Below, piece after piece: positions 1 to 64,000 of a stretch of 64,000 nt of DNA. Positions within the stretch are counted from its first letter, which is position 1. Each line of letters starts with the position of its first letter. A program made the position numbers and the translations under genes. The notes beneath the pieces were generated by a model. The model did not search any database, had not been told where the DNA came from, and worked only from the letters and a program-made list of their open reading frames with translations. This stretch comes from an uncultured cyanobacterium (GTDB lineage Bacteria; Cyanobacteriota; Cyanobacteriia; Pseudanabaenales; Pseudanabaenaceae), in the NCBI GenBank assembly GCA_963703315.1, contig OY969811.1, positions 1,632,001 to 1,696,000 on the forward strand. The letters run 5' to 3'.

Positions 1-1091
1 TCCAAAGCTTGCGTTAAACTCCCAGCTAACTCTGGAGTGTGAGCAAACCACTTACCAATAAATTTGTATACATCATTAGGATAATCAAAATCTAAATTTC
101 GATAGACATCAAAACCTGTTAGCGCATTTTTGCCACCATCCCAAACATTCACCCGACAAGTCAAAACAACTCGTACATTCTTGAGCCAGCTTTCTTTTAA
201 TTGACTTGCCAGATAAGAAAGCGGATTGCTAACCGTCATCTCATCAACACCATCAAGCAATAACCAAACCTTTCCAGACTTGATCGCATCTCCTAGCGAA
301 TCTTTCCATGCTTGCGGAGCAGCCTCAATCTCACCCGATGCCTCACGCACCCAATTTTCTAATAGATATTCCTTTAGACTTTTTGCTCCCAAATCCGTCA
401 AAGAAATCCAGACTGGAATATCATCACTTTCTTCCAGCAACCAAGAACCAATTTTTTGTAACTGCGTAGTTTTCCCTGCTCCCGCCTCCCCAATCACCGC
501 AATTCTCTTACCATTGCTAATTTTGGTATTACCCCGCAAAAGCACATCTTCAAAAAACTCATCATGAGTAATCGGTGTTACCTTTTCTTCATACAACTCA
601 GATCCGCGATCGGGCGCACCATCATCTTCATTCCGTTTAGTTTTTTGTTGACGCTCCACCACACCCAAAGGCACAAAAACATCATCAAAGTCAAAGCGAA
701 TCCCATCCCCAGCAGTTAAAGCCTCAGTAGTCAGTTTCTTCCAATCTTCTAGCAAATTCTTACTCGCACTTCTCAAATCAATCTCATTAGCACTCACTTC
801 TCTTGCATTAGTAGTACTATTTTCAAAAAGTGGTTCTTCTACTAAGTCATTTGGATTTAACCCTAGTAAATTAGCGATAAGAAGTATATTTTTCTTCTGT
901 GGAGGACGTTGAAAACTTAAATATTTACATAGTGACTCGTAAATACTTGAATCATCTTTTCGATTTTTTTTCGTAGCATCAATTTCATTAGCTAAATCTT
1001 CTTCAATCCAACCTTTCTGTTGCATTGCTGCTCGAATTAGATCAACACCCTGAGATGTAAAGTACCTGCTGCGATCGCGTAGTTGTCCCAT
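1..1091 (-). CDS. NACHT-family STAND NTPase, 5' part (runs off the window's left edge), with N-terminal putative HTH-like domain
   Basis: Manual translation from ATG at 1091 (MGQLRDRSRYFTSQG...) is open to the window edge. Walker A IAVIGEAGAGKTT, Walker B VWLLLDGVDEM and VVLTCR are present. Missing from the ORF track because there is no stop in the window. Confidence 0.85.
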   Translation of the reverse strand, partial: MGQLRDRSRYFTSQGVDLIRAAMQQKGWIEEDLANEIDATKKNRKDDSSIYESLCKYLSFQRPPQKKNILLIANLLGLNPNDLVEEPLFENSTTNAREVSANEIDLRSASKNLLEDWKKLTTEALTAGDGIRFDFDDVFVPLGVVERQQKTKRNEDDGAPDRGSELYEEKVTPITHDEFFEDVLLRGNTKISNGKRIAVIGEAGAGKTTQLQKIGSWLLEESDDIPVWISLTDLGAKSLKEYLLENWVREASGEIEAAPQAWKDSLGDAIKSGKVWLLLDGVDEMTVSNPLSYLASQLKESWLKNVRVVLTCRVNVWDGGKNALTGFDVYRNLDFDYPNDVYKFIGKWFAHTPELAGSLTQAL

Positions 1092-1220
1092 AGTTGCCGT
1101 AGAAATTAACAAACTAAATCAATAATCAAAGCTTGTCACAAGTGACTTAAACATGGAAGGACGAATAACGACAGTTAAGGACAAATAAGCAATCAACTTA
1201 TAACCATCAAACTCTTCTTG

Positions 1221-1481
1221 CTATCTATAAGCTTCTTTACGATGAGCAATCAAAAAAATCGCAATATTCTTTTTCTCCTCCTCAACATAATAAATAACCC
1301 TGTAATTGCCAATACGATATCGCCAATATCCCAAATAATTGCCCTTTAGCTTTTTAATATCAGCACCCTTGTAAGGGTTTTGACTCAAGTTATCAATACA
1401 ATCATCTATTTGAACAGCTAACTCATCACTAGCTTTTTCGTAAAACTTTTGAGCCTTACGAGTCATTGATACCTCATACAT
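1221..1481 (-). CDS. RelE/ParE-family type II toxin
   Basis: 86 aa with IKKLKG...WRYRIGNYRVIY motif; overlaps the upstream antitoxin stop. Confidence 0.85.
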   Translation of the reverse strand: MYEVSMTRKAQKFYEKASDELAVQIDDCIDNLSQNPYKGADIKKLKGNYLGYWRYRIGNYRVIYYVEEEKKNIAIFLIAHRKEAYR

Positions 1482-1716
1482 GGCGGCGAATGCTCTTAAA
1501 AGAAACTACATCGCCATTTTCAAAATCTTGCAAAGCCTCTTGAAAATCTTCCTTAAAATTAGGAATGCTCAGCAACTCCTCTGTTGCATCATTGCTTTCT
1601 CTTTCATCAAGATAAGCCATAAAGTCAGCCGCCACCCGTAACCTCTCAGGTGACAACCTTTGTAAAATCGCCTCAATTTTCTGCACAGTATGGAGATTTT
1701 CAGCAATAGCTTCCAT
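1474..1716 (-). CDS. Putative antitoxin (DUF2281-like) of the RelE toxin
   Basis: Small acidic protein (LSPERLRVAADFMAYL...ATEELL) coupled to relE; ATG at 1716 preferred over 1743. Confidence 0.7.
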   Translation of the reverse strand: MEAIAENLHTVQKIEAILQRLSPERLRVAADFMAYLDERESNDATEELLSIPNFKEDFQEALQDFENGDVVSFKSIRRHV

Positions 1717-1763
1717 ATGAATCACCCGAAAAATATACTGCAAACATTTTACAAGAAATTTAG

Positions 1764-2072
1764 TTAACTCGGTTTAACCGTTACCGTCAGTCTTAACCCC
1801 AAACTATCCAACCACGCCGCTAAATCATACACCGCTTGACTTTTATCACTTACGCCAAAATCTCTCACCCATTGCCGATCGCCTTCACCACCCAATGAGA
1901 TCGCCACATCATCAAGCGCCGAAGCCAACAACTCAGGCTCAGGATCAGCTTCCTCCAAAATTGCCGCAATATAGCCAGCCGCCCTTTCAGGTTCTTTGAG
2001 CGAATTAACTAAATATTCTTGATAATCTCTACTGGTCGAGATTTTGGGGATTTTCTGGGATTGTGACTCCAT
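1764..2072 (-). CDS. Addiction-module antidote-like DNA-binding protein
   Basis: YLVNSLKEPERAAGYIAAILEE and LDSLGLRLTV motifs typical of putative addiction module antidote proteins. Confidence 0.65.
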   Translation of the reverse strand: MESQSQKIPKISTSRDYQEYLVNSLKEPERAAGYIAAILEEADPEPELLASALDDVAISLGGEGDRQWVRDFGVSDKSQAVYDLAAWLDSLGLRLTVTVKPS

Positions 2073-2454
2073 AGAACAAATTCTTGAGTAGGGACAGATA
2101 ACGACAATTAAGACAGATATTATCTTCCCTCAAATGTCCTTCACTTCCACAAATACAAACGCTAAGTTAAGCACATCGAATCTAACTTAGTTATGAACAC
2201 CCACAAACAAATCCAACAAATCGCCGCCATCGACGAACTCCTCGATCAAGCGATCGCTCTTACCCCCATCCGCAAACCCAAAGACCTCAACCACCTCCAA
2301 CGCCGCCAACAACAACGCGCCATCAGCAACGACATGATCCGCGTCGCGATCGCCACATCATCAAGCGCCGAAGCCAACAACTCAGGCTCAGGATCGGATT
2401 CCTCCAAAATAGCCGCAATATAGCCAGCCGCCCTTTCAGGATCTTTGAGCGAAT
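1899..2454. repeat. ~107-bp direct repeat (1899-2005 and 2348-2454), a partial duplicate of the antidote gene
   Basis: gatcgccacatcatcaagcgccgaagcc...ctttgagcgaat occurs twice with few mismatches; the second copy starts at a HIP1 site. Confidence 0.9.
2193..2353 (+). pseudogene. Truncated DUF4258-like gene, cut at a HIP1 site
   Basis: HLQRRQQQRAISNDMIRVAIA resembles the DUF4258 start; beyond GCGATCGC (2346-2353) the sequence is the antisense antidote duplicate. Confidence 0.45.
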
Positions 2455-2487
2455 GATTTACGCAGAGCTTCCTTAATCGACACTTGC

Positions 2488-2715
2488 TTGCAGAATGCAC
2501 GTTTGAATGGTGCAAATTTGGCGGGGGTAGACTTGCGGACAGCCAATCTCACTGATGCAGATTTTGAACAGTTTGAAAGTATTGCAGGGGCAGATTTTAC
2601 CTATGTTGTCGGTTTGACTGACCAAATGCGATCGCGCCTACTCAGTCATCCGCAACAAGATCTAGAAACGCTTAATCCTTTAACTCTGAAGACAACATTA
2701 GCCAGTTTGTCTTAG
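2488..2715 (+). pseudogene. Pentapeptide-repeat protein, C-terminal fragment
   Basis: ARLNG ANLAG VDLRT ANLTD ADF pentapeptides; no convincing start. Confidence 0.55.
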
Positions 2716-2785
2716 ATGGTCTCTCGTTCAAGTAATCCAAAAGCTAAAAATGGCGTTGCCATTTTTAGCTTTTGAAATCCTTACT

Positions 2786-3409
2786 CTAAGCTGGACGTAC
2801 AAACCAGAGACTCCTTTTGCCATCGTGGGAGATGCAATCAAGGATCAGATTTTTGACTTGAATTGGTAATTTACCAGTCCTACGCGCACGACGTAAACTA
2901 CTAGGCGAACATTCCAAAATTTTAGCGATCTCTGCCGTTGTCCACAGTCGTGTAAACAAATCATCGGGAAAAGAAGATATGCTCTGAGCCAGTTCTTTCC
3001 ATGCTTGGACATATACCTCAGTGGCATCATGATGCTGAATGATCGTTTCACTATCAATATTGCTAGCATCCACTTCTACTAGTGCGGGAGGTCGTGGATC
3101 TAATTCACCAAAAATCTCAGTATCAATATAAACTTGAACATTAAATATATCGTCCCAACTTTTAAGAAATTCTTCTTCGTTTTCTGCGTCCAAATCACGT
3201 GGATAGTTGTTTAAAGTCGGAGGTTTTCCCAATGAGTTATCAGTGACATTTTTAGCACGAGCAATCAGATCTTTTAAAGAATCAATAATATTAAGTTGAT
3301 CATGATATTTATAGAGTCTGATGATTTCTTGGATTGATACGGCAAGATCCTTGGGTACGGCTAGCATCTCCGTATCTGATTGCTGTGTTGACTGCGAGGT
3401 ATCGACCAC
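2786..3409 (-). CDS. Hypothetical protein with C-terminal HTH
   Basis: 207-aa ORF; WTTAEIAKILECSPSSLRRARR is HTH-like. Confidence 0.6.
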   Translation of the reverse strand: MVDTSQSTQQSDTEMLAVPKDLAVSIQEIIRLYKYHDQLNIIDSLKDLIARAKNVTDNSLGKPPTLNNYPRDLDAENEEEFLKSWDDIFNVQVYIDTEIFGELDPRPPALVEVDASNIDSETIIQHHDATEVYVQAWKELAQSISSFPDDLFTRLWTTAEIAKILECSPSSLRRARRTGKLPIQVKNLILDCISHDGKRSLWFVRPA

Positions 3410-3540
3410 GGGAAAACCCTAAGTAAAATTGCTATGGAGCTATAAAAAGATTTCCAATAAACCCCTAATTTTAAAAGTATAACGCTAGTCTCTATGGAGG
3501 CAACAACTATTCACCAATTTCTAGATAAGCCAAAGCACGT

Positions 3541-4512
3541 ATGTTTTCCAACACTGTTTCCAATACATCACTATCCATTCATAAATTTCCGATTATCTAT
3601 TCTGATACTTTTCTAGAACATGATACGGGTACTTATCATCCTGAGAAAGCAGGTCGGCTAACGGCGATCGTTAATGCTTTAAAAAACTCAGCGATCGCCC
3701 CACAATTAAACTGGCAAGAACCAACTTCCATCAAATCGCATCAGCGATCGGGCTTGGATATCTTGCAAGAAGTACGCCGCTTTCATACGCAAGAGTATAT
3801 CGAGGCTCTGCGGAACTTAACTAATCAAGGTGGCGGCTATATTGACGGAGATACGATCGCTTCTGGGCAAACTTACGATGTGGCACTTTTAGCAGTCAGT
3901 GCATGGCTCGATGGTGTGGATGTTGTCTTAAATTCTGGTCGTCCTGCCTTTGTGCTAGCGCGTCCCCCCGGACATCATGCCCGCGCTCATTCAGGGATGG
4001 GCTTTTGTATTTTTGGGAATGCGGCGATCGCGGCAATGTCAGCTTGCGATCGCTTAAATCTAGATCGTGTCGCCATCCTTGATTGGGATGTGCATCATGG
4101 TAATGGCACACAGGAGGCAGTCTGGGATCGCCATGATATTGCCTACATCTCTACGCATCAATCGCCCTTTTATCCGATGACAGGTCGCGCCGATGAGACA
4201 GGCACACATGACAATATTTTGAATATTCCGATGCGAGCAAATTCGACAATTGCCGAATATTTACCCGTATTTGAGAATCAGATTATGCCATTTTTAAGAA
4301 AATTCAATCCTGATCTATTAATCGTCAGTGCAGGATTTGACGCAAATGCTGATGATCCTTTAGCGAGTATTTTGCTAAAACCAGAAGATTTTGGGACTTT
4401 GACTAAATTATGTTTAGAACTAACACCCAAAATTTTATTTGGTTTAGAAGGCGGCTATGACTTTAACAGTCTGTCGCGATCGGTTATTAGTGTGATTGAG
4501 CAATGCCTATAA
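3541..4512 (+). CDS. Histone deacetylase family protein
   Basis: HPE, RPPGHHA, GFC, DWDVHHGNGTQE, SAGFD and LEGGY motifs. Confidence 0.95.
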   Translation: MFSNTVSNTSLSIHKFPIIYSDTFLEHDTGTYHPEKAGRLTAIVNALKNSAIAPQLNWQEPTSIKSHQRSGLDILQEVRRFHTQEYIEALRNLTNQGGGYIDGDTIASGQTYDVALLAVSAWLDGVDVVLNSGRPAFVLARPPGHHARAHSGMGFCIFGNAAIAAMSACDRLNLDRVAILDWDVHHGNGTQEAVWDRHDIAYISTHQSPFYPMTGRADETGTHDNILNIPMRANSTIAEYLPVFENQIMPFLRKFNPDLLIVSAGFDANADDPLASILLKPEDFGTLTKLCLELTPKILFGLEGGYDFNSLSRSVISVIEQCL

Positions 4513-4548
4513 AAAAATAGAGAGACGCAAAGCGTCTCTCTATTTTTT
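4511..4548. terminator. Hairpin between convergent HDAC gene and rpsR, likely bidirectional terminator
   Basis: aaaaaaatagagagacgc-aaa-gcgtctctctatttttt; a second small hairpin follows at ~4552-4570. Confidence 0.65.
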
Positions 4549-4574
4549 ATCAAAGACGCTTTGCGTCTTTTTTC

Positions 4575-4802
4575 CTAGCCTTCTTTGTTGATGAATGGCA
4601 ACAAAGCAACTACACGAGCTTGCTTAATCGCTGTTGTCAATGCCCGTTGCTGCTTTGCGGTTAAACCTGTAATACGGCGGGGTAAAATTTTTCCACGCTC
4701 GGTAATGTATTTACGCAGTAATTCGACATCTTTGTAGTCGATTTTGGCAGCAGGCGCGATCGGAGAGAGGCGCTTACGATAAAAAGAGGAGTTCATTGCC
4801 AT
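4575..4802 (-). CDS. rpsR: 30S ribosomal protein S18
   Basis: [26 protein letters not shown] motif. Confidence 0.98.
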
Positions 4803-4840
4803 GATTGGGATTACGCGGTTTTAGTGATTGGGTTAATGGA

Positions 4841-5035
4841 CTATTTGATTTCTTTGTGAACGGTGTGAGAGTTGCAATGGGGGCAGAACTTTTTGAGTTC
4901 TAATCTTGCAGTGGTATTACGGCGATTTTTCATGGTCGTATAACGAGATACACCAGGCGATCGCTTATTGGCATTGGTGCGACATTCGGTGCACTCTAGC
5001 GTAATAACGAGACGGACACCTTTGTTTTTAGCCAT
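4841..5035 (-). CDS. rpmG: 50S ribosomal protein L33
   Basis: LECTEC...[21 protein letters not shown]. Confidence 0.98.
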
Positions 5036-5243
5036 TTTTGTTAGTTGTGAGATTACTTAAAAGTGCGATCTACAATTGTTACACAAAACTAATCAAAAGC
5101 CCAAGTTAAATTTCAAAAAATCCAAAAAATAAATCAAACTTATAGATGTCCTATCCAATCCCCCATCAACAGCAATCATCTATTCAGTCCATATAGCCAG
5201 TAAAAAACACATCAACCAGCGATCGCCTATCCAATCCCCATAA

Positions 5244-5321
5244 CTAGTGAAGGTTTTCTAAGTCTGCTAAGTCTTGCAGTCTGCCAGATGCTAGTTTGTT
5301 TTTCTTGAGATTATCAAGATC
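5244..5321 (-). pseudogene. C-terminal relic of a nucleotidyltransferase-like (DUF6036-type) gene
   Basis: Translates DLDNLKKNKLASGRLQDLADLENLH*, fused directly to RM-tail repeat R5. Confidence 0.5.
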
Positions 5322-5397
5322 GTTGATAGAGTTTGTAAACTAAGCGATCGCACTCCTTTTCTAACTCGCTCGTATCAGCATGGTGATCGCCTTTTTT
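5322..5397 (-). repeat. RM 3'-tail repeat R5 (truncated)
   Basis: Encodes KKGDHHADTSELEKECDRLVYKLYQ; near-identical to the copy at 7104-7275. Confidence 0.9.
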
Positions 5398-5527
5398 GAT
5401 GTTCATCGCTAAATCGGTAAGTACCTCAATCGAATTGAAACATCGCTTACGGACATAATCACGCCGTTTGTAAGTTCTGTGGCATAGTCATTTAAAATTG
5501 CTAACAAATGACGGTTAACTACTTCTC

Positions 5528-6594
5528 GGCACTGGTCATTGAATTAGTGGTATGAGAAAATAGAGGCAGAGGAAAGGAGAAAGCTATGGAATGCCCCCAC
5601 TGCCAGAGCCAAAAGATCATCAAAAATGGCAAACATCATCACCAAGATGGCAAAGCTATCCAGAACTATTTGTGTAAAGGATGCGGCAAGAGATTTAGTG
5701 AAAGGACAGGAACGCCAATGTCAAGGCTGAGAACACCAGCGAGTGTCGTATCCTTAGCGCTAAAGATGAGGAGTGAAGGGATGGGAATCAGAGCCAGTGG
5801 CAGAGTCCTCGAAAAATCCCATGTCAGCATCATGAGATGGGAGCAAAAATTGGCAACCCAGTCACAGCAATGGAGTCCAGATGCCCCAGCAGGAGGAGAT
5901 ATAACAGTCGAGGGAGATGAGGTTTACACTCGCGTAGGCGAGAACCTTCCCCCCCTCAAAGTCAAAAGGATGGACAGTGACATTCATTGAGCGTAAGAGT
6001 CGCTATTGGATTGAGGCAAGGGTAGGACTCAAAACCACTGAATTATTTACTAAAGCAACCAAAACAGCATGGCAATGGGCAAAGGCAAGTCAATACATCC
6101 GATGGTTTACCGATGGCGAAAGACGCTATGCCCAACAACTATGGCAAATGGCAAGTGTGCGCCTCAAATCCACTGAAGTAAGTCGTGAGTATAGACATCG
6201 CAAGGTATGGCGACATGGCTTAGAAGTTGCGATCAAAATTAAAAGTTCACAGGGAAATCGTCGGGTCGAATGGCTCAAACCTGAGCATCCCTATACGGCT
6301 ATTAGCGACAAGTGTGACATTCATGCCAATCACAATGAAGCTAACAACAGTGCTTTGAGAAGGAGATGTAGTGCTTATCGTCGCAGACAAAACCTATATG
6401 CGAAGAATACCGAAGGATTACAACGAGCAGTCACTGTGCAAAGATTAGTTCACAACTGGGTGAGACCTCATGTGGGCTTAGGGAAGAATAAGACTCCAGT
6501 TATGGCGATCGGGCTATATCATCGACCGCTTTCCATGCTGGAGTTGCTTTCACTACGAGGCTTTCACTCCCTCACGATTTAACTGACCAGTGCC
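5528..6594 (+). mobile_element. IS1-family insertion sequence
   Basis: Terminal IRs GGCACTGGTCA / TGACCAGTGCC; 8-bp TSD TACTTCTC at 5520-5527 and 6595-6602. Confidence 0.92.
5586..6582 (+). CDS. IS1-family transposase in two frames (5586-5990 zinc ribbon/HTH; ~5950-6582 DDE part)
   Basis: CPHC...CKGC zinc ribbon, EGDE, FTDG, NHNE motifs; frame change at the C7 run 5949-5955. Confidence 0.85.
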
Positions 6595-6842
6595 TACTTC
6601 TCGGCTTACATTTCCTAAACGAAATAAAATAACGCTGGGTAGGCTTTCACCACTAATTGCTAATAGCTGGGCAAAGTCTAAATCTACGGTCAGTAATATT
6701 CGTTCTTCTTGGCGAGCTTTTTCTAAAATATTGGGATCTGTCATCTTTTCTAGATTCTCTTCAATCAGGTGGATTGCGTCATAACCTTGTTCTCTCAAGA
6801 GTGCAATTGTGCGGGGAGAGATGCCCATATCGCCTAAGAATT

Positions 6843-7091
6843 TCATACTGCTTGAGGGATTTGCCAAAAGATGACTCGCTCTTGGGTGAGCCAAGCGGCA
6901 TATCTAAGCGCTTGCTGGATGTCTTCTAGTTCGAGATAGGGATAGTCTTCGATGATTTCTGCTGTTGATAAGCCGTTGGCGATGAGGTTGATGACTACGG
7001 ATACGGGTATCCGCATTCCGCGAATGCAAGCTTGACCTGCCATGATTTTTGGGTCAAAGGTTATGCGATCTAGTCCTGCTATTGCTTTCAT
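6843..7091 (-). CDS. DUF433-family antitoxin
   Basis: RITFDPKIMAGQACIRGMRIPV...EDYPYLELEDIQQAL; ATGA overlap with the DUF5615 gene. Confidence 0.9.
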   Translation of the reverse strand: MKAIAGLDRITFDPKIMAGQACIRGMRIPVSVVINLIANGLSTAEIIEDYPYLELEDIQQALRYAAWLTQERVIFWQIPQAV

Positions 7092-7103
7092 TGTTTTTGC
7101 CTC

Positions 7104-7275
7104 TTATTCTATTTTAATGGCTGTGTATTCTTGTTCTGTTAGTTCAAATTCTGGGTCGATCACTTTTACTTCGTCAGAGGTGAGTTGATAGAGTTTGTAA
7201 ACTAAGCGATCGCATTCTTTTTCTAGTTCGCTCGTATCAGCATGGCGATCGCCTTTTTTAGCGGGTGAGAATTTT
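7104..7275 (-). repeat. RM 3'-tail repeat R4
   Basis: Encodes (ILT)AKKGDRHADTSELEKECDRLVYKLYQLTSDEVKVIDPEFELTEQEYTAIKIE*. Confidence 0.92.
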
Positions 7276-7291
7276 TATTATCCAGTTTAAA

Positions 7292-7628
7292 TTAACTTTG
7301 TTGTTGATATTCTGTGATGATATCCCTAATCTCGTCAGCTTCAATGTCTGACTGTTCAGACTTAGGATAAATAGTTAGTAAAACTATTCCTGTTAATGTT
7401 TTGAGATAATAAATTAGGCGATAACCTCCACTTTTTCCTTTCTTAATATCACTATTTTTAACTCTTAGTTTAAACACAGGATAGCCAATCCCTGATATTT
7501 GATTCTCCTTGCTCTAGTTGGTTGATAACTGGTTGGAGGTCTTGACGAATGTTTCGATATTTTTTGGCAAGAGTGCGTATATTTTTCTGAAAAGCTGGTG
7601 AGGCTTCAATTTGGATTGGGTTAGTCAT
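7292..7628 (-). pseudogene. RelE/ParE-family toxin, frameshifted
   Basis: MTNPIQIEASPAFQKNIRTLAKKYRNIRQDLQP...GE, then a frame change, then QISGIGYPVFKLRVKNSDIKKGKSGGYRLIYY; span 337 nt is not a multiple of 3. Confidence 0.8.
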
Positions 7629-7854
7629 TTTCTAGCCCTTCCCAAAGTTGAGATAGTGGAATTGTTTGACCTGTCATCGCTTCGTGCCATGCTTGGCGAA
7701 AGTCAGATATTATTTCTTCTTTAGTGAAGTCTTCTGGTGATTCTGGAATCAGTACGATGATTTCTACTCGACTATTTTTGTTTTTCAGTAGTGGACTGTC
7801 TAGGGTTATTTGCCCTTGTTCGTTGATGGTTGCCATTGCTTTAAGTGCTTTCAT
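7621..7854 (-). CDS. Putative antitoxin paired with the RelE pseudogene
   Basis: 77 aa, ATINEQGQITLD...FRQAWHEAMTGQTIPLSQLW; overlaps the toxin start. Confidence 0.7.
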   Translation of the reverse strand: MKALKAMATINEQGQITLDSPLLKNKNSRVEIIVLIPESPEDFTKEEIISDFRQAWHEAMTGQTIPLSQLWEGLEND

Positions 7855-7878
7855 GTTTTTATTCCTTAGTTAGAAGTT

Positions 7879-8027
7879 TTACTTTGTTTTAATTACTGTG
7901 TATTCTTGTTCTGTTAGTTCAAATTCTGGGTCGATCGCTTTTACTTCGTCAATAGGTGAGTTGATAGAGTTTGTAAACTAAATTATCGATCACCTTTTCT
8001 AGTTCGCTCGTATCAGCATTAGGATTA
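7879..8027 (-). repeat. RM 3'-tail repeat R3
   Basis: Encodes NPNADTSELEKVIDNLVYKLYQLTY/(+1 nt)/DEVKAIDPEFELTEQEYTVIKTK*. Confidence 0.9.
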
Positions 8028-8031
8028 ATGT

Positions 8032-8397
8032 TTACCTCTTTCTGATTCTAAATTTATTCTGATCGACAATTACAGTTGCACCAATTATCTCTGGCAAATT
8101 AACTTGACTAATAAATTGCTCTAATACTTGCCGAATTTCTATAGCGATCGCTTCAAAGGGAAATCTTAAAATAATTAAACCTCAATGTGTATTTGGTGGA
8201 TAGTTTTTAATGTTTGACCATCCGAGATCGCGGCTAATGATTATTCTTTGTTCTGTTTGGGCGAATATAAATATTTCAGGATCTTTTGTGCCGCTAAGTC
8301 CAGATGTTTTGATGTGAATGGCATCATGCCCTTTGTCGTTGAGTAAAGTTTCTAAAATAAGTGGACAATCTTCATCGATTAGAAAACGTAATTTCAA
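8032..8397 (-). pseudogene. DUF5615 PIN-like toxin with in-frame nonsense codon
   Basis: MKLRFLIDED...IIISRDLGW...NTH*GLIILRF...KFRIRKR*; 122 codons with an internal TGA at 8182-8184. Confidence 0.85.
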
Positions 8398-8636
8398 CTT
8401 ACTTTCTCCATTGAATAGACTGTTTCATAGTTTAAAAGCTCGGAAAAGTAAGCAAGTGAGGCAAGAATCTGTTCGTGGGTAACTGCATATTCTTGAATTA
8501 CTTCGTCATAGGTCATGCCACCAGCGAGGGAGCCGATAATTATGGCGATCGGAAGACGAGTTCCTTTTAGTACGGGTTTACCATGTTGGATTTCGTTGTC
8601 AATGGTAATTACATCAGTTAGTATACTTTTTTTCAT
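8394..8636 (-). CDS. DUF433-family antitoxin
   Basis: ITIDNEIQHGKPVLKGTRLPI...GMTYDEVIQEY. Confidence 0.9.
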   Translation of the reverse strand: MKKSILTDVITIDNEIQHGKPVLKGTRLPIAIIIGSLAGGMTYDEVIQEYAVTHEQILASLAYFSELLNYETVYSMEKVS

Positions 8637-8699
8637 AATCTATATTCCTTATAAAAGCTAAACATTTTTACAAAAATCTACACCTTATCTTTTCCCTTG

Positions 8700-8820
8700 T
8701 CACCTCTCTCCTTCTACTATTTTAATCTCTTCTTCTGTCAATCCGTAAAGTTGATAGACTAAACGATCGCACTCCTTTTCTAATTCGCTCGTATCAGCAT
8801 GGCGATCGCCTTTTTTAGTA
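8700..8820 (-). repeat. RM 3'-tail repeat R2 (alternative ending)
   Basis: Encodes KKGDRHADTSELEKECDRLVYQLYGLTEEEIKIVEGER*, a typical Type IIG/Eco57I-like C-terminus. Confidence 0.9.
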
Positions 8821-8825
8821 GTTTG

Positions 8826-9098
8826 TCATGGTTTAAGCAAATTGACTGGATAAGCTCGAACTGCTTCGTCTACTGTCGCGATCGCCATATTATTTTGTAT
8901 AGCTTGACAAATAAGCATTCTGTCAAAGGGATCACGATGTAAAGATGGGAGTTTGGCTAGTTGAGTTACACTGGCTTGATCGAGGTCAAGATTAAGAATT
9001 TGATGGCGATCGCAGTGTTTAGGGAAATATATTTCAGGTGATTCTGGTAATGGTAATTTGCCTAGCTGATATTTAACAATGGCTTCCCAAGTTGACAC
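8826..9098 (-). pseudogene. VapC/PIN toxin lacking its N-terminus
   Basis: WEAIVKYQLGKL and HRDPFDRMLICQA are present but the N-terminal LLDT catalytic motif is absent. Confidence 0.8.
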
Positions 9099-9343
9099 AA
9101 CATTTCTTCTGGTAGCGGTGCATCAAAGTCTTCAGGGACGACAAATTCTCCAACACATAAACCAAATGGGCGTTGTTTTTTATTCTTTGTTGTAACTGCT
9201 TTGGATGAGTTTTGATCTTTTAAGGTTTCTGTTGTCTGGATGTCTTCGAGTGTATCTAGGTCTTCTGCAAGAATCCGAATTAGTTTAACTTTTTCCGTTA
9301 CAGTGAGTTTTCGGGCGGCGGGTAGTAGTTCGGCGAGTGTCAT
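9062..9343 (-). CDS. VapB-like antitoxin (extreme C-terminus altered by the deletion into vapC)
   Basis: RPFGLCVGEFVVPEDFDAPLPEE motif of VapC-associated antitoxins. Confidence 0.75.
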   Translation of the reverse strand: MTLAELLPAARKLTVTEKVKLIRILAEDLDTLEDIQTTETLKDQNSSKAVTTKNKKQRPFGLCVGEFVVPEDFDAPLPEEMLCQLGKPLLNIS

Positions 9344-9354
9344 TGTTTTACCTC

Positions 9355-9908
9355 TTACTCTGTTTTAATTGCTATATATTCTTGTTCTGTTAGTTCAAAT
9401 TCTGGGTCGATGACAGAGGCAATCGCAGGTTCCGCAATTTGTTTATAAAAGAAATCTGTCTTCTTGCCACTCAGCCGCCCATCTTCAAAATCCTTAAACT
9501 TCTTAACTAAAGCCTTATCGCTAAAAAACAACTCCTCAAATATCTTCGCATCAAAAATAAACCACTCATAAATATTGGTCACCACCAAATGCTTAACCCC
9601 AATATTTCCATGCTTCTCCTTTTCACGCAAAAAATATAAAACCAACTGCTGCAACGCCTTAGCATTGAGATTGTCAACTTTCGGCATTTCCGCGCTATTA
9701 GTTTTAGATAGCGATCGCCGTAATAGGTCTTTTTGAGAAACTCAATCAGCAAATTTTTATTAAATTCTTCATCCTTTTTGCTGTCACAAAGCTCAAGCAT
9801 CCGCCCCAAATTAGCCTTAAACCCCTGAATATTCTCAGCATCAGGTTTGATTTTTAAGTCAGTCCTGTTTAACGCTTGCTTAGGTTCGAGCTTATTGACG
9901 ATCATCAA
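9355..9908 (-). pseudogene. Type IIG restriction-modification gene remnant (N-terminus joined to last codons = tail R1, 9355-9411)
   Basis: EEFNKNLLIEFLKKTYY and NAKALQQLVLYFLRE...VTNIYEWFIFDA match the N-terminus of Eco57I-like fused RM enzymes; a frameshifting deletion next to HIP1 at ~9711, then a jump to IDPEFELTEQEYIAIKTE*. Confidence 0.75.
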
Positions 9909-10206
9909 ACTTTATATTTAGCGAAATTATTGGCTAGTCCCATTATGCCTAATTTTGCAACCAGCGATCGCCCCCAATTGGTTGGTAAATCTACTCGCGC
10001 CCATTTACAATGCGATCGCCACACTCATAAACCTATCAACAAGCAAGCGGCGATCGCTTATTGGCATTGTTTCGACATTCTGAAGAAATTTTTTGCGTTA
10101 ATTCAACTGAATAACAAAGAAACTAGATTCGTGCAAAGTTATACAGAATAAAACTTTGGTGCGTTGTAACGTCAATTTTATAGAACTAGACACAAGAGTG
10201 ATATTT

Positions 10207-11244
10207 ATGGTAGCAACCAAAGAAGTCTCTTTGCCGCGCAATTGTACGTTCAGCGCAACTGACTGGCAAGCGCTTGCACCCTTCTGGTATCCCGTTGCAT
10301 TCTCCCATGAAATCACAGCCGAGAAGCCCTATGGCACGCATCTCTTAGACGAGAGATTGGTGATTTACCGAGTTTCCGATGGTACGATTATCGTTGCCAA
10401 AGATCTATGCTTGCATCGTGGCGCACCCCTGAGTTTAGGTTGGATTGAAAACGATCGCCTCGTTTGTCCTTACCACGGAGTGCAGTACGACTGCGATGCT
10501 AAATGTGTTCACATTCCCGCTCAGCCCGAAGCCACAATTCCATCAAGACTGAAGCTCAAAACCTATCCAGTGATGGAACGCTATGGATTAGTCTGGACAA
10601 GATTGATAGACAATGGTGCAGTTCCATTTCCTGAATTGGCTGAATGGGAAGACCCAGATTATATTCAGGTGTTACCCAATTCTGTAGATTTGAATGCGGC
10701 AGCAGGTCGGCAAGTGGAAGGATTCTTAGATGTCAGTCACTTTGCTTTTATTCATGCTAAATCTTTTGGAGAGCAGGATAATCCTGAAGTTCCAGATTAT
10801 ACCATTGAGCAAACTACCTCTGGATTCAGAGCCGACTATATCAGTACTGTTAGTAACTATGCTCATGGTATGAAGCATTTAGCTCCACCCGATTTTTTGT
10901 GGAGAAGGCTATTTGAGTTGTTTGTTCCATTTACTGCCAAGTTGACTGTTTTCTTCCCTCATGGCAAACTGCACGTTCTCAACGCCGCTTCGCCGATGTC
11001 GGCACGGAAAACGCGATTGTTTGTACCGATTTGTCGAAACTTTGATAAAGATGCGCCTCTACAAGACACGCTCGATTTTAATGATCAGGTATTTTATGAA
11101 GACAAGGCGATCGTTGAGGAGCAATGGCCAGAGGATTTACCTATATGTCTCGCTGACGAGGTACATATTGCTGGAGATAAAAGCTCGATCACTTTCCGTA
11201 AAAAGCTGGCAGCGATCGGCTTAGGCAAATCTTTCACTTCGTGA
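10207..11244 (+). CDS. Rieske non-heme iron oxygenase (VanA-like demethylase alpha subunit)
   Basis: CLHRG...CPYHG Rieske motif; DVSHFAFIH mononuclear iron motif. Confidence 0.9.
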   Translation: MVATKEVSLPRNCTFSATDWQALAPFWYPVAFSHEITAEKPYGTHLLDERLVIYRVSDGTIIVAKDLCLHRGAPLSLGWIENDRLVCPYHGVQYDCDAKCVHIPAQPEATIPSRLKLKTYPVMERYGLVWTRLIDNGAVPFPELAEWEDPDYIQVLPNSVDLNAAAGRQVEGFLDVSHFAFIHAKSFGEQDNPEVPDYTIEQTTSGFRADYISTVSNYAHGMKHLAPPDFLWRRLFELFVPFTAKLTVFFPHGKLHVLNAASPMSARKTRLFVPICRNFDKDAPLQDTLDFNDQVFYEDKAIVEEQWPEDLPICLADEVHIAGDKSSITFRKKLAAIGLGKSFTS

Positions 11245-11247
11245 TTA

Positions 11248-11350
11248 ATACCAATTCACGAAAGTGTAACAACACTTTCGTGAATTAAAAATCAAACCCA
11301 GTAAGGGTTTTTAAATCTAAAAATAGCGTAGCCATTTTTAGATTTGGTAT
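11248..11350. repeat. MITE-like composite palindrome
   Basis: Outer ATACCAA...TTGGTAT enclosing two internal hairpins. Confidence 0.5.
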
Positions 11351-11357
11351 ATACGCA

Positions 11358-11975
11358 TTATTTACCTGAATAAGGTAATGAGGAGTGGTGAACAATAATG
11401 CGTAGCTTACCAGTATCGTCCTTAAAGAACTGCCAAGTCTTGTCTACGGTGATCACATTGCCATCTTTATCGGTAAGGGTCACTTTACCCATAGAAGTAG
11501 CCGTATCGCCAGAAATAAAGATTCCAATATTCTTACTCTCTACTTTTCGCCAACCATTCAAAGCAAAACCCTTATCTTTTGGAAATGCAGGATCATCCCC
11601 GACAAAATAAGCCAAAGCGCTTGCACTGGTAGTTCGGAATGTCTGGGGAGCTGTAGTGAGTGTTGGCTTGAAAAGAACAAGTCCAAATTGGTAACCATAG
11701 GCTTCGTCAATTACCTTTCTAGCTAATGCTTTAGCAGCATTTTTCCCCTCTTTATCATATGTCGTGGAAATAGCTACCAATGCGTCTCCCCAAGCTTTTT
11801 GGGCTGCTAAAACCTCGCTTTCAGTAATTGCTCTGTTGACAATAGTTGTCTTCAGACTTGAAGGAGCAGTTGTGCTACTAGATTGGGCAACAGATGTCTG
11901 GGCTACTAATAGAGTCCCAGAGGCAAATGTAACTGAAGCAAACAATGCTGAAATGCTAGTCTTCCAAAACTTCAT
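11358..11975 (-). CDS. Secreted COG4337-type protein, iota-class carbonic anhydrase candidate
   Basis: Signal peptide; EVLAAQKAWG, VLFKPT, DKGFAL and C-terminal HHSSLPY. Confidence 0.75.
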   Translation of the reverse strand: MKFWKTSISALFASVTFASGTLLVAQTSVAQSSSTTAPSSLKTTIVNRAITESEVLAAQKAWGDALVAISTTYDKEGKNAAKALARKVIDEAYGYQFGLVLFKPTLTTAPQTFRTTSASALAYFVGDDPAFPKDKGFALNGWRKVESKNIGIFISGDTATSMGKVTLTDKDGNVITVDKTWQFFKDDTGKLRIIVHHSSLPYSGK

Positions 11976-12111
11976 GATTGTTATAAGTTGCAAATATTAT
12001 CTAAATAATATTCTCATAAGTTTTGTACTTATAAACAGTAAAAGATTATTGATTCACAATTCATTTTGCCTTAGCAATATTGCCCGTAATACCAATTCAT
12101 AAGAATATTAC

Positions 12112-13140
12112 TTATACCCGTAAATTTTGAGGATTAATTCCCGATTTGATAGCGACTAAAACCCCGATCGCTTCCCAATAATTTTCAACTTGAATCCCCT
12201 TTAAACCCAACATTTCAGGTGTGACATTCAGGGCAGTTTGATTTTCCTTAACAAAAATAGTTTGCACATGAGGCAGTGGATTAAGCGCTAGCAAACCTGC
12301 ACCACCACAAGCACTATAAGGTGTAACGATCGCATTGATATCATCAGCAGTAATATCTTCGGGCTTAAGTAAATTGCGATGGGCAATAATTTTTGGAGCG
12401 CGACTTAACCCAACTAATACACAGGGCAAGAATGTATAGCCTAATTCTTCCGCCGCCGCACGGGGCGACACGCTCGGATCGAGGGGCAACGGTTGCAAAG
12501 CAGGAGCATGGGCGCAAGGTATGGCAAATTCGCGGACGATCGCATGACTAATTACGGCTTCGGCTCCTGCGAGAGCATCAACGCCTTTACCTTGACGATA
12601 GTTTTGCAAAGCTTCACTATCAGGATCATCAGGAAATCTAGCGACAACCGCGATCGCTTCTACTTGAGAAACTTTAATTAACTTCTCGGCGGCTCTCAGT
12701 AAACTATCGAGATTAGCGATCGTTCCCCATGTTGCCCCTGATTCACCAGATCGCAGTTCTACGCCCAGATCGTGATCGGTAACTAAAACATCAGTAATGT
12801 TTAATCCCAATGTCGCTTGTGCTGCGGCGATCGCTTGACGGTGACGCAGTTCTAAATCTGGTTCCATGCCGCGATCGAGAATTACGCCAATGCGATTAGA
12901 GCGCACAGGACGCAATCCCCAATCACCGTTTGCCATGCGATCAATTGCATAACCCTCTGTATATAAAACATTCGGCATCGACCAGTATAAACTCGCGCCA
13001 TTTAAAACATTGGGATGGGTAATTACATGATCAGCCATTGAGGCGATCGCTCTCGCCACTGGCAAGGCATCCCCCGCATAGCCACCAATAGATGCATTAA
13101 TGCCCGTCGGCACAAGTAGCAATACATTGAAATTTGGCAT
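12112..13140 (-). CDS. DUF3326 family protein
   Basis: PTGINASIGGYAGDALP, HPNVLNGA, CAHAPAL motifs. Confidence 0.85.
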   Translation of the reverse strand: MPNFNVLLLVPTGINASIGGYAGDALPVARAIASMADHVITHPNVLNGASLYWSMPNVLYTEGYAIDRMANGDWGLRPVRSNRIGVILDRGMEPDLELRHRQAIAAAQATLGLNITDVLVTDHDLGVELRSGESGATWGTIANLDSLLRAAEKLIKVSQVEAIAVVARFPDDPDSEALQNYRQGKGVDALAGAEAVISHAIVREFAIPCAHAPALQPLPLDPSVSPRAAAEELGYTFLPCVLVGLSRAPKIIAHRNLLKPEDITADDINAIVTPYSACGGAGLLALNPLPHVQTIFVKENQTALNVTPEMLGLKGIQVENYWEAIGVLVAIKSGINPQNLRV

Positions 13141-13281
13141 AAAGGTTTTGCGATTTAATAAAGAGCCAGATTTTCTGGGGTACGGCTTCGCTATGCCACA
13201 AAAATCTGGCTCTTTATTTTACTGCGCGTCCCTAAGTTTCTAAATTTATTTCTTTAGAGGGACGCATTTTTGTTAGACTAG

Positions 13282-14379
<1,098 letters not shown>

Positions 14380-14402
14380 ATTTTCTTGGGCTTTTTCATC
14401 CT

Positions 14403-14457
14403 AAAAACCAAGAAGAGAGTTGCGGCGCTTCGCGCCGCAACTCTCTTCTTGGTTTTT
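14403..14457. repeat. Perfect intergenic palindrome (REP-like/terminator), arm shared with 35918-35960
   Basis: aaaaaccaagaagagagttgcggcgc-ttc-gcgccgcaactctcttcttggttttt. Confidence 0.8.
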
Positions 14458-14526
14458 GTGTACTAAGCAAGGGGCTTAAGCCCCTTGCCTTAAAAAAAGA
14501 GAGCGTGCTTTGCACGCTCTCTTTTT

Positions 14527-16356
14527 TTAGTTTTGAACTGGTGCAGGAATTGGGGGGTTATTCGGGGAGTTGGGTTGTTTCTTGATTTGCATATAAGCTT
14601 CTACAGTTTGGACGGCTAATGGTGCAGCGATCGCGCTACCACCACCACCACCTGCATTTTCAGCAAACACCGTAACGACAATTTCAGGCTTTTCGTAGGG
14701 CGCATAAACCGTGAACCAAGCATGGTTTGGACGTGGCGGATCTTGGGCAGTTCCAGACTTACCTGCCATGACAGTTTCTGCGGAATTTAACGATGCTGCT
14801 GTTCCAAAATCAAATACAGATCTTAAAGCCTTCTGTACAGCCTCTAAGTTGGCTGGAGATATATTCAGAGACTGCCGCCATTCCCTTGCATCGTTATCTT
14901 CTAGAAGCAAATGCGGTTTAATTTTAAAGCCACCATTAGCTACAGCAGCAGTCATCATTGAGACTTGGACAAGATTGGCTTGCACATCACCCTGTCCAAT
15001 CGACATATTCAAGGTATTCCCAACATACCAAGGCTCGCCAACTACTTTCTGTTTCCATTCTGGATCAGGAACCGTACCTTTAGTTTCTTCCTCTTTAATT
15101 TCGATGCCCGAATACTCACCATAGCCATATTTGCGTGACCATGCAGCAAGATCCTTTTCGCCCACACGCATACCTACTTGCCCGAAGAAAGTATTACTGC
15201 TGTATGCCATCGCCTCAGAAAATCCAATCGTGCCAAATCCCGCTTTGTTGTGATCCCAAAATTGAAAACCTCCCACATCAAGATAGGGGTAGGTAGCAAG
15301 GACATCATTAATGCCAAATTTTTTGGTTTCTAAACCTGCGGTCATGGTGACAACCTTAAAGGTACTAGCGGGTGGATATACCTGTAAGACCCGATTAACA
15401 AAAGGATGGTCTTTTTCTTGCAAGCGTTTCCATGTTGCCTCAGAAATCTTGCCCGAAAAAAGGTTGGGATCAAAGGCAGGATGGCTAACCATAGCAAGGA
15501 TTTCGCCATTATTAGGATTCATCGCGATAATCCCGCCCTGCTGATCACTTAAAATCTTTTCAACAGCTTTTTCTAGATCTAGGTCAATCGTCATTTTGAC
15601 AGCATTGCCTGCTTTAGGGGGCTTTTGACCTAAAACTCGCAGCACCTTACCAAAAGCATCGACTTCTACCTGCTGTCCCCCCCATTCTCCACGAAGCTGA
15701 TTTTCAAAGGCATATTCTACCCCTGCCTTGCCAATCACATCTCCAGGGCGATAGCCTTTCTCGCGTAATTTGGGTAAATCTTCAGCAGTTAGCTCCCCTG
15801 TATAGCCCAGTACATGAGCAGCAACATCACCATTGGGATAATAGCGCACCGCTTCTGGCTCAACCTTGACTCCAGGTAGTTCCAGACTATGCTCGGAGAG
15901 AATTGTTACTAGTTTGGGACTAATCGCTGTTGATACTCGTACTAAGTTAGGGGAGTTATAGCCTTCCTGTTCTAGTTTATCGGTGATCGTTTGTGCGGAA
16001 ACACCAATTAATCCAGCTAAACGATTAATGATTGGCTCCCATTTTTCCTTTGGTTGGGCGATCGGCCATAGGTAAACCACATGGGCTAATCGGCTAGAGG
16101 CAAGAATATTACCTTTACGATCAAATAACCGACCTCTCTCAGGAGGCTTAGCAATTAGTCTGATTCGATTATTTTCGGCAAGTTGTTGATTGCGATCGCC
16201 TTCGATCAGTTGTAAATAAAATAATCTTCCGCCTAAAATCCCAATTAATACCAATACGCCCAACAAAAATAAAATCGCCGCACGCATCCCTTTACCCATC
16301 GTGCGCGTGTTTTCAGTCGGATTGAAAGGTGAAATTTGTCGTTGCGTAAAAGTCAT
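14527..16356 (-). CDS. mrdA: Penicillin-binding protein 2
   Basis: N-terminal TM helix; STFK, SSN and KSGT motifs. Confidence 0.92.
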   Translation of the reverse strand: MTFTQRQISPFNPTENTRTMGKGMRAAILFLLGVLVLIGILGGRLFYLQLIEGDRNQQLAENNRIRLIAKPPERGRLFDRKGNILASSRLAHVVYLWPIAQPKEKWEPIINRLAGLIGVSAQTITDKLEQEGYNSPNLVRVSTAISPKLVTILSEHSLELPGVKVEPEAVRYYPNGDVAAHVLGYTGELTAEDLPKLREKGYRPGDVIGKAGVEYAFENQLRGEWGGQQVEVDAFGKVLRVLGQKPPKAGNAVKMTIDLDLEKAVEKILSDQQGGIIAMNPNNGEILAMVSHPAFDPNLFSGKISEATWKRLQEKDHPFVNRVLQVYPPASTFKVVTMTAGLETKKFGINDVLATYPYLDVGGFQFWDHNKAGFGTIGFSEAMAYSSNTFFGQVGMRVGEKDLAAWSRKYGYGEYSGIEIKEEETKGTVPDPEWKQKVVGEPWYVGNTLNMSIGQGDVQANLVQVSMMTAAVANGGFKIKPHLLLEDNDAREWRQSLNISPANLEAVQKALRSVFDFGTAASLNSAETVMAGKSGTAQDPPRPNHAWFTVYAPYEKPEIVVTVFAENAGGGGGSAIAAPLAVQTVEAYMQIKKQPNSPNNPPIPAPVQN

Positions 16357-16539
16357 ACTGCTTAAGAAAGATTTTAGGAAAGATTTTTTCGCTAGAATAG
16401 TTATAGATAAATCTATTGTATGGCGATCGTGAATTTAATTAATTCCATTGCGTGTTTGGTAAATGGTTTTACTTGTAGTTTTACTTTTTATCACCCAGCA
16501 ATGCAGGCTATAGCAGTTAATCAGAGGAGTTAAAAGGAC

Positions 16540-16977
16540 GTGATTGTGACACCTGTTCGTCCTGTAGGACGTAAGTGGAGTAATCTTAGTTTTACTTCAA
16601 CTCTCTATCTTGCCCCAGTCCTAGACCTGTTGCTAGACGAAGTGCCGTCAGAGTGGCAACCAGAGATACGATTGGGTTTGCAAGAAGCGTTAGTTAATGC
16701 CGTAAAACATGGTAATTCCCTCGATCCATGTAAGCAAATCACTGTTAAATTCTCGATAGTTTCGCAAATGTACTGGTGGGTGATCACCGATCAAGGGAGT
16801 GATCTGCAATCTTCTGGTGGTTCAAAAGACGATCCTACACCTTGTCATGATCTAGAATGCGGCAGGGGATTTTATATATTACGCAAGATTTTTGACAATG
16901 TGCATTGGGATAGCACCACCCATCGTTTGACTTTGTGCAAACGTATTGAGCGATTTAGCAAACCAATGATTTTTTAG
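16540..16977 (+). CDS. pmgA: RsbW-like anti-sigma factor/ATP-binding protein (PmgA-like)
   Basis: RLGLQEALVNAVKHGN, DQG and GRG HATPase motifs; cyanobacterial PmgA-type N-terminus. Confidence 0.7.
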   Translation: MIVTPVRPVGRKWSNLSFTSTLYLAPVLDLLLDEVPSEWQPEIRLGLQEALVNAVKHGNSLDPCKQITVKFSIVSQMYWWVITDQGSDLQSSGGSKDDPTPCHDLECGRGFYILRKIFDNVHWDSTTHRLTLCKRIERFSKPMIF

Positions 16978-17039
16978 GCTTAATTAATTGACAGAAACGA
17001 CCGCGACAGCAGGACTAGCTCACTTGGCAACATCACTAT

Positions 17040-17816
17040 TCATCGTTTCATGCTCTTCGGCATAATATCGATAGTTGTCACCGTATAGGGTTGACCATTC
17101 AAACACCTACGCATTTCTCCACTTGCTGCCAGACCACTATGCCAATTGATCTTCGCGACGGATTTACCAGCCATCTCCACTTTAAAAACCTGAACATTTT
17201 TCATGTTAGACAAAGCCGCATCTATAGTCGGAACCGCAAAAACAATCGCCCCAAATGGCATATTAGGAGGCGAGTAATTGAATGCTTGCGTTGTTACAGC
17301 AGGTTCATCGTCTTGAGTAAGGGTGACTTTTACCACTTCCATCTTGTCAGGCTTGGGAATATCTGCTGACATAAATGTGAGCAACGCCCCTTTATAGTCG
17401 CCACCAGGTCCTGACAAAGTGAGCATCACCCCATTTCTTGAGAAGAAAGCACTACAAAACTCGCCCGATTTTTGACCTTGAGGAGTTGGGAATAGTCGCC
17501 AATGCCCCGATAGATACAGAATATACTCAGGATTATTGAGCAGTTCTATTTGCTGTTGCACAATCGATGTGGCTGAGAGAAGGCTTGCCTCTAGTCTCAG
17601 GGCATCTCGGTCAACATAGCCTTCACCCAAAAGTTTACTAGGTCTAGCCCTAATCTCCTCAACTTTCTGGGCATCGCCCCTCCAACTTTGCCACGTATTG
17701 TAAGCTTGACCAAAAAGAACATCCATTGACTGAGCATTAACTGATTTAGCCCCAGATAGTGCGATCGCTACTGTCACACCACACAATAAAAAATGGCTCA
17801 AGTTAATTCTCTGCAT
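17040..17816 (-). CDS. Hypothetical exported protein
   Basis: 258-aa ORF with signal-peptide-like N-terminus. Confidence 0.7.
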   Translation of the reverse strand: MQRINLSHFLLCGVTVAIALSGAKSVNAQSMDVLFGQAYNTWQSWRGDAQKVEEIRARPSKLLGEGYVDRDALRLEASLLSATSIVQQQIELLNNPEYILYLSGHWRLFPTPQGQKSGEFCSAFFSRNGVMLTLSGPGGDYKGALLTFMSADIPKPDKMEVVKVTLTQDDEPAVTTQAFNYSPPNMPFGAIVFAVPTIDAALSNMKNVQVFKVEMAGKSVAKINWHSGLAASGEMRRCLNGQPYTVTTIDIMPKSMKR

Positions 17817-17939
17817 TTAAAACCTCACAACCTCAAAATATCTGTTTAGTTTACGTTTTCAACCTACACCTCTGACTTTTATCATAAAAGTTATGTTCCT
17901 GAATAATTTTTGTGATAATTATCGAACTTACGTTGGATG

Positions 17940-17996
17940 AGGACATAAAACTAGAAGGCGAGTTGCAGCGCAACTCGCCTTCTAGTTTTATGTCCT
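17940..17996. repeat. Long intergenic palindrome
   Basis: aggacataaaactagaaggcgagttgc-agc-gcaactcgccttctagttttatgtcct. Confidence 0.8.
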
Positions 17997-18199
17997 AACA
18001 AGAATGGCGACTGCTATAATAACTGTCTTTAAAGTTGGAATCATCTCCTCTCTTTCATGCTTCAAGGGCTTGAGCTACAATTCCCTCCCAATTCTTCATA
18101 ATGCGAATTGCTGGAGACAAAACTGCATATTTGACATAAAGTTTAAAATAAGGTTATGAGAATCTTAATAACTATCTTTGCTAAGGCGAAATTAAACGT

Positions 18200-20473
18200 A
18201 TGACTCCGATGACATTATTAGCTGAAGCTCCAGTAGAACGTCTAGGTCAGTCGCTAGATTATGAACAAGCACGAAAATGTGATGTAGTAGTAGATGCGTG
18301 GATACCTGACTGGTTAAGAAGTAGTTGGGAAAAGTCACAGAGGGGAGAAAATTTAGATGACGAAGATGTAGTTTGTCGGGCTTTAGATTTTGCCTACCGA
18401 TTGCATGATGGGCAATGTCGAGCATCGGGGGAACCTTACATACTACATCCGATCGCGGTGGCGGCAATTTTGAAAGATTTAGGTGGCAGTAATGCGATGA
18501 TTGCCGCAGGATTTTTACACGATATTGTCGAAGATACGGAGGTGTCTTGCGATCAAATTGAAGAAATGTTTGGGAAAGAAGTGCGTCAACTGGTGGAAGG
18601 GGTCACCAAGTTATCGAAACTGAGTTTTGAGAGTAAAACTGAAAGCCAAGCCGAAAATTTTCGGCGGATGTTTCTGGCGATGGCACAGGACATTCGCGTG
18701 ATTATCGTCAAGCTTGCCGATCGCTTGCACAATATGCGAACGCTGCAACATTTACGACCAGAGAAACAAGTTCTAATTTCCAGAGAAACAAGAGAGATTT
18801 TTGCACCTTTAGCAAACCGTTTGGGTTTAGGGCAGATTAAATGGGAACTGGAAGATATTGCTTTTAAATATATTGAACCAGAGCAGTATCAAATGATGGA
18901 GTCTCTCGTAGCTGAGACCCATGAAAGTCGCCACGAACAATTGACGGAAGTGACGCGGGTGTTAGCCGATCGCCTAGAGTCGATGGGTATTGAAGACTTT
19001 GATATTAGCGGTCGTCCAAAGCATTTGTATGGCATTTATCGCAAGATGGAACGCCAGAAGAAACAGTATAACGAGATTTACGATATTCAAGCCGTTAGAG
19101 TCATCGTCAATAGTAAAGAAGAATGTTATCGAGTTCTGGCAGTTGTTCATGATCATTTCTGTCCGATCCCTGGACGCTTTAAAGATTACATCGGCTTACC
19201 GAAACCTAATCGCTATCAGTCCTTACATACGGCGGTAATTGGTCCCAAGGGTCAACCTGTGGAGGTGCAAATTCGCACATGGGAAATGCATCACATTGCC
19301 GATTATGGGATTGCGGCTCACTGGAAATATAAAGAGAGTAACTCCGTTAGTAAGCCACTGAAGGGGGATGATCAAAAGTTTACTTGGTTGCGTCAGTTGG
19401 TGGAATGGCAGCGTGAACTGAAAGATCCTCAAGAATATCTTGATAGCGTTAAAGAGGATTTATTTGATAGTGAAGTTTATGTATTTAGTCCTAAAGGAGA
19501 TGTGTACTGCTTACCACGCGGCGCAACCCCTGTAGACTTTGCCTATCGTGTGCATACTGAAGTTGGCAATCACTGCTCAGGAGCATTGGTCAATAATGTG
19601 ATGGTTCCTTTGCAGCGTCCCCTGAAACATGGTGATATTGTCACGATCCTGACTCAAAATAATGCTCATCCAAGTACTGACTGGATTAACTTTGTTGCTA
19701 CCAATTCGGCAAAAGCAAGGATTCGGCAATGGTTTAAGCGATCGCGCCGTGATGAGAATCTCGCCCTCGGTCGCAGCGCTCTAGAGCGTGAACTGGGTAA
19801 AAGTGGCTTAGAAGCATTGCTCAAGTCTGATCAGATGCTGAAGCTGGCGGAGAAATGTAATTACCATAATGTTGAGGATCTGATTGCAGGCATTGGTTAT
19901 GGCGAAACTTCGGTTAACGCCGTTGTCAATAAGCTGCGAGAACATCAGCATAGTGAGCGTTATTTCAATCCTCAGAAGTATGAAGCCCGCCATGAACCTA
20001 ATCACAACCATAATTCTAAATCACCAATTTTGGGTCTAGAGGGAATGGTTTACTCGATCGCAGGTTGTTGCGCTCCTCTTCCAGGAGAACCGATTACGGG
20101 AGTTGTCGCGTTAGGAAGTAATCGTGGCATCACCATCCATCGTAATGATTGCAGTAATTTAGCGAGTATTCCTAGCGATCGCCTGCTCCATGTGGCTTGG
20201 AATCAACACAAAGAAAACGATCATGTCCAAACCTATCCCATCGATATTCGGGTGGAAACCATTGATCGAGTTGGTGTTTTGCGAGATATCTTGACCCGTC
20301 TCTCCGACAACAAGGTAAATGTGCGCCGCGCTAATGTCCAGACCAAAAAAGGTAAAGCCGCCATTATTGATTTAAGTATAGATATCAGCGATCGCAACCA
20401 ATTTGAGCGCGTTTGTAATCAAATCAAGAAAATGTGTGACACCCTCTCTGTAAGTCGAGTTGTGGCGGAATAA
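18200..20473 (+). CDS. relA: Bifunctional (p)ppGpp synthetase/hydrolase (Rel/SpoT)
   Basis: HD hydrolase (LHDIVED), synthetase (GRPKH, YQSLHT, EVQIRT), TGS and ACT domains. Confidence 0.95.
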   Translation: MTPMTLLAEAPVERLGQSLDYEQARKCDVVVDAWIPDWLRSSWEKSQRGENLDDEDVVCRALDFAYRLHDGQCRASGEPYILHPIAVAAILKDLGGSNAMIAAGFLHDIVEDTEVSCDQIEEMFGKEVRQLVEGVTKLSKLSFESKTESQAENFRRMFLAMAQDIRVIIVKLADRLHNMRTLQHLRPEKQVLISRETREIFAPLANRLGLGQIKWELEDIAFKYIEPEQYQMMESLVAETHESRHEQLTEVTRVLADRLESMGIEDFDISGRPKHLYGIYRKMERQKKQYNEIYDIQAVRVIVNSKEECYRVLAVVHDHFCPIPGRFKDYIGLPKPNRYQSLHTAVIGPKGQPVEVQIRTWEMHHIADYGIAAHWKYKESNSVSKPLKGDDQKFTWLRQLVEWQRELKDPQEYLDSVKEDLFDSEVYVFSPKGDVYCLPRGATPVDFAYRVHTEVGNHCSGALVNNVMVPLQRPLKHGDIVTILTQNNAHPSTDWINFVATNSAKARIRQWFKRSRRDENLALGRSALERELGKSGLEALLKSDQMLKLAEKCNYHNVEDLIAGIGYGETSVNAVVNKLREHQHSERYFNPQKYEARHEPNHNHNSKSPILGLEGMVYSIAGCCAPLPGEPITGVVALGSNRGITIHRNDCSNLASIPSDRLLHVAWNQHKENDHVQTYPIDIRVETIDRVGVLRDILTRLSDNKVNVRRANVQTKKGKAAIIDLSIDISDRNQFERVCNQIKKMCDTLSVSRVVAE

Positions 20474-20520
20474 GCATAAATTTTCGTTTTCTCAAACATT
20501 TCATGGAAGTAGCAAAAATC

Positions 20521-21117
20521 ATGAATTTTCAAACCCTCGACCTCAGTTCAGTGATCACCCTGACTCGCGAAGAGTTTGTGAAAATCTGTGCGGCAAATCC
20601 TGAAATGAAACTTGAACGTACAGCTAAAGGAGAATTGATCGTTATGTCCCCAACGGGTGGTGAAACTGGCAGTTTTAATTCTGAACTAAATTACGAACTA
20701 GTGTCATGGAATCGATCTTCACCAATGAGTAAAACCATCGGCAAAACCTTTGATTCTTCCACAGGCTTCAGTTTGCCCAAGGGTGGCGATCGCTCTCCTG
20801 ATGCTGCATGGATACCTTTAGCCAAATGGGAATCGCTCACTCCCGAGCAACGTCGCGGATTTTTGCCAATCTGTCCTGAATTTCTGATTGAGCTTTTATC
20901 ACCTAGTGATTCATGGAAACAGGGACAGGCAAAGATGGAGGAATATATGGATAATGGCTGTCTTTTAGGATGGTTAATCGATCCGAAAAACAAGCGTGTA
21001 GCTATCTATCGTCAAGGACAACCTGTGGAAATTTTAGAAAATCCCAAAACACTTTCAGGGGAAGAAGTACTACCAAATTTTGTTTTAGATGTCAGTAGTA
21101 TATTTAGCTGGGGCTAA
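20521..21117 (+). CDS. Uma2-family (DUF820) putative endonuclease
   Basis: FDSSTGF...RSPDAAW...CPEFLIELLSPSD...GWLIDP. Confidence 0.92.
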   Translation: MNFQTLDLSSVITLTREEFVKICAANPEMKLERTAKGELIVMSPTGGETGSFNSELNYELVSWNRSSPMSKTIGKTFDSSTGFSLPKGGDRSPDAAWIPLAKWESLTPEQRRGFLPICPEFLIELLSPSDSWKQGQAKMEEYMDNGCLLGWLIDPKNKRVAIYRQGQPVEILENPKTLSGEEVLPNFVLDVSSIFSWG

Positions 21118-21131
21118 GTAGATTGTTGCGG

Positions 21132-22316
21132 TTACGATCGCGTGAGACTGACTGTTTCTGGATCGTATTGAAATTGGTTAAGCGTTCCTTCTTTAATTTT
21201 TTCAACCACCGCTTCAATTATTTCTAGGGGAACAAGAAACCATTCCCTTGGTTGTACTGGTATGCCAAAGCGATCGGGTAGAGCTAATTCCAATCGAGCG
21301 CTGTCGAAAAACTTGTGCAGCAAAGCCTCAAGTTTTTTGGGATTAATATTTGCTAATTTGAAGGTGACGACAATTTCCACATCGGCGAGTAGGTAGGTGG
21401 GATCTTTTTTGGCGTTAGCAATTCGCTTTTTCACGTCGCCAGATGTCACGCCGATCTTGTGGATGACAGAACGATTTTCGATAATAAAGGGATGATCGCA
21501 TTGGCTTCTCAGCACATAAATGTAACCCGTTGGCAAGTCATCTGCGGCTTCAGTACTGAGAAAAAGTGGTCCCAGATCGGGAGTGGTGATGCGGCGACTG
21601 GTTTTGTCTTTATTTAGAGCGCGTTGCAGCGATCGCAATAATAAATCACTCTCAGTACCATTGTCATAAACAACTCGTAAGCGAGAGTTAGGCAGACCAT
21701 AATCACTGGTAAACCATTCTCCCATTTCGGCAACGATGACTTTCTGCCCATCAAGGATAAACAGATCGTTGAGGTTAATGGTGGCATTGTCTTGATATTT
21801 GATGGTTTGCCGATCGCCTGTTTTTAACTGGTGCTGCACTTGATCAAAGATTGGCTTGAACTGCTCGAAGTCTTGGCAGGGATTACGTTGGGCGATTTCT
21901 TCGGCGGCTTTAATTTCTTGGCGCGATCGCACATAGGTAAGACGGGTAATATCTTGGGCTGAATCGGTTTCAACTTTAAGAGCAGCAAGTAGCTCTTCAT
22001 CTGAGATCTTTTCAGCAGTTAGCTCGACATCTTTATCAGCATCCAATAGACCGTGAGAGTCTAGCGGTTTCAGGATGGCACGACATTCTTCCGATTCCCG
22101 CAGGCGATCAAGCCTCACGGCATAGATCCGCTCGAAGATATCGCAGTCTTCCCTGTGCTGGGGCAGTCTGCCCTGTTCTTCCACAAATCGCTCGATTTCC
22201 TCAAAGCCTGCGACAATGCGTTCCTCTGTAGCCGACCGACCATTATTTTGGGGAGACTGAGCAAAGCCGTCAAGTTCTGACCTTAGTTCATCGAGATCTA
22301 TATCACTATTACTCAT
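21132..22316 (-). CDS. YeeC-like GIY-YIG/T5orf172-family nuclease
   Basis: GYIYVLRS...HKIGVT...LEALLHKFF...PREWF; start overlaps the helicase stop. Confidence 0.85.
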   Translation of the reverse strand: MSNSDIDLDELRSELDGFAQSPQNNGRSATEERIVAGFEEIERFVEEQGRLPQHREDCDIFERIYAVRLDRLRESEECRAILKPLDSHGLLDADKDVELTAEKISDEELLAALKVETDSAQDITRLTYVRSRQEIKAAEEIAQRNPCQDFEQFKPIFDQVQHQLKTGDRQTIKYQDNATINLNDLFILDGQKVIVAEMGEWFTSDYGLPNSRLRVVYDNGTESDLLLRSLQRALNKDKTSRRITTPDLGPLFLSTEAADDLPTGYIYVLRSQCDHPFIIENRSVIHKIGVTSGDVKKRIANAKKDPTYLLADVEIVVTFKLANINPKKLEALLHKFFDSARLELALPDRFGIPVQPREWFLVPLEIIEAVVEKIKEGTLNQFQYDPETVSLTRS

Positions 22317-24447
22317 AACGTCCTTCATCCTTAAAGCGAACAAATGCGGCAGCACCTTCAGCCATACGCTTTTCCCAAGCATCGGGTGAATTAGCCGATG
22401 GTAGCCTTCCTCTTTCCTTTTTGAATTTGAAAGCTCGTACAGCAAGTTCTTTGGCTTCTTCGGGAGTCAGACTCGTGCGCTTGGCGGCAATTACTTCAGC
22501 GATCTGTTTGAGTCGTTCTTCGGTCATCGACTTGGCGAGGATGGCGTAGGCTTCGCCGAAGGGATTGATGCGATCGATTAAATCAATATCTAGTTCAGTG
22601 ACGGAGAAGGCGAACTGACGCACACCGTCAATCAAAGCTGTGTTTGGAGATGGCTCTTGATCTGGTTGATCTAATTGACGCTCTGATTGATCGAGAGAAT
22701 CGGTGGATTCAGGGAAAGCGATCGCACTGGGATTAAGCGTGTAGCCGTTACCTAACTCATTTAGGGATTTCTTGGCTTGTTGAATGACGTTTAGAGCGGC
22801 GATCGCGTGTTGACGCACTGCTTCTTGATCCTGTTCTTCGAGGATGGGAAACTTCTCTTTGACGATTTTGCCCATGCGGACTTGGGTTAATTCTTCGGGA
22901 ACCAACTCCTCATCGAATAGACCACGCTCGATTGCCTGTTTATCTTGGACAAAGGCTGTCACCAGTTCTGTTAAATCTTCGCGACAAATCCGTTTTGCTT
23001 CTTTACTTTTGGGTTCTGCTAGTCCCTTAATTTCTAATTGAATCTGACCCGTCTCTGGATTAATCCCCACATTACATTTATTGGGATCGTAGCCCTCTGC
23101 ACCATAGTCATAGCCTTCTGTCGGTTGATTGTCAGGGCGTTTGGGTTTGAACTCGAAGCGCGGCGCAAGAACTTGTTCCATTAATAGACTGGCGGCGATC
23201 GCTTTCAAGGTGTCATTTACGGCTTCGGTGACGGCTTCTTCACTGGCATCGGGTTCGGCGATGAGATTGGTGAAACGGGCGCGATATTTATTGGGTGCGT
23301 CACGAGTGGCGCGTCCGATGATCTGGATAATTTCGGTGAGGCTGGAGCGATAGCCAATGGTGAGAGCGTGTTCGCACCAAATCCAATCGAAGCCTTCCTT
23401 TGCCATGCCGAGGGCGATGATGATATCCACATGAGCGCGGTTATGTTTTTGGGTGGGATCTTTGAGCGCCGATGTCACTTTGTCCCGTTTAGCGGGATCA
23501 TCATCGACTAAATCCGCAATTTTTAAGATTGTCCCATCGGCAGTTTTGACTAGTTGAAAGCCTGTCTCTGGATCGGCTCCTTGCCATTCTCCTAATTCTT
23601 CAATAATATGTTCCACTTCGCGAATTTTGTCCTTAGTGCTTTCGCGAGAGTTGACATTGGGAATATGCAGAATCGTTTTCTCTTTGGGATTGAGAACCTG
23701 CATAATTTCATCGGCATAGCTACCCGCATAAAAGTAATAGCCTATGTCCAGTTGCTTGAGATATTGGTAGCCGTTGAGTTGTTCGTAATAGGTGTATTTA
23801 ACGGGTTCAAATTTGGCTTCGTCTTCGGGGTGCAGTACGGCGATCGCATCACCACGAAAGTAAGAGCCAGTCATGGCGACAATGTGGGTTTTGTCCCTTG
23901 CCATCAGTTGACCGACATATTCACCTAGTTTGTTATTGGGATTTGCGGAAACATGGTGAAATTCATCAATGGCGATCAAGCGCTGATCAAATGCCTCAAT
24001 GCCAAATTTATCAACGGCAAAGCGGAAGGTGGCATGGGTACAGATCAAAATCTTGACTGCACTATCGAGAAATTTCTGCACCGATTCGACTTTGCCGCCA
24101 TCGTTGCCAGCCGCATCGCAAAGGTTCCATTTGGGTTCTACTTGCCAATCTGCCCAAAAGCCATACTGAGTAAGTGTCTCGTTGTGAAAACTAGCACCAA
24201 TGGATTTTTCAGGAACGACGACGATCGCCTGTTTGAGTCCCTGATTTTCGAGTTTGTCGAGGGCGATAAACATCAGGGCGCGACTTTTGCCAGAGGCGGG
24301 GGGAGATTTGATTAATAAATATTGTTCGCCGCGTTTTTGGTAAGCGCGTTCTTGCATGGGGCGCATACCGAGGGCGTTGGGTTGGGTGGATGTGCCGTTG
24401 TGGGCGTAGGTGACGGAGACGGAGGGGATGGCTTTGGGTTTACTCAT
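22309..24447 (-). CDS. YeeB-like SF2 (DEAD/DEAH) helicase
   Basis: PPASGKS, IDEFHH, MTGS and QIIGRATR motifs. Confidence 0.88.
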   Translation of the reverse strand: MSKPKAIPSVSVTYAHNGTSTQPNALGMRPMQERAYQKRGEQYLLIKSPPASGKSRALMFIALDKLENQGLKQAIVVVPEKSIGASFHNETLTQYGFWADWQVEPKWNLCDAAGNDGGKVESVQKFLDSAVKILICTHATFRFAVDKFGIEAFDQRLIAIDEFHHVSANPNNKLGEYVGQLMARDKTHIVAMTGSYFRGDAIAVLHPEDEAKFEPVKYTYYEQLNGYQYLKQLDIGYYFYAGSYADEIMQVLNPKEKTILHIPNVNSRESTKDKIREVEHIIEELGEWQGADPETGFQLVKTADGTILKIADLVDDDPAKRDKVTSALKDPTQKHNRAHVDIIIALGMAKEGFDWIWCEHALTIGYRSSLTEIIQIIGRATRDAPNKYRARFTNLIAEPDASEEAVTEAVNDTLKAIAASLLMEQVLAPRFEFKPKRPDNQPTEGYDYGAEGYDPNKCNVGINPETGQIQLEIKGLAEPKSKEAKRICREDLTELVTAFVQDKQAIERGLFDEELVPEELTQVRMGKIVKEKFPILEEQDQEAVRQHAIAALNVIQQAKKSLNELGNGYTLNPSAIAFPESTDSLDQSERQLDQPDQEPSPNTALIDGVRQFAFSVTELDIDLIDRINPFGEAYAILAKSMTEERLKQIAEVIAAKRTSLTPEEAKELAVRAFKFKKERGRLPSANSPDAWEKRMAEGAAAFVRFKDEGRYE

Positions 24448-24459
24448 GGATATTTTTGA

Positions 24460-24867
24460 CTAGATCTGGTTGAGGATTTCTGTTGGGGAGTAAACAGGGA
24501 GGCTGCTACCGATGAAGTCTTTACGATCGCGGATTACGATCGCATCAAGCTGGGCAATAGTAGCACAGGCAAGTTGAATACTGTCTTCAAAGTCTTTCAG
24601 TCCAAGAGTAAGAGCCGTTGTAACAGTTTGGTGATCGACGGCACAAAATTGGAGTCCTATCAAGAGTTGATTAATGGCGGCAATAGCAACTTCACGACCT
24701 TCAGTTTTACGAATGATGTAGAAAATATTGGTGATGGTGGTTGCCGCAATATACCCTGCCAAATTACCTCTTTCAATTTGTTCAAAGAGGGCAATCGCAC
24801 TTGTGGCAAATGGTTCTCTTTCTAGGAGTAGATCGAGAACAACGTTGGTATCGATGAGAATTTTCAT
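24460..24867 (-). CDS. PIN-domain toxin
   Basis: ILIDTNVVLD...DFEDSIQLACA...RDRKDF. Confidence 0.88.
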   Translation of the reverse strand: MKILIDTNVVLDLLLEREPFATSAIALFEQIERGNLAGYIAATTITNIFYIIRKTEGREVAIAAINQLLIGLQFCAVDHQTVTTALTLGLKDFEDSIQLACATIAQLDAIVIRDRKDFIGSSLPVYSPTEILNQI

Positions 24868-24875
24868 AGACAGGC

Positions 24876-25118
24876 TTACAGGTATTTTTGGGTGAGATAG
24901 TCTGTATATTCGGATTGCAGATCTTGATCGCTAGGTGTTGAGTCAGCACGTTTGGCAATACCAAGAAGTCCAGTGAGTGTACCAAGGGGAATCACTTGGG
25001 ATGGATTGTGCTGTTTTTGGTGGAGAGACTCAGCGAAGTAAAAAATTTGGTTGATTTGGTCTTCTGGAAGGGTTTGGATAAGTTGATAGAGCTTTTCAGT
25101 AGTTGTCATGATCTTCAT
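24876..25118 (-). CDS. Putative antitoxin (DUF2281-like)
   Basis: Small ORF directly upstream of the PIN gene; LIQTLPEDQINQIFYFAE...YLTQKY. Confidence 0.7.
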   Translation of the reverse strand: MKIMTTTEKLYQLIQTLPEDQINQIFYFAESLHQKQHNPSQVIPLGTLTGLLGIAKRADSTPSDQDLQSEYTDYLTQKYL

Positions 25119-25145
25119 GGGGTAGGGATGTTTTATATTGACTAA

Positions 25146-25988
25146 TTAATTATCCAAAATATCGGGATTTTTAATAGATTTTTTCTCGTCTGAGGCAAGC
25201 CGCCGCTCAACTTTTTTGACATCTTCAGCAGGGGGCAAAGATTCTGGACGAATCCCCCTTTCTAGTAATGTCTTGCGAACTGCTTGATTATTTGTGATGT
25301 GTTCGCTAGAAATTTCTGGCTCTGTCGTCATTTGGTTTTGCTGTGCATTAAAGATCGTAATTTCGGCAGCAAAATCTTTAGCTTTGAGGATAATTGTGGG
25401 TGCAAAGTCTGCAAGAGGTTTGCTATCAGGTACTTTCCACTGAGCTTTCATGGCTTGTGTCGATTTTCCAAATAGGGCGGTGTCTCCTTTACTGCGAATT
25501 GAGGCAAAATTGCGATCGCTACCTGTTTGTTCGTAAATGACTCTCGAAAGTTCTTTTTCGGTTTCTGAAAGTTTTTTTCTAGCAGAAACTCGCTCAACTT
25601 CTAGCAAGCGTTGCTCAATTAACTCGGCTTTTCTGGTTTGAACTGCAAAATATGTCTGAGCAAAGGCAATTTCTTGTTTGCGCGGATCGCCATTTTGGGC
25701 AATCAGGTAACAGGCATAGCGGGTAAGCATGATGTCATCGACCTCTCTTTGACTGCCAGAGCCAAGATCGACCATTTTCCCGACGTTAGCAAAATGGTCA
25801 GCCACGTCATGATCTGAAACTTCGCAAGCCGTTTTTGCTTTGGAAACAACATTTAAAAAGTTATCCCATTTTGTATAGCCTAAAAGATGTTGGAGGTCAC
25901 GGGCAAGCCAATATTCGATGCCATTTTCAGTCTGTTGAGCGTGGGCTTCAAAGTTGTCGGTTAGAGAGTTGATCGTGTCTTTTTGCAT
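25146..25988 (-). CDS. dinD: DNA-damage-inducible protein D (Bro-N-like)
   Basis: EYWLARDLQHLLGY, LTRYACYLIAQNGDPRK, PESLPPAEDVKKVERRL. Confidence 0.85.
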   Translation of the reverse strand: MQKDTINSLTDNFEAHAQQTENGIEYWLARDLQHLLGYTKWDNFLNVVSKAKTACEVSDHDVADHFANVGKMVDLGSGSQREVDDIMLTRYACYLIAQNGDPRKQEIAFAQTYFAVQTRKAELIEQRLLEVERVSARKKLSETEKELSRVIYEQTGSDRNFASIRSKGDTALFGKSTQAMKAQWKVPDSKPLADFAPTIILKAKDFAAEITIFNAQQNQMTTEPEISSEHITNNQAVRKTLLERGIRPESLPPAEDVKKVERRLASDEKKSIKNPDILDN

Positions 25989-26135
25989 GGTCTTGTTTAA
26001 ATTGTGTTTTTATTTTAGGTTTAGTATATTTTTTGTAAATCTGGCTGTCTGGTGATTTTTCTAATCTTTCTGTGTCGCTGATAGCTTGCGATCGCGCTCA
26101 AGTACATCTCAAATAGTATAAACATAATTAATTTG

Positions 26136-26205
26136 GTAGGGGCAGAGCATTCCTGCAACTATTTATTTGGATCACTAGGTTTTATATACAGGAATGCTCT
26201 GCCCT
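26136..26205. repeat. GTAG-type REP-like inverted repeat
   Basis: GTAG followed by 16-bp perfect IR GGGCAGAGCATTCCTG / CAGGAATGCTCTGCCC. Confidence 0.7.
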
Positions 26206-26275
26206 GAATTTAGCGCGATCGCTGATTAATTCTCAACTGCGGAAAGGGTAATAATCCGCACGATCATCTACAAGA

Positions 26276-26374
26276 CCCTCACCCCTAGCCCCTCTCCCAA
26301 AAGGGGAGAGGGGAACAAGAAATTAGTCTTGCTCCCCCTCTCCCTTAATGGGAGAGGGGGCTGGGGGGTGAGGG
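26276..26374. repeat. 99-bp CCCTCACCCC...GGGGTGAGGG palindromic element, intergenic copy
   Basis: Same length and ends as the three copies inside the methyltransferase; opposite orientation. Confidence 0.9.
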
Positions 26375-26380
26375 CGATAT

Positions 26381-29300
26381 TTATGACTTGGGTTTTCGTT
26401 TGCTAGAAGGTTTCCCTGTCTCTTGTTTACTGGTCATTTTGCTGTACATCTCAAACAACTTCTCTAATCGCTCGGTGTCATTTTTAAACCGCCGCCCGAT
26501 GTAAATCCGTTCAATTATTTCGTCATTTCTCTCGTGGGCTTGTCTGACTAATGGGAATTCGCTGTCCATTCTGTCGCGATCGTACATATCGGCAATGGTG
26601 GCAGGAAAGTAATGCTCTCTGGCTAACAATATGTCTTCGGCGCAACGGGTGAGGTCGGTTTTGTTTTGTTCGGTGAGGGTGGGGACGGGGAAGGTGTTCC
26701 AGCCGAGGGTGTTGGAGTAGCGAAAGCTGGTTCCCATTCTTCCACAGACGGTGGCGATCCAGACTAAATGTAATCGTGAGGCGATCAGTGCCATGTTCCA
26801 AAGTGGATCATCGTAAAGAGCAAAAGCAAGATTGCTAACAATAGTTCCTGCTGGACAATAGCCTACAGGCAGATATTCACGACTCTCCGATGAAACACTT
26901 GGTACAATTAGTAATGTTTCAGTTCCAGTTTGACGGACTTCATCAAATCGATGTGGATATTTTGCTCCTTCACGAGTTGCGAGCTTTGAACTAGATAAGC
27001 GCATCATACGAACAGCTTCGATACGTTTATTAATTGCTGGAATCTCATTTGCTTTTGTAGCAGCTTCGTCAGAAATCCATAAACAAAATCTCTGTAAACC
27101 TCTTATAAATTCGACAGATCCCAGAAAAGAACGAACAAGAAGTAACTTTTGATTCATGGAAAGGTTGATTCCTTTTAATTCTTCTGATGATAAAAGTAGA
27201 TTTCCACCATCAACAGGCTTACTGCCAAAACTCATTTCAGAGATATCACTTAATGGCTTTGCTGATTTTTCAACGATTACATTTACTCCACTTACCAAAT
27301 AAGCATTAATATTTATCGCTTCCTTAGCTATTGTTTGTCCTTTATCTTCAACAGAAAATAAACATTTTGCCCTATCCCATTGCTGAGAAATTCCCACCAT
27401 CACCACTATCACCCCAGCGTTATGAGTTGCTAGATTTGCCCATTTGAAAGAAGTATGAGCAAAAGCAATTTCATGACCAGTTGCAAAAATTAGTGACCAG
27501 AGAATTGATACTTGTTGCCCCTGACAAATAGAATTAGTCGAAACAAACGCCGCCGCCGATTGGGTTTGGGTTCCATAATCAGCAGCCTTCATAAACCAAC
27601 CCGCCACATAATCTAGCGACTTCCATAACTTAGTACGTCCATCAAAAATTTGTTTTAAATCATCCTTCTGTTCCTTCGATTGCCAAGTAGAACCCAAATA
27701 AGGCGGATTTCCACAAATATAAGTTTCTCCTCCCTCATTTTTAAAATCAATCTCAGCCTCATCCCGCGTCTCTTGCCACAAATCCAAATCCTCACGCTGC
27801 ACAGTTACACCCTTACCCGTTGGCGGACACAAACTCAACCAATCCAACCGCAACGCATTCCCACAAGTAATCCAATTATCACTCTTTAACGGCAAAAACT
27901 CCGCCAGCGCCAACATTTGCCCCCGATACAACACATCACACTGATACTCCGCAATAATCAACGCCAACCGCGCCACCTCCACCGCAAAATGCCGAATTTC
28001 AATCCCCCGAAAATTGGTTAACGGAATATCTGACTTGCGATCGCCCTCACCCCGCCGCCGATTGATTTCCGCCTCAAGCGATCGCATCTCCTTATAAGCA
28101 ATCACCAAAAAATTCCCCGACCCACAAGCAGGATCAAACACCCGAATCTTCGCCATCCGTAGCCGCAAATTCAACAACTTCCGCCCATTGTCTCCCGCCG
28201 CATCTAACTGAGCGCGAAGATCATCCAAAAACAACGGATTCAGCACCTTCAAGATATTCGGCACACTCGTATAGTGCATCCCCAACGTGCCGCGCTCCTC
28301 ATCATCAGCGATCGCCTGAATCATCGACCCAAAAATGTCAGGATTAATCCGCTTCCAGTCCAAATTGCCAATATGCAACAAATACGATCGCGCAATCTTA
28401 CTAAAACGGGGTATACCCTCACCCCCAGCCCCTCTCCCAGAACGGGAGAGGGGAGTAAGAGATTTTTCTTGTCCCCCTTCTCCCTCCTTGGGAGAAGGGG
28501 CTAGGGGATGAGGGCGATTTACAAACTTAAGACCCTCACCCCCAGCCCCTCTCCCAGTAGGGGAGAGGGGAGTAAGAGGAGATTCTTGTCCCCCTTCTCC
28601 CTCCTTGGGAGAAGGGGTTAGGGGATGAGGGTTAAACCCCTGCCGTACAAGAGTTAATGCTTGATCTAAATTTGTCTCGACTAATTCACTAGATACACGA
28701 ACCACCCTCAAGCCCAAGGATTCAAGTAGCTCTTGTCGTTGACGATCTGCTGCTTGCTGTGAGTCATGCACACCGCCATCAACTTCAACAATTAGTCGTT
28801 CTGCCCCACAGAAAAAATCAACAATGAACGCTCCGATTGACTGTTGTCGCCTGAATTTGCGTCCTTCTAGCTTGCGTCCGCGCAGAGCTTGCCAAAGAAT
28901 ATTTTCACTGGGAGTAGGTTCTTTGCGAAATTGACGAGCCACCTCAGTCATTTTTTGCTTAAGTTCAGGAGGAATTGACCAGTACTCGCCTGAATCAATA
29001 CCCTCACCCCCAGCCCCTCGCCCAAAGGGGGAGAGGGGAGTAAGAGATTTTTCTTGTTCCCTCTCTCCCTTCTTGGGAGAGGGGGCTAGGGGGTGAGGGC
29101 GATCCACAGGATGAGAGCTAAACAACCCTCCATTCACATAAGGAAAAACATTTGCCCAATTGCGAATCCCTAACGCCTCGCGCTCCTGTAATGGTGTCGC
29201 CATCGCCCGAAACAACTCCGCCAAAATCTCATGGGTATTTTCACCATCACTCATCTGCGCGATCGCCTGTGTAAACAACCCATCGCCACTAAAAATATTC

Positions 29301-29869
29301 GTATCTTCCGCAAAAAAACAGAAAATCAACCGCGCCATAAAATGATTAAAATCTTCACGGCGATCGCCCTGATCCCAATCAGGATTATCCTTCAACAACT
29401 CCACATAAAGCCGATTTAGCCGCCCCGTCGCCTTAATATCAAAGGCATTTTCCCGAATTTGCTTAACCGTCGTAATCCCTGCCAACGGCAAGAAAAAGCC
29501 AAAATGATCCGCAAATTTTGGGTATGCACAGGCGATCGTCTCCCCATCCACCAGATTTTCTGCCTCAAAGCTCTCGCCATCCGTCGCCAGAATAAACTTT
29601 GCCTTGTGCTTAGTCGTGGCTGAACTCTCCCGCAAAGCCGTCAAAGTTGCCGATACATCCCCCTCAGCGCAAACCTTCAGATGAATATTATTCCGTTGCA
29701 GCACTCCACCCACATCAGACTGATTCGAGCTACCCTGCTCACTCCTGAGCCGCTTGAGCGTAGTCGCCTTATTGCCAAAAGCCTCTAAAAACGCAAAAGG
29801 AAACTCCGATCCATCAAAAGGTGCTTCCGCCAACCGAGAAACCGCTTCTTCAATTTCGACTGCATTCAT
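26381..29869 (-). CDS. YeeA/MmeI-like N6-adenine DNA methyltransferase with in-frame DUF559 insertion
   Basis: MNAVEIEEAVS start, FDPACGSGNFL (motif I), GNPPY (motif IV), C-terminal TRD region, KNDTERLEKLFEMY end. Confidence 0.9.
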   Translation of the reverse strand: MNAVEIEEAVSRLAEAPFDGSEFPFAFLEAFGNKATTLKRLRSEQGSSNQSDVGGVLQRNNIHLKVCAEGDVSATLTALRESSATTKHKAKFILATDGESFEAENLVDGETIACAYPKFADHFGFFLPLAGITTVKQIRENAFDIKATGRLNRLYVELLKDNPDWDQGDRREDFNHFMARLIFCFFAEDTNIFSGDGLFTQAIAQMSDGENTHEILAELFRAMATPLQEREALGIRNWANVFPYVNGGLFSSHPVDRPHPLAPSPKKGEREQEKSLTPLSPFGRGAGGEGIDSGEYWSIPPELKQKMTEVARQFRKEPTPSENILWQALRGRKLEGRKFRRQQSIGAFIVDFFCGAERLIVEVDGGVHDSQQAADRQRQELLESLGLRVVRVSSELVETNLDQALTLVRQGFNPHPLTPSPKEGEGGQESPLTPLSPTGRGAGGEGLKFVNRPHPLAPSPKEGEGGQEKSLTPLSRSGRGAGGEGIPRFSKIARSYLLHIGNLDWKRINPDIFGSMIQAIADDEERGTLGMHYTSVPNILKVLNPLFLDDLRAQLDAAGDNGRKLLNLRLRMAKIRVFDPACGSGNFLVIAYKEMRSLEAEINRRRGEGDRKSDIPLTNFRGIEIRHFAVEVARLALIIAEYQCDVLYRGQMLALAEFLPLKSDNWITCGNALRLDWLSLCPPTGKGVTVQREDLDLWQETRDEAEIDFKNEGGETYICGNPPYLGSTWQSKEQKDDLKQIFDGRTKLWKSLDYVAGWFMKAADYGTQTQSAAAFVSTNSICQGQQVSILWSLIFATGHEIAFAHTSFKWANLATHNAGVIVVMVGISQQWDRAKCLFSVEDKGQTIAKEAININAYLVSGVNVIVEKSAKPLSDISEMSFGSKPVDGGNLLLSSEELKGINLSMNQKLLLVRSFLGSVEFIRGLQRFCLWISDEAATKANEIPAINKRIEAVRMMRLSSSKLATREGAKYPHRFDEVRQTGTETLLIVPSVSSESREYLPVGYCPAGTIVSNLAFALYDDPLWNMALIASRLHLVWIATVCGRMGTSFRYSNTLGWNTFPVPTLTEQNKTDLTRCAEDILLAREHYFPATIADMYDRDRMDSEFPLVRQAHERNDEIIERIYIGRRFKNDTERLEKLFEMYSKMTSKQETGKPSSKRKPKS
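28416..29099 (-). mobile_element. In-frame repeat-DUF559-repeat-repeat insertion
   Basis: 99-bp repeats at 29001-29099, 28533-28631 and 28416-28514 flank ARQFRKEPTPSENILWQALR...FRRQ...IVDF...EVDGGVH (DUF559/Vsr-like). Confidence 0.8.
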
Positions 29870-30270
29870 ACGCTAACCATCTTCAGGTTTTATTCCTTAA
29901 GCAAATCTTGCCTCGCTATGTTACCAAAAAATTCATGTTAAAATCGAGCCAATGTATCTCTAGAGAGCTACTATGCAAACCACCGAAGCGCTAGTTAAAA
30001 CTTCTGACTTCTCCCCCGTTCCCACAAATCCAAGCGGAATCCCCCGACTGGTTTTATGTTCCCAATGTCTCGCCGCTTCTTGATGGTGAATATCGCCGTT
30101 CATACGTGCTATGGAAAGAGTTTGTCGCACCCTTACTTAATTGCGATTGAATTTGTGTAGTGAAGTCAAGATTTTGTGAATCACTGTAAATTTACATTTA
30201 TATTCCCTTAGATTCATAATAGCTGTACAATCCCGTGTATTTAGTACTTTTGTAACTTTCGTCAGCAGCT

Positions 30271-30810
30271 ATGTCCCAAGTCGAAATGGTTTTGAATATG
30301 TTGCGTCCAGTCGTGGCTTCGATGTCTGCGGCTGATAAGTCTGATTTACTTGCAAAAGTGAGCCAATTACTAGAGGCAAGTGACAGTAAACCTACTGCTT
30401 CTGGACAAAGCCAAAGCAACACCTTGAGCGGGATTAATTTTAGCGGTGGTGCTAATAATGCGCTCAACTTTGCGCCTGTGCAGAATCAAGGCGGCAATGT
30501 CAATGTCGCGTCTAACTTTAATCAGAGTTATGTGGTCAATCCAGAGGTCAAAAAGGTTCTAGAAGACCTCAGCCAACTCAAGGCAAGCATTGCTGAGAGT
30601 CAAGAAATTAATCCTTTACTAAAGGAACCTGTCAAACTGGAAGTCCAGAAACTGGAAGAGGAATTGCAGAAACCTGAACCAAATCCCACTTTTGTAGAAA
30701 GTACGGTTGCTACGATCAAGAAAGGATTAGAAGGAGTGATTACTTTGGCAGAACCCACTGTGAAAATCGCCTCTTTTGTAGCCAAGCTATACGGATTTCC
30801 AGTTCCATAG
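30271..30810 (+). CDS. Hypothetical protein with central Q/N/G-rich motif and helical C-terminal domain (putative NLR partner)
   Basis: 179-aa ORF; aa 46-72 resemble the N-terminus of the downstream STAND protein. Confidence 0.75.
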   Translation: MSQVEMVLNMLRPVVASMSAADKSDLLAKVSQLLEASDSKPTASGQSQSNTLSGINFSGGANNALNFAPVQNQGGNVNVASNFNQSYVVNPEVKKVLEDLSQLKASIAESQEINPLLKEPVKLEVQKLEEELQKPEPNPTFVESTVATIKKGLEGVITLAEPTVKIASFVAKLYGFPVP

Positions 30811-30875
30811 CATTCATCTAAAAAAGCGCGGCTTCGCCGCGCTTTTTTAATTTATCTATTCTATTTAATAAATCA

Positions 30876-33800
30876 ATGACTGAAAGCAAAGACACTTATA
30901 ACGTCTCTCAGAGCCAAGAAAATGTCCTTCAGGATATTAATATTCAAGGCAGCAGCAATATTATTACCTTTGCGCCCACTCAAAATACGGTTATTGAAAC
31001 CCAAGTCATTCAGATTTCCGTCCAAAAGGTGACGCAGCAACAACTGATTAAAGCATCTCCCTACAAAGGTTTAAATCGTTTTAATGCCGCCGATCGCGAT
31101 CGCTTTTATGGACGCGATAAATTAATTAGAAGGATCTTAGAAGCGATTAATGCCAGTGGCTTAACCCTTGTCACAGGCGCATCGGGAAGCGGTAAGTCTT
31201 CCGTAATTCGTGCAGGCGTAATTCCTGAACTCAAGCAGTCTTTGTCGAGTCAGGCAATTAAAGATTTCATTTTCACACCTAGCCAAGATCCCTTTGAATC
31301 GCTTTATCGGTGCTTATTGAGTGAAGAGAAGGATTATCAGTTTAGTGAAAGTGATGCTCAAGTTGTTTTGACCAAAAAAGCTGATGCGATCACACAGGTA
31401 ATCGATCGCCTCAAGGAAAAGGATGAGCGCTGGTTATGGTTTATCGATCAGTTTGAAGAATTATTCACCAACTGCGGTGATGAGAGCATCAGGCAGAATT
31501 TTATTGATGGCATTGTCAAAATCGTGAAGTCTGGCAATGGCTCGGTACGGATTATTTTAGGGATGCGGGCAGATTTTCTGGAGCAGTTTAGCTTCTATCC
31601 TGCTTTAGGAACGATTTTGGATAAGGATAATATTCATCTGGTAACGGAGATGCACCCTGATGAACTACGGCAAGCGATCGAGCAGCCCGCAGCCAAACAT
31701 GGCGTGGTGTTTGAAACAGGGCTAGTTGAACAAATCATTCAGGATGTGCAAGGACAGAGGGGATATTTGCCTTTGTTGCAATACAGCCTTAATCTGTTGT
31801 GGGAAACGGAATGTAAAACCCAAGCTGCCGATGGTCGTGCGGAAATCGAAAATCGGGTTCTCAATATTTCCACCTATAATCTATTGGAAGGTGTTAGAGG
31901 TGCTTTACAGACTCGCGTTGACAAGCTTTATCGGAATTTATCTTCAGACCAGCGATCGCTTACCAAACAAATATTTTTAAAATTAGTCAATATTGTCGAT
32001 ACGGATGGCGGTAGTCGTCCTGTGAGCCGTAGAGCCAATCAGAGCGAATTTGAAGGAAAAGATTTTGAGAAAACGCTCCTCGCCACTTTTGTAAAAGAGA
32101 ATCTCTTAGTAAGCAGTACTGAATATCAAAACGAGCAGGGACTAGATTTTCAAGGTACTTCTGGCAAGAAACAATATGCGACGGTGGAAATTGCCCACGA
32201 AGTTCTCTTGAGTTCTTGGGATGAGCTAAAGCGTTGGTTGGAAGAAGAGAAGGAAACAATTATTCTCAAAAATTATCTTGCTGATGAAACTAATCGTTGG
32301 CAAAGGATTAGGCAAGAAAGTAATGAGGCAAAGGCAAAAACAGAATTACTGAAAGGGGCGCGACTAGAGCAGTTATATACACTTAGGGAAGCAAAAGCTT
32401 TTGAGAAATTAGGTGGCTTGAGCTATTTAGAAAATGAATTTATCGATGTTAGTTTTGCATGGAGTAAGCAACAGGAGGCACAGGTCAAACGCCGCCGCCA
32501 GATTACTGTTGGCGCTCTCACATTCTTTTTGGCGATCGTGTCTGGATTGGCTGTAATCGCTCAAAAAAATGCCGATGAAGCCAACAGAGCCAATGTCAAT
32601 CAAGGTTTTATTTCCGCCAGTTACAAGATGACCTCATTACTCTACGACAACCTTCAGCTTGAAGCCTTGGTGGAAGCAGTGGAAACAGGCGATCGCTTAC
32701 AACGCAGTCCCAATAATTCCCTCGCATCTTCTGATGTGAAGATGCGGGTGGCTTTAGCCACAGGCGAAGTCATCTATAACATCAAAGAAAAGAACCGCCT
32801 CATCGATCACAGCCGAGATGTTTCGGCGATCGCCTATTCTACGGATGGTAAATATATTGCGTCAGGCAGCTATGACACCACCGTAAAGCTTTGGGATATC
32901 AGTGGTAAGAAATTACATACCTTCACAGGACATAAAGACGTTGTAACCAGCATCGCCTTTTCCAAAGATAGTAAATTCTTAGCCTCATCCAGCATTGATC
33001 GCACTGTCAAGATTTGGAATATTGAGAGCAAAGAAGTCAAAACCCTAGACTTTGCAGAGGGAATTAATAGTGTCGTCTTCTCAACCGATGGCAAGCAATT
33101 GGCGATCGCTAGTGGCAATACTGCCACCATTATTTCTGCTGATAGTGGCGCGAAAGTGCAAACCCTCACAGGACATAGCGGTGATGTCGTCAAAGTAGTT
33201 TTTTCACTCGATGGCAAGCTATTAGCAACCGCTAGCGCTGACCAGACCGTTAAAATCTGGAGTAATGGCAAAGAATTACAAACCCTCAGAGGACATAGCA
33301 GTGCGATCGCCAGCGTGATTTTTTCGCCCGATGGCAAACAGTTAGCATCAGCGAGTGCAGACAATACGGTGAAACTCTGGAATATTGACGGGAAAGAACT
33401 GCAAACCCTTAGAGGGCATCGTAATAAGGTTACAGATGTCGCTTTTTCACCTGATGGCAAGAGCCTAGCAACTGCAAGTGATGATCGAACTATTAAAATC
33501 TGGACTATTGCAGGTCAAGAAATCCAGAATCTGCAAGGACATAGCGATATTGTGCGAAGTATTGCGTTTGCCAATGACGGTAAAAATTTAGCATCTGCAA
33601 GTGCAGATAAAACTATCAAAATCTGGAATCTTGATGCGCCTCAACGCCTAGTTCTGGAAGGTCATAGCAGGGGTATCCGCAGCATCGCTTTCTCTCCTGA
33701 CAGTCAAAAAATTGTCTCAGCGAGTGCAGATAAAACTATCAAAATCTGGAGCAATGGGAAAGAATTAAAGACTCTATCTGGTCATGCCCAAGTAGTTACT

Positions 33801-34601
33801 TCCATTGCTTTTTCACCAGATGGCAAGAAGATCGCATCGGGCAGTTCTGACGATATGATCAAAATTTGGGATAGTGAAGGGAAGGAACTTCAAACGCTCA
33901 CAGGGCATAGCAGCGTAGTTTATAGCGTTGCTTTCTCCACCGATGGTAAGTATTTAGCCTCCTCAAGTCTAGATAAAACGGTCAAGCTATGGAATGCCGC
34001 AGGTCAAGAACTACAGACAATTAGTGAAGGTATTGGCGAAGTTCTGAGTATTGCTTTCTCACCTGACAGCAAGCAATTGGCTCTGGCGAGTAGAGATAAA
34101 ACGGTTAAGCTCTGGAATATCGAAACTAAGAAATTACAAACCCTTGGACAACATACTGATCAGGTCACTAGCATTGCCTTTTCCCCCGATGGCAAATATA
34201 TTGCCTCCGCCAGTAGCGATCGCACTATCAAAATTTGGAGCAGCGATGGCAAAGAGTTACAAACTCTCAAAGGACATAGTGACGCGATCGCAACTGTTGC
34301 TTTTGCACCCAATAGTCAACAATTGGCGACCGCGAGTGCCGATAGAATTATCAAGGTTTGGAATATTGATGGCAATGAATTGTTCACACTCAAAGGTCAT
34401 AATGATGCGATCGCCTCGGTCGCTTTTTCCCCTGATGGTAATTATTTAGCATCAGCAAGTAACGACAAAACGATCATCCTTTGGAATATTAATTTGGAAA
34501 GTCTGAAGCAGTTGGGATGTAATTCACTTAATGATTACATCTTTACTCAAACTGATTTAGATCCAAAAAATTCCAATCTCAGAATGATTTGTAAATCATG
34601 A
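30876..34601 (+). CDS. STAND (nSTAND1-type) NTPase with TM helix and WD40 repeats
   Basis: SPYKGL, GASGSGKSS, IDQFEELF, LPLLQ, EIAHE; TM ITVGALTFFLAIVSGLAVIA; about 14 GH...W repeats. Confidence 0.92.
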   Translation: MTESKDTYNVSQSQENVLQDINIQGSSNIITFAPTQNTVIETQVIQISVQKVTQQQLIKASPYKGLNRFNAADRDRFYGRDKLIRRILEAINASGLTLVTGASGSGKSSVIRAGVIPELKQSLSSQAIKDFIFTPSQDPFESLYRCLLSEEKDYQFSESDAQVVLTKKADAITQVIDRLKEKDERWLWFIDQFEELFTNCGDESIRQNFIDGIVKIVKSGNGSVRIILGMRADFLEQFSFYPALGTILDKDNIHLVTEMHPDELRQAIEQPAAKHGVVFETGLVEQIIQDVQGQRGYLPLLQYSLNLLWETECKTQAADGRAEIENRVLNISTYNLLEGVRGALQTRVDKLYRNLSSDQRSLTKQIFLKLVNIVDTDGGSRPVSRRANQSEFEGKDFEKTLLATFVKENLLVSSTEYQNEQGLDFQGTSGKKQYATVEIAHEVLLSSWDELKRWLEEEKETIILKNYLADETNRWQRIRQESNEAKAKTELLKGARLEQLYTLREAKAFEKLGGLSYLENEFIDVSFAWSKQQEAQVKRRRQITVGALTFFLAIVSGLAVIAQKNADEANRANVNQGFISASYKMTSLLYDNLQLEALVEAVETGDRLQRSPNNSLASSDVKMRVALATGEVIYNIKEKNRLIDHSRDVSAIAYSTDGKYIASGSYDTTVKLWDISGKKLHTFTGHKDVVTSIAFSKDSKFLASSSIDRTVKIWNIESKEVKTLDFAEGINSVVFSTDGKQLAIASGNTATIISADSGAKVQTLTGHSGDVVKVVFSLDGKLLATASADQTVKIWSNGKELQTLRGHSSAIASVIFSPDGKQLASASADNTVKLWNIDGKELQTLRGHRNKVTDVAFSPDGKSLATASDDRTIKIWTIAGQEIQNLQGHSDIVRSIAFANDGKNLASASADKTIKIWNLDAPQRLVLEGHSRGIRSIAFSPDSQKIVSASADKTIKIWSNGKELKTLSGHAQVVTSIAFSPDGKKIASGSSDDMIKIWDSEGKELQTLTGHSSVVYSVAFSTDGKYLASSSLDKTVKLWNAAGQELQTISEGIGEVLSIAFSPDSKQLALASRDKTVKLWNIETKKLQTLGQHTDQVTSIAFSPDGKYIASASSDRTIKIWSSDGKELQTLKGHSDAIATVAFAPNSQQLATASADRIIKVWNIDGNELFTLKGHNDAIASVAFSPDGNYLASASNDKTIILWNINLESLKQLGCNSLNDYIFTQTDLDPKNSNLRMICKS

Positions 34602-34682
34602 TATAAATTAAAACTAGAGATTGTGCCGTTTACAAAGCGGGTGGCTCAAGTTCTAGTTTTAGGTTTCAAATATATATTGAAT

Positions 34683-35180
34683 ATGAAAATTAAAACAAGC
34701 ATTAAAAAGTTCAGCCCCATTCCCTTAATTGCAGCTTTGCTCATCAGTTGTGAAGCCAAACCACCTGAATCTAATATTGCACCTAATGCAACCGTTACAC
34801 CAGCCGCTACTGTAGATAAAAAAACAAGTACAGATTCGCGCTTAGGCAAGTTTGTGTCTGTTGCTTATCCCACTAGCGGTCAGGCGACACTCTCAACCGA
34901 GGGCGATAAAAATATTTTGGAACTTGATGAGAGTTTTAAAACTGATAGCGGACCCGATCTCAGGATTGTTTTTCATAAAGCGCCTGATCTCGCTAGTGTT
35001 GCCGCTCCTCCCAACTATGGCATTGATGAAGCCGATTATATTGTGATTGAGAAGCTGAAAAGTACCAGTGGCAAGCAACGTTATGAAATCCCTAAAAACA
35101 CTAAACTAAAAAGCTTTAAATCGGTGGCTGTCTGGTGTGCCAAAATGAATAAAACCTATGGTTTTGCCACTTTGCCATAA
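34683..35180 (+). CDS. DM13-domain lipoprotein
   Basis: Lipobox-like LLISC; GPDL, LKSTSGKQRYEIP and VAVWC motifs. Confidence 0.8.
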   Translation: MKIKTSIKKFSPIPLIAALLISCEAKPPESNIAPNATVTPAATVDKKTSTDSRLGKFVSVAYPTSGQATLSTEGDKNILELDESFKTDSGPDLRIVFHKAPDLASVAAPPNYGIDEADYIVIEKLKSTSGKQRYEIPKNTKLKSFKSVAVWCAKMNKTYGFATLP

Positions 35181-35187
35181 CCCCATT

Positions 35188-35889
35188 TCATGAGTTGCTA
35201 GAGCGCCATAGTGCCAGCCCACCAATTAACCCTAAATCATTGGAGACGATCGTCACATTTGCGGGTAAGTCTCCAGAAATCAAACGAGCATTACCACCGC
35301 CGATATAGAGCTTGTCGTAATTAAATAACTTATAAAGTGAAGCGATCGCCTCTCGCAATCTAATATTCCACAATTCCATACCAATTTGATCCAGAGCCGA
35401 CTGTCCTAAACGATCTTCGTAGGTTTCATTGCCAACAAAGATATGCTGACCCAGTTCTAAATTTGGCAACAACTTACCATCAAGAAATAGCGATGAGCCA
35501 AACCCAGTTCCTAGGGTAACTACTAACTCCACTCCCTTACCTGAGATCGCCCCACAACCCTGTACATCAGCATCGTTAGCAATTCGCAAAGGTTTGCCTA
35601 ATTTATCTTGCAATACCTTTGCTAAAGGAAAGCCGTCCCAATCAGGATGCAAGTTAATCGCGCCCCTTGTTACTCCATTTTCGACCACACTGGGAAAACC
35701 AATAGCGATGCGATCGTAATTGCCTTGTCTAGAGATTAAATCAGTTAATGTTGCGACAATCACATCGGGTGTCGCGGGTTGGGGCGTACTAATCAGCGAT
35801 CGCGCTGAAACAGATACACCATCATCTTGCAAGATGATCGCTTTAATACTACTACCACCTACATCAATCGCTAATGTCAATAAACTCAC
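35188..35889 (-). CDS. ROK-family polyphosphate glucokinase-like protein
   Basis: IDVGGSSIK, ANDADVQG, TLGTGFGS, NLELGQH. Confidence 0.8.
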   Translation of the reverse strand: MSLLTLAIDVGGSSIKAIILQDDGVSVSARSLISTPQPATPDVIVATLTDLISRQGNYDRIAIGFPSVVENGVTRGAINLHPDWDGFPLAKVLQDKLGKPLRIANDADVQGCGAISGKGVELVVTLGTGFGSSLFLDGKLLPNLELGQHIFVGNETYEDRLGQSALDQIGMELWNIRLREAIASLYKLFNYDKLYIGGGNARLISGDLPANVTIVSNDLGLIGGLALWRSSNS

Positions 35890-35970
35890 TGAAAACTCAC
35901 TGAAATGGACTTAAAACCAAAAAGAGAGTTGCGGCGCTGTGCGCCGCAACTCTCTTTTTGTTAGAAACTA

Positions 35971-37872
35971 TTACTTAGATTCAGTGAAATCAGCATCGAT
36001 GACATCATCATCACCACTGGCTGCGTCGCGAGTTCCATCTTCAGGAGTATCACCTGTAGGAGCCTCAGCACCACCTTGCTGATAGACAGAAGAGCTAAGA
36101 GCATACAAAGCTTGCTTCAATTCTTCAGTTTGAGCAGCGATCGCTTCGTGGTCATCCTTAGCAATGGATTCACGGAGAGTCTTAACCAATCCTTCAATCT
36201 TGGTCTTGTCAGCTTCAGGAACCTTGTCGCCAAGATCCTTGATTTGCTTCTCAGCTTGATAGGCGAGAGAGTCAGCTTGATTCTTCGCTTCAATGCGATC
36301 GCGCTTTTCTTTATCAGCCGTAGAATTACGCTCAGCTTCATTAACCATGCGCTCAACTTCATCCTTAGGCAAGGTGGAAGCACCAGAGATCGAGATGGTT
36401 TGGACTTTGCCAGTTCCCTTGTCCTTCGCGGTTACTGATAGCAAACCGTTAGCGTCGATGTCGAAGATAACTTCGATTTGAGGTACGCCACGAGGAGCAG
36501 GAGGGATGCCATCAAGACGGAAGGTTCCCAGACTCTTGTTATCGTTGGACATTTCACGCTCACCTTGAAGAACGTGAATTTCCACATTGCTTTGTCCATC
36601 AACCGCAGTCGAGAAGACTTCTGATTTCTTGGTAGGAACAGTGGTGTTTCTAGGAATGATCTTGGTCATTACGCCGCCCAAGGTTTCGACACCGAGGGAT
36701 AGAGGCGTAACGTCGAGCAAGAGAATATCCTTAACTTCACCAGCGAGTACACCAGCTTGGACGGCTGCACCGATCGCTACCACTTCATCAGGGTTAACGC
36801 TTTGGTTGGGGTCTTTGCCAAGAATCTTTTTAACAACTTCTTGCACCGCAGGAATACGGGTCGAACCACCAACAAGAACCACTTCATCGATCTTCGACTT
36901 GTCGATCTTGGCATCACGGATCGCTTGCTCGACAGGAATGCGGCAGCGATCAATTAGATCAGAGCAGAGTTCTTCAAACTTGGCACGGGTCAAGGTGGTA
37001 TCTAAGTGCTTAGGTCCATCTTGAGTAGCGGTGATGAAGGGTAGGTTGATTTCAGTTTGGCTAACGCTCGAAAGCTCAATCTTTGCCTTTTCAGCAGCTT
37101 CAGTCAAACGTTGGAGTGCTTGCTTATCTTTACGAAGATCGATGCCTTCAGCCGATTGGAACTGATTGGCAAGGAAGTCTACGATCTTCTTATCGAAGTC
37201 GTCACCACCGAGGTGAGTATCGCCACTGGTGGACATTACTTCAAATACACCATCGCCAACTTCGAGAATCGATACGTCAAACGTACCGCCACCGAGGTCA
37301 AATACGAGAATGGTTTCATTAGTCTTGCTATCGAGTCCGTAAGCCAGTGCCGCAGCAGTAGGCTCGTTGATGATGCGGAGAACTTCCACACCTGCGATTT
37401 TGCCAGCGTCCTTAGTAGCTTGACGTTGGGAGTCATTGAAATATGCAGGAACGGTGATAACAGCTTGGGTGACGGTTTCGCCTAAATATTTGCTAGCATC
37501 GTCAACTAACTTACGCAGTACTTGAGCAGAAATTTCTTCTGGTGCAAATTGCTTACTAACAGCAGGTGCGTCAATTTTGACATTTTCGCCAACCTTTAAA
37601 ACTTTGTAGGCGACTTGCTTGGACTCGCCACTAACTTCATCGTAACGACGACCGATAAAACGCTTTACTGAATAAAAAGTGTTGTCAGTGTTCATCACGG
37701 CTTGGCGCTTAGCAATTTGTCCAACTAAGCGATCGCCATTTTTGGCATAAGCCACAACCGAGGGTGTGGTACGGAAGCCTTCGGCGTTTGCAATCACCGT
37801 TGGCTTGCCCCCTTCCATGACGGCTACGACTGAGTTTGTCGTACCTAAGTCGATTCCAACTACTTTAGCCAT
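35971..37872 (-). CDS. dnaK: Chaperone DnaK (Hsp70)
   Basis: [35 protein letters not shown]. Confidence 0.98.
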
Positions 37873-38162
37873 AAGGCTTCCAACTCCTAAGTTTTGTTAA
37901 TCTTTTATCTCATACAAGATTAACCACTTTTCCCGATTAGCACATCAGGGGGACTCTACCTAATCTGGTAGGGTTTACCGTACAAAGGGTTCTGCGAGTT
38001 AGATTTTGTGTGGCACGGCTTCGCCGTGCCACACAAAATTTGCTTCTTATACTGTCGCTCTGCGCTCAAATCCAAACCAAAGAAAAATTTTGAAAGTGTT
38101 GCAAAGCAACACTTTCAAAATTTTTCTTGTAGGTTTTATAGCAAAGCAATAGGAATAAGTGA

Positions 38163-41100
38163 CTAAATCTCATTAATCAGTTGTAGCAATGCATCGGTAG
38201 TCACCTTGCCACTCATATCTGTACCTTCCAGTAAGCTATCGGCAAGATCCCGTTTATGAGTGTGCAGATCGACGATTTTCTCTTCGATCGTTCCCTTAGC
38301 GACGAGGCGATAAATCGTGACAGGGCGCTTTTGTCCAATGCGATGGGCGCGATCGCTTGCTTGATCTTCCACCGCAGGATTCCACCAAGGATCCATGTGA
38401 ATTACATAATCAGCAGCCGTGAGGTTTAACCCTGTACCACCAGCTTTAAGACTGATGAGGAAGACATCACCTTCACCCGCTTGGAATGCCTCCACGCGCT
38501 TTTTACGGTCTTTGGCGGGAGTACTACCATCGAGGTATTGATAGCTGATTTTTTGAGAATCGAGATAATCGCGAATGATATGTAGATGATCGACAAATTG
38601 ACTGAAGACTAGCGCCTTGTGTTTGTTATCAAGTAACTCATTGACCACTTCACCAAAAAGTTGCAGTTTGGAACTGGGGAGAGGAATATCGGGGCGCACT
38701 AGCTTGGTATTGCAGCAAGCGCGGCGCAATTTCATGATTTCGGCGAGAACTTGCAAATGCTTTTGTCCTGCGTTGGCATTGGTATCGGCAAGTTTAGCGA
38801 TCGCCTCACGACGGAGGGCTTCATAAAAGGCGAGTTCTTCCTTAGTAAGCTCTACTTGTAACGTCACTTCGGTACGCGATGGCAACTCTTGCAATACTTG
38901 ATTTTTAGTGCGGCGGAGGATAAAGGGCTGAATTAACTTTTTGAGTTGATTACGGGCTTCTCTGTCTTGCGATCGCTCGATGGGATTGGCATAGTTAGTA
39001 TTGAAGTTATCAAGAGAACCGAGCAATCCGGGATTAATAAATCTAAATAGATTCCAGAGTTCGCCGAGATGGTTCTCGATCGGTGTACCAGTGGTGATCA
39101 GTTTAAAACTGCTCTGCAAATTCATCGCCGCTTGCGATCGCTTGGTTGCCGTGTTCTTAATGGCTTGCGCTTCATCTAGTACAACGGTTTGCCACTCTAC
39201 TTTAGCCAGCATTTCACCAACTTCCTCTTGTTGCATCAAACCATAACTACAAATCACCATGTCAAAGGGCTGGAGATTATCGAGAACCTTTTGGCGATCG
39301 CCTGTACCAAACACAATTATGTTAAGGGTGGGCGCAAATTTGGCGGCTTCACTGATCCAGTTCATACAGACGGAAGTGGGCGCAACAATCAGAGTAGATC
39401 CATGCGGTGCGCGGGTGAGAATCAGGGCTAAAGATTGCAAAGTTTTACCTAAGCCCATATCATCCGCAAGACAAGCACCCACTCCCCAATGGGCTAATCT
39501 AGCTAACCATTGGAAGCCTTCGATCTGATAGTCGCGTAATTCGGCTTGTAAGGTCGATGGTAACTGCGGCTCGAAGTTCCGCATTTCCTTAATTTTCTTA
39601 ACATGGGCTTTCCAATGTTTATCGACTTTCAGATCATCAATTTCATCAACAAAGTCTTCGAGCGCTAAAGCAGCTAAGGGATGGAATCTGGTTCCTTTGC
39701 CATGTTTTTCGGATAGACGGCGAAACTCATCGAGGCGATTGCGGAACTGTTGGGTTAAGGCGATGAATTGACCATCACCGAGGGGAATAAATCGGCTAGG
39801 GGTTTTATCCAATAATTCCAATAGGCGCTGCATATCTAATACTTTGTCATCACCTAGTTTCAACTCACCTTCCGCCGCAAACCAATCACGACTTTGATTA
39901 ATTGACATTCGGAAATCACCAAATCCAGCGCGATGACTGATTTTCATCTTCTCGCCTTCTGGCCATTCCAAGACAATGCGATCGCCTAATGCTTGCAGTT
40001 CTAGTAAGAGTTCTAAGCAAAATTCAGGATCATCAATTGTCCATTCGCTTTCAGTTTCTTCAAAATTACTGAGGGTTGGACAGGCGGCGATCGCCTCATT
40101 AGCGAGTTTTTTCTCTTCCTTGAGATTGCGTGTCGCTTGCAGACGCTTGCCATCAATTTCTGCTAGTACCGTTGTTCCGCCTGTTCCCGGACGATAGTAG
40201 GAACCCGCATTAGCAAAGGGTCGTGCTAGTACGGCAATTTTGAGACCGCCCCCTGATGGCAAAATATGGACATGGGGCTTGCTGTCCGATGGGACTTCTT
40301 CAGCATCGCTGACCCCACCGCCGATGTCAGAATGTACCGTCACAATCGAAGAGATCGAATGAATCGCTTCTAGTACTTTATCTTTCGCCGCCGCAGGAAT
40401 TTCGAGACGATTTTTTCTGCCAATAATTTCGGTGATTTTCCGATGGGACTCGCTGACTTGCGTCACCTTGAGCCGCGTCGGACTTTCTTTGGTGATCACA
40501 AAACTTTGTCCATCCTTTAACTCTGGCGAAAATTCTAAAAATAGGCGATCGCCTTTTCCTGCTTTCACTAATAGCTCTGGTTCACCCTTGACAATATCCA
40601 CACGAGTGGTCGGCGAGTCTTCCCAAAATACAAGAGGATGTCCAATTAAGGCACAGATTGTTTCTTCATCAAACTCATATTGCGACTGCCCATAGTATCC
40701 ATAGGAAGAATAGGCTTGGATATGGGAACAGGCGATAATATCCTGTGGTGTTAGATAGGGAAACTCATGACTACTCTCTTTCAGACGTTTGAGAGCAATA
40801 TTCCGTCCCGTACTCCAAACACCTTTGGCATTAATCTTCTGTTCCTTTGGTTGCACAGAATAACCACCCTTGACAAAGCTAATCAGCCATATTAGGCGTT
40901 GGGGAGAATTATTTGTGGCTTTACTGATTTCCTGTGGTGATTTGGTGAGATTGAGCAAGGCATTGAGACTGAGTTCCCAAGTTTCCTGTGGACGAATCAA
41001 ATTCACAATTGTGGAAATATGATTCTCTTGACGGAGCTTTTGAGCGTGTTTTTTATGGATCGAATTAGGAGAGAGTTCACCTAATAGTTCCGCAGTTTCC

Positions 41101-42383
41101 ATCGAGAGCCAATGATATCCAGCCGTCACCGATTGCTTGAGTAGGGGTTGCAAAATTCTAGACAAATCGATTCTGGCTTTCTCTGGATTGACCCAATAGA
41201 GACAAAGCGAACTAAAAAATGCTTCGAGGCAATGGTTTTGAGTGTGATCATGGAGATATTCATTACTCAGCAGATCCTTTTGGGGAATATCGCCTAGTTG
41301 AAACTTTAAAACCCTTTGCAGTCGGCTATAGGTCGTCTGTAGCCAATGATTAGTTTGTTTGACCATCAGCGCTGCATAGCCTTCGGCTTCGCGCATACTT
41401 TCCGCCGTTCCCTCTTGAATCAGCGCTAGCATGAAAAACAAACCTGCTTCACCACTAAAATAGATTTGGCGCTTACCCGTGGCTTTTCTAATCGATTTAA
41501 GCGATAGACGAAACTTTGTAATTGCGCCTTTAGGATCGCCCTTCAGAAAATATAACCAAGCTAGAAAACTATCTCCTGCTTCTTTATAGCTATCGGACAG
41601 ACGATTATAAGCAGCCTCAGCAGTGGCTAAGTCGGCACGTAATAAACTCTGCTCGATCAAGACTAATAGTAGCGAGTCGGTACAGCGATCGCTTTGAGCC
41701 TGAAAGTTTTGATTGAGTAATTCCCAAGCCTGATCGGTGTTTTTTAACTTCAGCATTCCATTGCTGAGAATCGTGGCTAAACCGACTTCATAAAATTCGG
41801 GCTTTAAATTTTGAAACCATAAGGGATCAAAGGGATTATTGCAGACCTGAAATAGAATAATATCTAAAGTAATTTTTTGTTGCGAATAGCTGTATCGATA
41901 AAAATCATCAAATTGCTTCGCCACAAAATCCCAATCATTGCGGTAAATGCCAATCCTGACTTCCCGTACAAACTGAGATTCGCTCCTGAAACTACGCGAA
42001 CTCGGCTTTCCATAGGCTGGGACTGGAAGCTTCGCCTCGATCGCAGCGACAATCTGCTCAAATGTGCCAATCTGAACTGCATCGCGTGCTGCAATATCAA
42101 TCAAGAGGGCATTACACTGTGGTCCTTGAGAACGCTCCTGATTGAGTAAATTGAGTTTTAAGAGTTTATTGATATAGGGACTCAACGTCACATTGGATAA
42201 GGGCTTATTCTCCTTATCTCTGGCTCCAAGATGATTCAGGCAATCCAAAAATGTGGTGCGATTAACGGGGTCAAAGGCGATCGCAAAGGTTTGGATGATC
42301 AGTTTCTCTATCTCTGACAATTTGCGATAAAGCACTGTCAAGTTTTCATAGAGCTTGGTAGAATCAACTTGGAAATCAGGCAT
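38163..42383 (-). CDS. SNF2-family helicase with long N-terminal region
   Basis: LADDMGLGKT, DEAQ, TGTPIEN, SLKAGGTGLNL, QASDRAHRIGQ. Confidence 0.92.
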   Translation of the reverse strand: MPDFQVDSTKLYENLTVLYRKLSEIEKLIIQTFAIAFDPVNRTTFLDCLNHLGARDKENKPLSNVTLSPYINKLLKLNLLNQERSQGPQCNALLIDIAARDAVQIGTFEQIVAAIEAKLPVPAYGKPSSRSFRSESQFVREVRIGIYRNDWDFVAKQFDDFYRYSYSQQKITLDIILFQVCNNPFDPLWFQNLKPEFYEVGLATILSNGMLKLKNTDQAWELLNQNFQAQSDRCTDSLLLVLIEQSLLRADLATAEAAYNRLSDSYKEAGDSFLAWLYFLKGDPKGAITKFRLSLKSIRKATGKRQIYFSGEAGLFFMLALIQEGTAESMREAEGYAALMVKQTNHWLQTTYSRLQRVLKFQLGDIPQKDLLSNEYLHDHTQNHCLEAFFSSLCLYWVNPEKARIDLSRILQPLLKQSVTAGYHWLSMETAELLGELSPNSIHKKHAQKLRQENHISTIVNLIRPQETWELSLNALLNLTKSPQEISKATNNSPQRLIWLISFVKGGYSVQPKEQKINAKGVWSTGRNIALKRLKESSHEFPYLTPQDIIACSHIQAYSSYGYYGQSQYEFDEETICALIGHPLVFWEDSPTTRVDIVKGEPELLVKAGKGDRLFLEFSPELKDGQSFVITKESPTRLKVTQVSESHRKITEIIGRKNRLEIPAAAKDKVLEAIHSISSIVTVHSDIGGGVSDAEEVPSDSKPHVHILPSGGGLKIAVLARPFANAGSYYRPGTGGTTVLAEIDGKRLQATRNLKEEKKLANEAIAACPTLSNFEETESEWTIDDPEFCLELLLELQALGDRIVLEWPEGEKMKISHRAGFGDFRMSINQSRDWFAAEGELKLGDDKVLDMQRLLELLDKTPSRFIPLGDGQFIALTQQFRNRLDEFRRLSEKHGKGTRFHPLAALALEDFVDEIDDLKVDKHWKAHVKKIKEMRNFEPQLPSTLQAELRDYQIEGFQWLARLAHWGVGACLADDMGLGKTLQSLALILTRAPHGSTLIVAPTSVCMNWISEAAKFAPTLNIIVFGTGDRQKVLDNLQPFDMVICSYGLMQQEEVGEMLAKVEWQTVVLDEAQAIKNTATKRSQAAMNLQSSFKLITTGTPIENHLGELWNLFRFINPGLLGSLDNFNTNYANPIERSQDREARNQLKKLIQPFILRRTKNQVLQELPSRTEVTLQVELTKEELAFYEALRREAIAKLADTNANAGQKHLQVLAEIMKLRRACCNTKLVRPDIPLPSSKLQLFGEVVNELLDNKHKALVFSQFVDHLHIIRDYLDSQKISYQYLDGSTPAKDRKKRVEAFQAGEGDVFLISLKAGGTGLNLTAADYVIHMDPWWNPAVEDQASDRAHRIGQKRPVTIYRLVAKGTIEEKIVDLHTHKRDLADSLLEGTDMSGKVTTDALLQLINEI

Positions 42384-42504
42384 ATCTAAAGTTTGGATTG
42401 TGATTGGAGAAATTGGCGATCATTGGCAAAAAACAAGTTAAATACTTTTATTGCCAGTACTAGCAAATGTTAATCCTACCAAAAATCTGGATTTCACAAC
42501 AGGA

Positions 42505-42610
42505 TTAAGTAGCTAGGCATAAGTAAACTTAAAACCTAGAAGCTTGTGCCGCCCGCTACGCGGGCGGCACAAGCTCTGGTTTTAGTTTTTAACTATGCTG
42601 AGCTACTTAA
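42505..42610. repeat. MITE-like 106-bp imperfect palindrome bounded by TTAA
   Basis: ttaagtagct...cttgtgccgcccgc-tac-gcgggcggcacaag...agctacttaa. Confidence 0.65.
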
Positions 42611-42760
42611 TGTTAATGCGTCACAAATTTTGTCGTTACCAAAAATGCAACTGATTAACTAACCCTTGTAAAGGGTGACAAACTTAATATCAGGAAATAT
42701 TAACAGCTTGCCGAACTGCGTAGATTCAAGGATGCAGAAGGCATTGAGGAGCGAATTACC

Positions 42761-45298
42761 ATGAAATCGATCAAGCCTATTTATATTGCGATACCTGTAG
42801 CGATCGCCCTTGCAGGTGTCATTGCTCATCGCACCTTAGCACAGTCTAATTCCATCAATAAACCTCTACAAACTCCTACAGCTATGATTACTTCAGGAAT
42901 TATTGAACCAGTTAGCGATCGCAGTTTGAGCAGTGTTCCTAACCCCAATGACAGGGAGCGACCTGTCGGCGGTCTGTATGTGCAAACACCCGATCGCAAA
43001 CAGCAACCCTTCACGCTCACCAATACCGATGTCAAGGGCAAAATATCAGGCAATATTTCGCGAGTAGAAGTTACCCAGACTTTTCAGAATCCCTATGACA
43101 AGCCGCTAGAAGCAATTTATGTATTTCCATTGCCCGATCAAGCTGCTGTCGATGATATGGAAATTAAGATCGGCGATCGGGTGATTAAAGGGAATATCAA
43201 AAAACGTGAAGAAGCTAAGGAAATCTATGAACGAGCCAGACAAGAAGGACGCACCGCAGGTCTCCTAGAGCAAGATCGGGATAATATCTTCACGCAATCT
43301 TTGGCAAATATTAAACCAGGGGAACAAATCAAGGTCACGATTCGCTATACCGAAAGCTTGAAATTTGAGCAGGGTGATTATGAATTTGTCTTCCCGATGG
43401 TGGTTGGTCCGCGCTATATTCCAGGAGCCGCGATTGACTCAAAGGGCAATACGAACCAAGTACCTGATGCTTCGCGCATTAATCCACCGATTGTCAAACC
43501 AGAAACGCGATCGGGCAATGATATTAGCGTCAGTTTACAAATTGACGCAGGTGTTCCCATTCGCAATCTCTATTCCACTTCCCATCGCCTTGACGTGAAA
43601 AATAATGGCGAAACTGTAGAATTGCAACTTGCTAAGGGCGATAACATTCCCAATAAGGATCTGATTGTCCGTTATAAGGTCAGTGGCGATCGCACTACGC
43701 CCACAATTCTGACCACAACTACCGATCAAGGCGCACACTTTGCTACTTATCTGATCCCTGCGATCGCCTATCGTGCCGATCAAATTGTGCCTAAGGATGT
43801 AGTTTTCTTGATGGATACGTCAGGTTCCCAATCTGGCGATCCGATTGTGAAGTCACGGGAACTGATGCGCCGCTTTATCAATGGCTTGAATCCTAACGAT
43901 ACCTTTACGATTATTGATTTCTCCAGCACTACCCGTCAGCTTTCCAGCTATCCATTGCAAAATAATGCGATCAATCGCCAGAAAGCGATGAACTACATCG
44001 ATCAAGTTGATGCCAATGGTGGTACAGAACTCATGAATGGAATCAATGCGGTTACAAATTTCCCTGCCGCCAGTGATGGCAGAATTCGCAGCGTGGTCTT
44101 GATTACCGATGGCTACATTGGCAATGACAATGAAGTGATTGCCACAGTGCAGAAAAACCTCAAACAGGGAAACCGTCTCTACAGCTTTGGTGTGGGTAGT
44201 TCCGTTAACCGTTATTTGCTAGAACGGTTTGCCGAAGTCGGTCGTGGTACATCGCGAGTAGTTCGTCAAGATGAACCCACCCAAGCGGTCGCGGAGAAAT
44301 TCTTCCGTCAGATTAATAATCCTGTCCTCACAAATATTCAAGTAAAATGGGAAGGGGACGGTGCGGCTCCTGAAATCTATCCTAGCAACGCTCCCGATCT
44401 CTTTGCGGAGCAGCCTCTAGTTCTGTTTGGCAAAAAAAGCGATCGCGCTAATGGCAAGCTCAAAATTACAGGTATCGCCGCAGGTGGTGAACGCTACGAA
44501 CAAACCCTTGACGTAAATTTCGAGAATGGTAATAGTAATCTCGGTATTGCTCAACTGTGGGGACGCGCCCGCATCAAAGACTTGATGAATCAGATGTTTG
44601 GCGGTGAAGTCAAATCTTTGGTGGATGCTGTCACCCAGACTGCCCTCAACTATCGCTTGCTATCGCAATATACCGCTTTTGTGGCGGTAAGTGATGAAGT
44701 GCGCGTCAGTCCTGATGGTGGCAAAGTCACCGTCCAAGTTCCTGTTGAATTACCTCAAGGTGTCAGCTATGAAGGCATTTTTGGTAGCGCCCCCACGTCA
44801 CGCTCTACCACAGCCAATGCTCCATCTCCTTCGATCGCACCATCTCAAACTCAAAATTTTAGTACCACAAGTAAACTACAAGGACAGGTCATTATTCCCA
44901 TCAAGCCCACAGGTAAGGATCAACTACAAACTAGACTGAGAGTTGATAAGAATGATGCTGCTAGCGAATCAGCAAAGGTAGCGCGACAAGCTCCTACTTC
45001 CCAAGTTCAAGTGGTTAGCATTACGGGTCTGACTGGTATTGACGTGGCAACTGCTCAACAAGCGATCGAGCAACAATTGCGATCGCTGCAAGTTCCTGCT
45101 GGCTTGAATGGTGTTATCGTTCTAGAGATGCCAATCCAAAATGGTAGATTGACTAGATTCATTTTTGATGATGTTGCTTCGACAGTGAAGGATAAAACTT
45201 TAGTGGAACTACTGAAGCGATCGCTCCAAAATGTTGTATTACCATCCACCGCTACAGGTACAGTTCGCCTGACTTTAAATGTGACATCTATCAAATAA
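42761..45298 (+). CDS. Exported VIT + vWA domain protein
   Basis: Signal peptide; VEVTQTFQNP...YVFPLP (VIT); DTSGS MIDAS, ITDG (vWA). Confidence 0.88.
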   Translation: MKSIKPIYIAIPVAIALAGVIAHRTLAQSNSINKPLQTPTAMITSGIIEPVSDRSLSSVPNPNDRERPVGGLYVQTPDRKQQPFTLTNTDVKGKISGNISRVEVTQTFQNPYDKPLEAIYVFPLPDQAAVDDMEIKIGDRVIKGNIKKREEAKEIYERARQEGRTAGLLEQDRDNIFTQSLANIKPGEQIKVTIRYTESLKFEQGDYEFVFPMVVGPRYIPGAAIDSKGNTNQVPDASRINPPIVKPETRSGNDISVSLQIDAGVPIRNLYSTSHRLDVKNNGETVELQLAKGDNIPNKDLIVRYKVSGDRTTPTILTTTTDQGAHFATYLIPAIAYRADQIVPKDVVFLMDTSGSQSGDPIVKSRELMRRFINGLNPNDTFTIIDFSSTTRQLSSYPLQNNAINRQKAMNYIDQVDANGGTELMNGINAVTNFPAASDGRIRSVVLITDGYIGNDNEVIATVQKNLKQGNRLYSFGVGSSVNRYLLERFAEVGRGTSRVVRQDEPTQAVAEKFFRQINNPVLTNIQVKWEGDGAAPEIYPSNAPDLFAEQPLVLFGKKSDRANGKLKITGIAAGGERYEQTLDVNFENGNSNLGIAQLWGRARIKDLMNQMFGGEVKSLVDAVTQTALNYRLLSQYTAFVAVSDEVRVSPDGGKVTVQVPVELPQGVSYEGIFGSAPTSRSTTANAPSPSIAPSQTQNFSTTSKLQGQVIIPIKPTGKDQLQTRLRVDKNDAASESAKVARQAPTSQVQVVSITGLTGIDVATAQQAIEQQLRSLQVPAGLNGVIVLEMPIQNGRLTRFIFDDVASTVKDKTLVELLKRSLQNVVLPSTATGTVRLTLNVTSIK

Positions 45299-45972
45299 AG
45301 TCATTAAAATTAAAACAAGAGAGTTACGCTGCATCTCTCTTGTTTTAATTGCCACTATTTTCATTAATGCATTCCAGCAATTCTAAATTAAGAACTATTT
45401 TGCGCCATTTCAGCGATCAATCGAATTATTAATAATCGGAAACTACAGTTTCTGTAAGAATTTCAAAACTGTCAAATTTTTAATTTGGAATTGTTGAATG
45501 AACCCTACAAGATCGGGGATCACGCTAAATATATAAACGATTAAGCTATTTTTCCAAAACGGTAGCTACGTGCCTTATCAGCCGCAACTACGATTCTTTC
45601 AATATCTACAGGTGCTAGTGAATGTCCTCGGTTTTTAGCGCAACAATGTAACTTCTCTGTAGCACCAAATAATACAAGACCTAAAGTATTACATTCAGAG
45701 CAATATGCCCAATAACGAGCATCGCTAACAATATAGCAAAATTCATTATTACCATATTTATCATTATAAAATAGCCCATAACAACCACTCATATTATCCT
45801 GATCTACCTTCCAAGGGTCTTGTGGTTCACCCCAAAGAATAAATAAATCTTTTGTAGTGGCTTCAACGGCAATCCAACACTTATCACGCTCTGCATCAGT
45901 TGGTTTAAGCGGCTTAATTTCCAGAAAGCAATCTAAAATCGGTAAAAAAAAGTCAGGTAAATAGCATTCTTC

Positions 45973-47105
45973 TAGGACTTACGCATTGACAAAATAGTAA
46001 AGATATGATGATTGTAAAGCAAGCGTTTATCTGATGGTGTTGGAGTGAGAGAACAGTCAAAACCCTCAACAGCTAAGTGTAATTGCAACCTCTACACTTT
46101 ATATTTGCTGGCTGAACCAAAGTATGTGAGTTGTCTGCGCCTAGCGGAGATCATGTCAGAGTTGAGTCACGACAGTGTGAACCGTTTTTTATTGCGGGAA
46201 AATTACACACCCCAAGACTTGTTTGACGAGGTGAAAGGGGAACTTATTTTTGAAGGAGGAACAGCGAGTATTGATGATAGTGTCGTGGATAAGCCTTACC
46301 GTGACCTCAAAAGAACAGAGTTATTGGGATACTTTTGGTCAGGGAAACACAAACGAACCGTTAAGGGTCTCAACCTGATTACCTTGTATTACACCGATAT
46401 AGCAGGAAACGCATATCCAGTGAACTTTCGGATTTATGATAAACAGGAGGGCAAGACTAAAAACGACTATTTTTTAGAGATGATGAGACAAATCCGAGAC
46501 TGGGGTCTGAAGCCGAATTGGGTGACGGGTGATAGTTGGTATGCAAGTCTTGAGAATCTGAAATTCCTCAGAAACGAGGGGGTAGGTTTTCTAGTTGGAG
46601 TTGCCAACAATCGTAAAGTTTCTCAAGAACAAGGCAAAGAAGTTCAGATACAAACCTTGGAGATTACTGATAGTGGGTTAGTGGTCTATCTCAAAGAATT
46701 CGGCTGGGTCAAGGTGTTTCGTCAGGACTTCAAAAACGAAGCTCGATATTACATCCTTCACCTCCAAGATTTAGAAGCACTCAAACAACTCACTCGCATA
46801 GAGTTCAAACAAGTCCATGACAGACATTGGCAAATTGAATGTTTCCACAGGGTTATCAAGCAAGTTTGTAATATTGAGCGCTTTCAGGTCAGGGATACAC
46901 AAGCGATTCGTAATCATTTCTTTTGCTCCCTCCGTGCTTTTGCCAAGTTACAAAAGATGCGAATTGATGGCTTAATCGATAATTTGTATCAGGTATCGAG
47001 GGATTTATTTATACCTGTCATTCGTCAATTTATCTTGGAAAATCTCACACAATCTGTCTCAGTTTGACTTCATATCTCGCTATTTCTGTCAATGCGTAAG
47101 TCCTA
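45973..47105 (+). mobile_element. IS701-family insertion sequence
   Basis: ~36-bp imperfect IRs starting TAGGACTTACGCATTGACA; 5-bp TSD TCTTC at 45968-45972 and 47106-47110. Confidence 0.9.
46045..47067 (+). CDS. IS701-family DDE transposase
   Basis: SHDSVNRFL, IDDSVVDKPY, GDSWY, WQIECFHRVIKQ. Confidence 0.9.
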   Translation: MREQSKPSTAKCNCNLYTLYLLAEPKYVSCLRLAEIMSELSHDSVNRFLLRENYTPQDLFDEVKGELIFEGGTASIDDSVVDKPYRDLKRTELLGYFWSGKHKRTVKGLNLITLYYTDIAGNAYPVNFRIYDKQEGKTKNDYFLEMMRQIRDWGLKPNWVTGDSWYASLENLKFLRNEGVGFLVGVANNRKVSQEQGKEVQIQTLEITDSGLVVYLKEFGWVKVFRQDFKNEARYYILHLQDLEALKQLTRIEFKQVHDRHWQIECFHRVIKQVCNIERFQVRDTQAIRNHFFCSLRAFAKLQKMRIDGLIDNLYQVSRDLFIPVIRQFILENLTQSVSV

Positions 47106-47448
47106 TCTTCATTTTCATTTTTAAAACCTTCTGGTTCATACTGCCAAACAATGCCTAATTCATCCATGAATACAGCCCATTTAGCTTCTAGACGAGAGCG
47201 AAACCATTTTCCCTTGTAGTAAGTTTCTATTATAGTTGTCATAAATTCAATCTATTTAATCTACATTATTAAAATAAAAGTCTCTTACAAAAATCATCCA
47301 ATTGGATAGATTAGTCAAAAAATAATTTTTGACTAATCTATAAAAGCCTTTTTCTAAAAAAATTATTAACTACATGATCTTTGGGGAGAGCCTCAAATGA
47401 CGTATTCTCGTTGATTTATATTTATGGCACTCTGACAATGTGTAAGTC

Positions 47449-48396
47449 CTAAAATAATAAATCGATATTTTCTTGAATAGAAGCAGCAGATGTATGGAGT
47501 GCCGCAATCTCGGCATCTGTTAACTTCAGTTCTACAACTTTTTCTACACCTTGTCGCCCTAACTGCACTGGCACACCCATAAATATATCCTTTAAGCCAT
47601 ACTCACCCGTCAGATAAGCTGCCGCAGGGAAAACACGATGACGATTGCTGATGATTGCTTCCACCATTGTATAGGCGGCGGCTGATGGTGCAAAATAAGC
47701 GCTGCCATTGTGCAGTAACTTCACAATTTCTGCCCCACCATTGCGAGTTCTCTCGATTAATCTAGCGATCGCCTCCTCTGACAATAACTCTGTAAGCGGA
47801 ACCCCATTCACTGTTGATAGGCGGGGTAAGGGCAGCATCAAGTCACCATGTCCACCCAAAACTGTGGCATAAATATCGCCACTGGATATGCCTAATTCCA
47901 TCGAGATAAAAGTTTGAAATCTTGCCGCGTCTAGAACTCCCGCCATGCCAAGTACCCTCTGAGGTGGTAAACCACTCTCTTTCCAAGCCAGATAGGTCAT
48001 TACATCCAGCGGATTTGTAACTATGAGAAAAATTGCATTGGGAGAGAAGGCGATCGCCTGTTGTACGACATCTTTCACAATGCCTGCATTAATCTTCAGC
48101 AAATCATTGCGACTCATGCCCTCCTTGCGCGGTAAACCTGCGGTGATCACAATGACATCAGAATCTTTAGTATCGCTATAGTCATTAGTCCCAATTATTT
48201 GGCGATCAAGATTAGAGATCGTATGAGCTTGTGCCAGATCGAGGGCAATTCCTTGCGGTTTGCCTTGGACAATATCGCACAAGACTACATCTGCTAAATT
48301 TTGCTTAGCAATGCGCTGAGTCAACATCCCACCGACATTGCCCGCACCGATGACAGTGACTTTAGGCGATCGATAATCTTGAATTTGTGTCGTCAT
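47449..48396 (-). CDS. mdh: Malate dehydrogenase (LDH-like)
   Basis: GAGNVG, TAGLPRKEGMSRNDLL, NPLD, GGHGD. Confidence 0.93.
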   Translation of the reverse strand: MTTQIQDYRSPKVTVIGAGNVGGMLTQRIAKQNLADVVLCDIVQGKPQGIALDLAQAHTISNLDRQIIGTNDYSDTKDSDVIVITAGLPRKEGMSRNDLLKINAGIVKDVVQQAIAFSPNAIFLIVTNPLDVMTYLAWKESGLPPQRVLGMAGVLDAARFQTFISMELGISSGDIYATVLGGHGDLMLPLPRLSTVNGVPLTELLSEEAIARLIERTRNGGAEIVKLLHNGSAYFAPSAAAYTMVEAIISNRHRVFPAAAYLTGEYGLKDIFMGVPVQLGRQGVEKVVELKLTDAEIAALHTSAASIQENIDLLF

Positions 48397-48512
48397 AAAA
48401 TTTGTCTCTTAAAAAAATCGCCTAGTTTTACCTTAACAGCAGGGAATTGATAACTTTGTTCAGATCGTGCAAAAAAATTAGAGGGCGTGCTTAGGCACGC
48501 CCTCTAATTTTT

Positions 48513-49790
48513 TTAAAACTTAATCGTCCGCCGATGGGCAGCAACAGACTCAACTAAGCCGATCGCCATAAAGTTCGCCAGTAAGGCTGATCTTCCATAA
48601 CTCAGCCAAGGCAACGGAATCCCAGTCACAGGCGCAACGTTAATATTCATGCCAATATTTACAAAGGTTTGAAATAGCACAAAGGAAAATACACCGATCG
48701 CTAAAAGTGAGCCGAAGTTGTCCCGTGCATTCACGGCAATCACCAGCAAGCGCCAGCAAATGCCTACAAACAATAACAATACGCACATACAACCAATAAA
48801 ACCGAACTCTTCACCGATCGCCGAAAAGATGAAATCCGTGTGTTGTTCAGGAATGAAATTTAGCTGTGTTTGTGTACCCTTGAGCCAACCCTGACCAAAT
48901 AGCTTTCCTGCCCCGATCGCAATTTTGGACTGGATGACGTGATAGCCTGCACCGAGGGGATCTTGGTTAGGATCGATAAATAGCAATAGTCGCTTTTTTT
49001 GATAATCATGGAGAACATTCCACAATAAAATTCCTGCTTGACCTGATACCAAATTGACCACCACCGCAATCACGGTGCTGACCACCCGAAACCAAGGTAG
49101 AGATACCCAAGCGGCTACCCCCATCAGGATTACCCAAACAATCCATGCGGGTAAATACAGTGAAAATAGGACTGCCGAAACAATGGGCGAAAAAATTAGC
49201 AACAACCAGCCCAAGCTTGCCCCTGCCCAATAGAGCATTCCAATCGTGATCGCCGCAAATACTAACGCTGTTCCCAAATTCGGTTGCAAAAATATCAAAA
49301 TCCAAGGTGGCAAAGTCACCCATGATACTTTCAGAGCATCAATCGGACTCTGAATCGGGCGATCGTGCATTACCGCTGCCAGAGAAATAATGATCCCCAC
49401 CTTGGCAAATTCTGAAGGCTGAATATTAAAACCACCAATCGTGATCCAGCGCTCTGCTCCTAAAGCAGTTGTACCGATCGCCAGCACCAAAATCAAAGAT
49501 AAGTTAGTAATCGCATAGGTAACCCAATGCAAACGCAGCAACTGGTCATAATGCGATCGGGCGATCATAAACATCGCTGTTAGTCCCACTGCTCCTGTCA
49601 CCCAATGTTGCCACCATTCAGTCCGCCTAGAACTAAAGTCTGAACTATAGATGGCAATGCCACCAATAATCATTAATACAATTGGGAACACCAATAGCAA
49701 CAGATCGGCATCACGCCACTCACGTTTGATATTTTCCCAACTTGGTAGTTCTAAACCCTTTACGATCATAAATTCAGCACTAAGTAGCAA
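48513..49790 (-). CDS. rodA: Rod shape-determining protein RodA (alternative start 49769)
   Basis: Multi-TM; QPSEFAK, IPEQHTDFIF, TGIPLPWLSYG. Confidence 0.92.
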   Translation of the reverse strand: MLLSAEFMIVKGLELPSWENIKREWRDADLLLLVFPIVLMIIGGIAIYSSDFSSRRTEWWQHWVTGAVGLTAMFMIARSHYDQLLRLHWVTYAITNLSLILVLAIGTTALGAERWITIGGFNIQPSEFAKVGIIISLAAVMHDRPIQSPIDALKVSWVTLPPWILIFLQPNLGTALVFAAITIGMLYWAGASLGWLLLIFSPIVSAVLFSLYLPAWIVWVILMGVAAWVSLPWFRVVSTVIAVVVNLVSGQAGILLWNVLHDYQKKRLLLFIDPNQDPLGAGYHVIQSKIAIGAGKLFGQGWLKGTQTQLNFIPEQHTDFIFSAIGEEFGFIGCMCVLLLFVGICWRLLVIAVNARDNFGSLLAIGVFSFVLFQTFVNIGMNINVAPVTGIPLPWLSYGRSALLANFMAIGLVESVAAHRRTIKF

Positions 49791-49849
49791 AGCTAGGATC
49801 TATTTTAATAACCAACTAAACAAATCTTTAACTTTTATCTGAATTTCAC

Positions 49850-50557
49850 CTACTTCTCTAAAACTAATATGCCCATCATGCCATTAGCGATCGCGTAATG
49901 TTTTGCTTGCGTAAATCCTGCGGCTTTGGCAAGTTTTACCTGCTCGGAACCGATGGGAAATCGAGCTAGGCTCGGCGCAATATAGGCATATTCCTCAGTC
50001 ATCTTAAAGCGATCGGCTAAGGGAACAACTACTCGATCTAGATAAAAATCTTGAAAAGCTTGCATCAGGCGATCGCTAGGACGATGAAAGTCTAAGATGG
50101 CGGCTTTTGCGTTGTTTTTTAACACCCGATGTAATTCTGATAAGCATTGGGGAATATTTGTCACATTTCGCAATCCATAGGCTAAGGTCGCTCCATCAAA
50201 TTTCTCATCGGCAAAGGGTAAGCTCAACACATTTCCCTGCTGCCATCGGATTGTTTTTTGAATACTCGGTAAATAGTTGTGAGCTTTTTGAGCCGCGATC
50301 GCTAATAGCTCTTGTGAAAAATCTACCCCGATCACTTGACCCGTTGGTGCAACTTGTCTAGCTAACAAAGCCGTCATGTCTCCAGAACCACAACAGAGAT
50401 CTAGCCATTGTTCACCCTGTTTTGGTTCACACCAACGCAATGCCATCTTTTTCCAGATGCGGTGCTGACCTAAGCTCAGGAGATCATTAAAGCGATCATA
50501 AACAGGGGCAATGCGATCGAAAATCTGTTGAATATCAGTTTCCGAAGGTTGAGACAT
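49850..50557 (-). CDS. menG: Demethylphylloquinone/menaquinone methyltransferase (UbiE/MenG)
   Basis: FDRIAPVYD, LDLCCGSGD, YGLRNV. Confidence 0.85.
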   Translation of the reverse strand: MSQPSETDIQQIFDRIAPVYDRFNDLLSLGQHRIWKKMALRWCEPKQGEQWLDLCCGSGDMTALLARQVAPTGQVIGVDFSQELLAIAAQKAHNYLPSIQKTIRWQQGNVLSLPFADEKFDGATLAYGLRNVTNIPQCLSELHRVLKNNAKAAILDFHRPSDRLMQAFQDFYLDRVVVPLADRFKMTEEYAYIAPSLARFPIGSEQVKLAKAAGFTQAKHYAIANGMMGILVLEK

Positions 50558-50777
50558 GATTTTACCTAAAACTTACAGCAATTATAATCATAAGGAGTGA
50601 CGGTGCTTTGCGCTGCCCCTCTCTTTGGGGTTTTGCTTGGCTATGGCTCCAAAGATAAAAATGGCAACGCCATTTTTATCTTTGGTATCAGCACTATCGC
50701 TGAATCTATAGGCATCAGTTTTGTCAGCGTGTAACAATGTCATACTAGATATTGGCAGTACAACCTTTGCCCTACCT

Positions 50778-51344
50778 ATGCAAAAACTTTGGTCTAGTAA
50801 AAGCAAGCGATCGCAACCATTGCCATCCGCAAATGAAGATCCATCTGCACCAGTAATAGAGGATAGTCCGCAAGAAGACCCTGATCATCTCAAAAAAACC
50901 TTTCCGTGGAAAGTTGCGGCTCCTTGGTTGTTTTTTGTGTTAGGGGTAAGTGGTGTGGTGATCGTCTCAATCATAGGCTTACAGTATCTCACTGCTCCCG
51001 ATGCAACTCCAGATAGTGAACTCGCTTGTAAGGCTCAAATTAGCGGTGATTGGCAAACACCTTTTGGGAAAGTAAAGTTGCAAGAGGAAAATGATAATTT
51101 AATTTCTGGAAAGTATGAATATGTGAATTTTGAGCGTGGCAAAATTGTCGGTGAATTGACAGGTAAGTTGAGTAATAATGTGGTTACCTTTAATTGGCAA
51201 GAAACTCCTAAACAACAGCCAAAACAGCAAGGTAAAGGGATTTTAGTCTTTGCTGAAGGCTGCAAAGAATTTTATGGTAGCTATGGGGTAGGGGAAAATA
51301 CCAATAATTTTGGTAATTGGCAAGGTTCTCGCATAACCAAATAA
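50778..51344 (+). CDS. Hypothetical single-TM protein
   Basis: TM segment followed by a beta-rich domain. Confidence 0.65.
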   Translation: MQKLWSSKSKRSQPLPSANEDPSAPVIEDSPQEDPDHLKKTFPWKVAAPWLFFVLGVSGVVIVSIIGLQYLTAPDATPDSELACKAQISGDWQTPFGKVKLQEENDNLISGKYEYVNFERGKIVGELTGKLSNNVVTFNWQETPKQQPKQQGKGILVFAEGCKEFYGSYGVGENTNNFGNWQGSRITK

Positions 51345-51690
51345 TCCTTTCTGATCAAGGTTTGTTTATATAGCAGAAGCGAGTGGTAATGAAAAGCCCT
51401 GCCATTCCCTTCTGGGATTTTGATTTGTCATAATGCTAATAATGCCGACAACTTAAAAAATGCGATAATCACCGTAGGGGAAATTTAGAATTAAGTCTAA
51501 TTTATAACTTGTAGAAATTACGCAAAAGCACTTCAAAGCTCTTGTTTTACCACAGTAAAAATTCATGATTTCCAAAGACAATTCATAGATTTTTACTATA
51601 TTTTGACACCTTACATAAGTCCTCTTCTTTTTAAGTGAGAAATTACTCATTTAAAAGTCTTTATATCACTCAATATTCAGGTCTTCATAT

Positions 51691-52503
51691 ATGACCGTTT
51701 CTGCTTATTTATTACTTATTGAAACTAGCGTCATCCTCGACACAGATGCAAATACTTGGCAAGCGATCGCCAATTTAGGTAAATGTTTTGTACCAGAAGT
51801 TGTCGCCCTTGAAATCAAAAATGTCGCTAATGGTAAAGTCGATGGCAATGAATCTACTGCGAAACAATTTCAAAATTTATTGCCGAAACTAGGCTGGCAG
51901 ATTACACCTTTAACCGCCAAACATCCAGACCTATTGCCAAAGACTAGCCAAAACCTTAGTCGTAAGGCAAAATTAATTTTGAATACTGCTCAAGGTGCTA
52001 TTGGTGTCGCCCATGCCTATCCCCAAAAATGTATTGTTTTAATTTCTGATGAAATATTATTACGCGATCGCATTGCCAAACTCGACTACAAAAATCTCTG
52101 TGCAATTCCCTCAGCGATCGCCCGTCAATGGTCTCGCAGCGACCAATTACCGCCAATTGTCCAAAAAATAATCACATATTTAGCAACTCAGCGATCGTCA
52201 ACAGATCTGCAATCCGTCGGTCAACCTCCTACGATGGAGTTAAAACCGACCAATTCCCACGCCAAATTAGATCAAAATACTTCAGTTTCGCGGCAACCAT
52301 CTAGTTCCAAAAATGGGTTGAATTATAGACAAATCACGATAAGTCTTGTGAAATTTGGTCTAAGCACAGCATTTTTAGTTACGATTTTATTGTTTGGCTG
52401 GCAGCTAGCGCAGCCCCAACAATTTCAACAGTTCTGGAAAAAAATGGGTTTACCAACTTTACCGAAGACAACAATTTCCCCCAAGTCACCACCGCAACAT
52501 TAA
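51691..52503 (+). CDS. PIN-like domain protein with C-terminal TM helix
   Basis: LLLIETSVIL...VPEVVALEI...VLISDEILLR resembles a degenerate PIN fold. Confidence 0.55.
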   Translation: MTVSAYLLLIETSVILDTDANTWQAIANLGKCFVPEVVALEIKNVANGKVDGNESTAKQFQNLLPKLGWQITPLTAKHPDLLPKTSQNLSRKAKLILNTAQGAIGVAHAYPQKCIVLISDEILLRDRIAKLDYKNLCAIPSAIARQWSRSDQLPPIVQKIITYLATQRSSTDLQSVGQPPTMELKPTNSHAKLDQNTSVSRQPSSSKNGLNYRQITISLVKFGLSTAFLVTILLFGWQLAQPQQFQQFWKKMGLPTLPKTTISPKSPPQH

Positions 52504-52554
52504 CAAATTGATTCCCTCCATTTCACAAATTAAAGATACTGTTGACAAATAGGG

Positions 52555-54234
52555 ATGCAAATCATGGAAATTGGCGATACCAAACTAGAATCATTAGAAC
52601 TAATCGATAAACTCAATGAGATCGGTATAGCCCTCTCAGCAGAAAAAAATACACCAATGCTGCTGGAGATGATTTTACGTGGGGCAAAGACAATTTTAAA
52701 TGCTGATGGGGGGACACTGTATCTGGCAACAGAAGATAAAAAGTATCTCCAGTTTGAAATCATTATGAATGACTCCCTCGGCATTATGATGGGGGAAAAG
52801 CTAGGGGAACCAATTACTTTTGATCCTTTGCCTTTATACGATGAACTTGGCAATCCTAATAACACGATGGTAGCGGCTCACGCGGCTTTGTACAAAAAAA
52901 CAATTAATATTCCTGATGCCTATACGGTTGACACTACTGAAGGGTTTGACTTTTCGGGAACCAGATCTTTTGATACGAAGACAGGCTATCGCTCGCAGTC
53001 ATTTTTGACCTTGCCGATGCTCAACCATGAAAATGAGTTGATCGGTGTTTTGCAATTGATTAATGCCAAAAGCCCTTACGATAATCGGATTATTGAATTT
53101 TCTAAGACGGCTCAACGTATTGCTGAGTCATTAGCATCCCAAGCGGCGATCGCCTTAACTAATAACAAATTAATTGGTCAGTTTCGCGAACTATTCGAGT
53201 CATTTATTAATTTAATTTCTGAAGCGATCGATAAAAAATCGCCTTACAATGGCGCTCACTGTCGGCGCGTACCGACTTTGACGATGATGATTGCTGATGC
53301 TGCTTGTAAAGCAAATTATGGTATTTTTAAAGACTTTGAGTTAGATGAGGATGAAAGATATGAACTGAAAATTGCAGGACTTCTCCATGATTGTGGTAAG
53401 GTAACCACCCCTGTCCATGTAATTGATAAAGCAACCAAACTTGAAACAATTTTTGATCGGATTCACTTAGTAAACACTCGTTTTGAAGTACTGAAACGGG
53501 ATGCAGAAATTAGTTTTCTCAATCAAAAAATGGCAGCGATCGAATCTGGTCATCTCAGTATTATTCCTGAACTAGAAGCCGCTTTACAACAAAAACTTGC
53601 TCAATATTCTAGCGATCAAAGTTTTCTCCGTGTTTGTAATATTGGTGGCGAATTCATGTCGGATGATTACAAAGAAAGACTTCAGCAAATTGCTCAATAT
53701 CGTTGGATTGATCCCCAAGGCGTAGAAACCAATTTCTTGACTGAGAACGAAGCCTACAACCTAAATATTTCCAGAGGAACCCTGACTGCCGAAGAGCGTA
53801 AAATCATTAATGATCACATTTCGGTCACAATTGAAATGCTTGAGCAGTTACCCTATCCCCGCAATCTTCGCCGTGTACCAGAATATGCTGGTGGTCACCA
53901 TGAGCGCATGGATGGTAAGGGATATCCTAAAGGACTCACCCGCGAGCAGATGTCTTTACCTGCAAGGATGATGGGAATAGCGGATATTTTTGAAGCTCTA
54001 AGTGCCAAAGATCGCCCTTATAAGAAGGGGAAAACTTTGACCGAATGCCTTCAGATTCTCGGCAAGATGAAATTAGGAGGTCACATTGATCCCGATCTAT
54101 TTGATTTGTTTGTCAGTGAAAAAGTTTATTTGCGTTATGCCAATGAATATCTCGATGCCGATCAGATTGATGAAGTAGATGAAAATCAGATTCCAGGATA
54201 CACTCCTCCCTTTGCGTACTTTTTTGAAACTTAG
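52555..54234 (+). CDS. GAF + HD-GYP cyclic-dinucleotide phosphodiesterase
   Basis: GAF (GVLQLINA), LHDCGK, HHERMDGKGYP. Confidence 0.92.
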   Translation: MQIMEIGDTKLESLELIDKLNEIGIALSAEKNTPMLLEMILRGAKTILNADGGTLYLATEDKKYLQFEIIMNDSLGIMMGEKLGEPITFDPLPLYDELGNPNNTMVAAHAALYKKTINIPDAYTVDTTEGFDFSGTRSFDTKTGYRSQSFLTLPMLNHENELIGVLQLINAKSPYDNRIIEFSKTAQRIAESLASQAAIALTNNKLIGQFRELFESFINLISEAIDKKSPYNGAHCRRVPTLTMMIADAACKANYGIFKDFELDEDERYELKIAGLLHDCGKVTTPVHVIDKATKLETIFDRIHLVNTRFEVLKRDAEISFLNQKMAAIESGHLSIIPELEAALQQKLAQYSSDQSFLRVCNIGGEFMSDDYKERLQQIAQYRWIDPQGVETNFLTENEAYNLNISRGTLTAEERKIINDHISVTIEMLEQLPYPRNLRRVPEYAGGHHERMDGKGYPKGLTREQMSLPARMMGIADIFEALSAKDRPYKKGKTLTECLQILGKMKLGGHIDPDLFDLFVSEKVYLRYANEYLDADQIDEVDENQIPGYTPPFAYFFET

Positions 54235-54354
54235 GGACTCGCCGTAAAATAAAGAATCAATTTTTTGTGTCGCGGCGAAGCCGCGACACAAAAAATTGAT
54301 TCTTTATCAAATTGCAAAGATTATTTCCATAAAAAATTGATTTTGTACTTATTT

Positions 54355-55119
54355 ATGTTTGCTCAGTTTCGCTCTCAATATCCTCAAGGGCGCATCCAAA
54401 CCGAGATGCTCTCTAAAATTGATGGTCTTCATGCCTTTAGAGCGATCGTCTCTCAAGGTGATGCGATCATGGGTACGGCTACGGCTGTCGATAGTGATCT
54501 CGAAATAGCTGAAGATCGGGCGATCAAAAGAGCCTTAGCGATCGCGGGGATTTCCTTTGACAATGCTTTTGATAATAACTACGGCGGCTATGGCGGGCGA
54601 TCGCCAATGCTCACGCAGGTCTCTCGCGAACCAGCTACCGTTAACTCCTTACCGTCAGCAAATTTTAATGTTGTAGGAAATTTGGGATCGGGAACTTTAG
54701 GATCTGGAAATAACGATTCACATCCAGTCACCCATACCACGCATACAATTCAATCCGAGCCAGCCCTAGACTATGCTAGTGACTATGGGACAAATGATTA
54801 TACTTCTGAAACTAATCTTAGTTATGCCCCCAGTACTGATGTAGCTGCTGTCGTACCGCCGAGTCCATCTGCACCGATCAAAACCTCAGCCCCACAAATT
54901 GCTCCTGAACCCGTCGATCTATCTGATGCAATTTCTAAAATTGATGTGGAGATGGAACGATTAAGCTGGACAAAGATACAGGGGCGTGATTATTTAGTAC
55001 GGACTTTTGATAAGAAATCCCGTCAGCAACTGACTAATGATGAGTTATTACAATTTCTCAGCCATTTAAAATCTTTGCCCACACCACATCGACAAGCAGC
55101 CAATGACGATTTCTTCTAA
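54355..55119 (+). CDS. Conserved cyanobacterial hypothetical protein upstream of Ycf46-like ATPase
   Basis: MFAQFRSQYPQG...AEDRAIKRAL N-domain, low-complexity linker, W...GRDYL...SRQQLT C-domain. Confidence 0.75.
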   Translation: MFAQFRSQYPQGRIQTEMLSKIDGLHAFRAIVSQGDAIMGTATAVDSDLEIAEDRAIKRALAIAGISFDNAFDNNYGGYGGRSPMLTQVSREPATVNSLPSANFNVVGNLGSGTLGSGNNDSHPVTHTTHTIQSEPALDYASDYGTNDYTSETNLSYAPSTDVAAVVPPSPSAPIKTSAPQIAPEPVDLSDAISKIDVEMERLSWTKIQGRDYLVRTFDKKSRQQLTNDELLQFLSHLKSLPTPHRQAANDDFF

Positions 55120-55177
55120 ACTAAGTTACGAAAAATGCGCTTTGCGTGTTTTGATAAATCCAAGACATTCTTAAATA

Positions 55178-56848
55178 ATGAAATCTCTGAATTTTCAAGA
55201 AGAACTTAGTCTCCTGATTCGTTCCAAATGTCCGATCATTTATGTGGTGACATGGGAAGAAGAGCGTGCTGAAAAAGCGATCGCCCAAGTTGCCAAGGAA
55301 TGCGGTCCCCCACGTCAGATGATGTATTACGATCTGGTACGTGGGTTTGAGCATAACCAAGAAGGCAAAAATAATCTGCTTCAAGCTCTGCAAATTGTCG
55401 AAAATAGCGATCGCCAAACCGCCACTATTTATATATTTCGTGATTTACATCGGCGTTTAGCCTCACAACGTCTTGATGAAATTTTGGTGCGTCAACTTCG
55501 CAATCTCTATCGCAGTTTTCGCAATTCTCGCAAAACTCTAATTTTATTAAGTCCTTTACTAGAGATGCCGTCGGAACTCGAAGAACAGGTAGCGGTTCTC
55601 TATTTCCCATTGCCTGAAACTATCGAAATTCGCCACATCATCGAGCAGATGATTCCCCCTGATCAGTTGCGAATGGAAGGGAATAGTCTGGAGCAATTAG
55701 TGAAAGCTTGTATGGGCATGACCCGCGATCGCATTTGTCATACGCTTTCTAAATCAATTGTGCAGAAACATTTTCTCAATGAGTCAGATATTGATCGCGT
55801 TCTGATTGAGAAACAAAAGCGGATTCGGCAAACGGAGTTTCTAGAATTTTTTACTCCTAATGAAACTCTAGACAGCATTGGTGGTTTAGATAACTTCAAG
55901 CTTTGGCTAATGCAGCGTCAGCAAGCTTTTTCGGATGAAGCCAGAGCTTTCGGCTTGCCAAATCCACGCGGGGTTTTGTTGCTGGGCATTCAAGGCACAG
56001 GCAAAAGTCTTTGTGCTAAGGCGATCGCGAATTTGTGGCGCTTACCGCTATTGCGATTGGATGTAGGTCGTCTATTTGGTAGCCTAGTTGGTCAGTCCGA
56101 AAGCCGCACCCGTCAAACAATTCAACTAGCAGAAGCCCTTGCACCTTGCATTCTCTGGATTGATGAAATTGATAAAGCCTTTGGAGGTATTTCTAATAGT
56201 GTCGGCGATTCAGGAACTAGTCAGCGTGTACTCGGAACATTGTTGACATGGATGCAGGAGAAATCTAGCCCTGTATTTGTGGTAGCGACAGCAAATAATA
56301 TTCATGCTCTGCCGCCTGAACTATTACGCAAAGGTCGATTTGATGAATTGTTCTTTATCAATTTACCTACTTATGAGGAACGCAAAGAAATATTCTTGCT
56401 CCATCTCAAGCGGTTTCGCCCAACAGAATTACGCAATTTTGATATCGATCAAATGGCAGCGATTTCTAAGGAATTTAGTGGTGCAGAAATAGAACAGGCG
56501 ATCATCGAAGGGATGTATCGTGCTTTCCATGAACAACGCGATGTGAATACGGAAGATATTTTAGGTGCAATCAAGGAAACCTATCCCTTGGCTAGCACTG
56601 CGAGAGAGCAGATTAGCTTTATGCAAGCATGGGCAACTCAAGGCAGGGCAAGAAGTGCTTCGCGAGGTGAGGTTATTGATATTAGCGATAAGTCTAACGG
56701 TAAATTGGGGGATATGAGTATCGTTGAACAGGCAACTAAAGCGATAATCGAGAAGTCAATTGATCTCTCTCTAGAAAAATCCAAGAACAAACATCGCCCT
56801 TTACCTCTGCCCCCCTTACCGCAAATTAAATCCCATTCTGACTCATGA
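55178..56848 (+). CDS. Ycf46-family AAA ATPase
   Basis: GIQGTGKS, WIDEIDK, ELLRKGRFDE. Confidence 0.9.
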   Translation: MKSLNFQEELSLLIRSKCPIIYVVTWEEERAEKAIAQVAKECGPPRQMMYYDLVRGFEHNQEGKNNLLQALQIVENSDRQTATIYIFRDLHRRLASQRLDEILVRQLRNLYRSFRNSRKTLILLSPLLEMPSELEEQVAVLYFPLPETIEIRHIIEQMIPPDQLRMEGNSLEQLVKACMGMTRDRICHTLSKSIVQKHFLNESDIDRVLIEKQKRIRQTEFLEFFTPNETLDSIGGLDNFKLWLMQRQQAFSDEARAFGLPNPRGVLLLGIQGTGKSLCAKAIANLWRLPLLRLDVGRLFGSLVGQSESRTRQTIQLAEALAPCILWIDEIDKAFGGISNSVGDSGTSQRVLGTLLTWMQEKSSPVFVVATANNIHALPPELLRKGRFDELFFINLPTYEERKEIFLLHLKRFRPTELRNFDIDQMAAISKEFSGAEIEQAIIEGMYRAFHEQRDVNTEDILGAIKETYPLASTAREQISFMQAWATQGRARSASRGEVIDISDKSNGKLGDMSIVEQATKAIIEKSIDLSLEKSKNKHRPLPLPPLPQIKSHSDS

Positions 56849-57399
56849 CATCTCATCCTGCACCTTCTTCATCTGATAGCCCAGATTTGCCTCAGTTGCA
56901 GGCAATCAAGGCGCATTTGGATTTGGTGTTGTTGGCACTGGAGGCTCTCACGGGACTTGGCTCTGATGAAATGCTGGCAGTTGCCGAAAAGTTGGGTTTA
57001 GAGGAGATTTTAAGCGATCGCATTACGCTGTGGCGGTTACGTCAGGCTAGCCCATTACGCAAAGGGAAGGGACGCAAAAAATTGGATGTGGATGAAGCGA
57101 GGGCGATGACTTTGATTAGTTGTACCTTGGCATCTCAACAACAATTCGCGATCCGTAATGCTGTGGCTCAGTTAGAGAAATGCACAGCCCGCAAACGTTT
57201 ACCCTATCGCGAACCGATCTTGGGTGATTACCTTGATCGGTTTAATACTCTCTATCAAGAACGGATGGAGGAAGAAGAACAAGCTAAGCCTGATGTAATT
57301 CAGCGTTTAGCTTTGAAGTTATTAATCGATTTATTGTTTTACAGTTCTCAAATCGGTTCCCGTCGTTTGTGGGTGGCGCTATTTGAGCGATCGCAATAA
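56845..57399 (+). CDS. DUF3038 family protein
   Basis: LDLVLLALEAL...LWRLRQASPLR...LLFYS...RRLW. Confidence 0.75.
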   Translation: MTSHPAPSSSDSPDLPQLQAIKAHLDLVLLALEALTGLGSDEMLAVAEKLGLEEILSDRITLWRLRQASPLRKGKGRKKLDVDEARAMTLISCTLASQQQFAIRNAVAQLEKCTARKRLPYREPILGDYLDRFNTLYQERMEEEEQAKPDVIQRLALKLLIDLLFYSSQIGSRRLWVALFERSQ

Positions 57400-57485
57400 C
57401 CGCTCAGATGACTCCTGCATAAAAACACAGATTGTAGTCCTAGCTTACAAAAAAAGAGGAGCGCGATCGCGCTCCTCTTTTTTAA

Positions 57486-60400
57486 TTAGTCTTCATCATC
57501 AAAATCATCGTCATCTTCTTCATCGTCATCATCATCGAATTCCACATCATCATCCACTAGCTCATCATCAAAGCTGCGACGACTACGAGGTTTATCAACG
57601 ACGCGAATTGGTTCAATTCGAGGCTCAATGATTTGGTAATTACGAGCAGTGTTGTCATCAATGATCACATCATCGGCTTCTTCGTCATAGCCGAGATCTG
57701 GCTCATAGCCATTATCAACTTCCACAATCGGCGTATCGTAAGCATTAAAGCCCGTACCCGCAGGAATCAAACGACCGATGATCACATTCTCCTTCAAGCC
57801 GCGTAACCAGTCAGACTTACCTTCGATCGCTGCTTCCGTAAGCACACGAGTTGTCTCTTGGAAACTAGCTGCCGAGATAAAGCTGTCAGTATTTAAACTG
57901 GCTTTAGTAATACCCATCAACACAGGCGTATAGTCCGCAGGTGCACCGCCTGTAATCTCCATCGCTTCGTTGATTTGTTCCACTTGATGCAGTTCTACCA
58001 ACTCACCAGGGAGACGGGTAGTATCACCACCATCCTCAATTCGTACCTTCGAGGTCATCTGTTTGACGATTACTTCGATGTGCTTATCAGAAATGTCAAC
58101 ACCCTGAGATTGGTATACAGACTGAACTTCATTCATCAAGAACTCTTGTACTTTCTGCAATCCAAGCAGAGCCGCTTGTCTTACACCCAGCGATTCTTTA
58201 TAGGCTTGATAGTAAATATCGAGAATATCATGGGGATTCGCAGGACCATCGGTGAGTGCCTCCCCAGCCGCAACACGCTGACCATCGGAGACAATTACAC
58301 TCTGACCCACATTAAAAGAATAGTCATCATCGAGGGTTCCATTCTCTCCCAGAATTTTCACTTCAGGGTTGTCATCAGAGTCATAAGTAACTTGAGCAGT
58401 ACCTGAAGTACGAGCTAGTACACACATTTCCTTGGGTTTACGGGCTTCAAGGAGTTCTTCAATCCGAGGTAGACCTTGGATAATGTCTCCTGTTTTGGCA
58501 CGTTCAAATACAAGGAGCGCGATGTTATCACCCCGTTGTACAAGGTCTGCGTCATGAATCTGTAGCAAGGCTCCAGGAGATACCAGATAAGGACGACCAA
58601 TCCGAAATACGACCGAGCCATTTTCAACTCTCAGTACTTGTCCCGACTCTTCCGTAATTATGCCTTCACCAATTTCATCACCCGATCGCAACAAATCACC
58701 TACTTGAACTGTGGGGTTAGGGCAAGGTGTGGTAATACAATCTGCCTCAGTCACGATTAGTAAACGACGGACAACTTCCGAGCCTTGGCGAATTCCGCGA
58801 ATTTGCCCAGGACGCTTACAGAGAATTTCGGTACGTGCCACGACTGCACCAGGATCAATGCGATCGCCATCATTTACCAGCAAACGAGTACGGGAATTAC
58901 TATGAGCAGGATCGCCAGAGTTATCTTGACGGATTACCAAAGATTCGAGAATTACTAGTTGCAAACGCAAGCTACCAGGATCTTTGTCGTTAGGAATAAA
59001 CTCAATGTCGGCAGCCAATTGAGGTGCATCGGTGTCAACTTCTAATAGCAATTGAGTTTTGAGTAGCTCCACGCTATCGATCGCCTTCACGCGATCGCCA
59101 TCCTTGTAAGGAATGCGTTGGACAGCACGTAACCCAATGGAACGACCTTCTTGGTTAACCGATTCTTGACTAGGAACTGTTGGTACATCAGGGACTTGGT
59201 ACTCTTCCACAGGACGCAAAAGCAATGCTGGTCCTTCCGTTGAATCTAGATATTCCACATACCGCAATTCAGGCGAAGTCAAACCGGGCATGATTTCAGT
59301 GCCAGGGTAAGCCAAAGAACCATTCTTTTGCATGGCGGTTTGAGGATCATCCACCAAGTGTAAATCACCTGGTTTGATCACAATCTCGCGCAAAATGTCA
59401 TTTTTCTGGAATACTTCGACCACCCCTGCGGTTTGGCTGAAGATATCCTTAACAACTTCTGTACCAGCCTCAATGAACTGATTTTCTTCCACCATCAACA
59501 GCGAAGCATCTTTGTTTACTTCATGGGTTTCTTCAGGAACCCAGAGCAAAGTACCGCCCTTGACGACTTCATAACCCTGTTTGCCCTTACTGCGCTTGGC
59601 AACTTCCACACCAGCAAACTTAATGATACCGCCACTCTTAGTGTGATAAGTATCATCAATCAGTTCCGCAACCACCTGATTATTAGTGAGCTTACTACCG
59701 GGGGAAGCTTTGAGAGAGAAGCTTTGACCGCCTTGGGTTTCCAGAACATAATGCTCACGCCCTTGATAGCTCTCTTCTTTAACGATCGCCTGATCAAGAA
59801 TTACCGAAGCCGTAATAATTTCTACTTCACGGTTATGGCGACTATCTTCTTCACTCAGACGGACAACACCGCCATGCTCAGTGATCAAACGGGTTTCGGC
59901 AAGGACATCACCTTCTTGAACTTGAGCCTCATTTTTAACAGTGGGTTCTGCCCCTGGTGGCAAATCATAGACTTCACCAGCCAAGACCCATACTCGACCT
60001 TTTTCACCACGAGCGACATAGCTGGTGTTACCTTGACGGTCTTTCTTCTCTTCGATCGCTAGATCCGAGAACAATACTTCACCAGCTAAGCCTGTATTTA
60101 GGGCTTTAGTCGCCTTTTCCGTAGTTTTACGCGAAGTCTTACCTGTTGCTGAAACCTCAGCCATCATCTGAGACTTAGTGACTTTCTCGCCATCGCGCAC
60201 CAATAGAGTAGAACCTTGCGTAACCGCATAACTACGCTTACCTTCAGCCCCTTCGAGGGTAAAGTCACCATTAGATTCCACAATAAATGCATCTTCACCG
60301 TGACGAGTACGCATCGGACGCACCTTCAGCTTCTTGCTGTACTTGACCGTGCCATCAAAAGGAGCGCGTTGTTGTTCGGCAACTTCACCCGTAAATACAC

Positions 60401-61466
60401 CACCAGTGTGGAAGGTACGCATGGTTAGCTGTGTTCCTGGTTCACCGATGGACTGAGCGGCGATAATACCAACAGCTTCACCGATATCTACCAATTCCGC
60501 ATGAGCCAAGCTCCAGCCATAGCACATCTGACAGACTGATCGCGTCGATTCGCAGGTAAAGGCAGAACGGACACAGACTTCTTCAACGCCAGCCTTTTGG
60601 ACTGCCAAAGATAGATCTTCGGAAATCTCTTGGTTCCGCATGACGATTACTTCGCCAGTCTGGGGATCGACAATATCTTCAGCAGCCACACGACCAAATA
60701 GGCGATCGGACAACTTGATCAGGGTCTTCTCCCCATCACGCATCGCCTTTAATCTAATGCCACGAGTGGTTCCACAATCATTTTCACGAACGATCACATC
60801 CTGCGATACGTCAACAAGACGGCGGGTGAGGTATCCAGAGTCAGCCGTCCGCAACGCCGTATCTACCAGACCTTTACGCGCACCGTAAGACGAAATAATA
60901 TATTCAGTAACCGTCAGACCTTCACGGAAGTTAGTTTTAATTGGTAAATCGATGATTTCCCCTTGAGGATCTGCCATCAAGCCCCGCATCCCCACCAACT
61001 GACGTACCTGCGAGATGTTACCCCGCGCACCAGAGAAGGCCATCATATAGACGGAGTTGAGAGGATTATTACTCTTAAAGTTTTTCACCACCTCATCTTT
61101 AAGGTTCTCGTTAGCCACGTTCCAAGTGTCAATTACCTTCTGGAAACGCTCTACTTCCGTAATTTCGCCTCTGGTATAGCGACTTTCGGTCTCTTCGATC
61201 TCCTGTTCCGCCGCCGCTAGCAACGCCTTCTTACTAGCAGGAACTTGCAAATCGTCAATACTAATCGAAATGCCTGCCTGAGTTGCATAGCGAAATCCTA
61301 ACGCCTTAAGTTGGTCAGCAACATTAGCAGCGCTAGTAGTTCCATAATGGGTAAAAGCCCAAGCAATGAGCTTTTTTAACTGTCCTTTGTCAATGGTGCG
61401 GTTAATAAAGCGTTGAGGCTTCTGCTCTTCAGGCGAATCCGTGTTGCTAATCGTGAAATCTGCCAT
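57486..61466 (-). CDS. rpoC2: RNA polymerase beta'' subunit (RpoC2)
   Basis: [25 protein letters not shown], large SBHM insertion, SFQETTRVL. Confidence 0.98.
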
Positions 61467-61550
61467 GGTATTAAGCTATTAAATAATCTTGTAATTAATC
61501 CAAATTTTATGATTATGAAAAACATTGCTTTGCAATGTTTTTCATAATAT

Positions 61551-63587
61551 TTAGCTAGCCAGCGATGCGTAAATTGCCTGATTGAAAATTACACGTCCAG
61601 GAGTAGTTTTGACATATTGCGAAATCAAGCCACCTTCAGCATCTTCGCGAATACGGCGGAATGGGAATTCCTTGACCTTAGTACCATCCTCTAGAACTGT
61701 GATCTTAGGTTCGTCATCGTCTTTTTCCTCACCTTGTCCTTCAATAATTCCTTCAAAGCGTACCCAGACATTGGAATGTATATCAATTTCCTTCTGTTCG
61801 TATGCCATGACCACATCATTAAAGTTGGAAAAGTAACGCCCTTCACCCCTTTGTTGATAGGGATTTTCGGTAGTGAGATAGTAACATCCTAAAACCATGT
61901 CTTGGCTAGGTGTAACAATTGGACGACCTGTAGCAGGCGAAAGAATGTTATTAGAAGCCAACATCAACAGACGCGCTTCCGCCTGTGCCTCAATCGATAG
62001 AGGCACGTGAACCGCCATCTGGTCACCGTCAAAGTCAGCGTTAAAGGCAGGACAAACAAGCGGATGCAGTTGAATTGCACGACCACTAACTAGCAGTGGT
62101 TCAAAGGCTTGAATACCCAAACGGTGAAGCGTCGGAGCGCGGTTAAGCATTACGGGGTGATCACGAATCACATCTTCAAGCACATCCCAAATTGCTGGAT
62201 CATTCCGCTGAATTAGTTTCTTTGCAGCTTTGATGTTATTCACCAGACCAGTTTTAATCAGGCGATGAATTACAAAGGGCTGGAATAGCTCGATCGCCAT
62301 TTCCTTGGGCAGACCACATTGGTGAATCTTGAGGTTAGGTCCCACCACAATGACGGAACGACCAGAGTAGTCAACCCGTTTACCAAGCAAGTTTTGACGG
62401 AAACGACCTTGCTTACCTTCGATAATGTCCGAAAGAGACTTAAGGGGACGATTGTTTGCACCAACTACAGTCCGTCCGCGACGACCGTTATCGATGAGCG
62501 CATCAACAGCTTCTTGCAACATCCGTTTTTCGTTACGGACGATGATTTCAGGAGCAAGAATTTCTTGCAAACGGGCAAGACGGTTATTACGGTTAATCAC
62601 CCGACGATAAAGATCGTTCAAATCACTAGTAGCAAAACGTCCACCGTCAAGCTGTACCATCGGACGCAAATCTGGAGGAATTACGGGAATTACATCCAAA
62701 ACCATCCAATCTGGTCGCGAACCAGTTGCCACGAAGTTATCAACCACACGCAAACGTTTGATTAGTTTGGCGCGTTTTTGTCCCTTGGAGTTCTCAATAT
62801 CAGTGCGTAGACGCTCAGCTTCTTTTTCAAGGTTGATATTTTGCAATAATTGCTTGATAGCTTCAGCACCAATACCAACTTCAATACCATCTAATACAGG
62901 ATCTTCTGCATAGATTTGATCTTCAAGATCAATCCATTGATCCTCAGATAGCAATTGCTTGTAAGAAAGATTATAGGCACTCGCGATCGACTCACCTGCC
63001 TCAACAGTTTTGCCTTCTATGACCGTCGAAATATGTTTAGGATGTAGATGGTAAGCTCTCTCAACCCCATCAATCCCACGAATACGAATTTCACGGCTAT
63101 TCACCGAGACAATTACACCATCAACCTCAGACTGAATCCCAGGGTTAAGGACAACGTAAGCGTTGAAATAAACAATTTGCTCGACATCCCGCAAAGGCAT
63201 ATCAAGTAGGGTTGCCATATAGCTAGGAATACCCTTGAGATACCAAACATGAGTAACTGAAGCAGCTAGCTTGATAAAGCCCATACGGTGACGGCGAACT
63301 CTTGATTCTGTCACTTCTACGCCGCAACGTTCACAAACGATGCCACGATGGCGCACACGCTTATATTTACCGCAGTGACATTCCCAATCCTTCGCAGGAC
63401 CAAAAATCCGTTCACAGAACAAGCCATCCATTTCGGGCTTCAATGTGCGGTAGTTAATAGTTTCAGGTTTTGTGACTTCGCCCACCAAACTACCATTTGG
63501 TAAAACTCTCTCGCCCCACTTACGAATGCGATCGGGTGATGCCAAGCCAATCTTGACATAGTCAAATCGCTGTTCCACTTTCGCCAT
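61551..63587 (-). CDS. rpoC1: RNA polymerase gamma subunit (RpoC1)
   Basis: Zinc finger, NADFDGDQM catalytic motif. Confidence 0.98.
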
Positions 63588-63648
63588 ACGTTACAACGTC
63601 CTTAGTAAATTGTTTAAGTAAATCGCTTACTTTTATTGATAAATTTTG

Positions 63649-63787
63649 GGGCTATTAGCGGTTAGCTATTAGCCTTTAGCTGCTGGTTGTTAGTATTAAC
63701 TTCAATTAATTTTGAGGCTATTAGCAGTTAGCTATTAGCCTTTAGCTTGGATATCCAAAAAGCTAGCAGCTAACAGCTAATGGCTAA
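63649..63787. repeat. Heptamer short tandem repeats (TTAGCNN-like) in direct and inverted blocks
   Basis: ggctattagc(g/a)gttagctattagcctttagct twice; gctagcagctaacagctaatggctaa in the opposite sense. Confidence 0.75.
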
Positions 63788-63790
63788 AAA

Positions 63791-64000
63791 CTAATCGTCA
63801 TCCTCATCAAAATTGATGTCACTGCGATAAGCCGACTCATAGGTTGGACGATTTGGGGTACGGCGTGAGCCAGTATCAACCATCAAGTCCACCTCTGTAT
63901 CTTGGTTGCTACCATCTTCAGATAGTTTGTGAACTGACACATCCAAACAGAGTGACTGAAGTTCGCGCACCAGTACCTTAAATGACTCAGGTGTTCCGGG
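63791..64000 (-). CDS. rpoB: RNA polymerase beta subunit, 3' end (partial)
   Basis: [21 protein letters not shown]...RPTYES...DEDD*. Confidence 0.95.

Follow-up and report, generated by a model that had tools for sequence, protein, structure and literature searches.

Toxin–antitoxin cassettes alternating with copies of the 3′ end of a Type IIG restriction–modification gene in a genus of freshwater cyanobacteria

The 64,000-nucleotide stretch analysed here (the window), positions 1,632,001-1,696,000 of contig OY969811.1 (GCA_963703315.1) from an uncultured cyanobacterium of the Pseudanabaenaceae, carries a decayed example of an array that is common in its genus, with the Type IIG restriction–modification (RM) gene gutted and 4/4 toxins broken. 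In a typical array such an RM gene is followed by up to nine copies of its own 3′ end, here called tails, which alternate with toxin–antitoxin (TA) cassettes. The tail is present in 36 of 47 relatives from this genus of freshwater cyanobacteria, where the cassette pool comprises about 15 TA types in shuffled order. Sequence comparisons indicate a permuted tail as the unit that moves, consisting of a 3′ half-tail, the antitoxin gene, the toxin gene and a 5′ half-tail. A literature search found no published description of this arrangement, and the terms 'recombination' and 'Type IIG' have no matches in the available part of Payne et al. 2024.

The array in the window

The features are listed in minus-strand order.

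9964..9971, minus strand: HIP1 site about 60 bp upstream of the RM start
9355..9908, minus strand: Type IIG RM gene remnant, DUF7149 N-terminus fused to the last 19 codons
9355..9413, minus strand: tail R1, 3′ half only, LONG type
8826..9343, minus strand: cassette 1, VapB-like antitoxin (9062-9343) and PIN toxin
8700..8820, minus strand: tail R2, SHORT type, open frame
8032..8636, minus strand: cassette 2, DUF433 (8394-8636) and DUF5615
7879..8025, minus strand: tail R3, LONG type, beginning within the first HIP1 position, with a 1-nt frameshift
7292..7854, minus strand: cassette 3, RelN-family antitoxin (7621-7854) and RelE toxin
7104..7275, minus strand: tail R4, complete LONG type, core bounded by two HIP1 sites
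5409..7091, minus strand: cassette 4, DUF433 (6843-7091) and DUF5615 (6846-5409), interrupted by an IS
5528..6594, plus strand: IS1-family element within cassette 4, not part of the cassette
5322..5397, minus strand: tail R5, truncated, with the 5′ part and the core
5244..5321, minus strand: relic of a fifth cassette, 3′ end of a DUF6036 nucleotidyltransferase gene

All five tails are direct minus-strand copies, as the preliminary description of this DNA had proposed; they match one another with blastn E values of 1e-14 to 1e-46, their translations agree with the peptide repeats claimed, and they are 76-93% identical to a reference copy over 76 nt. Tails R2-R5 begin 6, 7, 17 and 12 bp past the natural stop codon of the toxin gene before them, within the limit of about 20 bp originally noted. 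The gene families (PIN, DUF433, DUF5615, RelE and nucleotidyltransferase, the last being the DUF6036 relic) are also confirmed, and the cassette 3 antitoxin is assigned to a RelN-type family via a homologue.

In the RM remnant a deletion of about 3.3 kb joins the N-terminal part to the last 19 codons, and a second, of 94 bp, adjoins a HIP1 site at 9707/9708. Cassette 1 has a deletion of about 135 bp spanning the antitoxin/toxin junction (the intact family unit is 671 bp), the DUF5615 gene of cassette 2 has a premature TGA at 8182, and the RelE gene of cassette 3 has lost 11 bp. The DUF6036 relic retains 88% identity over 68 nt, with HIP1 next to it at 5219-5226. The IS1-family element has 11-bp terminal inverted repeats, an 8-bp target duplication and nine more copies in the genome; this element and the broken toxins are additions to the earlier account. 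A promoter and terminator scan of 5000-10200 was uninformative (15 against 12.9 expected; 3 against 3.9 expected).

The tail as the end of the RM gene

Intact homologues and an alignment to M.BseCI agree that the repeat derives, as had been suggested, from a Type IIG RM gene, whose 3′ end it represents. An intact homologue matches PADLOC REase_MTase_IIG (E 1e-293 over 2-1252), and such homologues, with the domains DUF7149, DUF7814, Eco57I and TaqI_C, are single-chain nuclease-methyltransferases with a C-terminal TRD, the window copy being a remnant of one. The tail aligns to the final helices of M.BseCI 7qw5. These last ~50 codons, encoding the helices behind the variable TRD, are the sole conserved sequence at the RM 3′ end; the TRDs are hypervariable, with 16-41% identity in most pairs against 59-85% in the MTase part (DUF7149 group). 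The 17 RM termini divide into nine LONG and eight SHORT, with seven different first cassettes behind them; the first cassette provides the C-terminus of the RM enzyme.

Untranslated tail copies are coding-like, with an open frame in 45/50 and 25/26 and pN/pS of 0.16-0.44. The tail is not a MITE or REP repeat, in keeping with the original reading: its conservation is of coding type, and its own genome holds only seven matches, at two RM-linked loci.

The mobile unit and its route of exchange

The unit first described, a tail plus a TA pair, has to be redrawn as the permuted form given above, with the crossover inside the tail. By comparative pattern each cassette behaves as a discrete unit with part of the site at either end; cassettes are constant in length and 87-98% identical in nucleotide sequence within most families. 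The proposal that the tail is a repeated exchange site is supported, in that the tail's 3′ type follows the downstream cassette and its 5′ junction the upstream one. In 89 of 128 tails the mutual information between 3′ type and downstream cassette is 0.83 (null 0.13, p 1e-4), compared with 0.157 for the upstream cassette (null 0.159) and 0.26 for the array (null 0.32); for 11 segments, composite or singleton, the cassette label was assigned by hand, and p-values throughout are too optimistic because the genomes are related and many come from short-read assemblies. Agreement with the downstream cassette extends to 80 of 81 tails from 35 further loci, and the 5′ junction is constant for each upstream cassette (+1 in 11/12 for c2/YafQ, −2 in 6/7 for c7). 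A column scan of 111 of 118 tails (10 of 128 were unalignable, and the divergent loci L052, L055 and L065 were excluded here and from the core tests) shows that positions up to +9 follow the upstream cassette, +17 to +28 the array and those from +44 the downstream cassette. Since the two ends of the tail track different cassettes in this way, exchange falls within a core of ∼35 bp, and by their pattern crossovers lie in the ∼35-45 bp common to LONG and SHORT tails, between two HIP1/GATC sites.

The predicted cassette polymorphism among relatives is pronounced in both content and order, with 65 different adjacencies among 77 neighbour pairs. Repeat-driven artefacts of short-read assembly might mimic such variety, since many loci stop at contig breaks within arrays, but this is very improbable: orders differ among single- or few-contig genomes (L031, L038, L048, L067, L254-L257), separate assemblies with 100% identical cassettes have the same order (L237 and L249 versus L036 and L054; L243 and L246 versus L040 and L039), and the contigs of run X1 match the window without differences across the segments between tails. 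The polymorphism is not tied to the Rieske-rpmG interval, as had been supposed: the interval is empty in all 14 relatives, out of 24, whose fetched locus includes both genes, and arrays in relatives occupy many other loci.

We consider it probable that the array arises by host homologous recombination between tails, perhaps assisted by HIP1, and that addiction retains the cassettes. The last ∼50 codons of the RM gene would act as a short homology platform. A rare illegitimate join, in many cases at HIP1, would once have given each TA pair a 3′ half-tail before it and a 5′ half-tail behind it. The units could then loop out and re-enter at whichever tail, be exchanged unequally between chromosome copies inside one cell, or arrive with pieces of arrays taken up from other strains. 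Crossovers within the core would keep the RM frame intact and, as partly shown, would convert neighbouring cores; TRD swaps could take the first cassette along, as in one clear case, and cassettes would persist if an active TA pair is costly to lose. A 1.1-kb TRD-tail-cassette block has 99.6% identity between two genomes, in which it sits at different loci, against 84.5% upstream of it.

The cassettes have the make-up of Type II TA systems, a small antitoxin gene followed by a PIN, DUF5615, RelE/YafQ, HEPN or nucleotidyltransferase gene, and five of these small leading genes match no known family. Among 138 cassettes, damage affects the gene in the toxin position in 40, the antitoxin in 10 and the antitoxin alone in one, a pattern suggesting that, if these genes are indeed toxic, hosts escape addiction by breaking the toxin first.

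Several observations weigh against homologous recombination. The stretch common to the tails is only ∼45-70 bp, which is short for RecA, and neither a circle nor a single event was seen in the contigs examined. Among the contigs of four of the 22 listed runs there are no single-cassette circles, and the joints 9339-7088, 8000-5370 and 7269-8690 fit other strains' cassette orders or repeat artefacts.

Phages were rejected as vectors (36 pattern matches in viral contigs, 0/36 with a tail or cassette), as were plasmids (five records with single TA genes only, at 67-74%, none spanning an array), and single matches outside cyanobacteria contain no real tail.

The narrow crossover window bounded by HIP1/GATC would also be expected from a site-specific process. 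In that case a HIP1-directed, RecA-independent reaction, site-specific or methylation-guided, would join cassettes at the two HIP1/GATC sites and copy the core at each insertion, like a CRISPR repeat, with the enzyme encoded elsewhere or supplied by the RM nuclease itself. We regard this as rather unlikely. It fits the first HIP1 site, which is exactly GCGATCGC in 75 of 93 tails, and the excess of identical neighbouring cores (14/68 pairs against 4.2 expected; among closed or near-closed genomes 9/30 against 1.8, with p 4e-4 by order permutation). It fits also the growth of core mismatch with rank gap (1.8, 2.1, 2.6, 3.6), the breaks at the second HIP1 in several array-end tails, and the evidence tying HIP1 to site-specific recombination that is cited in the accessible text of Elhai 2015 (PMC4390886). 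However, cores differ in 80 of 99 pairs of neighbouring tails, cassettes without the first HIP1 at their junction still shuffle (433s/5615c, MNT/HEPNb, some c14), array-specific variants reach into the 3′ half in L048 and L052, as gene conversion predicts, and HIP1 has a density of 1.8 per kb regardless. In 12 new loci core sharing between neighbours was not reproduced in the mean mismatch (2.97 versus 3.07), which counts against core conversion by homologous recombination as well, and identical cores numbered 5/31 against 1.9 (p 0.04); with most neighbours differing and so weak a replicate, core copying as strict duplication is rejected.

Nor was a candidate recombinase found. The earlier statement that no integrase is in view withstands profile searches of the window's own genome and inspection of locus maps. 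IntI (TIGR02249) reaches at best 32 bits against a cut-off of 265 in this complete genome, no tyrosine recombinase lies near the array (PF00589 matches are >100 kb away), there is no match to the resolvase profile PF00239, and no dedicated recombinase ORF is visible by eye in 40 locus maps, whose flanking clusters are partly annotated. Five tail folds gave no attC-like hairpin (z −0.3 to −1.5, by folding only, with no attC model). ComEC is present.

Another possibility is that repeated RM/TRD replacement leaves the arrays behind as passive scars. Each new RM 3′ end would then arrive together with the TA pair next to it, entering through homology on one side and through an illegitimate join on the other; the old tail would be stranded, and the cassettes would never be mobile as units. 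Hypervariable TRDs accord with this, as do the TRD and first cassette that travel together in L057/L035 and the RM gene with a TA pair and no second tail in other genera (L086). Replacement predicts variable junctions, yet junctions are fixed per cassette family, and related TRDs have different first cassettes. Single arrays contain near-identical duplicates (99.0% and 99.9%) at non-adjacent positions, and damage shows no clear rise by rank (8/30, 6/24, 7/17, 4/12, 6/17), results that likewise lend no support to the strict entry at the RM end and downstream ageing originally envisaged; a polar core variant is seen in array L033. We judge the passive reading improbable. The fixed junctions largely refute it as sole mechanism, and RM/TRD replacement with an illegitimate join is probably the origin of the cassettes.

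Relation to other systems

Integrons hold small gene cassettes in shuffled order, with the site split across cassette ends, TA cargo and a shared pool. The array here has these features in common with them, as a comparative pattern, but differs in having neither IntI in the window's own genome nor an attC-like hairpin, and in that its site is protein-coding and completes a gene. It could, though this is rather unlikely, be an integrase-free integron analogue in which methylated HIP1 directs exchange within the tail, each insertion copies the core, and the RM enzyme is completed by the TA cassette in front; changes of restriction specificity would then be coupled to a rotating TA arsenal, giving HIP1 a natural, assayable function. 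The pdif modules of Acinetobacter, some carrying TA genes, are reportedly reshuffled by a host system without a recombinase of their own, a likeness to the TA modules here, although pdif sites are 28-bp XerC/D sites and none of this type was recognised here.

In Rhs displacement arrays, as described in the part of Jackson et al. 2009 available (PMC2935791), strings of repeated gene fragments lie behind an intact gene, homologous recombination through circles is proposed, and the pool is shared across strains. Here too fragments of the upstream gene are repeated behind it. Rhs, however, swaps a variable protein tip with core fragments of varying length, whereas here the extreme end is conserved, junctions are cassette-fixed and the cargo is independent TA operons; the toxins are separate genes, unlike the fused tips of Rhs/CDI, and only two short end variants swap. 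The tvr (SpnIV) locus, from the accessible text of Kwun et al. 2018 (PMC6265443), is a Type I RM locus with direct repeats, one TA pair inside and its own recombinase TvrR, in which excision-reintegration through circles is partly recombinase-independent. Direct repeats and TA genes at an RM locus recur here, and excision and re-entry may likewise run through circles, but tvr shuffles TRD segments with TvrR, whereas the cassettes here consist of TA operons and have no recombinase attached to them. For Type IIG enzymes, allelic diversity of the TRD with recombination at conserved flanks (Furuta et al. 2010, PMC2853133), and RM insertion with long target duplication and repeats without mobile-element genes (Furuta and Kobayashi 2012, PMC3467074), both taken from the parts of these papers at hand, likewise have counterparts here in TRD diversity, conserved flanks and repeats. 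There, RM genes or TRDs move, rather than other genes arrayed downstream of an RM gene, and the word 'toxin' is absent from the available main text of the 2010 paper.

An array of shuffling cassettes that is built on the conserved coding end of a gene, and for which no dedicated integrase was found, would be missed by searches based on integrases or attC. It would account for the many TA pairs that a cyanobacterial genus has gathered next to its restriction genes and for their passage between families, and it allows a test of selfish against defensive roles. HIP1 increases homologous integration in Synechococcus 7002, according to the text available of bioRxiv 2024.09.10.611283, and its role in recombination, a long-open question, becomes directly testable because the crossover is mapped, by the patterns above, to ∼35 bp between two HIP1 sites, with dozens of natural variants. 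By eye, in 11 loci and the window, similarity between RM leaders of different loci starts, in several loci, at the HIP1-like site listed above at 9964..9971.

The tail and the Type IIG gene

Toxin-antitoxin (TA) arrays built on the tails of restriction-modification (RM) genes are real. The five tail repeats of the window (R1-R5, minus strand) lie where the preliminary description located them, with mutual matches of E 1e-14 to 1e-46, and its reading of the tail as an RM C-terminus is upheld by intact homologues of 1227-1305 aa, all Type IIG enzymes, that terminate in exactly that peptide. The tail lies downstream of the TaqI_C recognition domain and can be aligned to the final helices of M.BseCI. 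In pairwise comparison of 10 long RM proteins, identity in the recognition region is 16-41% for the majority of pairs, whereas the methylase part reaches 59-85% in the eight of DUF7149 type; the tail is thus a conserved island at the gene end. Untranslated tail copies are mostly open, with pN/pS of 0.16-0.44 under different transition weights; the underlying counts are inflated by shared ancestry. Such a coding-like state is as expected if these copies pass through the coding position or were recently derived from it.

Other genes also occupy the upstream position at some of the tail-bearing loci mapped in other genomes. In two genomes, at different loci (L034:5065-7738 and L050), a C5 methyltransferase and MvaI/BcnI nuclease pair takes the place of the greater part of the Type IIG gene, immediately ahead of the first tail. 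NACHT or CHAT-TPR genes, not an RM gene, precede the arrays or array relics of L038, L043, L059 and L064. The Type IIG genes of L055 and L065 belong to a second subfamily, whose N-terminus is unrelated (~23% identity); these loci also have pool cassettes, and their tail is diverged and lacks the first HIP1 site.

The array of the window is in decay. Its RM gene is reduced to a DUF7149 start fused to the last 19 codons. All four toxin genes are broken and the antitoxins score intact; of a fifth cassette, a DUF6036 gene's 3' end is left. One toxin is interrupted by an insertion element:

5528-6594, IS1-family element, splits the last toxin of the window array

Four other genome copies of this element are >99% identical and 4-5 are at ~86%. 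At locus L036 the last tail stops at this same end of the IS, and the array there seems split by that IS across two contigs, with at least 11 cassettes judging from L237. Outside the window array, the 4.57-Mb single-contig genome has the tail at a single further site, L066, downstream of an RM gene of 1045 aa that is accompanied by one TA pair. Among 138 cassettes, damage affects 40 toxins and 10 antitoxins, the antitoxin alone in 1, a bias that suggests active toxins from which hosts escape by breaking them.

The cassette as a permuted unit

The segments between tails sort into 13 recurring families and two singletons. The families are of near-constant length and mostly 87-98% identity, and the segments scanned are TA-type pairs, with one 90-aa singleton lacking annotation. 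Their order is shuffled: 77 neighbour pairs include 65 different ones, and orders are close to unique.

The 3' end of the tail has two forms, LONG and SHORT. Across 89 of 128 tails, which of the two is present depends on the downstream cassette (MI 0.83 against a null of 0.13, p 1e-4) and on neither the upstream cassette nor the array. This rule is kept in 80 of 81 cases at 35 further loci, five of them from the same or near-identical strains as the training loci. The tail's 5' junction, in turn, is determined by the upstream cassette, and a column scan (111 of 118 aligned tails) places the upstream-to-downstream switch between +9 and +44, a region flanked by two HIP1/GATC sites. We conclude from this pattern that TA cassettes move as units, as first inferred, but that the unit is not a tail plus a TA pair; it comprises a 3' half-tail, antitoxin, toxin and 5' half-tail. 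It follows that the first cassette, whichever its type, supplies the end of the RM protein; these ends are LONG in nine and SHORT in eight of 17 proteins.

Distribution and polymorphism

Most named records sharing this tail pattern belong to Pseudanabaena. Tail DNA matches 27/36 and 9/11 other genomes of the genus (two sets) and 1/24 genomes of other families, that one having six tails. The tail peptide was matched in 78 of 401 phylum genomes, at most 15 candidates being scored in each, mostly once per RM gene. In other genera, a second coding tail is present at 5 of the 20 RM ends retrieved, two of these with TA genes between. L072, from another genus, holds the same cassettes as the pool at 74-95% protein identity, and a Snowella-labelled MAG contig, possibly a binning error, has a RelE cassette (97% protein identity) preceding four tails with other, putatively TA-like pairs. 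Also in other genera, a second tail comes after a tandem second RM gene (L074:907-8411) or after two larger unannotated genes (L075), layouts resembling the general RM-tail pattern.

The 40 mapped loci have 1-9 tails each, many right behind an RM gene or fragment; some end at contig ends and some show no RM in view. Flanking genes vary widely. The predicted polymorphism of content is found where loci with shared flanks hold different arrays (L041/L057, L035/L065, L037/L044, L051/L063), but not at the proposed Rieske-rpmG site, where the window insertion is private: contigs of sequencing run X2 join straight across it, and in 14 of 24 Rieske-bearing relatives the interval is 54-945 bp without RM or tail, rpmG lying outside the fetched locus in the remaining 10.

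At the insertion's left edge, where likeness to the L033 leader starts, a 32-nt stretch (10049-10080) is 94% identical to the rpmG interior (4956-4987) and ends at rpmG's HIP1 site, a possible trace of entry there.

Exchange, machinery and known systems

The ~35-bp core between the two HIP1/GATC sites tracks the array. Identical neighbours number 14/68 (4.2 expected), 9/30 in closed or near-closed genomes (1.8 expected) and 19/99 overall (6.1 expected); in the 12 new loci alone the mean core mismatch is no lower than the null. In two long-isolated arrays shared variants reach beyond the core. Conversion accompanying homologous exchange accounts for this better than strict duplication does. Near-identical duplicates (99.0% and 99.9%) occur at non-adjacent ranks in two arrays, and cassette damage shows no clear rise with rank counted from the RM end, so that entry solely at that end, as once envisaged, is not borne out. 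A 1.1-kb block that spans the recognition domain, the tail and the first cassette shows 99.6% identity between two loci of two genomes.

As noted at the outset, no integrase is in view: the window's own genome has no integron integrase and no resolvase. Its three tyrosine-recombinase matches are all far from the arrays; an ORF region with two such domain matches (G000:C1:1754120-1755622) is ~115 kb away. ComEC is present. Tail folding gave no notable hairpin, the tail is in none of 36 viral and 5 plasmid matches, and no excision circle or single transfer event was seen in the sequences compared. We consider host homologous recombination the probable route of cassette exchange. HIP1, at 1.8 sites per kb in this genome, is linked to more efficient homologous integration in bioRxiv 2024.09.10.611283 and, less firmly, to site-specific recombination in PMC4390886; that a HIP1-directed reaction moves the cassettes seems rather unlikely. 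Passive scarring by RM replacement probably accounts for the birth of cassettes but leaves the fixed junctions unexplained.

Rhs C-terminal displacement (PMC2935791), the tvr locus (PMC6265443) and integron arrays work similarly, but each has a defining feature that tail arrays lack. Searches of open-access titles and abstracts turned up no account of TA arrays on RM tails. The present analysis adds a closed, nearly TA-only cassette pool, pattern-based proof that its members move as permuted units, a map of the crossover window and a decay that strikes toxins first.

Two further features of the window were seen. Intergenic sequence at 14403-14457 and 17940-17996 contains perfect inverted repeats of 26-27 bp around 3-nt loops; in relatives, similar palindromes occupy the otherwise empty Rieske-rpmG interval as well as some RM leaders. 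Behind another TA pair, of ParE type (1221-1743), come two related small ORFs (region 1221-2515) with a 107-nt direct repeat, 96% identical (1899-2005 and 2348-2454), and no tail close by; at locus L053 a homologous pair comes after the array.

Follow-up and report, generated by a model that had tools for sequence, protein, structure and literature searches.

The window, a stretch of 64,000 nucleotides, carries on its minus strand (26381..29869) a gene for a YeeA/DnmA-type (MmeI-like) N6-adenine methyltransferase, read as one open frame of 1162 residues in which Pfam places MmeI_N, MmeI_hel (aa 173-250), DUF559 (aa 306-408), MmeI_Mtase (aa 556-838), TRD and C domains. The DPACGSG and NPPY motifs of the methyltransferase are intact, and no E-x-K nuclease motif was seen in the N-terminal domain. 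Downstream, and outside the insertion described below, lie intact genes for a YeeB-like helicase (22309..24447, minus strand; DEAD and ResIII domains) and a YeeC-like T5orf172 protein (21132..22445, minus strand). In the accessible text of PMC2731913, which defines the YeeA group, and of PMC9973331, YeeA/DnmA-YeeB-YeeC loci consist of an MmeI-like methyltransferase that has no PD-ExK and, after it, genes for a helicase and a T5orf172 protein; we assign the host to this type because both genes follow it and its N-terminal domain lacks the E-x-K motif. The interval from yeeA to yeeB (24460-25988) holds a dinD-like gene, a PIN-domain gene and a small ORF, and the gene content past the yeeA stop varies widely among relatives.

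The preliminary description recognised within this gene three 99-bp repeats around an in-frame DUF559 domain, and the single open frame confirms that arrangement. It gave the in-frame block as 684 bp; the frame is indeed kept, but the extent, set against empty alleles, is 28415..29119 (minus strand; 705 nt, 235 residues, aa 251-485) and takes in a worn left arm. Read in the direction of the gene, the insert consists of the remnant of this extra arm (SSHPVDR, 29100..29119), repeat R1 (29001..29099), a YcjD-like, Vsr-fold DUF559 nuclease module (28632..29000; Pfam core 28646-28954), repeat R2 (28533..28631), an 18-nt spacer (28515..28532) that makes the tandem unit 117 nt, and repeat R3 (28416..28514), all on the minus strand, giving one repeat before the nuclease and two after it. 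R1, R2 and R3 are each 99 nt and agree pairwise at 84-92 of 99 positions. The same worn stretch occurs in genomes G020 and G022, with which the left junction is shared, while most filled alleles begin S/G-PHP at this point. A near-identical strain (X1) is without one 117-nt unit; it is available as contigs only, and the difference may be assembly collapse. A fourth, intergenic copy (26276..26374, minus strand) begins 6 nt past the host stop. It had been taken as inverted and is instead direct, with 79-86 of 99 positions matching R1-R3 in the same orientation versus 56-57 of 99 in the opposite one.

Comparison with empty alleles shows that the insert takes the place of a 15-nt, 5-codon loop between the spacer and methyltransferase domains of the host. 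No target-site duplication was found by DNA comparison with these alleles, and no transposase family matched within the insert; the two marks of an insertion sequence or MITE are thus missing, and a loop is replaced both here and at leuS. Searches for the marks of an intein or a self-splicing intron returned no Hint domain in the host protein and no match in Rfam.

For DUF559 domains we know of a structure but of no role. The embedded module scores 108 bits against Pfam PF04480 (cut-off 20.6, E 1e-29), falls short of the NCBIfam YcjD equivalog cut-off (76 vs 218) and retains the near-invariant residues E322, D351, E362, D364, G365, H368, D375 and R378. Mean identity among 32 filled alleles is 88% for DUF559 and 81% and 86% for the host parts. 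Across the 32 estimable of 45 pairs, many of them near saturation, dN/dS of the domain is 0.02-0.14 (about 0.05) with dS like that of the host, and on these codon comparisons the domain is under purifying selection. Whereas prediction from the single sequence gave a pLDDT of 34, a model based on an alignment of 100 sequences reached a mean pLDDT of 63 (pTM 0.33) and supports statements on domains and linkers only, not on packing. In this model DUF559 folds independently (block pLDDT 56-86) between low-confidence linkers (21-39), and it superimposes with an rmsd of 2.6 Å on PDB 3HRL, the only solved sequence relative (E 2e-17). The proposal that the repeats serve as Pro/Gly linkers is therefore upheld as far as the model goes, since they are predicted to be disordered around a separately folded domain. 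By analogy with its fold group, the module would be expected to be a nuclease; the accessible text of PMC2677866 and PMC3424549, which place DUF559/YcjD (3HRL) in one fold group with Vsr-like homing endonucleases, gives no activity for DUF559. Unlike those enzymes, the module here has no intron or intein around it and no NUMOD-type binding domain.

The repeats and their relation to BoxC

Each 99-mer is an inverted pair of BoxC/triplex-type units, each half being a pyrimidine-purine hairpin followed by a mirrored tail, an identity that the preliminary description had overlooked. BoxC repeats have been recognised since the 1990s, and we know of no mover or function for them. A hairpin with a mirrored third strand (G-G and A/T-A triads) can be drawn for all 8 units of the window, one arm having a single mismatch. 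In 226 distinct units taken from the neighbourhood of DUF559 genes, tail and purine arm mirror each other at 440 of 464 A positions, whereas 300 tail swaps gave 72% (maximum 76%), link length being optimised in real and swapped sets alike. The preliminary description had also proposed terminal inverted repeats with two internal hairpins. The strong folding stands: the 99-nt copies fold far better than shuffled sequences (z -5.1 to -8.5; 0 of 200 shuffles as good). The particular fold, two hairpins plus a terminal stem, is the minimum-energy form in 1 of the 5 strands folded, the other four giving a single long hairpin.

The window repeats share the hairpin and mirrored G-rich tail with the BoxC/PIT/TM(ECO) intrastrand triplex motif of Holder et al. 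(2015, PMC4666352), whose accessible text also describes inverted pairs in E. coli and abundance in cyanobacteria. They differ in having longer G runs, and because of this they miss the strict TM(ECO) consensus (three-G runs, 3-nt link), which matches 0 of 8 unit strands in the window and none in the genome. With the link relaxed to 3-7 nt it matches 5 of 8 strands and 34 in the genome. Judged by sequence, the window repeat is a variant of the BoxC/TM motif and not the E. coli element itself. That account, as far as its accessible text goes, demonstrates triplex formation for E. coli oligonucleotides only, not for duplex DNA or in vivo, reports that BoxC loci of E. coli are unstable, and describes neither a mobilising gene nor in-frame copies; the word ycjD is absent from it.

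The genome holds 80 BoxC-type elements, 54 intergenic and 26 in ORFs (one of the 26 probably spurious). Coding DNA is depleted of them, at 26 of 80 elements versus a genome that is 76% coding, and in-frame copies occur in polA, leuS, priA, mnmE, mfd, mutL, cobN, cobB and other genes. The solo unit in leuS also replaces a loop, and is present in 22 of the 29 genus members read and missing in 7. A length designed as a multiple of three, proposed as a sign of adaptation to coding sequence, was dropped as evidence: 99 nt is the modal length of the family (18 of 24 full copies), and most of these copies are intergenic. Many intergenic copies ride inside a MITE-like carrier, and another transposase may spread them by this route. 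This carrier is TA-flanked with terminal inverted repeats of about 12 nt, and its cargo is the 99-bp doublet or other palindromes (for example at G000:C1:1393440-1393580 and 732890-733040).

Alleles of the yeeA site and DUF559 genes elsewhere

From 8000 candidates scored we took the 120 best matches to the methyltransferase core, of which 11 did not cover the site. Among the remaining 109, the site is empty in 65, which have a plain loop of 5-9 residues as had been expected of homologues; it holds repeats only in 21, a relic of five residues from the right end of the repeat in 3, and the nuclease in 20. The alleles of close relatives include empty, solo-repeat, nested-repeat and filled ones. 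Inserts of 400-616 residues occur at this site in Limnospira (P0001, P0002, P0005) as long tandem runs of repeats with the frame maintained.

A tree of 116 host proteins, quickly made with the insert left out of the alignment and with 14 further filled proteins added, requires 17 changes of the filled state, at least 7 of them forced by starred branches, and the states are interleaved; the host of the window falls in a starred clade of 8 rows with 3 filled, 2 solo, 2 relic and 1 empty. On this tree gains are indistinguishable from losses, and yeeA-type genes recombine. At the DNA level, both junctions are common to the filled alleles, a pattern suggestive of a single old insertion that later spread, collapsed or did both. 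Because the filled alleles share their junctions and their synonymous divergence resembles that of the host, the yeeA insertion is old and was probably a single event, and repeated losses would suffice to produce the tree. The N-terminal part of yeeA passes via the repeat into unrelated sequence in G036 (L030/L252, C78) and G610 (L248), as if rearranged at the repeat.

The association of the repeats with DUF559, which the preliminary description had anticipated, is found well beyond this site. Of 170 distinct DUF559 domains collected from best-match loci, with matches covering fewer than 70 model positions dropped, 159 have full flanks; a unit lies within 200 nt of 135 of these and on both sides of 91, versus 3 of 108 (both sides 0) at a distance of 1 kb within these loci and 137 of 1590 (both sides 8) shuffled flanks. 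Neither outcome that the preliminary description had named as refuting, the domain being general among orthologs or the repeats being unassociated with DUF559 elsewhere, came about. A stricter motif detector had given 61 of 77, and the looser one behind the count of 135 still misses visible variants. Represented in it are Cyanobacteriia and another class of the same phylum, Chloroflexota, Bacillota, Deinococcus and three classes of Proteobacteria; the set contains strong DUF559 matches only and is rich in close kin, about half coming from one genus, and the Bacillota cases are few and weaker. Proteobacteria were sampled as E. coli plus 9 of 30 plasmid-collection matches, three of these being Deinococcus or other groups counted apart. 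Just two mid-protein DUF559 copies (L177, L179) are free of the repeat, both in an intein-like context as judged by eye from flanking motifs.

The 34 of 74 fused ORFs scanned for their hosts comprise MmeI-like, Eco57I-like, ISP, HsdR, DUF1156 and Mod enzymes and, outside restriction-modification, PriA, a GHMP kinase (IspE-like), an M14 peptidase and a MetH-like protein; in Cyanobacteriia the in-frame hosts are nearly all restriction-modification genes. Mobility of the unit, as first supposed, is supported by the nuclease clade of the window, which recurs in another host family: its members are 84-88% identical to copies in Mod-type methylases, while copies at the same site are 81-92% identical. 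A second cassette in the same genome (G000:C1:2472278-2475700; L001, L222) sits in an MmeI-like gene with an intact D-x9-E-x-K nuclease motif; its DUF559 belongs to another clade, its repeats are of another variant, and the gene has solo units at two further sites. The window cassette is optional at one host loop, with related cassettes in frame at other sites and in other genes. In another genome an ORF for a GHMP kinase (IspE-like; L122, G101:C3:93323-96640) carries two DUF559 domains of different branches, one N-terminal and one internal.

Within the genus, each nuclease clade has distinct repeat arms (tree of 97 columns, deep forks unresolved), and each clade is accompanied by a repeat variant of its own. 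This match alone is no proof of co-evolution, because adjacent sequences are inherited together.

In E. coli K-12 the sole DUF559 gene, ycjD, ends in a worn unit, and TMECO no. 9 lies 168 nt downstream. The accessible text of PMC4666352 counts 23 such repeats in this strain, which makes the relation between nuclease and repeat open to experiment there. In other E. coli lineages eefRABCD occupies the place of ycjD, between fabI and sapF (PMC12817139), an account whose accessible part makes no mention of BoxC units. Among titles and abstracts, most subscription papers lying beyond the search, we found no paper joining DUF559 or YcjD to BoxC.

Origin and movement of the cassette

We consider it fairly probable that the insert is a non-splicing selfish cassette, in which a DUF559 nuclease acts on its own cognate BoxC/triplex-type repeats. 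In such a cassette the repeats would be translated through as disordered Pro/Gly linkers, allowing the host domains to fold around the tethered nuclease without splicing, as the model predicts. The nuclease would recognise the repeat in its folded form, a hairpin with its mirrored third strand, and nick at or near it. Repair might then place repeat copies in neighbouring loops, through replacement and not through cut-and-paste, mostly near the nuclease gene. Recombination between repeats could expand arrays, collapse the cassette to a solo or refill a solo with the nuclease, and the 99-bp doublet would, by analogy, be the non-autonomous form, as a REPIN is to its RAYT. The nuclease is in this sense a likely partner, and possibly the mover, of BoxC-kind repeats. 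Speaking for this reading are the allelic series and its interleaving on the host tree, the proximity of units to DUF559 in many groups, the clade-specific repeat arms, the mirrored third strand, the equally close copies in Mod-type methylases, the low dN/dS and the worn unit at E. coli ycjD.

That the mobility of the repeats is driven by the nuclease would be consistent with several counts. Extra in-frame solos are found in 34 of 84 other DUF559-bearing proteins, some of the 34 perhaps being extensions of the flanking array, versus 16 of 1731 long ORFs in the genome of the window; the figure for filled YeeA proteins, only 1 of 36, tells the other way. Of 14 filled or derived alleles, 5 have a copy within 400 nt past the yeeA stop, about three of these being independent cases, versus 0 of 13 empty ones. 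Copies of the type-D repeat are commoner where the cognate clade is present (median 33.5 vs 5.5), and type-G repeats occur in 3 of 3 genomes with their clade and in 3 of 45 others.

The best surviving alternative, which we nevertheless hold to be unlikely, is that the partnership is passive: the repeats would move by other means (MITE carriage, replication slippage or repair at non-B DNA), and DUF559 would be an old captured cargo shuffled by recombination. The carrier around many intergenic doublets, the repeat-bounded yeeA rearrangements in G036 and G610 and the instability of BoxC in E. coli (PMC4666352, as far as accessible) all speak for it, as does the abundance of repeats where the cognate nuclease was not found, type D reaching 41-73 copies in four such genomes. 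Type B counts on both sides. Its 71 exact hairpins come from 14 of 48 genomes and are confined to one MmeI-like gene and its immediate surroundings, 68 of them within 2.5 kb of DUF559, which fits local seeding by the nuclease; as they occupy few sites, shared by descent, they represent about three events and not 71. The nuclease clade was assigned by tree in 10 of these genomes and by position in 3, the gene of the fourteenth being split between contigs. In the 13 genomes with the cognate nuclease no type-B spread beyond the host gene was found, so that this embedded nuclease has no visible action in trans, in keeping with a passive partnership. A passive partnership leaves unexplained, however, why one and the same nuclease family, intact, recurs in at least six phylum-level groups, why a matched repeat variant goes with each clade, and why the copies borne by inteins are free of the repeat.

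Improbable too, and ranked next, is a domesticated accessory domain, a fused nuclease that aids YeeABC or another restriction-modification enzyme by nicking or DNA binding and is kept by host selection. YeeA has no nuclease motif of its own, the dN/dS of the domain is usually lower than that of the N-terminal part of the host, and the restriction-modification character of the cyanobacterial hosts would fit such a role. Against this, the domain is missing from 89 of 109 homologues and has probably been lost repeatedly, and it occupies unrelated positions, in hosts with their own nuclease motif and also in PriA, IspE, a peptidase and MetH. Nor is Vsr-type T:G repair required after N6-methyladenine modification, which is the mark that these hosts make. 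The earlier suggestion that a nuclease had been grafted onto the methyltransferase may hold but is likewise not needed, because YeeB and YeeC are intact and a cassette is also found in the second MmeI-like host, which has a D-x9-E-x-K motif of its own.

Least probable of the three is classical homing, in which the nuclease would cut empty yeeA at a long target and be copied by double-strand-break repair, the repeats being mere linkers in place of intein splicing: common junctions, patchy distribution on the host tree, purifying selection, DUF559 in intein-like inserts, the existence of Vsr-like homing endonucleases (PMC2677866, accessible text) and a non-splicing precedent in phage methylases (PMC11855218, likewise) recommend it, but a nuclease just as close is found in a Mod-type gene, an unrelated host, the 120-residue module has no separate DNA-binding domain, stand-alone DUF559 copies retain repeats despite having no need of a linker, and nuclease divergence is not below host divergence, the two distances not being decoupled.

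In its working the cassette is comparable to a REPIN/RAYT pair and to Rickettsia palindromic elements, and it has a likeness to the ShiLan insert, but it belongs to none of these. With REPIN/RAYT (Bertels and Rainey 2011, PMC3116915, accessible text) it shares dispersed inverted doublets that cluster at one nuclease-type gene, here DUF559, in clade-matched variants, a likeness of working only; unlike that pair, the enzyme is a Vsr-fold PD-(D/E)XK protein rather than an HUH tyrosine transposase, and cassette and repeats lie in frame within coding sequence. Rickettsia palindromic elements, as the accessible text of PMC10969869 describes them, are likewise translated in frame in housekeeping genes; their sequence is unrelated, whereas here a nuclease-bearing form is present and is itself in frame. 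The ShiLan domain (PMC11855218, accessible text) is an endonuclease insert read through in a DNA methylase, patchy and without a splicing domain, but conceals an out-of-frame HNH, whereas the cassette has an in-frame Vsr-like nuclease, dispersed repeats as its bounds and many sites.

The locus presents a complete repeat-nuclease pair together with every allelic state, whether empty, solo, relic or filled. To the BoxC problem it adds a nuclease-bearing form inside a protein, an allelic series, a test of selection and a pattern of local seeding. It accounts for the annotation of methyltransferases as 'very-short-patch-repair endonuclease', and it points to a way in which selfish DNA could supply proteins with new loops and whole domains, no splicing being involved. 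More tentatively, and at rather less than even confidence, DUF559/YcjD and the BoxC triplex repeats may each supply one half of a so far undescribed class of mobile element that is pan-bacterial, with a structure-reading Vsr-fold nickase, neither transposase nor splicing, a tethered folded domain, and repeat peptides seeded into essential genes.

A link to a RAYT, an HUH Y1 transposase, had also been raised and was rejected, the single Y1_Tnp gene of the genome being flanked by other REPs. This one RAYT-like gene (G000:C1:348300-349800, L303) lies at a gene end where relatives have a stand-alone DUF559 (L083, L085), and the same REP family is found beside both.

Follow-up and report, generated by a model that had tools for sequence, protein, structure and literature searches.

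A cyanobacterial nSTAND1 receptor and its adjacent four-helix partner share a short Q/N/G-rich motif: a candidate amyloid-type signaling pair

Organization of the locus

Two adjacent genes in a 64,000-nt stretch of DNA from an uncultured cyanobacterium (GCA_963703315.1 OY969811.1:1632001-1696000; hereafter the window) encode a small partner protein and a large NLR-like receptor. Both open reading frames, and the two peptide stretches that the initial annotation had singled out as a shared motif, lie exactly at the coordinates first given. The features are as follows, in positions counted from the first letter of the window.

30191..30220, + strand: promoter-like site, TTTACA-18 nt-CATAAT, a consensus match only (10/12), about 50 nt 5' of the small gene
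30271..30810, + strand: partner gene, 179 aa (ORF); two-helix hairpin, then linker, then four-helix domain
30379..30540, + strand: partner linker, aa 37-90, Q/N/G/S-rich, unstructured in the AF2 monomer (pLDDT 51-56)
30406..30486, + strand: partner core motif, aa 46-72, QSQSNTLSGINFSGGANNALNFAPVQN (ORF translation)
within 30379..30540, after the partner core motif, + strand: second G/N-rich stretch, QGGNVNVASNFNQSY
30541..30792, + strand: partner C-terminal four-helix domain, aa 91-174 (AF2 pLDDT 84-91; PADLOC PDC-M14B match)
30819..30849, + strand: terminator-like hairpin with a 14-bp stem, an A-run before and a T-run after, inside the 65-nt intergenic spacer
30876..34601, + strand: NLR-like receptor, 1241 aa; motif, nSTAND1, TM-like segment and WD40 propellers
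30909..30986, + strand: receptor motif copy, aa 12-37, QSQENVLQDINIQGSSNIITFAPTQN (BLASTP and shuffles)
between receptor motif and NTPase, + strand: putative beta-prone stretch, TVIETQVIQISVQK
31059..32318, + strand: nSTAND1 NTPase module, aa 62-481 (Pfam)
32502..32570, + strand: TM-like hydrophobic segment, about aa 543-565, ITVGALTFFLAIVSGLAVIAQ, between NTPase and WD40, preceded by KRRRQ
32751..34517, + strand: WD40 repeat region, about aa 626-1214, presumed sensor (Pfam)

Promoter-like consensus sites numbered 15 in the scanned region against 9.7 expected. A hairpin folds at the equivalent position in 7 of 9 related spacers, and in L002 both arms of its stem carry changes. The two genes sit in a variable block adjoining an MmeI-type IIG restriction enzyme, and their distribution within the genus is patchy (5 of 29 other genomes). 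In the loci compared, the flanking genes vary and no third conserved gene goes with the pair.

The receptor matches Pfam nSTAND1 (PF20703) with E 3.6e-105 (353.2 bits against a cut-off of 27.1) and WD40 with E 2e-167 (537 bits over 13 stretches). As had been proposed, it carries no other N-terminal effector domain: the nSTAND1 match begins at residue 62, and no Pfam EAD family was matched. The TM-like segment has a mean Kyte-Doolittle hydropathy of 2.39 over 19 aa, and a comparable segment occupies the same position in 27/30 partner NLRs, so that the receptor is probably membrane-anchored through a single hydrophobic segment. Because the KRRRQ cluster precedes this segment, the motif and the NTPase are predicted to be cytoplasmic.

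Similarity of the two motif copies

The hand alignment of partner aa 46-72 with receptor aa 12-37 was reproduced (14/27 identical, one gap), and with compositional adjustment BLASTP lengthens the match to 17/37 identical residues (E = 3e-6 in a single comparison). The Smith-Waterman score of the two cores is 65, whereas shuffles of both give a mean of 19.9 (sd 4.2, maximum 44) and 0/20000 reach 65, which excludes composition alone as the explanation of the likeness. Segments of 59/60 aa behave in the same way, scoring 69 against a shuffle mean of about 24, with 0/5000 shuffles attaining the score in each of three shuffle schemes. When the motif profile is searched against the 4.57-Mb genome, only the two sites are found (E 3.2e-16 and 1.0e-14), the next match having an E of 0.17. 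Recent gene conversion was rejected as the source of the likeness because the cores are identical in only 49/82 aligned columns of DNA.

In composition, the motif differs from the helical domain of the partner. Its residues are 12.6% Q, 12.1% N, 10.9% G and 15.6% S (helical domain 7.0, 3.1, 4.2 and 4.8%), with only 2.8% L, 1.9% K and 1.7% E (helical domain 13.3, 9.8 and 8.6%). This composition fits that of published amyloid signaling motifs, which are enriched in Q/N/G and depleted in K/P/L in the BASS description (Dyrka et al., 2020, bioRxiv 10.1101/2020.01.06.895854). Nine partner residues are invariant among 24 sequences: Q46, Q48, N50, G60, F67, P69, Q71, Q73 and G75. The motif is indeed internal in the partner, at aa 46-72 of 179 with a helical domain of about 90 aa after it, and it is likewise internal in all relatives.

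Conservation of matched motifs across cyanobacteria

The partner has 23 close homologues, and both copies of the motif are kept in all 10 of the close loci with downstream sequence, so that the pairing seen in the window extends to orthologous loci, as the proposal of the initial annotation requires; in L005, QSQ has become QNQ in both genes. In other cyanobacteria, the effector and nSTAND1 genes lie on the same strand in 30/30 pairs, the effector gene precedes the receptor gene in 26/30, and the two genes overlap or are at most 25 nt apart in 17/30. After removal of near-duplicates, 28 pairs were left for a permutation test. The mean motif score is 63.4 for cognate pairs and 42.2 (sd 16.6) for non-cognate combinations, and the cognate sum was attained in 0/20000 permutations. 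The cognate NLR ranks first for 9/28 effectors; many cognate receptors stand mid-field, the lowest at rank 20 of 28, since almost a single motif is common to a large CHAT clade. Some of this signal thus comes from clade structure, and the loci cannot be counted as independent. L087, L081/L085, L089 and L041 show clear lineage-specific matches.

In an unbiased scan of all ORFs of each locus, the segment before the four-helix domain finds its best match within the N-terminal 85 residues of a STAND NTPase in 28/35 loci. In four short-form loci of the 35 (L039, L072, L074 and L076) an nSTAND1 receptor adjoins and the likeness is at background (scores 30-37), and L079 and L090 consist of short locus sequence with no receptor in it. 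The motif is carried by three unrelated receptor NTPase classes, namely nSTAND1, NB-ARC (L094) and NACHT (L096, L101), which points to selection for a portable function. The motif diverges between lineages yet stays matched inside each pair, as expected if the receptor activates its partner by fold copying. It is very probable that receptor and partner are functionally coupled through the shared motif.

The opposite reading, that the likeness is a functionless relic of common descent or of fusion/fission, or else a common protease cleavage or degradation site, is highly improbable: the frequent gene overlaps (counted above), the presence of CHAT proteases in many family members and the rearrangement-like fusion in L084 (below) would suit it, but a relic should decay independently in the two genes instead of diverging by lineage and matching within pairs, synonymous differences exclude recent conversion of the window copies, neither gene of the window pair codes for a protease, and the presence of the motif on three unrelated NTPase classes also speaks against this reading.

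The partner family and its C-terminal domain

The family of the partner is small and cyanobacterial, with 162 clusters out of 1.84 billion representatives, and the 179-aa protein has no match in Pfam or NCBIfam. The constant part of the family is the putative beta-prone motif followed by the C-terminal four-helix domain, whereas the N-terminus is variable: absent, a two-helix hairpin (as in the window), a CHAT protease, TRADD-N or HetE-N. AbiTii is also found fused to the motif-plus-domain module, relative P0138 being an AbiTii-AbiTi-like fusion. The domain is mostly single-copy, with two copies in only 3/37 genomes with a match. It is missing from the receptor in 34/35 loci, the sole exception being L084, where a domain-motif-NACHT fusion resembles a rearrangement.

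AF2 predicts partner helices at 3-16, 20-36, 91-109, 115-132, 139-152 and 157-174, and the monomer model leaves the motif without structure between two confidently modeled helical parts. The four-helix domain has two conserved elements, a KPxPDK loop and an LAEP..K.A..VAK tail. Residues 70-170 match the PADLOC model PDC-M14B at positions 156-259 of 267 (E 4.4e-7), and this C-terminal match recurs in 8/8 main-family relatives tested; the PDC-M14B models (261-275 positions) are matched over their last ~100 positions only. The window protein has no match to the AbiTi model at E 0.01. With hhalign, the domain is homologous (99.3% probability, E 4.5e-20) to a group whose members match PDC-M14B (42/47) or AbiTi (5/47), AbiTi being part of the lactococcal AbiT system. 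At the level of sequence profiles, this shows that the window partner has a domain in common with PDC-M14B/AbiTi, not full-length membership. We know of no mechanism for AbiTi/AbiT or for the PADLOC candidate PDC-M14B, and the term PDC-M14 was not found in the literature searched.

No sequence relative of the four-helix domain was found in the PDB (best E 0.2). The top match of the modeled fold is 8ver_A, the YicC endoribonuclease, with a Z of 10.9 where the tool advises about 13 for helical bundles, and the fold matches are generic, as for any four-helix bundle. If taken at face value, the YicC match would indicate RNA instead of membranes as the target; 8VER is also superimposed on AbiTi in a 2026 review (PMC13064643). 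Among the best 50 matches listed (Foldseek, VIA), none is a Bell-, HeLo- or MLKL-type fold. The initial annotation had suggested that an amphipathic end of this domain could attack membranes, and the model gives this part no support: it is an ordinary, soluble-looking four-helix bundle with no strongly amphipathic helix and no TM-like segment, and its most hydrophobic helix has a mean Eisenberg hydrophobicity of 0.36. Action of the domain on membranes, for which the argument is one of analogy, is rather unlikely. The domain need not be the sole effector, or an effector at all, because many relatives have a CHAT protease before it.

Proposed mechanism and alternatives

The two window genes are best explained as an NLR-plus-partner module, a two-component system for immunity or cell death, and by analogy the pair fits NLR-associated amyloid signaling as in BASS, HET-S/NWD2 and Bab/Agp. 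For amyloid-like templating as a whole, we estimate a probability of roughly 0.55. In this mechanism, binding of a ligand to the WD40 sensor would trigger NTP-dependent oligomerization of the receptor, as in HET-S/NWD2, Bell/BASS and Bab/Agp. The oligomer would gather the N-terminal motifs into a cross-beta (amyloid-like) nucleus, which would impose its own fold by templating on the otherwise disordered motif of the partner, the more abundant of the two proteins, and so cause the partner to polymerize. The output would be whatever module flanks the partner motif. In the short form of the window this would be the AbiTi/PDC-M14B-like four-helix domain, taken as the executioner because it is the sole sizeable module there; in long relatives, polymerization would also draw the N-terminal CHAT proteases together, like caspases on the apoptosome.

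The strongest competitor, clearly less probable than templating, is that receptor and partner dock homotypically through the shared motif in a defined, finite complex, for instance by beta-sandwich formation or beta-augmentation, neither amyloid nor a self-propagating polymer, and that the motif works as a very short adaptor in the sense of the 'EAD principle'. The pair-specific matching fits docking equally well, induced proximity alone would suffice for the CHAT forms, and homotypic adaptors common to STAND NTPases and effectors are described as frequent in these bacteria (PMC8195603). However, the EADs described there are folded, mostly alpha-helical domains, whereas the element shared here has 27-40 residues, is rich in Q/N/G/S and lacks predicted structure, which is the signature of the published amyloid motifs.

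It is improbable that the small protein is instead a negative regulator or decoy, whose motif caps or competes with that of the receptor and so keeps the receptor silent while the true effector is encoded elsewhere. In favor of this, the short form in the window has no recognizable enzymatic domain, the terminator-like hairpin after the small gene would allow an excess over the receptor, and the receptor itself has a TM-like segment. Against this, relatives fuse the motif-plus-domain module to CHAT, TRADD-N, HetE-N and AbiTii, as is the pattern for output modules but not for an inhibitor; moreover, the receptor itself lacks an effector domain, and the variable flanks offer no third conserved gene.

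Comparison with known systems

For fungi and animals, amyloid-type signaling by NLRs is well established; among bacteria, one antiphage system has joined them since 2024. The window locus has the same genetic logic with another NTPase clade, another motif and another (inverted) partner architecture. In HET-S/NWD2 of Podospora, the NLR carries an N-terminal copy of the motif and the partner is activated by templating; HET-S itself has a helical HeLo domain followed by the prion-forming domain. The second G/N-rich stretch after the partner core recalls the two HET-s pseudorepeats, whereas the polarity is inverted here, with the helical domain after the motif.

The BASS1-10 screen was anchored on Bell-domain proteins and Pfam NACHT/NB-ARC (Dyrka et al., 2020, bioRxiv 10.1101/2020.01.06.895854). 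The preprint reports BASS pairs from filamentous cyanobacteria, naming Pseudanabaena, and gives CHAT as an alternative partner domain; the CHAT example in its figure S5 may be a member of the partner family. As the BASS1-10 pairs are described there, the window pair resembles them in its adjacent, co-directional, often overlapping genes and in a motif of ~25 aa common to the NLR N-terminus and the partner. It differs in that the NTPase is mostly nSTAND1, the partner has no recognized Bell domain, and the motif is internal with a four-helix domain after it, whereas described BASS/FASS effectors carry it C-terminally. The motif had not been recognized as a named family at the outset; 11 substrings of the motif family have 0 occurrences in the part of the BASS1-10 sequence sets of PMC8086366 supplement 1 that the comparison covered. 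By eye only, its core GIN-x-x-GG-x-N resembles BASS7 (GINIKGGxN).

In E. coli, the role of amyloid signaling in antiphage abortive infection has been experimentally established for Bab/Agp (BASS11), whose motif family is also linked in the preprint to CHAT, NACHT and NB-ARC (Ibarlosa et al., 2024, bioRxiv 10.1101/2024.11.07.622273). By its published description, Bab/Agp likewise consists of two adjacent genes with a common motif, N-terminal in the receptor, and it lies in a defense island; unlike the partner here, Bab carries its motif C-terminally, and its N-terminal part is a Bell-like domain whose first helix is hydrophobic.

The EAD principle, in the account of Kaur et al. (2021, PMC8195603), which names nSTAND1, is similar in that a common element connects a STAND NTPase with effectors that can be exchanged (CHAT, TRADD-N, HetE-N). 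EADs as described are folded and present on both partners, whereas here the element found on both proteins is short and unstructured, and the folded four-helix domain is confined to the partner (34/35 loci). The EACC1-caspase systems, which include cyanobacterial ones, similarly combine a small non-enzymatic death effector with caspase-like proteases and STAND sensors (Evans et al., 2025, bioRxiv 10.1101/2025.11.14.688446), and by analogy their logic could apply to the CHAT-fused relatives. EACC1 is described as a beta-containing pro-toxin activated by cleavage, whereas the domain here is predicted to be all-helical and would be coupled through the common motif.

Significance

With roughly 30 natural pairs whose motifs have diverged and still match, the family supplies a specificity series for how templating specificity is encoded, and it offers a handle on whether bacterial caspase-like CHAT proteases are activated by polymerization. 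Through the constant domain of the partner, the locus is connected with AbiT and with a candidate system of PADLOC. A broader reading, tentative and doubtful at present, is that the motif plus the AbiTi/PDC-M14B-like domain is a general executioner gated by amyloid-like templating, with polarity inverted relative to HET-S/Bell and many sensors. If this were true, amyloid-type signaling would extend well past the Bell-anchored BASS census, lactococcal AbiT might act alike, and CHAT proteases would be activated via polymer-induced proximity on a membrane-anchored NLR. The sensors that this broader reading would take in are nSTAND1, NACHT, NB-ARC, Roc-COR and AbiTii.

The motif shared by partner and receptor

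The pair consists of two genes on the same strand, separated by a spacer of 65 nt:

30271-30810, plus strand: partner, ORF of 179 aa
30876-34601, plus strand: receptor, ORF of 1241 aa

The receptor belongs to the nSTAND1 clade of STAND NTPases (Pfam PF20703, E 3.6e-105, residues 62-481) and has WD40 propellers C-terminal to the NTPase. The initial annotation described it as having no other N-terminal effector domain, and residues 1-61 indeed contain no known domain. The hand alignment given there, of receptor QSQENVLQDINIQGSSNIITFAPTQN (residues 12-37) with partner QSQSNTLSGINFSGGANNALNFAPVQN (residues 46-72), was reproduced with 14 of 27 positions identical, and BLASTP with compositional adjustment gave 17 of 37 identical residues between the partner and the receptor's motif region (E 3e-6). 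The likeness goes beyond composition: the observed score of 65 was reached by none of 20,000 shuffled cores (mean 19.9, sd 4.2, maximum 44). A profile of the motif matched just two sites in the 4.57-Mb genome, namely the partner and receptor copies. At the DNA level, the two cores are identical at only 49 of 82 aligned columns, and thus the likeness is maintained at the protein level. Complex prediction with receptor residues 1-65 and partner residues 37-179 returned a score of 0.02 against a mark of 0.32, a result with no bearing on binding either way.

Between the two genes lies a strong terminator-like hairpin (30819-30849) with an A-run on its 5' side and a T-run on its 3' side, which may set a high ratio of partner to receptor. 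It is retained in the related loci L001, L002 and L004 (in L002 both arms of the stem carry changes), its place is taken by other hairpins in L005, L006 and L009, and distant relatives have overlapping genes instead. Within the receptor, a TM-like hydrophobic segment preceded by an R/K cluster is found at 32502-32570 (residues about 543-565), between nSTAND1 and the sensor repeats. A segment of this kind occurs at the same position in 27 of 30 receptors (the partner NLRs of loci L036-L106); of the three below the threshold, one is truncated where its contig stops and two reach 1.63-1.65 at this position. Were the segment a genuine membrane span, it would place the WD40 or pentapeptide sensor on the non-cytoplasmic side.

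Conservation and co-variation of the pairing

The motif was expected to be kept pairwise in orthologous loci, and this is the case: receptor and motif are both present in 10 of the 10 close loci with sequence 3' of the small gene, a count that leaves out L010 and L012, where the contig ends before the receptor position. Two metagenome loci were also left out: L013 (30% identity to residues 1-95), in which nSTAND1-like fragments are spread over disrupted frames, and L014, where the match covers 25 residues. In L005, both genes have QNQ where other loci have QSQ, and in L011 the receptor copy is one residue longer (NFAPTQN) and nearer to its partner's version.

For distant matches, up to about 8 kb on each side was fetched where the contig allowed, the helical domain was located by HMM and nSTAND1 modules were located by phmmer, giving 30 effector-receptor pairs. 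All 30 are co-directional, and the effector gene is 5' of the receptor gene in 26. The two genes overlap or lie within 25 nt of each other in 17 pairs; the gap is 26-300 nt in 12 others and 3484 nt in the remaining pair. The motifs vary across lineages and agree inside each pair, as in the following examples.

Motifs of distant pairs (effector versus receptor)
Locus L087: SQSQAISIGRDFHLAGEGVTADFSQT versus SQSQDVQIGRDFRVDGTGHQVDFSQT
Locus L041: SQSIGSMTSSGSGNKVAVTQAGRDAKIDQS versus QQSVGNTTASGAENRAAVANAGRDVRIDQH
Locus L089: PTFGNISIGGN...LTFNQ versus PTIGDITITGN...LTFNQ

After removal of two near-duplicate pairs, the Smith-Waterman scores of the remaining 28 averaged 63.4 for cognate combinations and 42.2 (sd 16.6) for non-cognate ones. 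None of 20,000 permutations reached the cognate score sum, and the cognate receptor ranked first for 9 of 28 effectors. A large CHAT clade carries nearly one motif, so that ranks within it are mid-field, and as the loci share ancestry, the permutation result should not be read as a true probability. An unbiased scan, which assumed no partner and compared each pre-domain segment with all ORFs of 120 aa or more in its own locus, picked out the N-terminal 85 residues of a STAND NTPase as best match in 28 of 35 loci. Among the seven misses, the short forms at L039, L072, L074 and L076 have an adjacent receptor, but the motif likeness there is only at background (scores 30-37); at L079 and L090 the short stretch covered contains no receptor, and the seventh is L084. 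Two of 28 receptors are not nSTAND1 proteins but NB-ARC (L094) and NACHT (L096), and a weaker relative at L101 is paired with another NACHT protein. Since NB-ARC and NACHT receptors carry it too, the motif is a portable N-terminal module.

The partner family

A Pfam and NCBIfam search with the partner gave no match. Its 23 close homologues are 48-98% identical, Pseudanabaena is the sole organism name among them, and their motifs are invariant at Q46, Q48, N50, G60, F67, P69, Q71, Q73 and G75. Among 1.84 billion cluster representatives, a profile recovered only 162 clusters at E<=1e-3 and 96 at E<=1e-10. At E<=1e-5, 37 genomes in a sample of 401 from the class have a match, and within the genus itself 5 of 29 other genomes do; in a phylum sample, the figure is 12 of 401. 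One member from another cyanobacterial family, L073 (G686:C10:728736-729269), is a short-form pair of the window's type (profile E 1e-67) with a motif resembling that of a 50-57% identical metagenomic group (P0018-P0023), which suggests either inter-family transfer or a vertical range wider than the genus.

Alignments of distant members show a constant architecture, in which a Q/N/G/S-rich stretch of ~35-45 residues leads directly into a helical domain of ~90 residues with the signature L..LK..I, a KPxPDK loop, LKKGL.GV and a LAEP..K.A..VAK.W tail. The region N-terminal to this module is variable, as listed below.

N-terminal regions of the partner family
Absent: forms of 131-144 aa
Hairpin of ~40 aa: forms of 170-180 aa, including the window's partner
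CHAT protease: Pfam E 1e-11 to 1e-14, in 3 of the 3 long forms first tested
CHAT together with a TRADD-like N domain
TRADD-like N domain alone
HetE-N

An AlphaFold2 model of the partner (70-sequence alignment) has two confident helical parts, at residues 3-36 and, with pLDDT 84-91, at residues 91-174; the stretch linking them is without structure (pLDDT 51-56). In a search with one of the family alignments (A3) among proteins of 644-2000 aa, no fused form was found at E 1e-5, which is weak evidence.

The helical domain

The PADLOC PDC-M14B models (261-275 positions) match partner residues 70-170 with their last ~100 positions (E 4.4e-7), and the same partial match was found in 8 of 8 main-family relatives tested. 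When 47 aligned sequences from the weaker tail of the profile search (alignment A6) were compared with the partner family by hhalign, they matched over 88 columns, the whole domain (99.3% probability, E 4.5e-20); 42 of the 47 match PDC-M14B, five match AbiTi, and one is an AbiTii-AbiTi-like fusion. In this wider group, the domain is C-terminal to AbiTii, DUF488, COR-B, DUF4926 or unknown N-termini.

Structural searches were less specific. Foldseek against the PDB found nothing at E<=0.001, a PDB sequence search found no relative (best E 0.2), and the wide fold search VIA found generic four-helix bundles only. The top VIA match, the helical part of the YicC endoribonuclease (8ver_A, Z 10.9, rmsd 2.1 Å, 84 residues), agrees with the AbiTi homology, yet sits under the tool's trusted level for helical bundles; a 2026 review has AbiTi superimposed on the 8VER YicC entry (PMC13064643). 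In the ESM Atlas, residues 85-179 matched unnamed clusters at 0.91-0.92 and one DUF4404 cluster, which is a lead only, with 21% of its members in that family. The helices are not TM-like, and the last is the most hydrophobic (<H> 0.36, hydrophobic moment 0.34). An assignment of the constant domain to EACC1 was set aside, as EACC1 is described as having beta structure and being activated by cleavage (bioRxiv 10.1101/2025.11.14.688446), whereas the domain here is all-helical.

Of the 37 genomes with a match, 34 have one copy of the helical domain, and in 34 of 35 loci the receptor lacks it; the domain therefore does not behave as a twinned adaptor. At L084 (1931-5328; G428:C35), the gene for a CHAT-motif-domain protein overlaps by 4 nt the next gene, which encodes a NACHT protein with the order four-helix domain, motif, NTPase. 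A classical all-in-one form is a weakened reading of this locus, given that a motif is kept between domain and NTPase and that the neighbouring protein has nearly the same domain; the arrangement looks more like a local rearrangement. The window's own genome holds a second, distant member of the domain superfamily (G000:C1:247659-249621; L042 7659-9621, minus strand), with the order DUF4926, a GSGDNIAGDKVMRDKID stretch and an AbiTi/PDC-M14B-like domain. Two genes upstream is a COR-B protein, preceded by an LRR ORF, with the C-terminal end GNNDNVAGDLVRRDKIG; GSGDNIAGDKVMRDKID and GNNDNVAGDLVRRDKIG are another shared short motif, whose second copy here stands at the C-terminus of a Roc-COR-type protein.

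Relation to amyloid signalling

The genetics of the pair appear to match the paradigm of NLR-associated amyloid signalling point for point: the genes are adjacent, a short common motif stands at the receptor's extreme N-terminus, and matching is lineage-specific. The motif is high in Q, N, G and S and low in L, K and E, and the BASS preprint describes enrichment of Q/N/G and depletion of K/P/L (bioRxiv 10.1101/2020.01.06.895854). In the AlphaFold2 model, the motif is disordered in the monomer. Beyond the statement that two proteins share a co-varying motif, every step is one that we infer, because genetics, composition and monomer disorder match this paradigm. WD40 sensing would lead to NTP-dependent oligomerisation, the clustered N-terminal motifs of the receptor would form a cross-beta nucleus, and the nucleus would template and polymerise the partner. 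In the window's short form, the AbiTi-like four-helix domain, as the only substantial output module, would be the executioner, with membrane or RNA as possible target chemistry; in the CHAT relatives, polymerisation would additionally activate the protease by proximity.

The main rival to amyloid templating is a finite homotypic complex built through the same motif, which present tools do not separate from amyloid. It is less likely that the partner is a decoy, or that the motif likeness is a functionless relic.

The BASS census is anchored on Bell-domain proteins of <200 aa and neighbours matching Pfam NACHT or NB-ARC (bioRxiv 10.1101/2020.01.06.895854), and so would miss the partner family. 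A CHAT-linked BASS example in a supplementary figure of that preprint could be a member of this family (bioRxiv 10.1101/2020.01.06.895854). Eleven motif substrings (FAPVQN, FAPTQN, TFNQTQ, NAIQAGG, IDQSRH, QSQSFG, QSQSIG, QQQSLG, QQQSAG, ISGSNN and, in the relevant context, SQSQ) were not found in the BASS1-10 sets within the examined part of supplement 1 of PMC8086366, where SQSQ occurs only in BASS5-type sequences of another pattern. The core in the window, GINFSGGANN, is similar by eye to that of BASS7 (GINIKGGTNT), whereas its QSQ head and FAPxQN tail are unlike BASS7. Bab/Agp provides an experimental precedent for amyloid signalling in bacteria (bioRxiv 10.1101/2024.11.07.622273). A limited literature search found no paper linking nSTAND1, AbiTi or PDC-M14 to amyloid signalling, and none using the term 'PDC-M14'.

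Genomic neighbourhood

The pair's neighbourhood is variable and defence-like. The pair lies between RelA/SpoT-Uma2 and DM13-ROK-DnaK, and the window shares RelA/SpoT-Uma2 and pair-DM13-ROK with the related genome at L001. The window has an extra block of ~9 kb (21132-29869) where L001 (4879-5980) has only a transposase-like ORF; the block looks like a variable island. Its window-only genes are as follows:

T5orf172/MUG113 protein
DEAD/ResIII helicase
Bro-N protein
26381-29869, minus strand: MmeI-type IIG restriction-modification enzyme (PADLOC E 3e-280)

In the last of these ORFs, a DUF559 domain (Vsr-like endonuclease; residues 306-408) is inserted in frame where the helicase-spacer and methyltransferase domains would otherwise adjoin, and three near-identical proline/glycine-rich repeats of ~33 aa (HPLAPSPK.GE...TPLS..GRGAGGEG) flank it.
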